Position numbers and translations under genes: made by a program. From Oscillospiraceae bacterium (lineage in GTDB: Bacteria > Bacillota > Clostridia > Oscillospirales > CAG-272), in assembly GCA_015063495.1 (NCBI GenBank), contig SVUB01000002.1:1-48206 (forward strand): a DNA stretch of 48,206 nt, written 5' to 3'. The notes under the pieces were generated by a model. The model was given only the letters and a program-made list of their open reading frames with translations. It was not told the DNA's origin and searched no databases. This document shows positions 1-48,206 of the stretch, one piece after another (the first letter of the stretch is position 1; every line of letters begins with the position of its first letter).

Positions 1-173
1 TCGGAGCAAACTCCAATAAGCTCGGCCCCGCAGTCAACTTTACACTTCCCAAGGTGGCCGGTGTCAGCGAGTTTAAGTTTAGCCTCGTTTCCGCATCGGA
101 CAAATCAAGCTCCTACAGACTCAGATACGATTGCTTTGACGCAGTTGATACTTCACATATGCTTAATACCTAA
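1..173 (+). CDS. 3' end of an unidentified CDS (partial, continues upstream of the window)
   Basis: Frame 3 is open from the window edge to TAA at 171-173 (..LRYDCFDAVDTSHMLNT*). A strong hairpin terminator follows directly. No recognisable motif. Confidence 0.35.
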   Translation, partial: GANSNKLGPAVNFTLPKVAGVSEFKFSLVSASDKSSSYRLRYDCFDAVDTSHMLNT

Positions 174-210
174 AAAAAGACCGCGCCAACTTGGTGCGGT
201 CTTTCTTTTT
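172..210. terminator. Bidirectional rho-independent terminator
   Basis: GACCGCGCC (179-187) pairs with GGTGCGGTC (193-201), with an A-run 5' and a T-run 3'. It sits between two convergent CDS. Confidence 0.7.
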
Positions 211-211
211 G

Positions 212-340
212 TTATTTACTGAATATCTTATTAAGCAGGGCGGTTACCGTCATAATAACGCCGATAACTATGAATATAGTGAGCATTCCCACGCCCATAT
301 GCTTAAGATTTTCAACGAAATTTCCTATCTCAAAATACAT
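212..340 (-). CDS. 42-aa single-TM micropeptide, OadG-like (decarboxylase gamma/delta-like); absent from the ORF track
   Basis: My own translation is MYFEIGNFVENLKHMGVGMLTIFIVIGVIMTVTALLNKIFSK*. AGGAGG lies at 346-351, 5 nt upstream of the ATG at 340 and directly after the beta-subunit stop. The GVGMLTIFIVIG core resembles the OadG LGMGFVLAFLFLLI segment. Confidence 0.55.
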   Translation of the reverse strand: MYFEIGNFVENLKHMGVGMLTIFIVIGVIMTVTALLNKIFSK

Positions 341-352
341 ATCTATACCTCC

Positions 353-1489
353 TTACGAACCGAAGATGCTGAGAATTATACCGCCTGCGATAACGGATGC
401 TATCTGACCCGAAACGTTTACGCCGATAGAGTGCATAAGCAGGAAGTTCTGGGGATCTTCGTCCTGTCCCATCTTGTGAACGATACGGCCCGACATCGGG
501 AAAGCGGAAATACCCGCAGCACCGATCATAGGATTGATCTTTTCCTTGAGGAAAAGGTTGAGGAACTTTGCAAAGAATACGCCTCCTGCGGTGTCAAAGA
601 TAAATGCAAAGAGTCCGAGTCCGAGGATCAGGAGTGTGTCTACCGTAAGGAACTTGTCCGCCTGCATCTGGGAGGCAACAGTGATTCCAAGGAATATAGT
701 GATAAGGTTTGCAAGAACCTTCTGTGCTGTCTCGGAGATAGAATCAAGAACTCCGCACTCGCGTATAAGGTTACCGAACATAAGGAAGCCTACAAGTGCT
801 ACCGAAGAGGGAGCAACGAGACCTGCTATTATCGTGATAACGATGGGGAAGAGTATACGAGTGGTCTTTGAAACAGACTTCTGTGTATAGGGCATACGGA
901 TAAGTCGTTCCTTCTTTGTGGTGCAGAGCTTTATTATAGGCGGCTGAATAATGGGCACAAGAGCCATATAAGAGTAAGCAGCAACCATTATAGGACCAAG
1001 ATACTTTGAGCCGAGCTTAACTGCAACCGAGATTGCCGTAGGCCCGTCAGCCGCACCGATGATAGCGATAGACGCCGCATCGTTGATATTCGGGAAGAAT
1101 ACGGAAGCGAGGCATAGGGTAAAGAATATACCGAACTGTGCCGCAGCACCGAAAAGCATAAGCTTGGGGTTTGAGAGCAGAGGACCGAAGTCTATCATCG
1201 CTCCTATACCGATAAAGAGTATGAGAGGGAAGAGCTCGTTTGCAATACCTGCGCTGTAAAGCGTAGAAAGCGGGCCGACCTCGCCTATCTGTTCACCTGT
1301 TTCTGCAATGAACTGAGTTATAGCTCCCGACATAGGCAGGTTTACAAGAATTGCACCGAAGCCCATGGGGAGAAGAAGTGTAGGCTCCATCTTTTTCTGG
1401 ATAGCAAGATAGATAAGTATTCCGCCGATGAGCCACATGACTACTTGCTGCCACTGCAGATTCAGAAAGTTTTCGTATAAGATTTCCAT
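353..1489 (-). CDS. Sodium ion-translocating decarboxylase beta subunit (OadB/GcdB/MmdB family)
   Basis: Full-length resemblance to OadB: GAMIDFGPLL, GAAAQFGIF, GGADGPTAI, AAYSYMALVPIIQPPI, KERLIRM, FGNLIRESG-like, INPMIGAAGISAFPM, NFLLMH. Confidence 0.9.
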   Translation of the reverse strand: MEILYENFLNLQWQQVVMWLIGGILIYLAIQKKMEPTLLLPMGFGAILVNLPMSGAITQFIAETGEQIGEVGPLSTLYSAGIANELFPLILFIGIGAMIDFGPLLSNPKLMLFGAAAQFGIFFTLCLASVFFPNINDAASIAIIGAADGPTAISVAVKLGSKYLGPIMVAAYSYMALVPIIQPPIIKLCTTKKERLIRMPYTQKSVSKTTRILFPIVITIIAGLVAPSSVALVGFLMFGNLIRECGVLDSISETAQKVLANLITIFLGITVASQMQADKFLTVDTLLILGLGLFAFIFDTAGGVFFAKFLNLFLKEKINPMIGAAGISAFPMSGRIVHKMGQDEDPQNFLLMHSIGVNVSGQIASVIAGGIILSIFGS

Positions 1490-1521
1490 TTTTGTCTCCT
1501 TAAAATTTTCTTACGGGAGTT

Positions 1522-1550
1522 ATTATATCATAATCAGAAGAATTTTACAA
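1522..1550 (-). promoter_or_regulatory. Sigma-A-type promoter for the decarboxylase beta gene
   Basis: Minus strand reads TTGTAA-17 nt-TATAAT with a TG extension (TGaTATAAT). Confidence 0.45.
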
Positions 1551-1587
1551 CAGATTTATAATTTTTTTGGAAAAATATCGAAAAATA

Positions 1588-1616
1588 TTGACAATTACAT
1601 ATGAGTGTGGTATCAT
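1588..1616 (+). promoter_or_regulatory. Sigma-A-type promoter of the arsR-HMA-ATPase operon
   Basis: TTGACA (1588-1593), 17 nt spacer, TATCAT (1611-1616). Confidence 0.55.
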
Positions 1617-1650
1617 ATGAATGTAAATACATATGAATAGGAGTTCATAT
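1598..1650 (+). promoter_or_regulatory. Candidate ArsR/SmtB operator array
   Basis: Three CATATG palindromes at 1598, 1614 and 1630, exactly 16 bp apart. A 7-6-7 inverted repeat ATATGAA-TAGGAG-TTCATAT (1631-1650) brackets the RBS. Confidence 0.4.
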
Positions 1651-1652
1651 AA

Positions 1653-2018
1653 ATGAGGGAAAGAAAAAAACACGATCATTCGATAGTAGTAGATAAGCTC
1701 TGCCGTACTCTTCCCGACGAGGAGCACCTTTGCGACCTTGCCGACCTTTTCAAAATTTTCGGTGATACAACAAGAATGAGGATACTGTATTCTCTTTTTG
1801 AGACCGAGCTCTGCGTGTGTGCTATATCCGAGCTCCTCGGAATGACACAGTCTGCAATATCACACCAACTCAGGGTGTTAAAGGATAATCACCTTGTCCA
1901 GAGCCGCAGAGAGGGAAAAACGATATATTATTCCCTTGCCGATGAGCATGTGCGTACTATAATAGGGCAGGGCTATGAGCATCTTACTGAAAATGAAAGA
2001 GAGGAAATAATAAGATGA
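1653..2018 (+). CDS. ArsR/SmtB-family metal-sensing transcriptional repressor
   Basis: Winged HTH signature ..FKIFGDTTRMRILYSL...ELCVCAISELLGMTQSAISHQLRVLKDNHLV..REGKTIYYSL. It contains an LCVC metal site. Confidence 0.9.
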   Translation: MRERKKHDHSIVVDKLCRTLPDEEHLCDLADLFKIFGDTTRMRILYSLFETELCVCAISELLGMTQSAISHQLRVLKDNHLVQSRREGKTIYYSLADEHVRTIIGQGYEHLTENEREEIIR

Positions 2019-2233
2019 AGAAGACATTTAAGCTTGAAGATCTCGAATGTGCACACTGTGCTGCAAAAATGGAGACCGAGATAAACAAAATAGAGGGCGT
2101 CGTGAGCTCAAGAGTTGTTTTCATAACACAGAAGCTTATAATTGAGGCAGATGACGCACGATTTGACGAGATAATGAAAGAATGCGTAAAGATCTGTCGC
2201 AGGATAGAACCCGATTGCCGCATAATAATGTGA
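2015..2233 (+). CDS. Stand-alone heavy-metal-associated (HMA) domain protein
   Basis: 72 aa with LECAHCAAKME, a CxxC metal-binding loop in a ferredoxin-like HMA context. ATGA overlap with the arsR stop. Confidence 0.8.
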   Translation: MKKTFKLEDLECAHCAAKMETEINKIEGVVSSRVVFITQKLIIEADDARFDEIMKECVKICRRIEPDCRIIM

Positions 2234-2240
2234 GGGAGAT

Positions 2241-4061
2241 ATGTCAAGAAAGCAAAAAAGAGTACTATACAGAATACTTGTTGCATTTTTCTTACTTATC
2301 ACTGCTTGTCTGCTTCCCACAAAGGGGATTTTGCGTCTGCTATCCTTTATTATCCCCTATCTTGCCGTCGGATATGACGTTATTTTTTCTGCCGTGCGTA
2401 ACATTCTGCACGGGCAGATGCTCGATGAAAAATTTCTTATGACGGCAGCCACTATTGGCGCTTTTTTGCTCAGAGAGCATACCGAGGGCGTTGCGGTTAT
2501 GCTTTTCTATCAGGTGGGAGAACTTTTCCAGAGCATTGCGGTCGGCAGAAGTCGCCGCAGCATAGCTGCTCTTATGGATATAAGGCCGGATACTGCGGTA
2601 GTACTGCGAGAGGGAATAGAGACAGAGGTCTTTCCGGATGAGGTAGAGATAGGCGAGATAATAGTTATAAGACCGGGGGAGAGGGTCCCGCTTGACGGAA
2701 TAATTACCGAGGGAGCAACAACTCTTTCTATGGCGGCGCTTACGGGAGAAAGTCTTCCGATTGATGCTATCGTGGGAGATAGAGCTACAAGCGGTTCTGT
2801 AAATCTTACGGGACTGATATACGTAAAAACAGAGAGTGAATTTGCGGAGAGCACTGTATCAAGGATACTTGAGCTTGTTGAGAATTCTGCCGAAAAGAAG
2901 GCAAAGGTCGAGAGCTTTATCACGAGATTTGCAAGGGTTTACACTCCTGCAGTCGTCATCGGTGCACTTCTGCTTGCCATTTTTCCTCCTCTTTTTGTCG
3001 GTGGATGGGCAAAATGGATTAACAGGGCACTTGTATTTCTTGTTGTTTCATGCCCATGTGCGCTTGTTATTTCTGTGCCTCTTTCCTTTTTCGGCGGAAT
3101 CGGCGGTGCGTCGAGAAAGGGAATACTTATCAAGGGTGCAACATATATGGAGGTGCTTGCGAAAGTACGCACGGTGGCCTTTGATAAAACGGGCACGCTC
3201 ACAAAAGGAACATTTAATGTAACGGAAATAAAGGCAGTAAGCGGCAGTGAGTCAGAGCTTCTGTCACTTGCGGCATCTGCCGAGAGCCACTCTAATCACC
3301 CGATAGCTGAGCCTATTGTCAGTGCATATAGAGAAAAACCGGATATGCCTGAGAGTGTAACAGAGCTTTCGGGACTTGGTGTAGAAGCACTTGTGGGGGG
3401 CGCTAAAATCTGCGTTGGAAACCGCAGGCTTATGGAAAGCATAGGTGTCGAGCCTATCGAGCCTGACGCTATTGGTACGGCAGTACACGTTGCAAAGAAT
3501 GGAGAATATTTAGGACATATAGTCATTTCCGACGTGGTGAAGCCGGATGCCGCAAAAGCTATTGCGGTTCTCTCCTCGCTCGGCATCAAAAAGACAGTTA
3601 TGCTTACGGGTGACAAAAAGGAAGTCGGTGAATCTGTGGCAAAAAAACTCGGTGTGAATGAAGTAATTGCGGAGCTTTTGCCAAAGGATAAGGTAAGCAG
3701 GGTAGAGGGGCTACTCGCAGAAAGCTCTCCACTCGCTTTTGTCGGTGACGGTATAAACGATGCTCCGGTGCTTTCACGTGCAGACGTTGGAATCGCCATG
3801 GGAGCACTCGGAAGCGATGCGGCGATAGAGGCCGCCGATATAGTCCTTATGGACGATAAACCCACAAAGGTAGCTGAGGCTATAAAAATATCCCGAAAAA
3901 CCGTGCGTATAGTAAAAGAAAACATTATCTTCTCTCTTATGGTAAAGGGAGCTGTGCTTCTTTTAGGTGCACTCGGAATTGCGGGAATGTGGCTCGCTAT
4001 ATTTGCTGACGTTGGTGTTATGGTGCTTGCAATACTTAACGCTATGCGTGCAATGAAATAA
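2241..4061 (+). CDS. Heavy-metal translocating P1B-type ATPase (Zn/Cd/Pb-like), lacking a fused N-terminal metal-binding domain
   Basis: Motifs present: CPC in TM6 (VVSCPCALVIS), DKTGTLT, HPIAE, GDGINDAP. NIIFSLMVK and ADVGVMVLAILNAMR resemble the P1B-2 TM7/TM8 signatures. Confidence 0.92.
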   Translation: MSRKQKRVLYRILVAFFLLITACLLPTKGILRLLSFIIPYLAVGYDVIFSAVRNILHGQMLDEKFLMTAATIGAFLLREHTEGVAVMLFYQVGELFQSIAVGRSRRSIAALMDIRPDTAVVLREGIETEVFPDEVEIGEIIVIRPGERVPLDGIITEGATTLSMAALTGESLPIDAIVGDRATSGSVNLTGLIYVKTESEFAESTVSRILELVENSAEKKAKVESFITRFARVYTPAVVIGALLLAIFPPLFVGGWAKWINRALVFLVVSCPCALVISVPLSFFGGIGGASRKGILIKGATYMEVLAKVRTVAFDKTGTLTKGTFNVTEIKAVSGSESELLSLAASAESHSNHPIAEPIVSAYREKPDMPESVTELSGLGVEALVGGAKICVGNRRLMESIGVEPIEPDAIGTAVHVAKNGEYLGHIVISDVVKPDAAKAIAVLSSLGIKKTVMLTGDKKEVGESVAKKLGVNEVIAELLPKDKVSRVEGLLAESSPLAFVGDGINDAPVLSRADVGIAMGALGSDAAIEAADIVLMDDKPTKVAEAIKISRKTVRIVKENIIFSLMVKGAVLLLGALGIAGMWLAIFADVGVMVLAILNAMRAMK

Positions 4062-4063
4062 GA

Positions 4064-4097
4064 AAAGGCTGTTGCGCTTTGCAACAGCCTTTTTTTA
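4064..4097. terminator. Bidirectional rho-independent terminator
   Basis: GGCTGTTGC (4067-4075) pairs with GCAACAGCC (4081-4089), followed by T7. It sits between the convergent ATPase and prfB genes. Confidence 0.8.
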
Positions 4098-5207
4098 AGT
4101 TCCTGAGTTCATTTTAAGGTAGGCGTTGATGAAGCCGTCTATTTCTCCGTCCATTACAGCGTCGATATTTCCGTTCTCAAAGCCTGTTCTCGTATCCTTT
4201 GCGAGGGTGTAGGGCATAAATACGTAAGAGCGTATCTGCGCACCCCACTCGATGTTGGTTTTATTACCCTGAATATCCTCGATACGCTCAAGGTTTTCAC
4301 GAACCTTTATCTCCATGAGCTTGGATTTAAGCATCTTCATTGCCGTTTCCTTGTTCTGAAGCTGCGAACGCTCTGTCTGACATCCTACTACAATTCCCGT
4401 GGGGATATGGACGATTCTGATTGCAGAGTCGGTCTTGTTGATATGCTGACCACCAGCACCGCTTGAACGGTGTGCGGTGACCTCAATATCCTCGGCATGT
4501 ATCTCTATCTCACCCTTATCGTCTGTAAATTCGGGGAGAACCTCGACGGAGGCAAAAGACGTGTGTCTGCGTCCTGCGGAGTCATACGGTGAAACTCTTA
4601 CGAGACGGTGAACACCGTTTTCACTCTTAAGATAGCCGTATGCGTTTTCGCCCTCGACCATTATGGATGCGCTCTTAAGACCTGCTTCTTCGCCGTCGAG
4701 CCAGTCAAGAAGCTTAACGGTAAAACCGTGCTTTTCCGCCCATCTCGTTATCATTCTGTAAAGCATAGACGCCCAGTCCTGTGCCTCTGTTCCACCCGCA
4801 CCGGGGTGGAATGAAACAAGAGCATTATTGCGGTCATATTCGCCTGAGAGGAGTATCTCTATTCTCTGTCTCTCGGCTTCTTTTTTAACGAATTCGAGCT
4901 CGCTCTCGACATCAGGGACACAGCTCTCATCATTTTCCTCTATTCCCATCTCTGCAAGGACGATAGCGTCCTCAAGGCGGGAAACGAGCGTGTCGTAAGC
5001 TTCAATTTTATCTTTTCCGTTTTTTATTTGTTGAAGGACCTTGGTGGATTTCTCGGTGTCATTCCAGAATTCACCGTCCTGCGTGGTCTCCTCGAGTCTT
5101 GCCACGTTTTCACGCACGGCTTCAATGTTAAGAGAGTTTCCAAGCTCCTTTACCTCATCCTCCATTGCCACAAGCTCGCGCTTTGCATTTTCAAGTGCTA
5201 CTATCAT
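4095..5207 (-). CDS. prfB: Peptide chain release factor 2, encoded in a single frame
   Basis: GGQ motif (SGAGGQHINKT), PCRF region (HPGAGGTEAQDWASMLYRM), RVSPYDSAGRRHTSFASVEV. The N-terminus aligns with RF2 through the usual frameshift position without an in-frame stop. Confidence 0.95.
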   Translation of the reverse strand: MIVALENAKRELVAMEDEVKELGNSLNIEAVRENVARLEETTQDGEFWNDTEKSTKVLQQIKNGKDKIEAYDTLVSRLEDAIVLAEMGIEENDESCVPDVESELEFVKKEAERQRIEILLSGEYDRNNALVSFHPGAGGTEAQDWASMLYRMITRWAEKHGFTVKLLDWLDGEEAGLKSASIMVEGENAYGYLKSENGVHRLVRVSPYDSAGRRHTSFASVEVLPEFTDDKGEIEIHAEDIEVTAHRSSGAGGQHINKTDSAIRIVHIPTGIVVGCQTERSQLQNKETAMKMLKSKLMEIKVRENLERIEDIQGNKTNIEWGAQIRSYVFMPYTLAKDTRTGFENGNIDAVMDGEIDGFINAYLKMNSGT

Positions 5208-5252
5208 ACAGTTTCCTTATGGTTTCCTTTCGGCATATTTTCCTAATTATAC

Positions 5253-5281
5253 ATTTTACCATATAATTTGCTTTTTTGCAA
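5253..5281 (-). promoter_or_regulatory. Sigma-A-type promoter for prfB
   Basis: Minus strand reads TTGCAA-17 nt-TAAAAT. Confidence 0.4.
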
Positions 5282-5382
5282 GTGTTTTATTCCAAATAAA
5301 ACCTATATCCATCAGAAAAGTCTTATATTGCTTTGATTTTTATATTTGCTTGTAGTCAGACATTTTTTGACGGAGTTTTTTG

Positions 5383-5411
5383 TTGACAAAATCTATATAT
5401 TCGGATATAAT
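5383..5411 (+). promoter_or_regulatory. Consensus sigma-A promoter for the yitT-like/MFS genes
   Basis: TTGACA (5383-5388), 17 nt spacer, TATAAT (5406-5411). Confidence 0.55.
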
Positions 5412-5462
5412 CAAGAGAAGAAGATATACTACTTATGATAGTCAAATCGGGGGAAGAAGAAA

Positions 5463-6302
5463 TTGAAAAAATTGCGCAGATTTTTTATGATAACCGCAGG
5501 ATGCTTGCTTCTTGCAATAGGTGTTTACTTTTTTAAGATACCCAACGGCTTTACTACGGGTGGAGTAACGGGTGTCGGCCTTATACTTGCGCAGTTTACC
5601 CCTATAAGTACGGCAACGTGGATAATCATACTCAACGTATTTCTCCTTATCCTCGGATTTATATTTCTCGGCAAGGGAAACGGAATAATGACAGTCTATT
5701 GCAGTCTTCTTTATTCTGCGGTAACCTATATTTTTGAGGTTTTTGTTCCGATAAGCGAGCCGATGTCAAATCAGCCTCTCCTTGAGCTTATCTACGGTAT
5801 ATTTATATCCGCCCTCGGTTCTGCTATGATATTTAATAACGATGCTTCATCGGGCGGAACGGATATAATTGCACTTATACTCAAAAAATTCACGTCTATC
5901 GACGTTGGCAAGGCGCTTCTTCTCGTAGATTTTGCGGTAGCATCGAGTGCGTTCTTTGTGTTCGACGTGCAGACCGGCCTTTTCTGTCTGCTCGGACTTT
6001 TCGCAAAGGCATTTATCGTGGATGCGGTTATAGAAAATTTCCATACCTGCAAATATTTCGTTGTTATAACTACCAAAAAGGATGAGATATCCGAATTTAT
6101 AATGAATAATCTCGGCCACGGAGCAACTGTAAGTAAGGTCATAGGTGAATACACCAAGGAAGAGAAAACAATGCTCCACACCGTTTGCCGCCGTACAGAG
6201 GCTATAAAGCTCAGAAATAAGATAAAAGAGATCGACCCCGAAGCATTTACCATAATAACCACGAGCAGTGAGATAATAGGCAGAGGTTTCAGAACGGTTT
6301 AA
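5463..6302 (+). CDS. YitT-family membrane protein (DUF161 repeats plus C-terminal DUF2179)
   Basis: N-terminus FKIPNGFTTGGVTGVGLIL with a repeated SSGGTDIIALIL motif, and a soluble C-terminal domain. TTG start preceded by GGGGGAAG. Confidence 0.8.
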   Translation: MKKLRRFFMITAGCLLLAIGVYFFKIPNGFTTGGVTGVGLILAQFTPISTATWIIILNVFLLILGFIFLGKGNGIMTVYCSLLYSAVTYIFEVFVPISEPMSNQPLLELIYGIFISALGSAMIFNNDASSGGTDIIALILKKFTSIDVGKALLLVDFAVASSAFFVFDVQTGLFCLLGLFAKAFIVDAVIENFHTCKYFVVITTKKDEISEFIMNNLGHGATVSKVIGEYTKEEKTMLHTVCRRTEAIKLRNKIKEIDPEAFTIITTSSEIIGRGFRTV

Positions 6303-6320
6303 GAACACAGAGGAAAACAA

Positions 6321-7565
6321 ATGAACTCAAACAATTACAGGACGGCAAAATACGCCTCATATATAAGCAATATTTCGATGGCGGCAGCCAGCGTTCTGTC
6401 TCCGCTTCTTTTCGTGACGTTCCGTGAAATGTATGAGATATCTTATACACTTCTCGGACTTCTCGTTGTTATTAATTTCTCGGTGCAGCTCGCAGTAGAT
6501 CTTATTTTCTCTTTTTTCGGCAGGCTTTTTAATATACATAAAACGATACGCTTTATCCCGTTTATTGCGTTTGTAGGATTTCTTATATATGCACTTATGC
6601 CTACGTTTTTCCCCGGAGCAGCATATCTCTGGATAGCACTTGGAACAGTTGTTATTTCTGTTGCAGCAGGACTTGGCGAGGTTCTTACAAGTCCTCTCAT
6701 TGCCGCTATTCCCTCGGATAATCCCGAAAGAGAGATGAGTAAGCTCCATTCTATCTACGCCTGGGGAGTTGTGGGCGTAGTGCTTATAAGTACGCTTACC
6801 TTAAGGCTTATAGGAACACACAATTGGATGATTCTCGCACTTATCCTCTCGGTCATGCCGCTCGTTTCTTTTGTTATGTTCGCCACTGCAAAGCTTCCCC
6901 CAATGAGTGTGGACTCAAAGAATGAGACAGGGAAGAGAAGTGAGAAAAAAGCGGGATTTATTATGTGTATCGCATTTATATTCCTTGGCGGAGCATCCGA
7001 ATGTACTATGACGCAATGGGTTTCGAGCTTTGCCGAGAATGCGATAGGCATTCCCAAAATATGGGGAGATATATTCGGAATGGCAGCGTTTGCATTGCTG
7101 CTCGGAACGGGACGTACCCTTTACGCAAAATATGGTAAGAGCATTGGTAAGATAATGCTTTTTGGGATGCTCGGTGCGGCGGTCTGCTATATAATTTCCT
7201 CTTTTGCACTTAATTCTGCCATAGCCCTTATCGGCTGTGTTCTAACCGGATTCTTCACGTCGATGCTCTGGCCCGGAACGATAATCTACGCAGAGGAGAA
7301 TTATCCCGGACTCGGAGTTGCGGCATACGCACTTCTTGCCGCAGGAGGGGATTGCGGAGCATCAATTGCACCACAGCTTGTAGGACTAATTGCGGACAGC
7401 GTCGGGGTATCGTCGTTTGCTCTCGAAGCGTCCGAGAAGCTCGGTATAACGGCAGAACAGATAGGTATGAGAGCCGGCATCGGTATCTCGGCACTCTTTC
7501 CCATTCTCGGTGTAATTCTGGCGCTTACAATGAGAAGATATTTCGCACGGAATAAGAGAGAATAA
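6321..7565 (+). CDS. MFS transporter
   Basis: About 12 predicted TM segments in a 6+6 arrangement with a central charged loop (DSKNETGKRSEKK). Substrate unknown. Confidence 0.7.
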   Translation: MNSNNYRTAKYASYISNISMAAASVLSPLLFVTFREMYEISYTLLGLLVVINFSVQLAVDLIFSFFGRLFNIHKTIRFIPFIAFVGFLIYALMPTFFPGAAYLWIALGTVVISVAAGLGEVLTSPLIAAIPSDNPEREMSKLHSIYAWGVVGVVLISTLTLRLIGTHNWMILALILSVMPLVSFVMFATAKLPPMSVDSKNETGKRSEKKAGFIMCIAFIFLGGASECTMTQWVSSFAENAIGIPKIWGDIFGMAAFALLLGTGRTLYAKYGKSIGKIMLFGMLGAAVCYIISSFALNSAIALIGCVLTGFFTSMLWPGTIIYAEENYPGLGVAAYALLAAGGDCGASIAPQLVGLIADSVGVSSFALEASEKLGITAEQIGMRAGIGISALFPILGVILALTMRRYFARNKRE

Positions 7566-7603
7566 GTTAAAAAACAAGTCTTTGCAAATGAAAGGCAAAA
7601 AAT

Positions 7604-9370
7604 ATGGCTTTTGACGCAGGTATGCTTGCCCGTGTGCTCGCTGAAATAAAAGGCGAAGCACTTGGGGCAAAAATAGAAAAAATACATCAGCCCGAAAAGG
7701 ATCAGATAGTGATCATAACCCGTTCTATAAGTGGCGGAAGGAAGCTTCTTATAGATGCAGGTGCAAATAATCCAAGAATAGGATTTACCTTTACACAAAA
7801 AGAAAATCCCCCCTCGCCTCCTATGTTTTGTATGCTTCTTCGTAAGCATCTTACCGGTGCAAAATTGTCGGACGTCCTTCAGCCCGGCTTTGAGAGAGTG
7901 GCAGTGCTCGTTTTTGAAACCTATGACGAGCTCGGATTCCCATGTCGGCGTTATCTTATTGCGGAGGTCATGGGCAAATACAGTAACCTCATCTTCACCG
8001 ATGAAAACAAGAAGATAATAGCGCTTCTTAAGCCTGTTGATTTTACTACAAGCTCACTTCGTCAGCTATTACCGGGAATGACCTACGAAATGCCTCCTGC
8101 ACAGGAAAAGAAAAATCCGCTTGATGCCGATCTTGAGAGCTTTTCTGCAGAATACGAAAGGGCAGGCAGTGAAAAGGGAGCGGACAAGTTTATAACGTCT
8201 TCATACCTTGGTATCTCGTCCTCACTTGCACGAGAGATAGTTTTCCGTGCCACAAGGCATACTGACACACCACTCAAATACTGTACGGCAGAGGAGCTTT
8301 GGCGGAGCTTTTCCTCGGTTATCGACTGCATAAAGCACGGTGAGTCTTTGCCTACGATGATAACAGACGAGACGGGACGTCCGATAGAGTATTGCTTCAC
8401 GGAGCTTACGCATTACAGTGCTCCCATGCAGTCAAAGCACTATGAAACTCTCGGAGAGCTGCTTGACGCTTTTTATGATGGCAGAGACAGAGAGATGCGT
8501 GTTCGTCAGAGAGCTGCTGACATCTTACACCTGCTCACAAATGCAGAGACACGTCTTCTGAAAAAGATAGGTGCACAAGAAGAGGAACTCTCAAGCTGTG
8601 CTATGGGCGAAGAATATAAAAAATGGGGAGATCTTATTACATCAAACCTTTATATACTCCAGAGGGGAATGAAGAAGGTCACTCTCACCGATTATTCGGA
8701 TATGAGAGATGACGGTAGCTTCGGTGAGTGCGAGATAGAGCTTGACGAGCGTCTTTCACCTGCCGCTAACGCCCAGAGAATGTATAAAAAATATAATAAG
8801 GCCAAGACGGCAAAAGTAGAGCTTACAAAACAGATCTCACTCGCACGTGCAGAGCTTGAATACATCTATACGGTATTTGATTCGCTCACCAGGGCAGAGA
8901 CCCCCTCGGATCTTGCCGAGATACGCCAGGAGCTTCATTCCTCCGGATATGCTTCAAGGATGAAGGGATATACTGCAAAGAAAAATAGCACTCCCGCATA
9001 TTCAAAATTCAAAACGAGCGGTGGATATACTGTGCTTTGCGGCAAAAACAATATTCAGAACGAATACATCACTCACCGCCTTGCGGAAAAGACCGATTAT
9101 TGGTTCCACGCAAAAGGTGTTCCCGGCTCACACGTAGTCCTTGTTTGCGGCGGAGAGGAGCCTGACGGAGCGGATTTCACGGAAGCTGCCGAGATAGCGG
9201 CGCACTATTCAAAGGCAACGGGCGGACAGAACGTCGAGGTCGATTACACCCTTGCAAAGAACGTTAAAAAGCCCGCTTCGGGCAAGCCCGGACTTGTTAT
9301 ATACCATACTAATTGGTCAGCGGTCGTAACCCCCGATGCCGATAAGATAGCGGCAATGAAAATAAAATAA
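7604..9370 (+). CDS. rqcH: Ribosome quality control protein RqcH (NFACT family; FbpA-like)
   Basis: NFACT-N start MAFDAGML..EIKGEALGAKIEKIHQPEKD, a coiled-coil middle, and a C-terminal NFACT-R/DUF814 region (DYWFHAKGVPGSHVVL). Confidence 0.88.
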   Translation: MAFDAGMLARVLAEIKGEALGAKIEKIHQPEKDQIVIITRSISGGRKLLIDAGANNPRIGFTFTQKENPPSPPMFCMLLRKHLTGAKLSDVLQPGFERVAVLVFETYDELGFPCRRYLIAEVMGKYSNLIFTDENKKIIALLKPVDFTTSSLRQLLPGMTYEMPPAQEKKNPLDADLESFSAEYERAGSEKGADKFITSSYLGISSSLAREIVFRATRHTDTPLKYCTAEELWRSFSSVIDCIKHGESLPTMITDETGRPIEYCFTELTHYSAPMQSKHYETLGELLDAFYDGRDREMRVRQRAADILHLLTNAETRLLKKIGAQEEELSSCAMGEEYKKWGDLITSNLYILQRGMKKVTLTDYSDMRDDGSFGECEIELDERLSPAANAQRMYKKYNKAKTAKVELTKQISLARAELEYIYTVFDSLTRAETPSDLAEIRQELHSSGYASRMKGYTAKKNSTPAYSKFKTSGGYTVLCGKNNIQNEYITHRLAEKTDYWFHAKGVPGSHVVLVCGGEEPDGADFTEAAEIAAHYSKATGGQNVEVDYTLAKNVKKPASGKPGLVIYHTNWSAVVTPDADKIAAMKIK

Positions 9371-9371
9371 G

Positions 9372-9405
9372 AAAAGCGGTAGTTCTATTGAACTACCGCT
9401 TCATT
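9372..9405. terminator. Bidirectional rho-independent terminator
   Basis: AAGCGGTAGTTC, loop TATT, GAACTACCGCTT, between the convergent rqcH and rhaD genes. Confidence 0.75.
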
Positions 9406-9408
9406 GTT

Positions 9409-10221
9409 TTAGATATCAAGAATTCCCTCGACGGGGGTCAGATGCCAGAGGTCTGCAAGAGCTTTAATTATACTATCGGGGATAACGTTTACTGTGTGAC
9501 CGAGAGTAAGCATATATATCTGTGCTGTCTTTTCTACCGTTTCGATAAGTCCGAATGCCTCGTCCATTGTCTTACCTGCACCGTAAATGCCGTGGTTTGT
9601 CCATACTACAAGGCGTGTTTTCTCCATCTTCTCGGCCGTGGCAATACCAATCTCATTTGTGCCACACACCATACAGGGAAGTACTCCAACGCCATCGGGG
9701 AACACAACAACCGCCTCGGTGTTCGACTGCCAAAGCTTATGTGTAAAGTCCTTTTCGTCAACGGGGCAAACAGTGTTCATAGCGATGGTGTAGGTCGGGT
9801 GAGTGTGCATTATTACACGGTTTTCGGGGTCGACCTTAAGTCTTGCGATATGGCTCATCATATGTGCGGGGAATTCCGATGTGAATCTTCCGCCGTCACG
9901 CCAGCCCCAGAGAAGCTTTGCGGTCTTACCGTCTCCGGCTATTTGTATGATACCAAGGTTTGTCTCGGGATCAAATTCTATATTCTTAAAGTATTTTCCC
10001 GTACCGGTTACGATAAATATTCTGCCGATAAGCTCTGTAGCATCAAAGCCAAGATCAATTTTACGAATGACCTTATTAAGGTTAAGATATTTTGAGACTT
10101 CAGCTTCGTCAAGCATATAGCTTATGTTACCGCCGTTTCTCTCGTCCCAGCCGAGACGGTACATATTAGCGGTCGTTTTTTTCATTTCCTCAACAAAGGG
10201 AGCTTTTAGGATGTTTTTCAT
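9409..10221 (-). CDS. rhaD: Rhamnulose-1-phosphate aldolase (class II aldolase)
   Basis: N-terminus ..MYRLGWDERNGGNIS.. and a HTHP metal-site region. It is the last gene of a rhaB-rhaA-rhaD string, with an ATGA overlap with rhaA. Confidence 0.88.
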   Translation of the reverse strand: MKNILKAPFVEEMKKTTANMYRLGWDERNGGNISYMLDEAEVSKYLNLNKVIRKIDLGFDATELIGRIFIVTGTGKYFKNIEFDPETNLGIIQIAGDGKTAKLLWGWRDGGRFTSEFPAHMMSHIARLKVDPENRVIMHTHPTYTIAMNTVCPVDEKDFTHKLWQSNTEAVVVFPDGVGVLPCMVCGTNEIGIATAEKMEKTRLVVWTNHGIYGAGKTMDEAFGLIETVEKTAQIYMLTLGHTVNVIPDSIIKALADLWHLTPVEGILDI

Positions 10222-11459
10222 ATTCTATTCACCAGAACCTTCTTTTCATATTCTTTTATCATGTCTATGTAATTTTCATTTACATTTTCTCTGCGTAGAA
10301 ATTCCTTCCAAACGTCGCCAAACGGAGCTGTTTTAAGCTCCTCGGAGAGCACCATAAGCTCGGTAAAGTTATCGTTCTCCTGCATATCCTTCATTTTTGC
10401 GCTCGGTTCAAGAAGTGCAAAGAGAAGTGCCTTCTGTACGTTTCTGACACCTGTTACCCAAGCGGAGATACGGTTGATGGAAGCATCAAAATAGTCGGTT
10501 GCAATGAAAACTCTGTCAAGAGCATCATTTCTGACTATTTCCTTCGCTATCTCCTTTGTTTCGTCGTCGAAGATGACTACGTGGTCACTGTCCCAACGCA
10601 CCGCACGAGTTACGTGGAGCGCTATCTTTTCGTTAAAGAGCAGAAGCGAGGATATTTTGTCGCTCACGACCTCGGTCGGGTGGTAATGACCATTATCCAT
10701 AAGGGGAGTTATGTGCTTATAGTCGGCATACGAGAGGCAGAATTCCGCCGATCCTACTGTATAGCTCTCAAGTCCTATACCGAATACCTTTGATTCAAGC
10801 GTAACGTATACTTTTGTTTTATCATAGGGGATCGAGAGTATCTCGTCAAGAGATTTCTTGAAGCGTGCTCTCGGGCCGAGTCTATCTGCAGGGATATCCT
10901 TATAACCGTCGGGAATCCAGAAGTTGATGACGGAGGGCTCTCCCGTTTCGTTTGCAAAATATTCAGCAATTTTGATGCAGGCTTTGCCGTGCTCGACCCA
11001 GAATTTTCTGACATCTTCATTGGGGGATGAAAGTGTGAGGTTATTTTTAACCATAGGGTGAGCAAAGAAAGTCGGGTTGAAGTCTATACCCATATTTCTT
11101 TCTTTTGCAAACTCTACCCACCTAGCAAAGTGCTTCGGCTCGAGTACATTTCTGTCGGCAAAATCTCCGTCCTCAAAAATTGCGTAGCTGGCGTGGAGAT
11201 TGAGCTTCTTCTTGCCGGGCATAAGAGAAAAAGCAAGGTCAAGGTCTGCCATAAGCTCTTCCGGGTTTCTTGCCTTTCCTGGATAATTTCCTGTGGTCTG
11301 AATACCGCCGGAGAGAGCTTCCTTTGAGTCGAATCCTGAAACGTCATCGCCCTGCCAGCAGTGAACGGAAATGCAGGCTTTTTTCAGCGCCGTAATAGCT
11401 GCCTCGGTGTCAACGCCAAGCTCAGCGTAGATCTTTTTTGCGCTTTCGTATCTTTCCAT
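10218..11459 (-). CDS. rhaA: L-rhamnose isomerase
   Basis: 413 aa with SVHCWQGDDVSGF and NLHASYA motifs typical of RhaA. The rhaB stop TAA abuts its ATG. Confidence 0.9.
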   Translation of the reverse strand: MERYESAKKIYAELGVDTEAAITALKKACISVHCWQGDDVSGFDSKEALSGGIQTTGNYPGKARNPEELMADLDLAFSLMPGKKKLNLHASYAIFEDGDFADRNVLEPKHFARWVEFAKERNMGIDFNPTFFAHPMVKNNLTLSSPNEDVRKFWVEHGKACIKIAEYFANETGEPSVINFWIPDGYKDIPADRLGPRARFKKSLDEILSIPYDKTKVYVTLESKVFGIGLESYTVGSAEFCLSYADYKHITPLMDNGHYHPTEVVSDKISSLLLFNEKIALHVTRAVRWDSDHVVIFDDETKEIAKEIVRNDALDRVFIATDYFDASINRISAWVTGVRNVQKALLFALLEPSAKMKDMQENDNFTELMVLSEELKTAPFGDVWKEFLRRENVNENYIDMIKEYEKKVLVNRI

Positions 11460-12833
11460 TTAGTTCGTCTCCTTTATTTCAAACGTATTTTTAACTATTT
11501 TACGTGCTTCTGCGAGTGAGAGCTTTTGCTCGTACATTATCTGCGAGAGCAGATTTCCTATCGCAGTTCCCTCGGTAAGTCCTGTAAGCACCTTTTTGCC
11601 TGTGTATTCTGCCGTCAGCTGATTCAGATATGCGTCCTTGCTTCCGCCGCCGACAATGAATATAGAATCTATCTTTTTCTGACTGATATTTTCTATCTCC
11701 TCCGTGACCTTTTTATAGGAAAGAGCAAGGGAATGATAAACCGATGAGAGTAGATCCTCGAGCGAAAGCTCGGGGCGACCAAGAAGCTTTTTGATTGCTT
11801 CTATCATACTCTCGGGTGCAAGAAGAGAGGCGGACGAGGGGTCAAATGTCCCATTAAAGTCACTCTTTTTTGCAAGCTCCATCATTTCGTCGTATGTAAG
11901 AGATTTGTTTATCTCTTTTCTTATGTTCTGGAAGAGCCACATTCCCATAATGTTTTTAAGGAATCTAAATCTGTATTCAATACCGCCCTCGTTTGTAAAA
12001 TTAGCTTCCATAGCATCATTACCAAGCATAGGCTCTTTATTTTCGGTACCAATGAGGCTCCAGGTTCCCGATGATATATAAAGGCTGTCATCGCCGATGG
12101 GACAGGCGGCAACGGCTGATGCCGTATCGTGAGAGGGGCAGTGGATGACCGTGCAGTCAAAGCCTATCTCATTCTTTATCTCATCTGTAAATCCTCCAAC
12201 CATCGTGCAGGGCATAGAAAGCTCTGTGAAGAGCTTTTTGGGAAGCCCCAGCATTTCTATGAGTTCACTATCCCATGTCTTATTGCGAGCGTTTACAAGT
12301 GCCGTGGTGGTAGCATTCGTATATTCCTGATGAAGAACTCCGGTAAGCTTAAAGGAAAGATAATCGGGGATCATCAATAGATGCTCTGCCGTATCGAGCT
12401 TTCCGCTCTTTTTGTCGCAGTAAAGCTGGTATATCGTGTTGAAAGGCATTTTCTGAATTCCAACCCTTGAATAGAGCTCGCTCTGCGGAAGAAATTCGGA
12501 AACCTCCTTTTCACCTTTTTCGGTTCTTGCGTCACGGTAAGCGATGGCGGGGAGAATTTCCTTTTTATCCTTGTCAAGCAGCACGTAGTCAACGCCCCAT
12601 GTGTCAATAGCTACAGTAGAAGGTATCTTTCCGAGCTCACCGCATTTTTTTATACCGGATTTGACAGATGAGAAAAGAGATTCAATATCCCAAACGAGAG
12701 AATCGCCATCCTTTTTTACTCCGTTATCAAAGCGGTATATCTCCTCAAGACATAGCTCCCCGTTCTCTATATGTGCTAAAATGTGTCTTCCCGAGGAAGC
12801 TCCGATATCTATTGCAAGATAGTAAGAAACCAT
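11460..12833 (-). CDS. rhaB: Rhamnulokinase (FGGY kinase family)
   Basis: LAIDIGASSGRHIL N-terminus, an FGGY N and C domain pattern, and operon context. Confidence 0.88.
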   Translation of the reverse strand: MVSYYLAIDIGASSGRHILAHIENGELCLEEIYRFDNGVKKDGDSLVWDIESLFSSVKSGIKKCGELGKIPSTVAIDTWGVDYVLLDKDKKEILPAIAYRDARTEKGEKEVSEFLPQSELYSRVGIQKMPFNTIYQLYCDKKSGKLDTAEHLLMIPDYLSFKLTGVLHQEYTNATTTALVNARNKTWDSELIEMLGLPKKLFTELSMPCTMVGGFTDEIKNEIGFDCTVIHCPSHDTASAVAACPIGDDSLYISSGTWSLIGTENKEPMLGNDAMEANFTNEGGIEYRFRFLKNIMGMWLFQNIRKEINKSLTYDEMMELAKKSDFNGTFDPSSASLLAPESMIEAIKKLLGRPELSLEDLLSSVYHSLALSYKKVTEEIENISQKKIDSIFIVGGGSKDAYLNQLTAEYTGKKVLTGLTEGTAIGNLLSQIMYEQKLSLAEARKIVKNTFEIKETN

Positions 12834-12931
12834 AAATATCTCCTTTCATAAGATATCTCTGTATTCATTATACAGCAGAAATGCTAAAATAAAAATATTC
12901 TGATTTGCCAAAAAAAGTGTCCTTATTTGTA

Positions 12932-12960
12932 TTGAAAAAATATGTCGAATGGTATATAAT
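12932..12960 (+). promoter_or_regulatory. Sigma-A-type promoter of the AraC-family regulator
   Basis: TTGAAA (12932-12937), 17 nt spacer, TATAAT (12955-12960). Confidence 0.5.
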
Positions 12961-12976
12961 AAAGTAAAGAGGTGAG

Positions 12977-13939
12977 ATGATGATAAATGAGAAGATACTT
13001 GCACCGCTTAGAGCTATAAGAGAAGAGGAGCGAGCTGTTCTTGAGAGCGGCAAAGTCGATCTCTCCGTATATACAGGAAACAGAGGAAGAGAAGTCAGCC
13101 CCGGATATTTTCTGCGTAGCGGAAAGCTTATAACCGTGCATCCGCATATGCGCTTCGTACGTTTTCCCGAGCATACCCACGGTTACGTTGAGGTCGTTTA
13201 TATGTGTTCGGGCAAGACCACGCACATCGTTAACGGTAAGGAGATAGAGCTGTGCGAGGGAGAGCTTTTGTTTCTCGGCCAGAATGCAAGGCAGGAGATA
13301 ATGCCCTGCGGTGAGGACGATATCGCAGTAAACTTTATAATTCTTCCGCAGTTTTTTGATAAAAGCCTTGAGATGATGGGAGAGGAGGAGTCACCGCTCC
13401 GTAAATTTATAATCGATGCGCTTATCAGTCCCGACCATCCGAGCTATCTTCATTTTAAGGTGAAGGACGTTCTTCCCGTACAGAATCTTGTGGAAAATCT
13501 CATTTTCACGCTTATAAACAATACCCCGAATAAGAGAAACATAAATCAGACGACAATGGGGCTTCTGATAATGCAGCTTATAAGCTGTACCGACAAGCTT
13601 GCCCATCACTCAAAAGAGGATGAGATGATAGTCCGCTTGTTCCGCTACATAGAGGAGAATTATAAAGAAGGCAGCCTTACCGAGGCGGCAAGGCTGCTCC
13701 ATTACGATTTTTACAGAATAAGCCACGAGATAAAAAACAGGACGGGAAAGACCTATACCGAGCTTGTGCAGGATAAGCGCCTTTCACAGGCTGCATACCT
13801 GCTCAAAAATACGAACATAAGTGCAGAGGAGATCTCGGAGGCGGTGGGTTACAGCAATAAGAGCTATTTCTATCGAATCTTCACCGAGCGCTTCGGCACC
13901 TCTCCCCGCAAATACCGCCTAAACGAAAGAAGCAAGTAA
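12977..13939 (+). CDS. AraC-family transcriptional regulator (cupin sensor plus HTH), probable rhamnose regulator
   Basis: N-terminal cupin-like HPHMRFVRFPEHTHGYVEVVY and a C-terminal AraC HTH (ISAEEISEAVGYSNKSYFYRIFTERFGTSPRKYR). Divergent from rhaBAD. Confidence 0.85.
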   Translation: MMINEKILAPLRAIREEERAVLESGKVDLSVYTGNRGREVSPGYFLRSGKLITVHPHMRFVRFPEHTHGYVEVVYMCSGKTTHIVNGKEIELCEGELLFLGQNARQEIMPCGEDDIAVNFIILPQFFDKSLEMMGEEESPLRKFIIDALISPDHPSYLHFKVKDVLPVQNLVENLIFTLINNTPNKRNINQTTMGLLIMQLISCTDKLAHHSKEDEMIVRLFRYIEENYKEGSLTEAARLLHYDFYRISHEIKNRTGKTYTELVQDKRLSQAAYLLKNTNISAEEISEAVGYSNKSYFYRIFTERFGTSPRKYRLNERSK

Positions 13940-13966
13940 AAAAAGCCCCCTCTCGGGGGCTTTTTA
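13938..13966. terminator. Bidirectional rho-independent terminator
   Basis: AGCCCCC, loop TCTC, GGGGGCT, flanked by A and T runs. Confidence 0.8.
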
Positions 13967-13968
13967 GT

Positions 13969-16539
13969 TTAACTTGTGCGTACCCAGCTACTGTTCTCGA
14001 GGATAAAGACGTAGCTGTATACCATATCGTCAAAGGAAAGATAATATTTGCCATCGCTCTCTCTTATGGCGAAGTTAACGTATCCGAGCTTATCAAGCGT
14101 GCCACCCGAGAGGCTTACATTTTCCTCTAATTTGCAGGGGGCAACATCGCATAGGTCGAGCGTGCCGGAGAGCTCTTTGCCTGTCGAATTTTTGAATTCG
14201 GCGGTGAAAATGACCTTATCATCCTCGGGCTTTGCGCTCATGTCCTCTATCTTGCACCCTTCTGCCAGCCTTATGCTTTCGATCACGGGGCAGATAACTC
14301 TTTCAAAATAATCTGCGCTGTCATCACGGTAGGAATACATATAGAGAGGGATGAGGTAGTTATCTGCGGTAATCACGTTAAAGAAATACGTTGTTCTGAT
14401 AGCATCCCAAACTACGTCCGTATGCTTTACATACGCATATTCCTTAATAGTTTTGCTGTTCACTTCGATGCGAGTGAAGGTACTTTCGGGGTATTTAAGG
14501 AGCGAATAATAGCCTACCAAATCATCATATGTCAGCTTATAATAGGGGAACACCTTATAGACTCCGCCGAAGGCTTCGTATCTGAATGAGGGATAACGAG
14601 TAGCTTTTTCTCTCTCGATATCAAGTGTTCCTAACCACGTATGAGGTGCGTCGAAAATAACGGCAAGCTCACCGTTTGTGAATCTATCGTCCTCATTGCT
14701 TGTTAAGTCGTATATTACGTTTACAACGTAAGAATCGCTTACGATCTTATCTGCACCGTCATAGATAGGGTCGCTATTCAAGATGGGAAGGGAATCTTTT
14801 GTAACGTATTCTGCCTTGTATTCTCTGTGGACGTATTTTGCGTCGTAATACATTACCGTATCTTCACCGCTTATAGTATTATTACGTATGAGCTCTTGGC
14901 TCCAGTCCATAAGGAATACTCCCTGTTCGTTTTCGGCTATAACGGGGTATTCTTCCATCGTCTCGGGATCATCGTTAAATGCGGCGGTGTGAGGGAAATA
15001 TATGCCGTCAGCCTTTTGAAAATAGGGAATGCAGGGGGCGGTGTAGCTCCACCAGGTGTGATAGAGTCCGCCGGAGAGATCCTCGATAAAGAAGCTCCAA
15101 GCGCCCGAGCTCATATATTCAACGATGAACATTTGCCCATCGGGAGACATAGCCAGTCTGTAAGGCTCCTCTGACTGAAAACGGAACTCGTAAAAGCTCT
15201 CGCCTTCGGTGTTTGTAAAGGTAAGTGCGGTGTAACGACCGCTTTCTGCATCAGTCTCAAATTCGATATACCAGTCTCCGATAGCGATATCCGCACTCTT
15301 TGCCGCATCGGTCGGTATAAAGGAGATAGCTTCTGCTCTCCATTTAACGTCCTCCCAGTAAAGGGGCGACCAGATATCGTATATGCGGTAGCCTATGACC
15401 ATATCGTATCCGCCGCTGCAGGGGATTATGATATCAGCATTCGTCTGCGCTCCCCACGTCCGCTCTACTATCTGAATAGAGGAAAAATCAAGGTCTTCTA
15501 CATTCGGAATTACTGCTCCCTCGGGAATCGGCTGCCCCGAACTTAGCGCCGCATAGCAGAAGGTGTCGTAGGGATCGGGCATTATTCCCGTATTATAATA
15601 TTCGAGTATATCCTCAAACTGCTCTGTAATGACCTCGGCGTTGCTCTGCCTGAAGGCTTCGGTCATTGTGACGTTTCCCCGTTGGAAATCCTCGGAGGGG
15701 CAGGGCTTGCCTGCAAGCATAGTAAGATAAAAGGGAACTATATCAAAGGAATTTTCACCTATTTTAAGGTTTTCGGGGTAGCTTCCATCAAGAGCATTTA
15801 CACATCCGCTGAATGCGCCGTCTGCAATTTCAATGACGCTTTCTGGAAGTACTATCTCTTTAAGAGGCAGACTTGAAAAAGCATTATATCCGATATAGAG
15901 AAGCGTATCGGGGAAGGTAACGTGCTCAAGCTCCGAGAGCTGAAAAGCGTGTGCGGCGATATATTTAACACCGCTTGGGATAGTAAAGCTCTTTTGGCTC
16001 TCATCTCCGAGATATTTGATTATAGTTTCGCCGTCGGCTGTCATAAGGAGATCATCATTCTCGGTAAAATCACCGTTATCACCGTTAATTATCAGGCTCT
16101 CAAGCTTATCACAGCCTGCAAAAGAGTTGTTTTCCACCTTTTTTACGGTGCTTGAAAGCGAAATTATCTTGATGTCGGTAGAATTTTTGTTTTCATAAAA
16201 GGCGTAATCGGCAATAGCCTCAATACCCTCGGGCAGTATAAGCTCCTCTGCGCCATCGCCCTTGTAGGCTACGAGAGTTGTGCCGTCCATTTCAAAATCA
16301 GCAAATTCGGGAGAGGAAAAATCGTATTTGCCGATGTCGGGGGAATCACCGCTTCGAAGCAAAAGCGGAAGGGCTACACAGGCCGAAGCAAGAATAGCTA
16401 TCGTTGCCGCAAGCAGAATAAATCTGCGCTTGTTGATACCTCTTGTTTCTTTTTTGCGGAATTTCTCGGGATACATTGCTTCCGCAATGTATTTTTCATC
16501 TATTTCGGACATTTTTTCATAAAGGTAATTCTTTTTCAT
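13969..16539 (-). CDS. Membrane-anchored anti-sigma-like protein with extracytoplasmic BspA-type leucine-rich repeats and a ~550-aa unknown C-terminal region
   Basis: Short cytoplasmic N-terminus (EIDEKYIAEA), one TM (FILLAATIAILASACVALPLLL), and LRR units (IPEGIEAIADYAF, VKKVENNSFAGC, VKYIAAHAF, LLYIGYNAF, VIEIADGAF). ATGA overlap with the upstream sigma factor gene. Confidence 0.6.
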   Translation of the reverse strand: MKKNYLYEKMSEIDEKYIAEAMYPEKFRKKETRGINKRRFILLAATIAILASACVALPLLLRSGDSPDIGKYDFSSPEFADFEMDGTTLVAYKGDGAEELILPEGIEAIADYAFYENKNSTDIKIISLSSTVKKVENNSFAGCDKLESLIINGDNGDFTENDDLLMTADGETIIKYLGDESQKSFTIPSGVKYIAAHAFQLSELEHVTFPDTLLYIGYNAFSSLPLKEIVLPESVIEIADGAFSGCVNALDGSYPENLKIGENSFDIVPFYLTMLAGKPCPSEDFQRGNVTMTEAFRQSNAEVITEQFEDILEYYNTGIMPDPYDTFCYAALSSGQPIPEGAVIPNVEDLDFSSIQIVERTWGAQTNADIIIPCSGGYDMVIGYRIYDIWSPLYWEDVKWRAEAISFIPTDAAKSADIAIGDWYIEFETDAESGRYTALTFTNTEGESFYEFRFQSEEPYRLAMSPDGQMFIVEYMSSGAWSFFIEDLSGGLYHTWWSYTAPCIPYFQKADGIYFPHTAAFNDDPETMEEYPVIAENEQGVFLMDWSQELIRNNTISGEDTVMYYDAKYVHREYKAEYVTKDSLPILNSDPIYDGADKIVSDSYVVNVIYDLTSNEDDRFTNGELAVIFDAPHTWLGTLDIEREKATRYPSFRYEAFGGVYKVFPYYKLTYDDLVGYYSLLKYPESTFTRIEVNSKTIKEYAYVKHTDVVWDAIRTTYFFNVITADNYLIPLYMYSYRDDSADYFERVICPVIESIRLAEGCKIEDMSAKPEDDKVIFTAEFKNSTGKELSGTLDLCDVAPCKLEENVSLSGGTLDKLGYVNFAIRESDGKYYLSFDDMVYSYVFILENSSWVRTS

Positions 16540-17123
16540 ATCGAAATGCCCTCCTTTTCAAGTTTTTTGCGAAGCCTTATTCTCATTCTTGAAAGTCTCA
16601 TAGCTATTGCTCCTTCGCTGTCTCCCATCGCACGTGCAATATCTGAAACGGGATCAGAATAATAGTATCTGCGAACGAAGATAACTCTGTCCTTTTCCTT
16701 TTGTTCTGCGAGAAAGGCGTTTATAAGCTCGGTCACCTCGCCCTCGCGGAACTGTTCTTCCCAGTCGGGAGATGCGAGTACGCCTTCAAGCTCTTCGAGT
16801 ATCTCGTCCATGTCTCGGTTGCGTTTTGAAGCGTGGTTGTAGTCGTAGCGGTTAAGCGAAATATTGCGGACGAGTGAGCAGAGATAGGAAACTAGTGAAC
16901 GTGGTCTTTCGGGTGGGATGCTGTTCCAGAGCCCGAGCATTGCGTCGTTTACGCATTCCTCTGCGTCTTCACGGCTGTGGAGTATATTATAAGAAACGGA
17001 AAAGGCGAGCTTGCCATATTTTATTTGGCATTCTGATATTGCTTTTTCCTGCCTTTGGAAGAATAGCTCTGTTATAATAGCGTTCTCATATTCATCCTTT
17101 TGTGTTTTGTCTGTCAAAGCCAA
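16536..17123 (-). CDS. Sigma-70 family (ECF-like) RNA polymerase sigma factor
   Basis: Region 2 (EDAEECVNDAMLGLW) and region 4 HTH (VSDIARAMGDSEGAIAMRLSRMRIRLRKKL). TTG start; an alternative TTG lies 6 nt downstream. Confidence 0.85.
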   Translation of the reverse strand: MALTDKTQKDEYENAIITELFFQRQEKAISECQIKYGKLAFSVSYNILHSREDAEECVNDAMLGLWNSIPPERPRSLVSYLCSLVRNISLNRYDYNHASKRNRDMDEILEELEGVLASPDWEEQFREGEVTELINAFLAEQKEKDRVIFVRRYYYSDPVSDIARAMGDSEGAIAMRLSRMRIRLRKKLEKEGISI

Positions 17124-17251
17124 GGCTCCTTTCTTTGAGGATTTTCCGGAAACGTCCCTCTGCTTTTTATGTAGGAAATTCCGTTTGTATATAACAGATT
17201 TTTGAAATAGTGAAGTGACTGTCGCTCATAGAGCAACAGTCACCTTTGGTT

Positions 17252-20200
17252 TTATTTTTGTCTTTTTTCATAGAAGGCGACCATGAGAACGCCTATTATA
17301 ATTATAACAAGGACAGATGCGATAAGCTCGTATTTGGTAGACGAGAGTATATCGCCATCGCTCATAAGAGTTGTATTTCTCGCTTTTGCTCTTGCATTAA
17401 GTACCGCCCGCTCAAGTGCATCGTCTCCATATCTATCGCTGTGAGCGGTAACCTTTTTCAGGTATAGCTTGAAATCTCTGCCGTCGATGAGGTCGTCCTG
17501 TGACAGATTTTTACGCACACATATCCGTATATAATCTATCTTTTTCATGTCGGACACTACGCCGACGTCAATTATCATTTTTATATCTCCGCCGCCGCGA
17601 ACAACCTTTTTAGCTTCAAGACGATGGTTTTCACCGCCCATTATTATTACTATTTCATATAGTGAATCGTCATTGCCGTCTTTGAGCTCGAGGTCAAAGA
17701 CGATATACGGTATAGAGGAGATATCCTCGGTATATTCATATTTGTATACTATGTCCGAGTAAGCGTTAACATTGTCGTTTCCCGATATTTCTGCGCACAG
17801 CGCCTTCCCATCCTTTGCGGTTGCGTCAAGAGAGAGTGAACGGCAGTTGTTGCCCTCAAACCAGCCGAGCGTTCCGAATGCATCTGAGAAATCCCAGAGC
17901 GGATAACTCCCTTTTACCGTTTCGGGCAGGGTATCAAGGGGATCGGTCTCGCTGAAAACTCTGTATTTTATAAGCTCGCTGTCATATCCGTCTATCAGTT
18001 CTTCAAAGCTCGTCGCACCCAAAAATTCAAGTGCAGAGAGGGAAAGTTCACCGTTTATATTTTTCTCTGTATCAATATATTTCATAAGATAAGAAAGAGA
18101 ATTTGCGGCATTTTTGCCCTCTTCACCGTCGGGCAGTGAAAGAACGAAAGCACTTGCCATTTCCGAGAACATTATGCTGTAGTAATTATATATGTAAGCG
18201 ACATTCAGACTCTCGGCGTCAAGTGATGTCGGGGAATAGCAGTAGATATATGATTTCGGTGCATTTTCAAAGGTGCGCGAGAGGTAATCGAGTACTCTCT
18301 CAAATGTGTATATGTTATCTGTACAGTAATAATCACTATCCTCAGATGCGCTTTGCTTTTTACCGTTCTCTGAATAGGGGGCGTGTGTGCTCTCAAGCAT
18401 AAGAGAGTAGTCAAGTCCACCTGTTTCGTCAAAATAAAGGCATATAGAGGATAGGAGCTGCTCTGTATCAAACGAATCCGTCGCTTCTTTTTTGTCGGAT
18501 ACAGGCAGGATTATTTCAATTCCCGGTATTGATGTAGCGGCAGTTCTTGCCATAAGGTCAAGAGACATCGAAACGGTATGTGCATAGTCAGATATGCTCA
18601 CGTCCCTTGAATAATTCCGAGTTTCCATTATATCAACGGTTTTTCCGAGTATAAGACCGGATATCCTGCCGTTCTTTTGTGTAGAATAGCGTCCTGAGAT
18701 AAAGTCTACGGTTGCAAAAAAGTGCTCCTCTGCTTTTTTATTTGCTATGTTTACAGCGAGAAATTCAGTTTTTTCATTTTTTCCAAATGAGGTCGCATAA
18801 GGAATGAGGGAAGTATCAGCATCTGCGGATATAAGCAGGCGCAGGTATACCTTACATCCCGATGCATAAAGATTTTTTATCTTATTATCAAGTGTGCGGA
18901 CGTAGTCGGCATCGAAATAGATGAACGTATTTTCGACAGTATGAAGGTGACCTGCGTGAGTGCTGCTGGTAAGTCTGTCGAGATAAACGTCAATTATTGC
19001 CGAGCCTGCTCCACAGTCAATTGCGCTTGATATGTTTTCATACTGAAGTCCCTTAATATTTGTTCTGCCTGAGGCAGTCTCTGCCGTACCGAATTTTGCT
19101 TCGATACTTGCGGGAGGAGCAATAAGGGTATACTCACCGCTCTGAGAGAGTGCAACTACAGCATATTTTGAAACGAGCGCAAGTTCCCCCAGCTGAGCTA
19201 CTTTTACTTCAAAGCTAAAGCGTGATGACATCTTTGCCGTATCCACGGGCTTGTCCCCTCTTTTTATAGCGGCATCAAGAGTTTCTCCCGTGCGTAGCTT
19301 ATAGCAGGCAAGGGAATAGTCAGAGTGTGAAATAAGATAATTGTGAAGAATACTTCCTTTTATTGTCAGAGTTTTTCCCGTAGTATCAACCTTGCAGGAA
19401 GATATTTCACCTTTCGGTTCGTCCGAAAAACCGTCGTAAACAGATATCGGCTCTATCGAATGGATGGTTACCGAGCCACCCGTGGCGCTGTCAAGCACGA
19501 GGGAAAAGCTTGATATCAGAGAAACGTCATCTGTCTTAATGAGATAAGAAAAACGGTTTGCCCCCACCTCAAGAGGAACGTTTTCCTGAGCGGTGACGTA
19601 CTTTCCGCTCTCTACGTCAAGATGTGTGTAAACAAACTGCATATTGCGAAGAGAGGAATTATTTGAGAGGACTATTTTTACAGCGTTTGATAACTCACCT
19701 GAAAAGGGAACTGCTGCTCTTCCGCTGATACTGACTCTCTGAGAGCCAAGGTATATGCGCAAAGCCTCTGATGCCGTTCCTTTGCTGAGAATTTCGAGCT
19801 CAGAGCCCGAGGCATAGAGCCCGTATGACATAAATTTAGGCATCGTAGGCTTTTCATAGCGGGGAACGTAAGGCCCCGAGAAATCTATTTCGGAAAGGGG
19901 AATATCCTCGTTTTCACCAACTATCTCTATTTTTATTCCGGTTATGTCGTGTCTTGCCTTCCAGGCGCCAACGTCAAAGGATATAACGTTCCATACTCCG
20001 CTCGTTATACTGCCCTTGCATATAAGACTGTGATTATATGAGCTTAAGGTAAGAATAAAAGAGCAGTTCTGGCGCAGTGCAGGGTCCTCTCCGCAAAGCG
20101 CCTTGACAGCAAATGAGAGCTGTCTGTAATCGTATGCATTTATGCGCTCGGTGGGTGAGGAGATCAGAGAAGCAGCGTTTGTATCCGAAGAAAAGGACAG

Positions 20201-20443
20201 CAGATAGCTCGGAAGAGCATTCATCGAGCTTTTTGTGGGTGAGAGACCTTCTCCTGTTTTCCAGTTAAAAACAGAGGTGCTTTTCAGTATTGACATATCC
20301 AATTTTGAAAGCTCGTTGTATTCTTTTGTTTCATATATATTTGCATTCGCAGTGCTTGCGTCACTTGCGTGAGCGGTAAGGCACAGACAAGCAAAAAACA
20401 TAATCAAAAGAACTGCAAGCAGCGGTTTTCTTATCCTTGTCAC
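17252..20443 (-). CDS. 1063-aa secreted protein with a C-terminal TM anchor, function unknown (possible TIM-barrel glycosidase-like core between beta-sandwich domains)
   Basis: Signal peptide (LLAVLLIMFFACLCLTAHA/SDAS) and a C-terminal TM (LIASVLVIIIIGVLMVAFY) followed by EKRQK. GTG start behind GGAGGTG. The fold suggestion is my impression only. Confidence 0.5.
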   Translation of the reverse strand: MTRIRKPLLAVLLIMFFACLCLTAHASDASTANANIYETKEYNELSKLDMSILKSTSVFNWKTGEGLSPTKSSMNALPSYLLSFSSDTNAASLISSPTERINAYDYRQLSFAVKALCGEDPALRQNCSFILTLSSYNHSLICKGSITSGVWNVISFDVGAWKARHDITGIKIEIVGENEDIPLSEIDFSGPYVPRYEKPTMPKFMSYGLYASGSELEILSKGTASEALRIYLGSQRVSISGRAAVPFSGELSNAVKIVLSNNSSLRNMQFVYTHLDVESGKYVTAQENVPLEVGANRFSYLIKTDDVSLISSFSLVLDSATGGSVTIHSIEPISVYDGFSDEPKGEISSCKVDTTGKTLTIKGSILHNYLISHSDYSLACYKLRTGETLDAAIKRGDKPVDTAKMSSRFSFEVKVAQLGELALVSKYAVVALSQSGEYTLIAPPASIEAKFGTAETASGRTNIKGLQYENISSAIDCGAGSAIIDVYLDRLTSSTHAGHLHTVENTFIYFDADYVRTLDNKIKNLYASGCKVYLRLLISADADTSLIPYATSFGKNEKTEFLAVNIANKKAEEHFFATVDFISGRYSTQKNGRISGLILGKTVDIMETRNYSRDVSISDYAHTVSMSLDLMARTAATSIPGIEIILPVSDKKEATDSFDTEQLLSSICLYFDETGGLDYSLMLESTHAPYSENGKKQSASEDSDYYCTDNIYTFERVLDYLSRTFENAPKSYIYCYSPTSLDAESLNVAYIYNYYSIMFSEMASAFVLSLPDGEEGKNAANSLSYLMKYIDTEKNINGELSLSALEFLGATSFEELIDGYDSELIKYRVFSETDPLDTLPETVKGSYPLWDFSDAFGTLGWFEGNNCRSLSLDATAKDGKALCAEISGNDNVNAYSDIVYKYEYTEDISSIPYIVFDLELKDGNDDSLYEIVIIMGGENHRLEAKKVVRGGGDIKMIIDVGVVSDMKKIDYIRICVRKNLSQDDLIDGRDFKLYLKKVTAHSDRYGDDALERAVLNARAKARNTTLMSDGDILSSTKYELIASVLVIIIIGVLMVAFYEKRQK

Positions 20444-20469
20444 GTTAACACCTCCTTTTTGATACTACC

Positions 20470-20498
20470 ATTATAACACAATAATATACTATTTACAA
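20470..20498 (-). promoter_or_regulatory. Sigma-A-type promoter of the 1063-aa protein gene
   Basis: Minus strand reads TTGTAA-17 nt-TATAAT with a TGt extension. The -35 overlaps the amidase stop codon. Confidence 0.45.
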
Positions 20499-21308
20499 CC
20501 CGTTATTTTTCGAATAATCCTTTATAGCCTCAAAAAGCACGGTGGCAAGCTTCTGTCTGTAATTTTCATCCGAAAGCATTCTGCATTCCTCCTCGTTTGA
20601 AAGAAATCCGCACTCTATAAGGACGGCAGGGTATTCTGCGCGGTCAAGAAGGTAGATCGAGGAGTCTGCTGCCTTTGTTTTTCTGTTGTTTTCATTTTGA
20701 AGAGTGCTTTTAACTCTTTCCTGAATAATATCTGCAAGAATTCTGCTGCCGTTATCATTCTTTGAATACCAGACCTGAAGACCGCTGTATTTACTGCTCG
20801 GAAAGGCATTCATATGTATGCTTATAAAGATTGGATCAGCGACACTTTTTGCCTTTTCAAGACGGGCACGAAGGTCAAGTGATTTCTTACGGCCCTTATA
20901 ATCGGCATTTCTGTCATAAAGGAGTATATCCTCGGTCCTGGTCATAATGACGTTAAAGCCCGCATTTTTCAGCATATCGCAGAGCTTGAAGGAAATATCA
21001 AGGTTAAGGTCCTTTTCCTTTGCTCCGTTTATGCCAACTGCACCACCGTCCTCGCCCCCGTGTCCTGCATCGATTATAACGGTTGGGTAAGAGGGGGGAA
21101 CTTCTCCCCTTATGACAATACCGCTTGGGAATGCCTTTTTATCGATAGATTCAAAAGCAGATACCGATACAAACACAAGCAGAGCCGTCGCAAGAGCCAA
21201 TAAAACGCAGAAAAGGGCAAAACCGACAGCAAATAAAGCGGCTCCATTGCCCGAAGTGTTACTTTGTTTTTCTACAACCATATTTTCCTCCGTGAAAGTG
21301 ATGTTCAA
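20493..21308 (-). CDS. cwlD: N-acetylmuramoyl-L-alanine amidase, Amidase_3 family (CwlD-like)
   Basis: N-terminal TM, then IDAGHGGEDGGAVG, DLNLDIS, FISIHMNAF and LIECGFLSN, which are the Amidase_3 zinc and catalytic signatures. Size and architecture match CwlD. Confidence 0.75.
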   Translation of the reverse strand: MNITFTEENMVVEKQSNTSGNGAALFAVGFALFCVLLALATALLVFVSVSAFESIDKKAFPSGIVIRGEVPPSYPTVIIDAGHGGEDGGAVGINGAKEKDLNLDISFKLCDMLKNAGFNVIMTRTEDILLYDRNADYKGRKKSLDLRARLEKAKSVADPIFISIHMNAFPSSKYSGLQVWYSKNDNGSRILADIIQERVKSTLQNENNRKTKAADSSIYLLDRAEYPAVLIECGFLSNEEECRMLSDENYRQKLATVLFEAIKDYSKNNGL

Positions 21309-21335
21309 TTTTACGCAGGAAAGAGGTTTTTAATG

Positions 21336-21376
21336 CAAAAAACAAGGGGGCGCTGTGCGCCCCCCTTGTTTTTTGT
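21336..21376. terminator. Rho-independent terminator
   Basis: AACAAGGGGGCGC, loop TGT, GCGCCCCCCTTGTT, followed by a T-run. Confidence 0.8.
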
Positions 21377-21382
21377 GATTTA

Positions 21383-23008
21383 TTATTTTGTGTAGATGTC
21401 TATACCTGTTCCCGTGTCCCAAGTACGGTAGGGGCAAACGGGGATATTGCCGACGGTCATCATAGTGAATACGCCGTTTACCTCGGAGAAGCCCGAGCTT
21501 CCTGCAAGAGCTATAACGTCACCTGTGGAAACGCTGTCACCGAGAGCGACCTTGATCTCGCCCATATGCATATACCAGGTCTTAAGTCCGAGACCGTGGT
21601 CGATAACTACCATACGTCCGCCATGAGTTGTGATGCCTGCATAAACTACCTTACCGCTGTTCCAAGCAGTGATATTCGAACCTGCGGCAAGTCTCCATTC
21701 AACGCCGGTGCTTCTGTAAACCTCTTTAGTTGAGGAAATAGTTCTGTGGAGACCAAATCCTGCAGCAATAGAAGCCTTGAGAGATACCTCATAATCGGTG
21801 AAATCGCCCTCAAAGAGTCTTGTGCCTTCGCTCTTGGCGCAGATCTCCTCAAACACCTTGTTAAACTCGGAGAGTGCCTGCTCGCTTCTTGTATTTTCTG
21901 CAACCACCTTGCTTATGGTGTGAGTTCTCTTCTTAAAGGTCTTATCCTTTATTGCAAGGTTTATATCCTGCTGTGTTGTGCCATATGAAATAGTGAATAC
22001 GTAGGATTTATGTTCAAGGTTTACGTCTATCGGCACGAATGCAATAACGTGGTCGCCGTCCTTATAGAAGGTGGGAGTATAACCGATAGAGGGCTCGCTT
22101 GAGAAGGTTATCTTTGATGGGTCTGCAATATTGTAGCCTGTTATGGCAACAAAATCTCCGGGCTCTACTGTTGTTGATTCCTCGCCGATGAAGAATTCAG
22201 CTCCGGCAACAAGATTTGTTTTGAAGTTATACGTTGCTTCACCGTAAAATTCTCTTGTGTTGTCTTCATACCAGGATGCGGTAACCATAAAGGTGAGTCC
22301 TTCGCCTTCATCAAGAGTCATTGTTGAAAGATCCTCGGTAGATGCATCGTATATAAGCTCTGAGGAGCTGTTATATACCTTGATAGTATAAAGGTCGGCA
22401 TCGGAGGTAAAGAGAAGATTTATGCTTCCTTCCATCTCGTAGGTAAGGAGCTCGTCTGTTGTTTCAAAACCGCTGAGTGCGCTGTATTTTTCACCGTCAA
22501 GCTTATAGTTCCAGCTTACCTTTGAGGGGATTATTTCATTTTCGGTGGAAGTCTTAAGTATAGGCAGAGACTCGTCAGGGAAGAGTGAGAGGGCATAAGG
22601 GGTTATAAGGAATTTGTTTACGTCCCCGGGGTCAAGCTGATGTATCGAGCCGTCGGGATACTCCGAATAGCTGAGACCGCCCTTTGTGTCAAGATAATAT
22701 TTGTAATCCTCGGCTACGTTGCCACTGTGGAATGTGACCTTATAAAAAGGGGTTCCTACGAGTGGCTCGGGAAGCTCTGCGACCTTTAGGGCATTTTTAT
22801 TCATCGAAACGAAAAAGCTGACAAGGTCTCCGTCCTTTTTTGTCTTTGCAACGGTATAAGTATTACCGTCAAGGTCTGCTATATCTATTTTTTCAACAAA
22901 ATTATTTGAGATAGGTGAATTCTGGGTTGCGATATAGCTTCCTATGGCAATGAATGTCGGGATGAAGATAAGTACTACGCAGAGTACCGATATTATCGTT
23001 TTTTTCAT
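21383..23008 (-). CDS. Membrane-anchored protein with a degenerate (non-catalytic) LytM/M23 domain
   Basis: N-terminal TM and a C-terminal M23 fold (VVIDHGLGLKTWYMHM, GDVIALAGSSG). HxGxD is replaced by STGVE (21698-21712) and HLHFE by FTMMT. Confidence 0.75.
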   Translation of the reverse strand: MKKTIISVLCVVLIFIPTFIAIGSYIATQNSPISNNFVEKIDIADLDGNTYTVAKTKKDGDLVSFFVSMNKNALKVAELPEPLVGTPFYKVTFHSGNVAEDYKYYLDTKGGLSYSEYPDGSIHQLDPGDVNKFLITPYALSLFPDESLPILKTSTENEIIPSKVSWNYKLDGEKYSALSGFETTDELLTYEMEGSINLLFTSDADLYTIKVYNSSSELIYDASTEDLSTMTLDEGEGLTFMVTASWYEDNTREFYGEATYNFKTNLVAGAEFFIGEESTTVEPGDFVAITGYNIADPSKITFSSEPSIGYTPTFYKDGDHVIAFVPIDVNLEHKSYVFTISYGTTQQDINLAIKDKTFKKRTHTISKVVAENTRSEQALSEFNKVFEEICAKSEGTRLFEGDFTDYEVSLKASIAAGFGLHRTISSTKEVYRSTGVEWRLAAGSNITAWNSGKVVYAGITTHGGRMVVIDHGLGLKTWYMHMGEIKVALGDSVSTGDVIALAGSSGFSEVNGVFTMMTVGNIPVCPYRTWDTGTGIDIYTK

Positions 23009-23101
23009 GCTCTTTTCTCCTTGGTTAGAGTTTTGTCATTCTTATTCCATTATATTATACATTATTTTTCTTTTTCGGTCAATAGGGGATAGAAAAAATG
23101 A

Positions 23102-23797
23102 TTAAAAAGCCTTATCACAGGCGATGTCTCGGATTATTTTTGAGGCTATAAGAAGTCCTGCCGCAGCGGGAACAAATGCTGTGCTTCCGGGGACACACTC
23201 ACCTGTCTTTACAGGCTCTTCCTTTGAAAAAACGACTGTCAGATGGTTTATTCCTATCTTACGAAGAGCCACTCTTACCGTCTTTGCAAGGGGACAGTAT
23301 TCTGTTTTCTGGATGTCCGCTATTTCGAGACGGGCAGGGTCAAGCTTATTGCCTGTTCCCATAGAGGAAATTATTTCAACGCCGCTTTCCTTTGCTCTCT
23401 TTATAAGCTCAAGCTTTGATGGGACTGAATCTATCGCATCGGCGATATAATCATAGGAGGTGAGGGGGAAGGAGTCTGCATTTTCCGCACTGTAAAAAAC
23501 GTCGTGCGTTTTTATATCAAGCTCGGGGTTTATGTCGAGCAGTCTTTCTGCCATCACATCTACCTTTTTTCTGCCCACCGTTGAGTGCAGAGCTATTATC
23601 TGGCGGTTGATATTTGATAGAGAAACAACGTCATTATCAAAAATATCTATGTGACCGACGCCGCATCTTGCGAGTGCTTCGCATATATGCCCGCCGACGC
23701 CGCCGACGCCGAAAACGGCAACGTGTGAATTCTTCAGTTTTTCGGTATTATTCTCGCCAAGTACCATAGCAAGTCTTGAAAGCTCTTCTTTAATCAT
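23102..23797 (-). CDS. tcdA: tRNA threonylcarbamoyladenosine dehydratase (ThiF/MoeB-like)
   Basis: VAVFGVGGVGGHICEALARCGVGHIDIFDNDVVSLSNINRQI, 231 aa, with no rhodanese or Cys-rich C-terminus. Confidence 0.8.
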   Translation of the reverse strand: MIKEELSRLAMVLGENNTEKLKNSHVAVFGVGGVGGHICEALARCGVGHIDIFDNDVVSLSNINRQIIALHSTVGRKKVDVMAERLLDINPELDIKTHDVFYSAENADSFPLTSYDYIADAIDSVPSKLELIKRAKESGVEIISSMGTGNKLDPARLEIADIQKTEYCPLAKTVRVALRKIGINHLTVVFSKEEPVKTGECVPGSTAFVPAAAGLLIASKIIRDIACDKAF

Positions 23798-23865
23798 CTT
23801 TATCTCCGAAAAAATATCTTTTCTTAATTATAAGGCATTAAGAGAAATAAATCAAGCGTTTTATA

Positions 23866-23898
23866 TAAAAATGCCGCACCGAAGTGCGGCATTTTTTA
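23866..23898 (-). terminator. Rho-independent terminator of thiT
   Basis: ATGCCGCAC, loop CGAA, GTGCGGCAT, with flanking A and T runs. Confidence 0.8.
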
Positions 23899-24576
23899 GA
23901 GAGGTAAGTCCTTTGCTTTTATTTGCGGAAGTCTCGAAATTATAGCCGCACAAACTGCGGTTATTACTATTTCCGGAATCATATAAAGTCCGTTATAAAT
24001 TACCGAATAGATAAGGGCAAGCAGCTCACCGTCAAACGTGCCGAGAATTTTTGCGCCCATATCGGGATCAAAGCTCTCGGTGAAGAACCACTCTGCATAT
24101 GCGCCGTAGAATATATAGCCCGATATTATATGAGCTATATATCTTGCAGCGGTTGCGATTACAGATCCAAGGACTAGTCCCTTTGTTTTACTCGCACCTT
24201 TTCTGAATACACCGCCGATTCCAAGAACCCCATAAGCAATGATATAATCAATGATGATTATGGCTATTGCAGCAATAATTGTCTGGTCACTGTCGGGAAG
24301 GAAAAAGGCGATTATTACCGAGGATTTGCCCGCCATAAGATCCATAACTATCTGGATGGCGGCATAGGTGAGAGAGGTGAACAATCCCCATTTTACACCG
24401 TATACGTATGACACTATCACAATAGGTAGCATACTTGCGAGTGTAAATCCTCCGCCGTATGGCAGATGGAGAAAGGGGATAAAGGCACATACGAGTGCCA
24501 GGGCAGTTGCCAGTGCCAGCATCACGGCACTGAAGGTGAGGCGGTGAATACCGCCGGCTTTGTTTTCATTTTTCAT
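23896..24576 (-). CDS. thiT: ECF-transporter S component for thiamine (ThiT-like)
   Basis: Six-TM S-component pattern (LPYGGGFTLASMLPI). A TPP riboswitch lies directly upstream. I moved the start to the ATG at 24576 behind GAAAGGAG, because the track ORF start at 24615 lies inside the riboswitch terminator. Confidence 0.8.
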   Translation of the reverse strand: MKNENKAGGIHRLTFSAVMLALATALALVCAFIPFLHLPYGGGFTLASMLPIVIVSYVYGVKWGLFTSLTYAAIQIVMDLMAGKSSVIIAFFLPDSDQTIIAAIAIIIIDYIIAYGVLGIGGVFRKGASKTKGLVLGSVIATAARYIAHIISGYIFYGAYAEWFFTESFDPDMGAKILGTFDGELLALIYSVIYNGLYMIPEIVITAVCAAIISRLPQIKAKDLPL

Positions 24577-24600
24577 ATGAAAACTCCTTTCTTTACATGT

Positions 24601-24745
24601 GAAAAGCAGCCGCACGAATAGACGTGTAGCTGCCTTTTAATGCAAAGATATCAAACAACTTCCTACGCCGGTATTATCCGTATCAGGTTATAAGGGTTCG
24701 GAAAACTCCGTCTCAGCCGAAGGGCACCCCCGCGTGTGACTGCGT
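24601..24745 (-). promoter_or_regulatory. TPP (THI-box) riboswitch with an intrinsic-terminator expression platform
   Basis: Minus strand reads CGCGGGGGUGCCCUUCGGCUGAGACGGAGUUUUCCGAACCCUUAUAACCUGAUACGGAUAAUACCGGCGUAGGAAG. This contains the CUGAGA, ACCUGAU and GGAUAAUACC..GCGUAGGAA cores. It is followed by GCAGCUACACG-loop-CGUGCGGCUGC-UUUU (24601-24634). Confidence 0.9.
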
Positions 24746-24769
24746 CACATATTAAATTTTGACAGTGAC

Positions 24770-24798
24770 ATTATATCACCTTTTATATTTCTTGTCAA
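24770..24798 (-). promoter_or_regulatory. Consensus sigma-A promoter driving the TPP riboswitch and thiT
   Basis: Minus strand reads TTGACA (24793-24798)-17 nt-TATAAT (24770-24775). It is embedded in the last codons and stop of the upstream methyltransferase gene. Confidence 0.6.
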
Positions 24799-25933
24799 TG
24801 CTGTTTTTAAATTTTTCTTCCCGTGGCTTAAAATACTGATAAAGATTACACGGTATCATGCCGTTGTAGAGCTTGCGCTTCTTGTCTGCTCGTCTGCCGT
24901 AAAGGCGCTCAAATTCTTCGCAGGAAGTGAGGACGTATATCTGCCAGGGGTTAAAGTGCGAAAACGTCTTTCCCATAGTTCTGTAAAGCTCGTTTGCCTG
25001 CTGAACGGTCATCAGTCTCTCGCCATAAGGCGGATTGCAGATAATAGTGCCACGTCTATCTGGCTTCTCTATTTTTCTTGCATCTGCCTTGAATATTTTT
25101 ATTGCATCGGCAACGCCTGCACGCTTTGCATTGGCTTTTGCATATTCGAGCACTTCGGCATCAATATCCGAGGCCCAAACCTCAAAGCCACAGTCGTTTT
25201 TTATCTTCGACTTGGCTTCTTCTCTTGCTTTTTGCCAGGAATCATAGGGAAGACAGGAGATTTTCTCCCCGTCAAAGGAGCGGTGAAGCCCCGGTGCGAT
25301 TCCTTTCATTATCATTGCCGCTTCGATGGCGATCGTTCCCGAACCGCAGAAAGGATCCCAGTATAGAACGTCCTCACGAGGTCTTGACGTAAGCACGAGT
25401 GCGGCGGCAAGTGTTTCTCTTAGCGGTGCGGCACCCGAAGCCGGTCTGTATCCTCTTTTGTGAAGCGGTACACCCGAGGTGTCTATCATCATTGTTACCT
25501 TATCCTTGAAAAGGAAGAATTCTATCTGATGTTTTACTCCGGTTTCGGGCAGCATTTCGCTTCCGTAATTTTCACCAAGACGCTTTGCGACTGCTTTTTT
25601 TATAATGCTTTGACAGTCGGGCAGGGAATAAAGCGCACTCCTTATAGAATGCCCTTTTACAGGAAAAGCATCGTCAAAGTCGATATAATCCTCCCACGGC
25701 AACGAATAAGTGCCGTCAAAAAGCTCGGTGAAGCTCATTGCCTCGAAATCTCCGACTTTTATAAAGACGTGCTCTGCACAGCGTAGGTTTATGTTGGCTC
25801 TTGCGGCGTCGTTATGCGTTCCCTCAAAGGTAACTCTGCCGTCTATTGTTTCTATTCTGCGGCATCCGAGCGCATCTATCTCCTCGCCGAGAAGTTTTTC
25901 AAGTCCAAATAGGCATGTGGCAACAAATTGCAT
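24776..25933 (-). CDS. THUMP-domain class I SAM-dependent RNA methyltransferase (RlmL/UPF0020-like)
   Basis: N-terminal THUMP-like region (CLFGLEKLLGEEI), SAM-binding DPFCGSGTIAIEAA, and the catalytic NPPYGERL. Confidence 0.8.
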   Translation of the reverse strand: MQFVATCLFGLEKLLGEEIDALGCRRIETIDGRVTFEGTHNDAARANINLRCAEHVFIKVGDFEAMSFTELFDGTYSLPWEDYIDFDDAFPVKGHSIRSALYSLPDCQSIIKKAVAKRLGENYGSEMLPETGVKHQIEFFLFKDKVTMMIDTSGVPLHKRGYRPASGAAPLRETLAAALVLTSRPREDVLYWDPFCGSGTIAIEAAMIMKGIAPGLHRSFDGEKISCLPYDSWQKAREEAKSKIKNDCGFEVWASDIDAEVLEYAKANAKRAGVADAIKIFKADARKIEKPDRRGTIICNPPYGERLMTVQQANELYRTMGKTFSHFNPWQIYVLTSCEEFERLYGRRADKKRKLYNGMIPCNLYQYFKPREEKFKNSIDKKYKR

Positions 25934-25960
25934 ATATCTTGTCCAAGTCCTTTTTTAATC

Positions 25961-26461
25961 TTAAACCTTATTTTGTTTTTTCTTAAATGATAGCATGATT
26001 GCGTATAGCATAAGTACAAAAAGTGTGCCAAGACACGCACCTAAAAAGTCCTTTGCTATATCAATAAGCTCCGTGGCTCTGTCACTTAACGTTTGCAGAG
26101 CTTCATCGAGAACAGCAAGCACAAGAACGGAGGAGTTGGAAAGAAGAATTCCACACCATAAGGGCTTGAGCCCGATAAGGAGTACAAGAAGCATAAATTC
26201 TGCCCCAAGTGCAGCAAATTCAAGCACATGAGCAAGGGAACGGGTGAACGCTTCCACCTCGTCTACGGTTATTTTATTGCTCTCGACCGCCCCTTTTATC
26301 GGCTCCACCTTTTCGACTATGATATTAGTTACACCTTCACTTGTGTTTGTCGATTCCTCGACGTTTTGAAGTGAGTTGCCGAAAATAAATAAAAGCGTGA
26401 GCAAAATGAGAATAGAATCTATTATTATGGCGACTATCCTCGTTTTTGACATATATGTCAT
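25961..26461 (-). CDS. VanZ-family membrane protein
   Basis: The pattern SLAHVLEFAALGAEF ... LDEALQTLSDRATELIDIAKDFLGACLG matches the VanZ-like signature. An alternative start at 26452 has better RBS spacing. Confidence 0.65.
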   Translation of the reverse strand: MTYMSKTRIVAIIIDSILILLTLLFIFGNSLQNVEESTNTSEGVTNIIVEKVEPIKGAVESNKITVDEVEAFTRSLAHVLEFAALGAEFMLLVLLIGLKPLWCGILLSNSSVLVLAVLDEALQTLSDRATELIDIAKDFLGACLGTLFVLMLYAIMLSFKKKQNKV

Positions 26462-26471
26462 TCCTCCGTTG

Positions 26472-27056
26472 TTATTTCAGTAATTTTTCGATTCCAAAGA
26501 GTCTTCTGTATTTCAGAAAATAAAGTTTTATCAGCATGGTAAGCGCTATATCGTATGCAAAAAAGGTTATGTTTCCGAGTGTAAAAAGTGCAATTATATA
26601 TGGTTTTGTTATCCCCGGTAGTGTTAGCGCGAGAAGCGAGATAAGCACAAGAGCTCCCATCGAAGCATTAAAAACTACGAGCTTTATGATCCATTCAAGC
26701 ACTCTTATTCTCGTTCTCTCGAAAATACATTTTAGCATAGGATAGTATCCTGCAAAAAATACGTATATCAGAGCAGCAAATTTCTGTGGAAGAATAAGGA
26801 AGGATATTGCTCCCGTGACGGCAAAGACGAGCCACGGGTATGCACCGCCTATTTCTATAACGGTGATTATACATATCATAGAGGCAATGCAAGCCATTGA
26901 GATGTCAAGCACCTCGATAAGCGCACCGAGATACATAATAACTACTCCAAGAGCACAGAAAAGTGCAGAGAAGGCTATCTTCTTGCTCTTTTTTATATTC
27001 CTTTTAGGCAGGATACTGCCGTAGTCAATATTTATTCTGACAGGTATCTGGGGCAA
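26472..27056 (-). CDS. Polytopic membrane protein of unknown function (about 5 TM)
   Basis: Hydrophobic segments throughout. TTG start 7 nt after GGGAGG. It lies 24 nt downstream of the J-protein stop and 10 nt upstream of the VanZ gene. No catalytic motif recognised and no His residues. Confidence 0.5.
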   Translation of the reverse strand: MPQIPVRINIDYGSILPKRNIKKSKKIAFSALFCALGVVIMYLGALIEVLDISMACIASMICIITVIEIGGAYPWLVFAVTGAISFLILPQKFAALIYVFFAGYYPMLKCIFERTRIRVLEWIIKLVVFNASMGALVLISLLALTLPGITKPYIIALFTLGNITFFAYDIALTMLIKLYFLKYRRLFGIEKLLK

Positions 27057-27080
27057 ATCTATTGCCTCCCTTCAAAGATA

Positions 27081-27695
27081 TTAACAGCAGCTTATAAGGT
27101 CGCCGCCCATACATTCGCAGCAGCAGTCGGCGCAAAGCAGAGAAGTACATATATCACAGCCCGAGTAGTACGTGCCGCCGGATGTACGTGTGTTACCCAT
27201 ATTACCGAACGAGCGCATTCTCATTCGCATCATGTTGTATTCCGCATTTGAGGGGTCCATAGTGCAGGCCGTATCGAAATAGCGAGAAGCATCGAGGCTG
27301 TTTCCTTTTTTGAGCTCTATACAACCCATAAGGAAGTGCCATTCTGCCGCACGGTCGTTTGCGTCGGTTTCTGAGAGCAGTCTTTCGGCTTCGGCAATAT
27401 CACCGTTGTTTATCAGGACTCTTATTCTGTTAAATTTAGGATTTCCCGTTCCCGAGCTTGAGTTCGGTCCGTACGAGCTGTAAGAGCCTTGGGAGGATCC
27501 TGCACCCGAGCGGATTTTCTGAATCTCCTCGTATGCTGCATTTACTTCCTTCATTTTCTCACTTGCAAGGTCTGCAAGGTCGCTGTCACGGTATTTATCG
27601 GGGTGATATTTTCTTGCAAGGTCACGGTATGCCTTTTTTATTTCTTCGTCGCTTGCGCTCGGTGATACACCGAGTATCTTATATGGATCGGTCAT
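27081..27695 (-). CDS. J-domain protein with a G/S linker, a TPR-like segment and a Cys-rich C-terminal tail
   Basis: J domain [26 protein letters not shown] (HPD present). The tail is [26 protein letters not shown]. It lacks the DnaJ zinc-finger (CxxCxGxG) and C-terminal substrate domains. Confidence 0.85.
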
Positions 27696-28588
27696 TACAT
27701 TTCTCCGTTTTCATCAGTTGTCTTTATTTCGGTGCCACCAAGGAGAACCGCATCGGTCATCCTCGGCATTCCTTCGGTCAGAACGTTGCGTATAAGGCCC
27801 TCAAGGTCGCGTCTGCCGTCAAAATCAAGCAGATCGAAAGCAGACACCGCTTTACCGAGGACCGAGAGCATAGCCGCTTTTATATCGAGCTTTTTCTCTC
27901 TGTCAAGCTCTGCTCCGTCAAAAAGAAGGATAAAGGGATTGTAGCTTCCGGTCTTACGGTCCTTTTCTATATCGTCAAGAGCGTCGATAAGGTATATCCA
28001 GCGCCCGATAGCGGTGCCTATCGTCGCTCCGATGCGTTCTTTTTCTCCCTCTTCAATGCCAATTGTCATGATATCTGACATGAGCGCTCCAAAGAGTGCC
28101 GCAGGTTTATCTGCCGAGCGAGTTTTTTCTCTTTCGGTGCACCGAAGTGAGCTCAGATGCTCTTTTACACTTTTATCAAGCTCCAAGTAGCCTTTTTTGG
28201 CCTTTTTATACGAGTGAGAAAAGAGTGATTTTAAGAGAAGTGCGCCTATTTTCTTGAATCCTTTTTCATCGGTAACGTCATCAGCTATCTTATATTGAGT
28301 GAGAATGGCGGAGACGTGTGCCGAAAAGAGCAGGGCATCGTTTTTCTTCATCACGAGTCTCTTTTTCAGGGGATGAAGAAAGCAGCGCTTCTTATGGAAT
28401 TCCGGGATCTCGCCCGTCAGAGCAAGTCTTGCAAGAACGAGAAAGGTGATATCGTAGCTGAGCGTCATTCGGGAGAGAACGCCTATCTCGTCCCTCATAG
28501 CACGGCAAAGACCGCAGTATGCAGCTCTGTAATACTGATTTTCTATCATTTTAAGCTCAGGCGTATAAGGCTTTACGTATCCGAACAC
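27695..28588 (-). CDS. DUF5685-like protein with two Asp-rich motifs and an N-terminal CxxC...CxxH site
   Basis: (V)[26 protein letters not shown] resembles what I recall as the DUF5685 N-terminus. The likely start is GTG at 28588, 5 nt after GGGAGGTG (the track ORF starts at 28606). The stop overlaps the J-protein ATG (TAATG). Confidence 0.65.
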
Positions 28589-28682
28589 ACTCTCACCTCC
28601 CATCATCTATTTTATTCTACTACGTATTATAAGCTTTTACATCAATTATTTGTAAACTTTGAGGCAATATCTGTAAATTTTT

Positions 28683-28710
28683 GAGGGAGGCTCCTCTGAG
28701 CCTCCCCTAT
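28683..28710 (-). terminator. Rho-independent terminator of the EamA gene
   Basis: GGGAGGCTC, loop, GAGCCTCCC. The U-run is modest on the minus strand. Confidence 0.55.
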
Positions 28711-28711
28711 A

Positions 28712-29626
28712 TCACTTCTTTTTAATAAATCCGGGCATTTGAGCCACGATTATAGCAAGGAAGACGAGGGCACAGCCGATAAGCTCTCTGTAATCGAGAC
28801 GTTCCCCCAGGATCATCCAACCGCCGATAACGGCAAAAACGCTTTCAAGGCTCATCAGTATGCACGCAAGCGTAGGCTCGGTATATCTCTGACCTATTAT
28901 CTGCAGAGTATACGCAACACCGCTTGACATAATGCCAAGATAGAGTATAGAACCAATAGAACCTCCGACAGCACTCCAATCGGGCGTCTCAAAGATCACC
29001 ATACATATAAGTGAGAGAGTTCCCATAGTGAAGAACTGAATGCAGGAGAGAAGGATACCGTTGCTTTTTGCGACTGCTCTGTCTATTGAAAGTATCTGAA
29101 GGCAAAAGAAAAGTGCGCAGATGAAGACAAGGGCGTCACCCATATATACTCTTGATATCCCGCCTCCGAAGCAGAGAAGATACATTCCCGCAACGGCGAT
29201 AAGTACACCGCCCCAGACGAGAAGGTGTGTCTTTTTTCTGAAAATTACTGCACTGAAGCAGGGAACGAGTACTACGTAAAGAGCTGTAATAAATCCTGCT
29301 CTGCCCGAAGCGCCTGCGCCTTCGGGATAAATGCTGATTCCGTACTGCTGGAAGCTTGTTGCAATAAAAAGCGCAATACCGCAGATAACGCCTCCGACGG
29401 CAAGATCCTTTTTCTCCTGCCTTGTTCTAGGGAGCAGGTCAGGATTTTTTCTTGCGAGTACCGCGATGAGAATACCAAGAAAGAAAATAGCGATATAAGA
29501 GCGCAGAAAGTTAAAGGTAAAGGTGGGTATATTTGCTGCTCCCGAGGTCTGTGCAACGAACGCAAATCCCCAGATTATTGCGGCAAGCAGAAGGGAAGAT
29601 GAGCCTAAAGCTTTTCTTAAGTTCAT
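28712..29626 (-). CDS. DMT superfamily transporter (EamA family)
   Basis: Ten TM segments as two EamA repeats (IWGFAFVAQ.., ..LESVFAVIGGWMILGERL). Confidence 0.8.
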   Translation of the reverse strand: MNLRKALGSSSLLLAAIIWGFAFVAQTSGAANIPTFTFNFLRSYIAIFFLGILIAVLARKNPDLLPRTRQEKKDLAVGGVICGIALFIATSFQQYGISIYPEGAGASGRAGFITALYVVLVPCFSAVIFRKKTHLLVWGGVLIAVAGMYLLCFGGGISRVYMGDALVFICALFFCLQILSIDRAVAKSNGILLSCIQFFTMGTLSLICMVIFETPDWSAVGGSIGSILYLGIMSSGVAYTLQIIGQRYTEPTLACILMSLESVFAVIGGWMILGERLDYRELIGCALVFLAIIVAQMPGFIKKK

Positions 29627-29818
29627 AATACGATCCTTTGTTTTGAATGTACGTTAAATATTAATAAGTCATTAAAAATTTCAAAATATGCTTGAAATAC
29701 GGGAGAATATAGGTTATCATATATTATATATTCTTCCAAAAATCTATAATATTATAAATAAAAAAGCTCCAAATGTCAATAGTAAAGTGGCATTTGAAAA
29801 CAGAGGAAAGGAGACAAA

Positions 29819-30493
29819 ATGTTTGACATACTTGTGGTTGAAGACGACAGAAGCACACGGCTTCTTATGGAAACGGTACTAAGGCAAGGGGGATATAATC
29901 CCATACCTGCGAGTAATGGGCTTGAAGCGCTCGAAATAATGGACCATAAGCATATAGACCTTGTGCTCCTTGACGTTATGATGCCCGGCATGGATGGATA
30001 CGAATTTGCAAAAACGCTCAGAGAGGGGGGATCGTCTCTCCCTATCCTTATGGTCACGGCAAAGGAATCCCCTGCCGACAAAAAGCTCGGATTTCTTTCG
30101 GGAACGGACGATTATATGGTAAAGCCTGTGGACGAGGAGGAGATGCTTTTACGTATTGCGGCGCTTCTTCGCCGTTCGAGGATATCTGCAGAGCATAAGA
30201 TAAACGTTGGTGGAACAGTTCTCGATTACGATCGCCTCACGGTAAGCTGTATGGGTACCGAAACAGCTCTCCCACCAAAGGAATTTATGCTTTTATATAA
30301 GCTGCTCTCCTATCAGGGAAAGATATTTACAAGAGCCGCTATAATGGACGAGATATGGGATCTTGACAGTGAGTCGGATCCTCATACAGTTGACGTTCAT
30401 ATCAACCGTTTACGTGAAAAATTCGGTGAAAATCCGGATTTTGAGATAGTTACGGTAAGAGGTCTCGGATATAAGGCGGTAAGAAGATTATGA
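29819..30493 (+). CDS. OmpR-family response regulator
   Basis: Receiver domain (ILVVEDD.., DLVLLDVMMPGMDG, MVTAK) and a winged-helix output (LPPKEFMLLYKLL.., VRGLGYK). Confidence 0.92.
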   Translation: MFDILVVEDDRSTRLLMETVLRQGGYNPIPASNGLEALEIMDHKHIDLVLLDVMMPGMDGYEFAKTLREGGSSLPILMVTAKESPADKKLGFLSGTDDYMVKPVDEEEMLLRIAALLRRSRISAEHKINVGGTVLDYDRLTVSCMGTETALPPKEFMLLYKLLSYQGKIFTRAAIMDEIWDLDSESDPHTVDVHINRLREKFGENPDFEIVTVRGLGYKAVRRL

Positions 30494-31518
30494 ACCGTTT
30501 CAAAACTCTTCGAAATAAGGCGACTCTGCTCGTTATTGCAATAATGGCGGTCTCGGCGCTGCTTACGGGTGCTGCACTTATTTTTCTTATACATATAGGA
30601 GCTATTCCCACAGCCTTCAGAGCAAGAGTGTCGCTTATTCCGATAACTGTATGTGTGGGAAGCCTTATAGGCGCAGTCCTTGCCGCCTTTGCCATGCGAT
30701 ATTTCATAAAACCTCTTGACGAACTCGTTGCAGCGACAAAGAAGATAGCTGAGGGGGATTTCTCGGTAAGAGTCACCGAGCGCAAAAGCCTTGGGGAGAT
30801 AGCGACTCTTGTCCGTAATTTTAACAGTATGGCACAGGAGCTTGAGGGCACGGAGATGTTCAGAAGTGATTTTGTGAACAATTTTTCCCACGAATTCAAG
30901 ACTCCCATCGTCTCTATCAGAGGTTTTGCAAAGCAACTTAAGAGCGATGCCCTTTCAGAGGATGAGAGAAGGAAATATGCCGAGATAATAGCGGATGAGT
31001 GTGAGCGCCTTTCGAATATGTCGACAAACGTGCTTCTTCTCTCCAAGCTTCAGAATCTCGAGCTTATTACAGATAAATCAGCTTATTCTCTTGATGAGCA
31101 GATTCGCAGATCCGTACTTCTCTTTGCAAAGGATTGGGAAGCGAAAAATATCGATCTTGATATAGACCTTGAGGAGATAGATTATACGGGCAACGAGGAG
31201 ATAATGAGCCACGTTTGGGTGAATCTTATCGGAAATGCCGTTAAATACACTCCCGAGGGCGGACGTATATCCGTCAGAGCTATAAAAAAAGCTGACGAGA
31301 TAATAGTTAGAGTTTCCGATAACGGAATAGGAATGAGCAGGGCGGTGATGGAACGCATATTCGATAAGTTTTATCAGGGGGATGGCTCTCATACGGGTAG
31401 CGGAAACGGTCTCGGTCTGCCTCTTGTAAAGCGTATAATCGAGCTTTGCGGCGGAAGACTGACAGTAGAAAGCGAGCTTGGTGCAGGCTCGGAATTTTCC
31501 GTGTATATTCCTTTGTAA
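30490..31518 (+). CDS. Sensor histidine kinase with a minimal extracytoplasmic loop (intramembrane-sensing type)
   Basis: Two closely spaced TMs, a HAMP domain (PLDELVAATKKIAEGDF), H-box FSHEFKTPI, and the N, G1 and G2 boxes (NAVKYTP, DNGIGM, GNGLGL). ATGA overlap with the RR gene. Confidence 0.9.
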   Translation: MNRFKTLRNKATLLVIAIMAVSALLTGAALIFLIHIGAIPTAFRARVSLIPITVCVGSLIGAVLAAFAMRYFIKPLDELVAATKKIAEGDFSVRVTERKSLGEIATLVRNFNSMAQELEGTEMFRSDFVNNFSHEFKTPIVSIRGFAKQLKSDALSEDERRKYAEIIADECERLSNMSTNVLLLSKLQNLELITDKSAYSLDEQIRRSVLLFAKDWEAKNIDLDIDLEEIDYTGNEEIMSHVWVNLIGNAVKYTPEGGRISVRAIKKADEIIVRVSDNGIGMSRAVMERIFDKFYQGDGSHTGSGNGLGLPLVKRIIELCGGRLTVESELGAGSEFSVYIPL

Positions 31519-31647
31519 AAAATTCCCGTTTTGTTAATTTGCAGTTGATTTTAGGACTGTATAATAAATAAAACCGCAGAAATTTCGGTGTCATTTAATA
31601 TAAAGCATAAAAGCGGTCATATAATGTTATAATCGAGAGGTGTTTTT

Positions 31648-32049
31648 ATGAGATTTCGTGACCGTCTTGTCAGGTTTATGTACGGAAGATACGGTGCCGA
31701 TGAGCTTTACCGATTTTTAACTATTGCCTTTTACGTAGTCTTCTTTGTAAATCTTGTTGTGAGAAGCTACGTTTTGTCGGCGCTGACTATTGCTATACTT
31801 GTTTGGTCTGTGTTCAGAATGTTTTCAAAAAACATCTATGCACGACGACTTGAAAATCAAAAATATCTGAAGATAAAAAATTCCGTTGCCTCGTTCTTTA
31901 AGCTTGGGAAGGACAGATTCAGGGACAGAAAAACTCACGTATACAGAAAATGTCCAAAGTGCCGTGCCGTGCTCAGGCTTCCGAAAAGAAAGGGAAAGCA
32001 TACCGTAAGATGTCCGAGATGCTCGGATAGCTTTGAGGTCAAAGTATGA
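31648..32049 (+). CDS. Membrane protein with a C-terminal zinc ribbon
   Basis: Two TMs, then CPKC-16 aa-CPRC (31951-32022). It ends 18 nt upstream of the pgsA-like gene. Confidence 0.6.
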   Translation: MRFRDRLVRFMYGRYGADELYRFLTIAFYVVFFVNLVVRSYVLSALTIAILVWSVFRMFSKNIYARRLENQKYLKIKNSVASFFKLGKDRFRDRKTHVYRKCPKCRAVLRLPKRKGKHTVRCPRCSDSFEVKV

Positions 32050-32067
32050 AAAACAGGAGCTTAAAAT

Positions 32068-32643
32068 ATGTTTAAAAGATTCAAAGGGGAGTTCTTTACT
32101 ATCCCGAATATCCTTTCATACGTAAGGATAATACTTGTGCCGTTTATAGTGTGGTCATACTGCTCACTGCACATGTATTACCTTTCGGCGGCGCTTATAG
32201 TGCTCTCGGGCCTTACCGACTTCGTTGACGGGTATATCGCAAGACATTACGGTATGATAACCGATTTCGGGAAGATAATCGACCCTATTGCAGATAAGCT
32301 GACTCAGATAACGGTGGTTGCCTGTCTTGCATATAAATATCAGTTTATGTTCGTGCTTATCGGTGTGCTGATATTCAAGGAGATCTTCGTTGGTGTTATG
32401 GGATTTGCGGTACTTAAGGTCACAGACGTCGTTGACGGCTCGCGCTGGTACGGAAAGGTTGCTACGATAGTATTTTATCTTATAATGACCGTTCTTCTGG
32501 TGTTTAAGATGAGTGATGATATAGCAAATCTTCTGATACTCCTTTGCCTTATCGGCATGGTAGTCTCACTTGTGCTGTATACGGTAAGATATACAAGAAT
32601 ACTCGCTCACACCGTAAAGAAAACGGACAAGGTCGTAAAATAA
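32068..32643 (+). CDS. pgsA: CDP-alcohol phosphatidyltransferase (PgsA-like)
   Basis: Complete DG-x2-AR-x8-G-x3-D-x3-D motif: DGYIARHYGMITDFGKIIDPIAD. Confidence 0.8.
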   Translation: MFKRFKGEFFTIPNILSYVRIILVPFIVWSYCSLHMYYLSAALIVLSGLTDFVDGYIARHYGMITDFGKIIDPIADKLTQITVVACLAYKYQFMFVLIGVLIFKEIFVGVMGFAVLKVTDVVDGSRWYGKVATIVFYLIMTVLLVFKMSDDIANLLILLCLIGMVVSLVLYTVRYTRILAHTVKKTDKVVK

Positions 32644-32681
32644 AAGGAATGCTCACGTGAAGTGAGCATTCCTTTTATTTT
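32642..32681. terminator. Bidirectional rho-independent terminator
   Basis: AAGGAATGCTCAC, loop GTGAA, GTGAGCATTCCTT, followed by a T-run. Confidence 0.8.
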
Positions 32682-34609
32682 TCTGCGCTTTCGATATATC
32701 TCTTTGCCTGTGTGGAGAAAAGGGCATAATAGCGACCTTTCTTTTCCATAAGCTCGGAGTGCGTTCCTTCCTCTACCACAGCACCGTATTCAAGGACTAC
32801 AATTTTTGAAGCAATGGTAGCGCTTGAGAGGCGGTGAGAGACGAATATAGTCATCTTGTTTTGCCTTAACTCATCGAACTGATTGAATATCTCCTGCTCG
32901 GCGATGGCGTCAAGAGAAGCCGTAGGCTCGTCAAGGATAAGGATGTCGTTATTGCTGTAAAAGGCTCTTGCGATAGCGAGCTTTTGCCACTGACCTATAG
33001 AAAGCTCTATACCATTATGCTCAAAGGTGCGCATAAGCGGAGTATCAAATCCTGCGGGGAGCTTGTTTATATAATCGGTGGCATCCGCCTTTTCTGCGGC
33101 ATTCTTAATATCATCTTGGCTTAGCACTCGGTCTATATCCCCAAATGCAATATTTTCACTGACGGTAAAGGCGTATTTTCCAAAGTCCTGGAAAATGATT
33201 CCGAAGGTCTTGTAGACGTCGGCTATATCGTATGAGCGGATATCCTTGCCGTCAAGCAGTATAACGCCCTCGGTTGGGTCATATAGACGGGTAAGAAGCT
33301 TTATCAGCGTTGTTTTGCCTGCACCGTTGAGTCCTACCAGAACAACCGTATCCTCGGGGCCAAACTTAAGGTTAACGTTCTTTATAACCGGGCGGTCAGT
33401 GCCGGGATAAGAGAAGCTGACGTTGCAGAACTCTATAGTATGCGGTGCGCCGTGCTTTACCTTTTCGGGTTTCTTTTCATCAAGCGGAACAACCGACTGA
33501 CGCTCGTCCATAAAGGATATAAGGTTGTCTATAAAGAGTGTTCCCTCGTAGATAGTAGCCGATGTTCCTATAAGAGAAGCAACGCTTGCTGCAATTGAAG
33601 TGAGTGAATCTGTATAAAGAGAATAATCACCGAGCATTATCTTGCCCGTGAGCACCATAAAGGCTATCGCTGCAAAGAATGCGCAGTTTATTACTGCCGA
33701 GATTATTGCTATCGTTACGTGCCATATGTTTTCGGTCACTACAAGCTTTTTGATTCCGGAATAGTAGACCTTAAACACCTGGTCGAATCTTTCTATAAAC
33801 GAATCGGCAAGACCGAAGATGCGGATTTCCTTTGCGATATCCTTGTTTACCATAAGGTCGCTGTAATAGTTCATCTGGCGGCGCTCCTTCGACTTCCAGC
33901 GCATATAGAAGAAATTCTTGCGGCGGTAGGCAAAGTTTATTATAGCGGAAGGTATTGAGACGATGACCATAACGATAGATGCCCACCAGAGTCCGGGAGC
34001 CGACGTGAGAATAACAACGTAGGAAATAAGTCTGATAAGTGTGCTAATTACGGTAAATGTGGAATTAAGTATCTGCAGGGGTCTGTGACCTGCTTCTCTG
34101 TTTGCGTTTTCAAGCTTTTCGTAAAAAGCAGGACGGTCGAAGGCGGAGATGTCAAGCTCTCTTGCCTTTTTCATTATCTTTATCTTAACGCATCTTACTA
34201 TCTTCTCGCCCGATATTCTGAGTATTGCGGTGTTGAGCTGAGATATGACGCTATTGAGTATTTTAAATACGAACATAAAGATAAGCAGGAAAAATACGCT
34301 GTCTGCCGATATTGAAAGATTAAAGAAATCGGAGAGAGTAGCGCCCGAATTCCAGCCTGTCTGAAGTGCGTTGAGAAGATAACGGGATATATACGAGCTT
34401 ATGATCGGGGATACACCTTGAAACAGAGCGATAAGAGACATCGCTATCATTATAGACGGGCCTGTTTCCCACACGAGCTTAACTATGTATATAAGACGTG
34501 AGAAAAATCCACCGAGCAGCTCACGCAGATAGCGTGGAAGGTCACCTATGCCTTTGGGAGGGGCTATTTTTTTATATTCAAAATCACTTCCTCGGAACGG
34601 AGGGGGCAT
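32675..34609 (-). CDS. ABC exporter, fused permease and ATPase (type I exporter fold)
   Basis: Six-TM domain, then Walker A GLNGAGKTT, signature LSIGQWQK, and Walker B ILILDEPT. The ATG at 34609 is preferred over the track GTG at 34618 on RBS spacing. Confidence 0.88.
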   Translation of the reverse strand: MPPPFRGSDFEYKKIAPPKGIGDLPRYLRELLGGFFSRLIYIVKLVWETGPSIMIAMSLIALFQGVSPIISSYISRYLLNALQTGWNSGATLSDFFNLSISADSVFFLLIFMFVFKILNSVISQLNTAILRISGEKIVRCVKIKIMKKARELDISAFDRPAFYEKLENANREAGHRPLQILNSTFTVISTLIRLISYVVILTSAPGLWWASIVMVIVSIPSAIINFAYRRKNFFYMRWKSKERRQMNYYSDLMVNKDIAKEIRIFGLADSFIERFDQVFKVYYSGIKKLVVTENIWHVTIAIISAVINCAFFAAIAFMVLTGKIMLGDYSLYTDSLTSIAASVASLIGTSATIYEGTLFIDNLISFMDERQSVVPLDEKKPEKVKHGAPHTIEFCNVSFSYPGTDRPVIKNVNLKFGPEDTVVLVGLNGAGKTTLIKLLTRLYDPTEGVILLDGKDIRSYDIADVYKTFGIIFQDFGKYAFTVSENIAFGDIDRVLSQDDIKNAAEKADATDYINKLPAGFDTPLMRTFEHNGIELSIGQWQKLAIARAFYSNNDILILDEPTASLDAIAEQEIFNQFDELRQNKMTIFVSHRLSSATIASKIVVLEYGAVVEEGTHSELMEKKGRYYALFSTQAKRYIESAEK

Positions 34610-34719
34610 ATATCTCACCCTTTCATTAAAGTATCGTATTCATTTTACCACATATATCCTCAAAAGTCAACAAGCTTAAAAAACAGAAGAAAATAAATAT
34701 TTTTGTATCTTTTAATCGA

Positions 34720-34748
34720 TTGACAAAGGCGAGCCGGTATGTTACAAT
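34720..34748 (+). promoter_or_regulatory. Sigma-A promoter of the DUF218 gene
   Basis: TTGACA (34720-34725), 17 nt spacer, TACAAT (34743-34748). The track ORF start TTG is the first base triplet of the -35 hexamer. Confidence 0.55.
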
Positions 34749-34779
34749 TGTTTTAAGATTTCAAGGGACGGAGGGTACA

Positions 34780-35589
34780 ATGAAAAAATACAATAAATTT
34801 CTTGACGTTATCATTTTTATCTGCTCCGCTTTCATGTTCATAAACTATTTTTCATATCTCATAAAGCTATTTATCTGGAGCGAGGGCACCTTGCCTTATA
34901 TCGTGGCGGTGTTAGTTACACTTCTATTGCCACTATTTATATTCCTACATAAGAAGGGCGTTTTTGCAAAAATATTTGGCAAAGCTTATCCGTTTCTTCG
35001 GAGTATTTACGCCTTTGGACTTGCCTTTTATACGGTCAGCTTTATACTTCTGTGCGGATATATCCTTGCAGCCGAGCATAATGCCGTAGACACGGCCACA
35101 CTGCCCGAAAACACGTATGTAGTGACGCTTGGGGCAAAGGTGGAAGCATCGGGAGAGCCCGGGAAGATACTGAGGAGAAGACTTAATACCACCTTTGATA
35201 TTCTTTCGTCGAGAGAAGACCTTAAATGTATAGTGTCGGGCGGGCAGGGTAGCGACGAGCCTATAAGCGAGGCACAGTGCATGAGAGATTATCTTGTGAG
35301 AAAGGGTATATCACCCGATAGGATAATTATCGAGGATAAAGCGACAAACACCATAGAAAACATAGAAAACACCCTTGCATTACTTGAGGATAAAGGTGGG
35401 TACGGAGGCTTTGCCGTGGTGACAACGAATTTCCATCTTCCAAGAGCAGAATATCTCTGTAACCGGCTCGGTGTGGATATGGATAAGGCGTATTTTTACA
35501 GCGCTCCGAATACGGGAATGTACACCCTCTACACTATTCTTGTAAGAGAATATATGTCTTACTGTAAGCTGTTTGTCTTCGGCACCTAA
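34780..35589 (+). CDS. YdcF/DUF218-family membrane-anchored protein
   Basis: ATG at 34780 behind GGAGGG. TM segments are followed by VVTLGAKV..GEPGKILRRRL..SGGQGSDEPISEAQCMRDYL..ATNTIENI..VVTTNFHLPRA. Confidence 0.8.
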   Translation: MKKYNKFLDVIIFICSAFMFINYFSYLIKLFIWSEGTLPYIVAVLVTLLLPLFIFLHKKGVFAKIFGKAYPFLRSIYAFGLAFYTVSFILLCGYILAAEHNAVDTATLPENTYVVTLGAKVEASGEPGKILRRRLNTTFDILSSREDLKCIVSGGQGSDEPISEAQCMRDYLVRKGISPDRIIIEDKATNTIENIENTLALLEDKGGYGGFAVVTTNFHLPRAEYLCNRLGVDMDKAYFYSAPNTGMYTLYTILVREYMSYCKLFVFGT

Positions 35590-35624
35590 AAAAGAGCTTC
35601 CGAGATCTCGGAAGCTCTTTTTTA
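35588..35624. terminator. Bidirectional rho-independent terminator
   Basis: AAAGAGCTTCCGAGA pairs with TCTCGGAAGCTCTTT, a near-perfect palindrome with A and T runs. Confidence 0.8.
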
Positions 35625-36491
35625 TGAATAGAACGTGTGATTGCCGAGGGTCATAACGTAGGTGCGGTTGTTTGTTACCCACATGTTAGTTGATATAGCC
35701 TCATTCAAAAAGTAGAGTATATCGTCCGAGAGTGTATATCCCTCAAGGCATATCTTTGCGGCGATGATGCTGCTTTCTGACGGTTCGTGATAGATAGTTC
35801 CGCTTGCCGCAGGTGTAAACTGAACACCGAATTTCGTGTCAAAAATGACGTCGTACACGGTGGAAGGGAACTGCTCGCTTCTCGTTCTGTTGAGAACGAC
35901 GTTGCCTACCGCTATCTGTCCCATAAGGCTCTCACCTCTGCTCTCGGCGGAGATTATTCTTGAGAGCCAATAAAGGACCTCGGAGTCGTATACGTCGGAG
36001 GCATCCTCTGCACGCTTTCCCGAGGAGATGAGGTTAACGTAACCGAAGGAGCCGCCCTCCGCACGCCATTCTACGTCAAGTCCGTATGCTCTTGCCAGAG
36101 CCCTTATGGGAACGTAGAGCGTACCGTCTTTAATAAATACCGCATTTGAGCAGAAAAAGATTCGGTCGTTTACGGTTATATACTGATTTCCGGGGGCGGC
36201 GTTTATCACAAGGCCTGCGGCACGCACACTTGCGGAATTTGAGGCATTGTCCCAGCTTACCTCGCATCCGCCCATAAGAGTGCAGAAGCGTCGAAGCGGG
36301 ACGAAGGTCACCCCGTCTGCAAGCAGCGCTCCCTCTTCTTCATTAAGTATCTCCTCTCCGTCAAGCATTACCGAAACAGGGGTTATCAGCTGACTGTTCG
36401 ATGCGCTCGCCGAAAACGTAGAAACGAGGGCAAGCGATGCGGCTATAAGTAGCGCACATAACAGTTTTTCGGTGCCTTTGAGTTTTCTCAT
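35622..36491 (-). CDS. Cell wall hydrolase, SleB/CwlJ family, with an N-terminal copper-amine-oxidase-like stalk domain
   Basis: Signal peptide and two Cu_amine_oxidN1-like strands (GVTFVPLRRF, TLYVPIRALARAYG). Hydrolase_2 core: IISAESRGESLMGQIAVGNVVLNRTRSEQFPSTVYDVIF..QFTP. Confidence 0.8.
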   Translation of the reverse strand: MRKLKGTEKLLCALLIAASLALVSTFSASASNSQLITPVSVMLDGEEILNEEEGALLADGVTFVPLRRFCTLMGGCEVSWDNASNSASVRAAGLVINAAPGNQYITVNDRIFFCSNAVFIKDGTLYVPIRALARAYGLDVEWRAEGGSFGYVNLISSGKRAEDASDVYDSEVLYWLSRIISAESRGESLMGQIAVGNVVLNRTRSEQFPSTVYDVIFDTKFGVQFTPAASGTIYHEPSESSIIAAKICLEGYTLSDDILYFLNEAISTNMWVTNNRTYVMTLGNHTFYS

Positions 36492-36570
36492 TGGTTTTTC
36501 ATCCTTTCGCTGTTAGTATTCGCAATTACCATAGGTGCCATTCACTTACACAAATGATATTGCTATGTAT

Positions 36571-36599
36571 ATTTTACTATAGTTTTCCCGCCTTTTCAA
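36571..36599 (-). promoter_or_regulatory. Sigma-A-like promoter upstream of the SleB-like gene
   Basis: Minus strand reads TTGAAA-17 nt-TAAAAT. A sporulation sigma promoter cannot be excluded. Confidence 0.35.
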
Positions 36600-36669
36600 C
36601 GCACAAATAATGGAAGTGGGCGCCTTATGGTATTATATGGTAAATGCAACAACCTTTTATTCACTAAAT

Positions 36670-36706
36670 GAAAAACTCCGTTTCAGAGTGTGAAACGGAG
36701 TTTTTG
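36670..36706. terminator. Rho-independent terminator after the MgtC gene
   Basis: AAAAACTCCGTTTCA, loop GAGTG, TGAAACGGAGTTTTT. Confidence 0.85.
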
Positions 36707-36708
36707 TT

Positions 36709-37431
36709 TCAGTTCATTTCTTCAATGTAGTAAACGTAGTCAAGAGTGCCGAGAGCTTCTATTATTTCTTTGTGAGTCTTATATTTTTTGAGCTCGTTAC
36801 TGTTTATCGTTACAGACACGGAGTAAACCGCAAGACCGGAGCTGAGATAAGCGGGATTTGCCTCGATATCGTCTATGCGAAGTCCGAGCCTTCTTATCGT
36901 TGTCGCAAAGTCCTGAAGATAAGTCTTGCTGACAAGCTCAAGATGCACTTCGAAGTGATTTGAACGGTTCTTGAGGTATCTTTCAAATGTGGGAAACAGG
37001 GAGAGGCAAAGCAGAAGGGCTATAAATCCGACTAACGAGACTGTGTAAAAGCCTGCACCGATAGACATACCGAGTATTCCCGATGCCCAAAGGCCTGCGG
37101 AGGTCGTCAAACCCTTTATTTGGTTTTTGGAGCTGAAAAGTATTGAGTTTGAGCTGATTATAGCGACGGCAATTACCGTTGCGGCGGATATCATCGAGAT
37201 GGCAAGACCGTACGTTTCTGTGAGGTAGATATCTATCATTGTAGCCGTAGTTGCGGCAAGGAAAACGACGATAAAGGTGCGCAGACCTGCAGAATGACGC
37301 TTGCTTGATCTCTCGCAGCCGATTATAGCGGCAAATATCATTGACACAACAAGTCGTAAGAATATAGAAGCGACTCCAAGCTCGGCAGACCATTCCCCGA
37401 GAATCTTAGCAATAGGATCTATAATATTCAT
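36709..37431 (-). CDS. MgtC/SapB-family membrane protein
   Basis: LRLVVSMIFAAIIGCERSSKRHSAGLRTF is the MgtC signature. It has a soluble ACT-like C-terminal domain. Confidence 0.82.
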   Translation of the reverse strand: MNIIDPIAKILGEWSAELGVASIFLRLVVSMIFAAIIGCERSSKRHSAGLRTFIVVFLAATTATMIDIYLTETYGLAISMISAATVIAVAIISSNSILFSSKNQIKGLTTSAGLWASGILGMSIGAGFYTVSLVGFIALLLCLSLFPTFERYLKNRSNHFEVHLELVSKTYLQDFATTIRRLGLRIDDIEANPAYLSSGLAVYSVSVTINSNELKKYKTHKEIIEALGTLDYVYYIEEMN

Positions 37432-37452
37432 TATAAAATACCTCCTTTAACA

Positions 37453-38910
37453 TCAGAATCTTCGGGCAGTATCACGGCGAGGGCGGTTGTATACAGAATT
37501 AAAATGCTCCTCTGCCGCTTCGGTAAATGCTATTTCTTCCTCGGACTGATAGCTGTCGGCGTGAGGAGGAAGCTCTGTCTGAATCTTCTGTATTCTTTCT
37601 ATAAGTATTTCGACGTCACTCTTCTTTGTTCCCGTCTCCGTAGTCGTTTCAACGGGTGCTATGTCTTCTATCTTATTAGAGTAAGAGCCCGAGAGGTATA
37701 GAGAAAGCTTTGCGCATCCCGGACCAACCAGCTCGTAGAGTACGCTCGATGCGAGAATTATTGTCTGGAGAAGTGAGCCCGTCTCTCCACCCAGCGTTCT
37801 TGCACACATTGCAGCAAGACCGATAGCAACACCTGCCTGGGGGATCAGCGCAAGGCCGAGATAGTTTCGCACGTTCTTTGATTTCCTTGCCGTAAGTGAG
37901 CCAAGGAATGCTCCTGCGTATTTTCCTATAATGCGTATGAAGAAATATACCAGGCCCACGACCCAAAGCGGAGCAATACCAACAGATGCGGAGTTCCCGA
38001 AAAGTGCACCAAGGTCAAAGCTCATTCCCGAGCGTACGAAGAAGAGAAGCAGAAGCGGAGGACTGAAATAGCTGAGCTGTAAAAACAGCTTATTGTCATC
38101 CGAAAGATTGATATATACAGCTCCTATCATCATACATCCAAGCAGAGGAGATACGTCCATTATTGCGCATATGCCGCAGAAAAGGAAAAGTATTCCCACC
38201 GAGATTATGAGGCGGTTGTCATTTGAGCGCTTTGAAAGCAGGAGCTTCATTGTCAGACCGAAAAGTGCGCCTACTGCAAGGGCGATAATGTTCTTCACTA
38301 TCGGCATAAGGATAACACCTGCACTAAATCCGCCTCCCGTAGCGCTGACGGCAAGGGTAACGGAAATTGCTATGCTGTATGCAATGAGGCTCACTACGTT
38401 ATCAAGCGCTATGACCTGCAAAAGAGATTCAACGAAATCTCCCTTTGACCCCGTTTGACGGATAGTCATAATTGTAGAGGCGGGCGCTGTTGCCGAGGCA
38501 AGAGCCGCAAGGATGAGAGATAGTGTAAAGCTCATCTTCAGTGCAAAGTAGAGAACTGAAAAAATCAGAGCTGAAGCAAGACAAGCTTCAAAAAGAGTTA
38601 TGATTATTACCTTAGCACCGTTTTTGCGGAGTTTTTTCAGCTTAAAAAATTCTCCTACTCCAAAAGAGATGAAGGCAAGAGCAATATCCGAGAGAAAATC
38701 TGTTCCGGAGATTATTTTACCCGGAATAAGGTCAAGGCAGAAGGGACCGACTATTATTCCCGCAACTATGTATGCCGTAACATTTGGCAGTCGGAGCCTT
38801 TTTGTTATTCTTGTCGCGGCGAAGCCGAAAAATATCATCAGAGCAACCGATATGATTATAACGGCACCCGGAGCGCTTTCGCCGATTTTACCGTACAGTG
38901 AATCGAGCAT
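37453..38910 (-). CDS. Cation:proton antiporter (CPA family, Na+/H+ exchanger fold)
   Basis: About 12 TM segments with a LPNVTAYIVAGIIVGP start, and an acidic soluble tail. Confidence 0.8.
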   Translation of the reverse strand: MLDSLYGKIGESAPGAVIIISVALMIFFGFAATRITKRLRLPNVTAYIVAGIIVGPFCLDLIPGKIISGTDFLSDIALAFISFGVGEFFKLKKLRKNGAKVIIITLFEACLASALIFSVLYFALKMSFTLSLILAALASATAPASTIMTIRQTGSKGDFVESLLQVIALDNVVSLIAYSIAISVTLAVSATGGGFSAGVILMPIVKNIIALAVGALFGLTMKLLLSKRSNDNRLIISVGILFLFCGICAIMDVSPLLGCMMIGAVYINLSDDNKLFLQLSYFSPPLLLLFFVRSGMSFDLGALFGNSASVGIAPLWVVGLVYFFIRIIGKYAGAFLGSLTARKSKNVRNYLGLALIPQAGVAIGLAAMCARTLGGETGSLLQTIILASSVLYELVGPGCAKLSLYLSGSYSNKIEDIAPVETTTETGTKKSDVEILIERIQKIQTELPPHADSYQSEEEIAFTEAAEEHFNSVYNRPRRDTARRF

Positions 38911-38965
38911 CTTTGTCCTCCTCCTAAAAATATAAAGAGCCGTGAAAATTTTTTGTCCTAGGCTC

Positions 38966-39013
38966 TTGATTTTTCTTTTGTAATATGATATACTGTTTTT
39001 GTCATAAAGTCAA
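38966..39013. promoter_or_regulatory. Overlapping divergent sigma-A promoters (LysR gene on plus, antiporter-mgtC on minus)
   Basis: Plus strand: TTGATT (38966)-17 nt-TATACT (38989-38994). Minus strand: TTGACT (39008-39013)-17 nt-TATCAT (38985-38990). Confidence 0.4.
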
Positions 39014-39065
39014 ATTATATTTTTCGGGGGTTGTATAAATAATTTTTATGCACAGGAGGCAGGAT

Positions 39066-39962
39066 ATGATAGATATCAAGATAAAAACACTGCTTGCAGT
39101 AGTGGAGCAGGGTAGCTTTACAAAGGCTGCAAAGCAACTGTCGCTTACCCAACCCGCAATAAGCCACCATATAAATGCCCTCGAGGAGGAGCTTGAAAGA
39201 AAGATATTTATCAGGGGCAAAAGCGACTTGAAACTTACTCCTGACGGTGAAATTATAGTAAAATACGCTAAGCGTATGAACTCAATAAATGATAAGCTTA
39301 TATCTGTTCTCTCAAATCCGGGACACGCTCTGTCAAACGTGCGCATAGGCATAACTCACACCTCCGAGAGTAATCTTATAACAGAGGTTCTCGCAAAATA
39401 CAGTCGTAAATCGTACGGCGCAAGCATAACGATTATTACTGATACTATAAGTAATCTTTATAATATGCTTGAGAATTATGAGCTTGATCTTGCAATTGTT
39501 GACGGTAAGCCATCTGGAAAGGGACTTCGCTCCCTTATGCTTGACACCGACTACCTTGTTTGCGTTCTTGCAAACGAAAATCCGCTTGCAAAAAAGGAAA
39601 TGGTTACTCTTAAAGAACTGAAGAAGGAAAAAATGATACTTCGTCTTCCTTCTTCAGCAACGAGAATGCAGTTTGAGGCTCAGCTTGAGCGAATAGACGA
39701 GAATATTTCGGATTTTGACGTTATTATAGAGGTAGACAATATCGCTACCATAAAAGACCTTATAAGAAAGAACCTCGGAGTATCGATACTTGCAAAAAGC
39801 GCTTGTATGGATGAGGTGTCAAAGAACAAGATAACGGTCCTGCCGATAGAAAACCTCAGTATGATAAGAGAAACGAACATAGTTTATCATAAGGATTTTG
39901 ACAATAACGATATTCTTGAGAAAATAATGAAGATATACCGTGACACAAAGCGTACAGAATAA
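39066..39962 (+). CDS. LysR-family transcriptional regulator
   Basis: HTH LLAVVEQGSFTKAAKQLSLTQPAISHHINALEEEL. The ATG at 39066 behind AGGAGG is preferred over the track start at 39048. Confidence 0.88.
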   Translation: MIDIKIKTLLAVVEQGSFTKAAKQLSLTQPAISHHINALEEELERKIFIRGKSDLKLTPDGEIIVKYAKRMNSINDKLISVLSNPGHALSNVRIGITHTSESNLITEVLAKYSRKSYGASITIITDTISNLYNMLENYELDLAIVDGKPSGKGLRSLMLDTDYLVCVLANENPLAKKEMVTLKELKKEKMILRLPSSATRMQFEAQLERIDENISDFDVIIEVDNIATIKDLIRKNLGVSILAKSACMDEVSKNKITVLPIENLSMIRETNIVYHKDFDNNDILEKIMKIYRDTKRTE

Positions 39963-39963
39963 T

Positions 39964-39995
39964 AAAAAGGCTTCGCATAATGCGAAGCCTTTTTA
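39964..39995. terminator. Bidirectional rho-independent terminator
   Basis: GGCTTCGCA, loop TAA, TGCGAAGCC, with A5 and T5 flanks. Confidence 0.8.
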
Positions 39996-40012
39996 TTATA
40001 TATGGGATTTTA

Positions 40013-41653
<1,641 letters not shown>

Positions 41654-41666
41654 TTACCTCCGAAAT

Positions 41667-41999
<333 letters not shown>

Positions 42000-42008
42000 T
42001 TACTGTTT

Positions 42009-42035
42009 TTAGCACTCGAAGCATCCGACTGCTAA
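42009..42035. promoter_or_regulatory. CIRCE element (HrcA operator)
   Basis: TTAGCACTC-N9-GACTGCTAA, one mismatch to the consensus TTAGCACTC-N9-GAGTGCTAA. It lies just downstream of the putative groES -10. Confidence 0.85.
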
Positions 42036-42046
42036 CTCCAAGAAAT

Positions 42047-42074
42047 ATTTTACACCATTATCGGAAAAAATCAA
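42047..42074 (-). promoter_or_regulatory. Sigma-A-type groESL promoter
   Basis: Minus strand reads TTGATT-16 nt-TAAAAT, positioned immediately upstream of CIRCE. Confidence 0.45.
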
Positions 42075-42214
42075 GTGTTTTTTCCAGAATTAACATATAA
42101 TTCACACTTTATTTTCATTAAAAGTGAGTAGAGTGTCGAATAGTGATGAGAAGACCTCTCCGTCATATGAAGAAGACGCGTTTCGTATACTTTAATAAGT
42201 GATCGGAGGTGGCT

Positions 42215-43534
42215 ATGGAGGATTTTTTCGGCAGATATGTACTTGGTGGACTCGTTCCTTTTCTTCTTATAGGTATGGGGATATTTTTTCTTATATACCT
42301 TGGTTTCTTTTTCATAATAAAACCAAAAAAGACCTTTTCTTCACTTGTGAGGAAAAGGCAAGGAGGCGACGTATCCCAATTTGGTGCGCTTACTGTTGCT
42401 CTTGCGGGAACGCTTGGAGTTGGTAATATCGTAGGGGTATCGAGTGCAATAATTCTCGGCGGTGCGGGCTCGGTTTTTTGGATGTGGGTGAGTGCTCTTG
42501 CCGCAATGGTACTTAAATACGGTGAGATAGTTCTTGCGCACAGGCACAGAAAAATCGGAGAGACGGGACTGCGTGGCGGCGCTATGTATTACATTGAAGA
42601 TTTTTTCGGCGGGAGGTTCGGAAAAGCGCTCGGCGGGATCTTTGCGCTCCTTTGTCTTATAAATTCTCTTTCGATGGGCAGTATGCTTCAGGCGAATACC
42701 GTCGGAAGCGCCGCGGAGGAGATTTTTCACGTTTCACCCGTTATAGTAGGTGCTGTGCTTGCACTCATCTGTGCTGTCGTGATATTCCGCAATATACATA
42801 ATATTTCGCCTTTGACGAGTGTGATAATTCCCGTGATGACGCTTACCTACGTTATTATGTCATCGGTAGTGATATGGAGATTTCGCAGCGGTGTTGGTGA
42901 CGTTTTTTCAATTATTTTCAGAGATGCTTTTTCATACAGAAGCGCATCGGGCGGAATTTTTGGGTTTATGCTTTCTTCGGGTATCCGATACGGATGTATG
43001 AGAGGTCTGCTATCTAATGAAGCAGGGTGCGGAACGGCTCCCATAGCGCACGCCGCATCAGGCGCATCTCTTGCCGCAGAGCAGGGGGTATGGGGCATAA
43101 TAGAGGTATTTATAGATACAATTCTCCTCTGCACGCTTACGGCCCTCTCAATATTACTTACAAACGGATTGCAATCAGGTGATTTTTCCGTAGGAGATGA
43201 AATGAAGCTTGTTATATCTTCCTATGGTGAGGCGCTCGGCCCATCCTCTGCTCCTCTTTTGCTGTCTATGGTGTTTTTCTTCGCATTTGCCACTATCATA
43301 TGCTGGGCATATTACGGCACGAGTACGCTCGAATATCTGTCATACAGCCGCTCTGCGTGCTTTGTATTCAAAGTCATTTACGTAGCGTCTGTGTTTATCG
43401 GAAGCTGCAGGATAAGCGGAGTAGTATGGCAGGTGTCGGATTTCGCTCTCGGATGTATGACTGTCATAAATCTTATAATGCTGTTTTTGATGAGAAAGGA
43501 AATAAAAGAGGAAACGGGATATCTTATGCGGTAA
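42215..43534 (+). CDS. Alanine/glycine:cation symporter (AGCS family)
   Basis: GALTVALAGTLGVGNIVGVSSAIILGGAGSVFWMW is the AGCS signature. The ATG at 42215 lies 5 nt after GGAGG; the track GTG at 42209 overlaps the RBS. Confidence 0.85.
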   Translation: MEDFFGRYVLGGLVPFLLIGMGIFFLIYLGFFFIIKPKKTFSSLVRKRQGGDVSQFGALTVALAGTLGVGNIVGVSSAIILGGAGSVFWMWVSALAAMVLKYGEIVLAHRHRKIGETGLRGGAMYYIEDFFGGRFGKALGGIFALLCLINSLSMGSMLQANTVGSAAEEIFHVSPVIVGAVLALICAVVIFRNIHNISPLTSVIIPVMTLTYVIMSSVVIWRFRSGVGDVFSIIFRDAFSYRSASGGIFGFMLSSGIRYGCMRGLLSNEAGCGTAPIAHAASGASLAAEQGVWGIIEVFIDTILLCTLTALSILLTNGLQSGDFSVGDEMKLVISSYGEALGPSSAPLLLSMVFFFAFATIICWAYYGTSTLEYLSYSRSACFVFKVIYVASVFIGSCRISGVVWQVSDFALGCMTVINLIMLFLMRKEIKEETGYLMR

Positions 43535-43539
43535 AATAA

Positions 43540-43576
43540 GAAGGGCATCAGTTTTTTGCTGATGCCCTTGGATTTT
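43540..43576. terminator. Bidirectional rho-independent terminator
   Basis: AAGGGCATCAG, loop, CTGATGCCCTT. Confidence 0.75.
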
Positions 43577-44840
43577 ATTCTTCGATTTTTCTTATGTCTG
43601 CACCGAGAGCGGTAAGCTTTCCGACAATATCGTCGTAGCCTCTCTCAATAGACATTATGTTGGTGATCTCAGTCGTTCCCTTAGCCGCAAGTCCTGCAAT
43701 TATCATCGCAGCTCCTCCTCTTAGGTCGACCGCCTTTACCTCGGCGCCCCTAAGCGTTGGAACGCCGTTTACTCTTGCCGATACGCCCTCGACCTCTATC
43801 TCCGCACCCATTTTGCGAAGCTCTTCAACGTATCTGAAGCGGTTTTCCCAAACACCTTCGGTCACGGTACTCATTCCTTCTGCAGTACAAAGAACAGCTG
43901 TCAGCTGCGGATGCATATCCGTGGGGAACCCGGGATAGGGAAGTGTTTTTATTTGTATCTTCTTAAGAGGCTTTACCTTTTCAATAGTAATCGAATCGTC
44001 AAATTCTTCGATTTTCATACCCATTTCCTCAAGCTTTGCGGAGACGCTTTCCATATGCTTGGGAATGATATTCTTTATATTCACCTTACCGCCGGTAGCG
44101 GCTACGGCAGCCATAAAGGTTCCGGCCTCTATCATATCGGGAATTATCGTGTAATTGCAGCCGTGGAGCTTCTCGACGCCCTGTATCTTTATAACGCTCG
44201 TTCCTGCACCTGTTATCTTTGCTCCGCAGGTATTAAAGAAGTTGGCAAGGTCAACGATGTGAGGCTCTCTTGCGGCATTGTCGATGACGGTTTTTCCCTT
44301 TGCGAGGACTGCGGCTATCATGACGTTGATAGTAGCACCAACGGAAACGACGTCAAAATAAACGGAATTTCCGTGCAGACCGTTTGGCGCATCTGCGTAT
44401 ATGTATCCGTTTTCGGTGTCCATTGTTACCTTTGCGCCGAGTGCCTCAAAGCCTTTTATGTGCTGGTCGATAGGTCTTACGCCAAAGTCGCATCCTCCGG
44501 GCCAACCCACCTTTGCACGGCCGAATCTTGCAAGCTCCGCACCGATGAGATACGTAGAACCTCTCATCTTGCTGACAAGGTCATAGGGGGATATACCGCC
44601 CTTTACGTCCTTTGAATCTATCTCAACAGAGTTATTTCCCTTGTAATTTACCTCGGCACCCATAGCGGCGAGGATATCAAGCGACTTTCTTACGTCACTT
44701 ATAGAGGGCAGATTTTCAATTACGCATTTCTCACCTGTGAGAATGCTGGCAACGACTATTGGGAGAGCGGCATTTTTCATTCCGCTTATCTCAACGTCGC
44801 CGAAAAGCGCTTTTCCGCCGCTTACTATGTATCTTTCCAT
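43575..44840 (-). CDS. murA: UDP-N-acetylglucosamine 1-carboxyvinyltransferase
   Basis: 421 aa. ISGMKNAALPI, and an active-site loop region GGCDFGVRPIDQH with the catalytic Cys. Confidence 0.95.
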   Translation of the reverse strand: MERYIVSGGKALFGDVEISGMKNAALPIVVASILTGEKCVIENLPSISDVRKSLDILAAMGAEVNYKGNNSVEIDSKDVKGGISPYDLVSKMRGSTYLIGAELARFGRAKVGWPGGCDFGVRPIDQHIKGFEALGAKVTMDTENGYIYADAPNGLHGNSVYFDVVSVGATINVMIAAVLAKGKTVIDNAAREPHIVDLANFFNTCGAKITGAGTSVIKIQGVEKLHGCNYTIIPDMIEAGTFMAAVAATGGKVNIKNIIPKHMESVSAKLEEMGMKIEEFDDSITIEKVKPLKKIQIKTLPYPGFPTDMHPQLTAVLCTAEGMSTVTEGVWENRFRYVEELRKMGAEIEVEGVSARVNGVPTLRGAEVKAVDLRGGAAMIIAGLAAKGTTEITNIMSIERGYDDIVGKLTALGADIRKIEE

Positions 44841-44924
44841 AAGGTCAAACCTCTTCTTTTCAGGGTTATATATAAATAAAGTGAAATTATCAAAATATCC
44901 CGTCTTTTACAGACATCTCTTTAT

Positions 44925-44952
44925 ATTATAGCATAAATTCGCCGAAATTGAA
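44925..44952 (-). promoter_or_regulatory. Sigma-A-type murA promoter
   Basis: Minus strand reads TTCAAT-16 nt-TATAAT with a TGc extension. Confidence 0.4.
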
Positions 44953-45035
44953 AACGAATACTTAAACATTTTTTATATTATTTTTAACACAATGACAAAA
45001 AAATAACAAAAGAAGTGTGCTTTATTAATATTTTG

Positions 45036-45938
45036 TTATTTTATCTTTATCTTACTTCCGTTGAGTGCATTGTAGTAGGTATCGTTTACAGAGCTTCCTT
45101 CCCATTCAAGGTGCCACGATGGGATAAAATAAAGGGCAGAGTCTTCCTCTGAGAAGAAGGAGAGATAGCAAATATTTGCTTTTTTTACAGTCATAGGGGA
45201 GGGTGTAGAGGGATACTCCTCTGTGGTAGTACTCTTTTGAGCATCGAGTTCATTCTTCTCAATAAACAGTATATTGACACAGTCGAGCAAATGTGCCGAT
45301 TTTTTTTCATTTGTCGGCAAAAAGCACCATCTTCCGCTCAAATAAACGAGCCTTCCATCTTCAAAATAACATTCGAGAGAGTGGTTTTCGATCGGAAGTC
45401 CGTCCAAGGTTTGTGTTACTTTTATGAATTTTGTCTTACTGAATTCAAGTGCCTCATCTGTACTAAACTTATATTCGTTTTCTGACGTATTTCCGAGAAT
45501 AGCGGAAAGAAGACCTTTTAATTTGTCAAGCTCCTTTTCATTCATTTTCGAGCCGCTTTCCGTGGGCAAAATGAACTGATCGGAGGAGTAGGAAATATCA
45601 AATCCATTTTGAATTTCAAGCTTACCGTCTTCTCCGTAGAAGCTGGCCCCATTCGGCGTCCAAAAGACGTCGCTGTAAGAAGTAATTATTCTATTTGCAA
45701 CACCTGTGACGTAATCTTCGTTTACGTTGCAGGTATACAGGTCTGCAGGCTCCGGACTGAGAGTAATAAATTTTTTATCTGCAATTATGCCGCTATGAGA
45801 TAGAAGCTCCCTTGCATTTTTTACCGTTTCGTTGTCGTAGGTTTTTAGTGTCACTTGACGAATCAGCATTGCCGCAAGAAAAACGTTCACCGCGACAAGC
45901 AGTATCAGCATGAAGTTTTTGATATTTTTCCAGTTCAC
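45036..45938 (-). CDS. yycI: YycI-like regulatory protein of the WalK kinase
   Basis: The N-terminus MNWKNIKNFMLILLVAVNVFL matches the YycI start pattern (MDWxKxKxIFIxxFxxLNxFL). It has one TM plus an extracellular domain, and is the third gene after the kinase. GTG start behind AAGGAG. Confidence 0.6.
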   Translation of the reverse strand: MNWKNIKNFMLILLVAVNVFLAAMLIRQVTLKTYDNETVKNARELLSHSGIIADKKFITLSPEPADLYTCNVNEDYVTGVANRIITSYSDVFWTPNGASFYGEDGKLEIQNGFDISYSSDQFILPTESGSKMNEKELDKLKGLLSAILGNTSENEYKFSTDEALEFSKTKFIKVTQTLDGLPIENHSLECYFEDGRLVYLSGRWCFLPTNEKKSAHLLDCVNILFIEKNELDAQKSTTTEEYPSTPSPMTVKKANICYLSFFSEEDSALYFIPSWHLEWEGSSVNDTYYNALNGSKIKIK

Positions 45939-45956
45939 GGTGCTATCTCCTTCTCA

Positions 45957-47387
45957 TTATTTTGATCTTATTTTTGTCGGGATCCACTCGGCTTCATAAA
46001 CGTTTCCGCCGGTATGGAAGTATTTATACGTTATTGAGTAAAGAGAGTCGTCGCTTATTTTGTCCTTCATAATGCTTATCGTCCACTCGGGCGCTATCGA
46101 TCTTTGAATATCGCCTCGTATGGTAGTTACGCTTACAGGAAATATTTCGACAGAGGTTATTTTAAGCGATGTCATCTCTATTCTGAGCGCGGGGCTGTCA
46201 GAAGATATAGGGATATTGTCATAAAAATATCCGTATTCAAGGACGAGCTTATCGCTTTTTCTGTAGAGCCCGGTTATTATTGTATCTGCCTCTCCGCCGG
46301 GGAGAGAATAATCGTAATTTACCGATGATATTTTGCTCACAAGAGATTCAGCTATAGAAAGACACTCATACAGGGTATGCTCATTGCCCGCATCCTTGTC
46401 AGAATACTCACTCAGCTCTATTCCACCACCTGCGCTTTGATTGGTTGAATAGGTTATTTTGTTGTCACAAACAGAGAGAACACCGTGGGTTGCCATGTAT
46501 ACGGTGCCGCCTATGGCCTGGTCAAAATAACTTCCTGTTTTGTCGGGATTTATATTAAGGAGATTGGCTATCTCTGCCTGTGCTGCTTTGTCTGTGGAGA
46601 GTCCCTTTGCACCGTTCATAACCTTTATTTTATTTGCATTCTGCGGAGCTGTATAAATAAGAGTTGACGGGAGAAAATGTGAATTATCCTCTGTTCCGTA
46701 AAAATCAGACAAAGCAAAGGCGGTAGCCCTCTGGTAGATATCAAAATCGGAGGTATATACTAAGGCTTCGTTACTTACCTTTTCGATTTTAAAGGTGGTC
46801 ACCTCTCCCGAAATGGAACGTGACATTGCAAAAACCTTATCCTTTTCGGTGACCTCGGGGAATATGAGCAGCTCCTTCACCGTAACAGAGGAAGTTTTAT
46901 TTCCGCATGGTGATGAGCTTACATCCAAGTCAAAATTATCCCCGAGAGCGTGCATGTATATAAGTACTGCAGGAAGCTCCTTGTGGTAATTCAGATAAAT
47001 GAAATCATCTGACGAAAGGGCACGGTCAAAAGCTTCGGAGTCCTCTTCGTAAGCCCCCGAGCAGCTACCTGAGAGCATATATACGATGTTCCTTTCAAGC
47101 AGGGAATACACTTCGTGCATAAAATCACTGCCTGATGTGATGGAAAACAGCTTTGCCCCCTTTGCCTTTACTGCTACCGATGATGGGATAAGTGCTTTTT
47201 CATAAAGCTCATCGTAGTCGCCCTCAATATCCGCATTAAGTCTTACACTATCGCTTAGTCCCGGAGCTTCAGCATTCTTTTGACGCAGTATTTCGAAGTG
47301 CATAAAGACCATGATGAGAATTGATATAAAAAGCAGGGCTATAAGGGCTGTTTTTATATAGTCAACAGTTTTACTCTGTCTTTTCAT
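45957..47387 (-). CDS. yycH: YycH-like regulatory protein of the WalK kinase
   Basis: A single N-terminal TM (IKTALIALLFISILIMVF). Its size of 476 aa and its position directly after the kinase gene match YycH. Confidence 0.55.
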   Translation of the reverse strand: MKRQSKTVDYIKTALIALLFISILIMVFMHFEILRQKNAEAPGLSDSVRLNADIEGDYDELYEKALIPSSVAVKAKGAKLFSITSGSDFMHEVYSLLERNIVYMLSGSCSGAYEEDSEAFDRALSSDDFIYLNYHKELPAVLIYMHALGDNFDLDVSSSPCGNKTSSVTVKELLIFPEVTEKDKVFAMSRSISGEVTTFKIEKVSNEALVYTSDFDIYQRATAFALSDFYGTEDNSHFLPSTLIYTAPQNANKIKVMNGAKGLSTDKAAQAEIANLLNINPDKTGSYFDQAIGGTVYMATHGVLSVCDNKITYSTNQSAGGGIELSEYSDKDAGNEHTLYECLSIAESLVSKISSVNYDYSLPGGEADTIITGLYRKSDKLVLEYGYFYDNIPISSDSPALRIEMTSLKITSVEIFPVSVTTIRGDIQRSIAPEWTISIMKDKISDDSLYSITYKYFHTGGNVYEAEWIPTKIRSK

Positions 47388-47420
47388 CTGTTATGCTTCC
47401 TGTTCTTTTAGGTGTTTAGA

Positions 47421-48206
47421 TTAATTTTCGGTCGCACTGTCCGATTCGAGCTTGGTTCTTACGGGAAGTGTGATATCTACGATAGTTCCCACATTAAGCT
47501 TACTCTGTATCTTTATAGTACCGCCGTGAGCCTCAATAAGCTCTTTGGCGATAGCAAGTCCCAGACCTGTGCCGCCCGTGTCGCTTGTGCGAGCTTTTTC
47601 AACACGATAGAAGCGCTCAAAGATTCTGGGAAGGTCTTTTTCGGGTATTCCGAGACCGTTATCCATTATCTTAACAAGCACGTTATCCTTATCCGCCATA
47701 GAGCTTCCGACAACTATTGTACCGCCGTCTGGAGTATATTTTATAGCGTTTGAAATTATGTTTACGATTACCTGATCTATTCTGTTTTTATCTGCCGTTA
47801 TGCGGGGCAGAGTGTCGTCTGCCTGTAGCACGAGCTTGTGGTCGTGCGTTGCGGCGTCAACGTTCATAACCTCGCAAAGGTGACGCAGGGAATCGTTTAT
47901 ATCGTATTCAACTATCTCCCACTTGGTTCTCTTGTTGTCAAGTCTTGAGAGTGTGAGCAGGTCCTTAACAATGCCCGTCATACGGTTGCTCTCGCTTACC
48001 GTCATCTGGAGGAGCTTTGTACGTATCTCGTCGGGAAGCTCAGGGTGCTCAAGCACTGTCTCACATGCGCCTTTTATAGAGGTGAGAGGCGTGCGAAGCT
48101 CGTGGGATACGTTTGCAACGAATTCGCGTCTTGCTTTTTCAAGCTCATAGCGTGAGGTGACGTCGTGGATAACGGTTATAACGCCGTCTCTCATCTCGCC
48201 GCCCTC
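47421..48206 (-). CDS. walK: WalK-like sensor histidine kinase, C-terminal part (partial, continues beyond the window)
   Basis: PAS end, then H-box FVANVSHELRTPLTSI, and the N, G1 and G2 boxes (NAIKYTP, DNGLGI, GTGLGL). The ORF remains open at 48206. Confidence 0.75.
   Translation of the reverse strand, partial: EGGEMRDGVITVIHDVTSRYELEKARREFVANVSHELRTPLTSIKGACETVLEHPELPDEIRTKLLQMTVSESNRMTGIVKDLLTLSRLDNKRTKWEIVEYDINDSLRHLCEVMNVDAATHDHKLVLQADDTLPRITADKNRIDQVIVNIISNAIKYTPDGGTIVVGSSMADKDNVLVKIMDNGLGIPEKDLPRIFERFYRVEKARTSDTGGTGLGLAIAKELIEAHGGTIKIQSKLNVGTIVDITLPVRTKLESDSATEN

Follow-up and report, generated by a model that had tools for sequence, protein, structure and literature searches.

A three-gene Clostridial cassette pairs a DUF5685 protein of predicted isoprenoid-synthase-like fold with a cysteine-tailed J-protein

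The trans-isoprenyl diphosphate synthase (IDS)-like prenyltransferases characterised so far all modify the Trp of small peptides, which is recognised by a Gln just before the SARM, and one of them, PalQ, needs its acceptor residue at the extreme C-terminus (PMC13290415). ComQ/ComX, PalQ/PalX, ChrPC and Ord1 have in common the isoprenoid synthase superfamily fold and two Asp-rich motifs. For ComQ, PalQ and ChrPC, the enzyme gene directly precedes a second gene, often with an overlap, and the product of this second gene has a conserved C-terminal motif. S-prenylation of a bacterium's own proteins is not known to us.

Lipid-carrying J-proteins are known from eukaryotes: DNAJC5, a cysteine-string protein, is palmitoylated, and Ydj1/DNAJA1 is farnesylated at a CaaX motif. 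The -CC end of Rab proteins is, similarly, a geranylgeranylation motif. Bacteria put J domains at the membrane, as in DjlA, and HscB is a J-protein specialised for a metal-cluster client. Zn- or Fe-binding modules occur in J-proteins such as DnaJ (zinc fingers), Dph4 and the chloroplast CDJ3-5, and most cytosolic bacterial Cys-rich motifs bind metals.

The window analysed here is a 48,206-nt stretch of an Oscillospiraceae genome (contig SVUB01000002.1). Its minus strand carries the gene for a DUF5685 protein (27695..28606; maximal ORF, 303 aa), followed by those for a J-protein (27081..27695; 204 aa), a small polytopic membrane protein, memB (26472..27056; 194 aa, with a TTG start and the RBS GGGAGG ahead of it), a VanZ-like membrane protein (25961..26461; 166 aa; PF04892) and an RlmL/THUMP-type RNA methyltransferase (24776..25933; 385 aa). 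The stop codon of DUF5685 shares base 27695 with the start codon of the J-protein gene (TAATG), and gaps of 24 nt (J-protein to memB), 10 nt (memB to VanZ) and 27 nt (VanZ to methyltransferase) separate the remaining genes. The initial annotation had described four closely packed minus-strand genes with this overlap and these gaps, and the ORF coordinates agree with it exactly; the THUMP methyltransferase that it placed 27 nt beyond the fourth gene is borne out by matches to Pfam UPF0020, RlmL_1st and THUMP. The identities that it proposed for the DUF5685-like protein (E 2.7e-74), the Cys-tailed J-protein (DnaJ, E 5e-18) and the VanZ-like protein (PF04892, 37.0 vs 30.1 bits, E 6e-9; NF037970, 44.6 vs 20 bits) hold as well, and the DUF5685 accession is to be corrected from PF18935 to PF18937. 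The true start of DUF5685 is probably the GTG at 28588, because the RBS GGAGGTG (28600-28594) precedes it and the homologues start with MFGYVKPY.

The locus was compared with 82 related loci of different species, with a DUF5685 identity down to 32%, drawn from a collection with one genome per species, in which at least 591 stretches match. In all 81 intact loci, the J-protein gene follows directly 3' of DUF5685 on the same strand; the median gap is -4 nt, 44 of 79 pairs overlap, and translational coupling is the usual arrangement. The pairing of DUF5685 with a Cys-tailed J-protein thus extends beyond close relatives and beyond chance, so that the hypothesis of the initial annotation clearly survives one refuting condition that it had set, a pair confined to close relatives. 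A functional link between the two proteins is very likely. The sole locus without a J-protein gene (L014) has a truncated DUF5685 match followed by AT-rich, unrelated-looking DNA; it is probably a chimeric contig and no true exception to the pairing. The memB gene comes directly after the J-protein gene in 73 of the 82 loci (median gap 12 nt) and is missing from some lineages that retain the pair.

The four-gene module of the initial annotation is rejected, as conservation of the other three genes does not extend to VanZ or the THUMP methyltransferase; of these three, memB itself is frequent and not universal. Among the compared loci, L001, the closest relative, is alone in having a VanZ homologue after memB, and the methyltransferase occurs in one other locus only, upstream (L079). 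The flanks vary, the largest shared family being found downstream in 8/65 loci (YicC-like) and upstream in 5/73, and no fourth conserved gene was found across the compared loci. VanZ and the methyltransferase are thus outside the conserved module, VanZ being a passenger of this particular gene string. Past the methyltransferase, the next gene is served by a separate promoter and a TPP riboswitch; the local transcription unit probably ends with the methyltransferase.

The unit is a self-contained, separately regulated three-gene Clostridial cassette. The region ahead of DUF5685 (28626..28656, minus strand), as read from the sequence, contains a dyad, TTTACA (28656-28651), N9, TGTAAA (28641-28636), and a TATAAT -10 box (28631-28626) located 19 nt past TTTACA. 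The cassette carries the conserved dyad consensus TTTACAA-N8-TTGTAAA, and a kindred dyad, TTTACAA-N7/8-TTG(T/C)A(A/T), is present 5' of DUF5685 in many species: the exact TTTACAA was observed in 40 of 82 loci, for 2.6 expected. The dyad matches no operator known to us, a literature search by its sequence gave primers only, and a search for it elsewhere in the window was not informative with regard to the regulator.

In the data examined, the cassette is confined to Clostridia, with most loci coming from human and animal gut species. A profile search with the DUF5685 alignment matched 5,819 clusters (50% identity) at E ≤ 0.001 and 1,655 at 1e-30. DUF5685 has been reported in C. difficile R20291. 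A full-text literature search yielded no paper on the module and a single appearance of DUF5685, in a domain list; nothing relevant was found for J-domain, cysteine-rich and Clostridia together. As for a defence or phage origin, PADLOC gave no matches, and PHROG matched only the J domain.

The DUF5685 protein matches PF18937 over nearly the whole profile (positions 2-270 of 272; 250.4 bits, cut-off 26.7), as do all 20 aligned homologues. It has no TM segments and is predicted to be soluble and all-alpha. Among the 50 PDB matches listed by Foldseek for its AF2 model (pLDDT 89.5), all are isoprenoid-synthase-fold prenyl-diphosphate enzymes, and nearly all of these are trans-polyprenyl diphosphate synthases. 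The best matches have TM scores of 0.52-0.58 (E 6.4e-4, probability 1.00), most of those listed have a probability of 0.9-1.0, and the RMSD is 5.5-6.4 Å. The B. subtilis HepS/HepT heterodimer (9kp1_B) is among the matches listed, and the Trp prenyltransferase Ord1 is a weak one, at rank 41 of the 50 listed (TM 0.33). At the level of the predicted structure, and with moderate TM scores, the fold is trans-isoprenyl-diphosphate-synthase-like.

The protein has two Asp-rich motifs. The first, D109-D-x-x-D-E114 (28265..28282, minus strand), ends the helix 90-113 and has D109, D110, D113 and E114 invariant; the second, D208-A-x-D-D212-x3-D216 (27959..27985, minus strand), comes four helices later, where helix 187-211 ends, with D208, D211, D212 and D216 invariant. 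Invariance was judged on 20 homologues with 42-79% identity. The Asp motifs noticed in the initial annotation are thereby confirmed, and AF2 and Foldseek back its isoprenoid-synthase-type reading at the fold level. By helix order, rather than by a residue-level alignment, the two motifs would correspond to the FARM on helix D and to the SARM or NSE/DTE on helix H. In the positions ahead of the second motif, DUF5685 has an invariant I204 and Y205 and no Gln. Also invariant is a Cys3His site (28373..28516, minus strand) made up of C31-x2-C34 (28505-28516), within helix 20-41, and C75-x2-H78 (28373-28384), within the beta-hairpin 70-86.

A sequence homology between DUF5685 and isoprenyl diphosphate synthases was not found. 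An hmmsearch of the PDB with DUF5685 found no IDS at E up to 10, a Pfam scan of the 20 members with E up to 1 brought up neither polyprenyl_synt nor any further family, and hhalign of the DUF5685 profile with FPPS, the latter realigned from the PDB sequences 1rqj, 3p8r and 3ts7, gave a probability of 0.4%, the sole match pairing the first motif with the FPPS SARM. The fetched loci contain no polyprenyl synthase that could serve as a local comparator. No domain fusions were seen among the best 150 representatives, nearly every one having a length of about 280-335 aa.

The J-protein begins with a J domain (aa 1-62, 27510-27695, minus strand; PF00226, 65.4 bits, cut-off 27.8), in which H31, P32 and D33 of the HPD motif are invariant among 24 orthologues. 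Only these residues match DnaJ models, far under the equivalog cut-offs (61.6 vs 377 bits), and the sequence places the protein in class C, with an N-terminal J domain and no DnaJ-type client-binding domains. A Gly/Ser-rich linker connects the J domain to a second domain (aa 88-155, 27231-27434, minus strand) with the conserved pattern AEWxFLxG...DPxNxEY. This domain may be called 'TPR-like' at most, because all of its matches to TPR models are under the gathering score (best TPR_2, 21.3 vs 27 bits).

The protein terminates in a cysteine-string tail (aa 175-204, 27084-27173, minus strand), with 10 Cys among the last 30 residues. In the same orthologues, C180, C183 and C191 never vary, and conservation reaches at least 90% for C188, C193 and C195, the six forming a CxxC-x4-CxxC-C-x-C spacing. 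Tails contain 6-12 Cys; 64 of 77 tails have Cys as their final residue, and 54 of the 77 end with -CC. In divergent orthologues the spacing drifts, while the Cys richness and the hydrophobic spacers are kept. Trp is absent from the window's tail and from the shared consensus, a few divergent orthologues having one. In three loci (L083, L084 and L009), a J-less paralog, composed of the TPR-like domain and a Cys tail, is inserted directly after DUF5685; the tie to DUF5685 is therefore through the TPR-Cys half of the protein and not through the J domain. The tails of these paralogs are rich in Cys, Asp, Glu and Gly (e.g., CCCEVCGEGGGECCAECCCEGCCENCDGCDCDCG).

The third protein, memB, has invariant charged residues in its predicted membrane helices and belongs to no family in Pfam, NCBIfam, PADLOC or PHROG. 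Its AF2 model (pLDDT 74) has no significant fold match in the PDB; the sole match with a TM score near 0.5 is the ECF S component 4hzu_S (0.45/0.51; E 3.1, probability 0.47). A kinship to the ThiT encoded in the window was dropped, hhalign giving 3.5%.

Like ComQ, PalQ and ChrPC, DUF5685 is encoded directly ahead of a protein with a conserved C-terminal tail, which is present in 81 of 81 intact loci and would be its substrate, and, as for PalQ, the putative acceptor is at the very C-terminus. The isoprenoid synthase fold, here predicted, and two Asp-rich motifs, here equated by helix order, are shared with these enzymes and with Ord1. However, in comparisons with FPPS sequences and with solved structures, DUF5685 shows no detectable similarity, and it has the additional Cys3His site. 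Its partner is a 200-aa folded J-domain co-chaperone instead of a small secreted peptide, with 6-12 Cys and no Trp in the tail, and the cassette comprises no secretion, kinase or RiPP genes. Because the Trp acceptor and the Trp-recognising Gln before the SARM are both absent, DUF5685 is not assigned to this group and is only said to possibly work like it.

With DNAJC5 and Ydj1/DNAJA1, the J-protein shares its layout, a J domain with HPD at the N-terminus and, beyond it, a cysteine string or a Cys at the C-terminus, and the idea that a lipidated tail, putative here, puts Hsp70 activity on the membrane. This is an analogy only, as there is no homology beyond the J domain, and the DHHC palmitoyltransferases and the alpha/beta farnesyltransferase are unrelated to DUF5685. 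Furthermore, the bacterial tail is C-terminal, has acidic residues and has a partly fixed Cys spacing. In hscB-hscA with IscU, cbpA-cbpM and DjlA, a class-C J-protein is likewise genetically coupled to a dedicated partner. Here, on the contrary, the partner is an enzyme-like protein and not a scaffold, inhibitor or transmembrane anchor, the cassette encodes no dedicated Hsp70, and the distribution in the data examined is Clostridial. The DnaJ zinc finger, the SlyD tail and the metallothioneins resemble the tail in their dense Cys with CxxC and CC motifs and, for the paralog tails, in their acidic and Gly residues; in DnaJ and SlyD, the metal site is also joined to a protein of the chaperone system. 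The J-protein tail differs in that it lacks the CxxCxGxG repeat pattern of DnaJ, has no His and is obligately linked to an isoprenoid-synthase-like protein. To our knowledge, no metal-tail chaperone has such a link.

The proposal of the initial annotation, a tail either lipid-modified or metal-loaded that tethers DnaK to the membrane, is compatible with all of these findings. Our tentative preference is for a ComQ/PalQ-like DUF5685 that prenylates the tail cysteines of the J-protein, S-prenylation as the chemistry itself being a best guess that holds a minority of the probability. DUF5685 would bind a prenyl diphosphate via Mg2+ on its Asp motifs and pass the prenyl group to the J-protein encoded next to it. 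The acceptor would be the tail cysteines, especially the C-terminal Cys or Cys-Cys, instead of a tryptophan. The lipidated tail would bring the J domain, and therefore DnaK, to the membrane, possibly beside memB. The terminal Cys, the -CC ends, the replacement of the Trp-recognising Gln by I204/Y205 and the usual presence of a membrane protein as the third gene suggest this chemistry. Against it count the missing sequence kinship with IDS, the four-ligand Cys3His site, more typical of a structural than of a catalytic metal site, and the lineages without memB; the conserved CxxC-type spacing and the Cys/Asp/Glu/Gly paralog tails also look more like a metal-thiolate than a lipid anchor. It is doubtful that, more broadly, Clostridia S-prenylate an endogenous cytosolic protein, with DUF5685 as a cysteine-directed branch of the trans-IDS-like prenyltransferases that lipidates the J-protein tail and takes DnaK to the membrane beside memB, under a dedicated regulator.

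As the main alternative, the tail could be a metal-thiolate domain (Zn, Fe-S or metallothionein-like). The J-protein would then be dedicated to metal delivery or maturation and, by means of DnaK, would load or assemble DUF5685, the client and business end of the operon, at its Cys3His site; HscB/IscU and the SlyD metal-binding tail are models for this, and by analogy with them it is possible, if somewhat doubtful. The fixed spacing of the six tail Cys is well accounted for in this way, as are the acidic, Gly-rich, metallothionein-like tails of the J-less paralogs, the invariant C31, C34, C75 and H78, and a translational coupling typical of stoichiometric partners. Left unexplained are the constant isoprenoid-synthase-like fold of the partner with its intact Asp-rich motifs, the near-universal C-terminal Cys and the membrane protein as the usual third gene, and the drift of the Cys spacing in divergent orthologues, where Cys richness and hydrophobic spacers stay, fits less well.

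It is unlikely that an isoprenoid lipid or diphosphate is made or remodelled by DUF5685 and then bound, flipped or imported by memB. In this reading, the role of the J-protein would be limited to assembling or regulating the membrane-proximal enzyme complex via DnaK; the TPR-like domain and the Cys tail would form a subunit without catalysis of its own, like the small subunits found in heteromeric prenyl diphosphate synthases. The predicted fold and Asp motifs would agree with such an enzyme, HepS/HepT is among the fold matches, and the charged residues in the memB membrane helices are expected of a transporter or an enzyme. The one memB match of appreciable TM score is an ECF S component, but it is not significant, and hhalign of memB with the ThiT of the window gives 3.5%; moreover, memB is absent from several lineages keeping the pair, and DUF5685, judged by eye, is without the Lys/Arg-rich IPP-binding signatures (DDxxDxxxxRRG, Gln before SARM). 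Equally improbable is a DUF5685 that is no isoprenoid enzyme, its fold match being a generic helical-bundle likeness and its Asp and Cys serving, for example, a redox or metal-dependent action on the Cys tail. The TM scores of just 0.5-0.6, the RMSD of 5.5-6.4 Å and the lack of sequence homology to any characterised family would fit this; however, none of the 50 listed PDB matches falls outside the isoprenoid-synthase-fold prenyl-diphosphate enzymes, most of them at high probability, and the acidic motifs lie, by helix order, at the helix ends that bear the catalytic motifs in that fold.

The cassette suggests an undescribed bacterial way to modify, load or anchor a chaperone cofactor. If tail prenylation is true, this would be the first S-prenylation of an endogenous bacterial protein, and DUF5685 would be the first trans-IDS-like prenyltransferase with a cysteine acceptor and a folded protein as its substrate. 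The cassette would represent a convergent bacterial version of the lipid-anchored Hsp70 co-chaperones (CSP/DNAJC5, Ydj1), with a possible use for enzymatic protein lipidation. If the tail binds metal, a new DnaK-dependent metallochaperone pathway would be at hand. Either way, what had been a set of 'hypothetical proteins' becomes, through the strict pairing, the J-less paralog and the conserved operator, a system that can be tested directly, in a large protein family and a cassette that is widespread yet unstudied.

On the minus strand of the window, the DUF5685 gene (maximal ORF 27695-28606) and four further genes lie very close together: a J-protein gene (27081-27695), the memB gene for a small polytopic membrane protein (26472-27056), a VanZ gene (25961-26461) and an RlmL/THUMP-type methyltransferase gene (24776-25933). 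In Pfam and NCBIfam scans all were assigned except memB, for which no family was found; the DUF5685 protein matches PF18937 (E 2.7e-74), and not PF18935, the accession given in the initial annotation. In the same scans, the J-protein shows a DnaJ domain (E 5e-18), while all of its TPR matches are sub-threshold. The packing is exactly as first described: base 27695 is common to the DUF5685 and J-protein genes (TAATG), and the next gaps measure 24, 10 and 27 nt. The maximal DUF5685 ORF begins at the ATG at 28606. The true start is probably the GTG at 28588, giving a protein of 297 aa, because a GGAGGTG Shine-Dalgarno sequence precedes this codon and the homologues begin with MFGYVKPY. A simple hydropathy scan detected several membrane segments each in memB and VanZ, and none in DUF5685 or the J-protein.

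DUF5685 proteins are numerous, forming 5,819 clusters when grouped at 50% identity (E at most 0.001), and they consist essentially of this one domain: none of the best 150 is a fusion. When a one-genome-per-species collection was scanned with the DUF5685 alignment, at least 591 DUF5685-encoding stretches came up, of which the best 80, with identities from 73% down to 32%, were taken. Four further loci came from contig look-ups; two of them (L081 and L082) joined the best 80 to give 82 loci for the HMM search, and gene content was read from the translated loci with phmmer and HMM searches. DUF5685 was found in 82/82 loci, and in 81 of them the J-protein gene comes directly after it in the same orientation. 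Conservation of the pair beyond close relatives, a check set beforehand, is thus borne out. In the sole locus without a J gene, L014 (6813-7455), the DUF5685 match is truncated (profile positions 1-270) and gives way to AT-rich, seemingly unrelated DNA, so that this is probably a chimeric contig. A look-up in the opposite direction, begun with a J-protein homologue, led once more to an upstream DUF5685. The spacing is tight: the median gap from DUF5685 to the J gene is -4 nt, with an overlap in 44 of 79 pairs, and that from the J gene to memB is 12 nt. The DUF5685-J-protein linkage is very strong.

The third gene is memB in 73/82 loci, several of the misses being contig ends. Four loci keep DUF5685 and the J-protein without memB: L003 (7545-7666), L075 (7472-7522), L059 and L069. 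In L003 and L075 the gene is truly absent, the next gene being D-Ala-D-Ala carboxypeptidase-like and YicC-like, respectively. The J-protein tails of these four loci are more divergent, of a shorter type without GGDLIxCC. VanZ follows the cassette only in the closest relative (L001), and the THUMP methyltransferase was seen once among the loci, there upstream. The flanking genes vary: the biggest shared downstream family, YicC-like, occurs in 8/65 loci and the biggest upstream family in 5/73. Conservation thus covers three genes as a cassette, of which the first two form an obligate core. The four-gene module of the initial annotation is rejected for the 82 loci: its tight DUF5685/J-protein/memB part is conserved, but VanZ falls outside. 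In the window (23102-23797, minus strand) and in five of the closer relatives (L002, L005, L011, L018 and L020), the cassette is followed, a few kb further on, by a TcdA-like gene of the ThiF family; this looks like residual synteny and not a functional link.

The J-protein orthologues keep an invariant HPD, a Gly/Ser-rich linker, a TPR-like domain (AEWxFLxG...DPxNxEY) and the tail, in agreement with the J domain and Cys-packed C-terminus recognized at the outset. The last 35 residues hold 6-12 Cys (median 10). C180, C183 and C191 are invariant, and conservation reaches at least 90% at C188, C193 and C195. The final residue is Cys in 64/77 tails, 54 of which end in -CC. In a few loci, an extra gene is inserted between DUF5685 and the J gene (L083 5611-5961, equal to L084 5611-5961, and L009 at about 6930-7433). 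It encodes only a TPR-like segment and a tail very rich in Cys, Asp, Glu and Gly (e.g., ...DCCCEVCGEGGGECCAECCCEGCCENCDGCDCDCG), without a J domain, and in L083 there is a 4-nt overlap with the end of DUF5685. This J-less paralog adjoining DUF5685 shows that DUF5685 is coupled to the TPR-Cys half, the J domain being an added output module.

The membrane protein memB has roughly 160-210 aa (194 aa in the window) and about six helices. Eight of its charged or polar positions are invariant: E48, D51, E68, K92, K109, E113, K125 and D169. The AF2 model is mediocre (pLDDT 74) and gave no significant PDB match; the sole TM near 0.5 is with an ECF S component, at E 3.1. An hhalign comparison of memB with the ThiT of the window was negative.

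Among 20 DUF5685 homologues (42-79% identity), C31-x2-C34, C75 and H78 are invariant, as are the acidic residues D109, D110, D113, E114, D208, D211, D212 and D216. A confident AlphaFold2 model (pLDDT 89.5, pTM 0.88) built from this alignment is all-alpha. The 50 matches listed by Foldseek against the PDB are all prenyl-diphosphate enzymes of the isoprenoid-synthase fold, nearly all of them trans-polyprenyl diphosphate synthases. E. coli octaprenyl-PP synthase leads (TM 0.52-0.58, E from 6e-4), followed by many FPPS, GGPPS and related enzymes, and the weaker matches include Ord1, a tryptophan prenyltransferase. In the model, each acidic motif marks the end of a helix (90-113 and 187-211), the second of these coming four helices after the first; going by their order, they would correspond to helices D and H of the isoprenoid-synthase fold, the bearers of the catalytic Asp motifs. 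The spacing of D208, D212 and D216 (i, i+4, i+8) resembles that of an NSE/DTE triad. The isoprenoid-synthase-type character initially suggested is supported at the level of this predicted fold, but it is not matched at the sequence level: no relation to isoprenyl diphosphate synthases appeared in a PDB hmmsearch or a permissive Pfam scan, and when PDB sequences were used to rebuild an FPPS alignment for hhalign, the probability of a match was 0.4%. DUF5685 is therefore described as isoprenoid-synthase-like by predicted fold and motif placement, family membership not being demonstrated.

The cassette has a conserved, putative control region of its own. In 40/82 loci, against 2.6 expected, the 200 nt preceding DUF5685 contain an exact TTTACAA on the sense strand, and these heptamers cluster 60-100 nt before the start codon. 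The usual layout is TTTACAA(A/T), N7-8, TTG(C/T)A(T/A) as the -35 box, N17 and TATGAT. In four loci, the site forms a perfect 22-bp palindrome, TTTACAA-N8-TTGTAAA. Dyad sites are present in L030 (235-256), L041 (5923-5944), L071 (3795-3816), L055 (2582-2603) and about 35 other loci; they overlap or abut the -35 box, in a register to the -35/-10 boxes that differs between lineages. The composite dyad pattern has 30 matches in about 925 kb, about 24 of which are the site upstream of DUF5685. The window carries TTTACA-N9-TGTAAA (28656-28636, minus strand) with TATAAT 19 nt after TTTACA, the whole region spanning 28626-28656. To our knowledge, the dyad TTTACAA-N8-TTGTAAA matches no known operator, and no regulator gene was found in the cassette or nearby. 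In two Lutispora genomes (L076 1010-1030, L061 1080-1100), the DNA separating obg from a small ORF (1245-1538) contains a palindrome of similar form, TTTACAATTTTCACATTGTA, which may be a second target of the putative regulator; the small ORF is possibly YhbY-like, judging without a family scan.

A GC-rich 9-bp hairpin, GGGAGGCTC-agag-GAGCCTCCC (28685-28706, minus strand), separates the EamA stop, which it follows directly, from the DUF5685 promoter; it has no clean minus-strand T-tract and was not called by the terminator scan. Downstream of the THUMP gene, the ThiT thiamine-transporter gene (23896-24615, minus strand) has its own TPP riboswitch (RF00059, 24642-24741, minus strand, 62.8 bits) and a 12/12 consensus sigma-70 promoter with a TG extension (24798-24770, minus strand) that overlaps the 3' end of the methyltransferase gene. 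Given the hairpin and the separate ThiT signals, the transcription unit at this locus probably extends from DUF5685 through the THUMP gene. A second 12/12 consensus promoter (29751-29779, minus strand) is located upstream of the EamA transporter gene. A divergent plus-strand pair (29819-30493 and 30490-31518, overlapping by 4 nt) looks, from its translation without a family scan, like an OmpR-type response regulator and a histidine kinase.

An isoprenoid-synthase-like protein is strictly coupled genetically to a protein ending in a string of cysteines, with the J domain as the output and the membrane protein as the usual third partner. The closest working precedent is found in the trans-IDS-like peptide prenyltransferases ComQ/ComX, PalQ/PalX and ChrPC. 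These belong to the isoprenoid synthase superfamily, and those characterised all act on Trp, which is recognised by a Gln before the second Asp-rich motif (SARM); PalQ requires its acceptor at the extreme C-terminus (2026 review, PMC13290415). For ComQ/ComX, the substrate gene adjoins the enzyme gene (PMC4008528). DUF5685, on the contrary, lacks this Gln and has I204 and Y205 instead, and the partner tail has a terminal Cys where the known substrates have Trp. On these grounds, we tentatively favour S-prenylation: DUF5685 would modify the tail cysteines in a Mg2+-dependent reaction, and the prenylated tail would anchor the J domain, hence DnaK, at the membrane.

Nearly as likely in our view, and likewise less probable than not, is the main rival: the tail would form a metal-thiolate domain, and DUF5685 would have in the J-protein a dedicated metallochaperone or assembly factor. 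In favour of this are the CxxC-type spacing, which is fixed, the metallothionein-like tails of the J-less paralog and the Cys3His site of DUF5685, whereas the isoprenoid-like fold is left unexplained. Less likely is that DUF5685 produces a lipid and is served by memB, or that its function is non-isoprenoid. S-prenylation and metal binding are not mutually exclusive, as known protein prenyltransferases alkylate cysteine through zinc-thiolate activation.

Overall, the gene arrangement of the initial annotation stands and its interpretation is supported in part, very strongly for the DUF5685-J linkage, while its Pfam accession, start codon and four-gene extent (three instead) do not stand. A defence or phage element was rejected for the module in searches of the corresponding families. 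Among its parts, PF18937, PF00226 and VanZ are catalogued families; for the module as a unit, no description was found in full-text literature searches. We rate it as akin to two known kinds, specialised J-protein operons and trans-IDS-like enzyme-substrate pairs. The module is widespread, strictly conserved and unstudied, and the hypothesis is concrete and cheaply testable. If true, S-prenylation of the tail would represent a new kind of bacterial protein lipidation.
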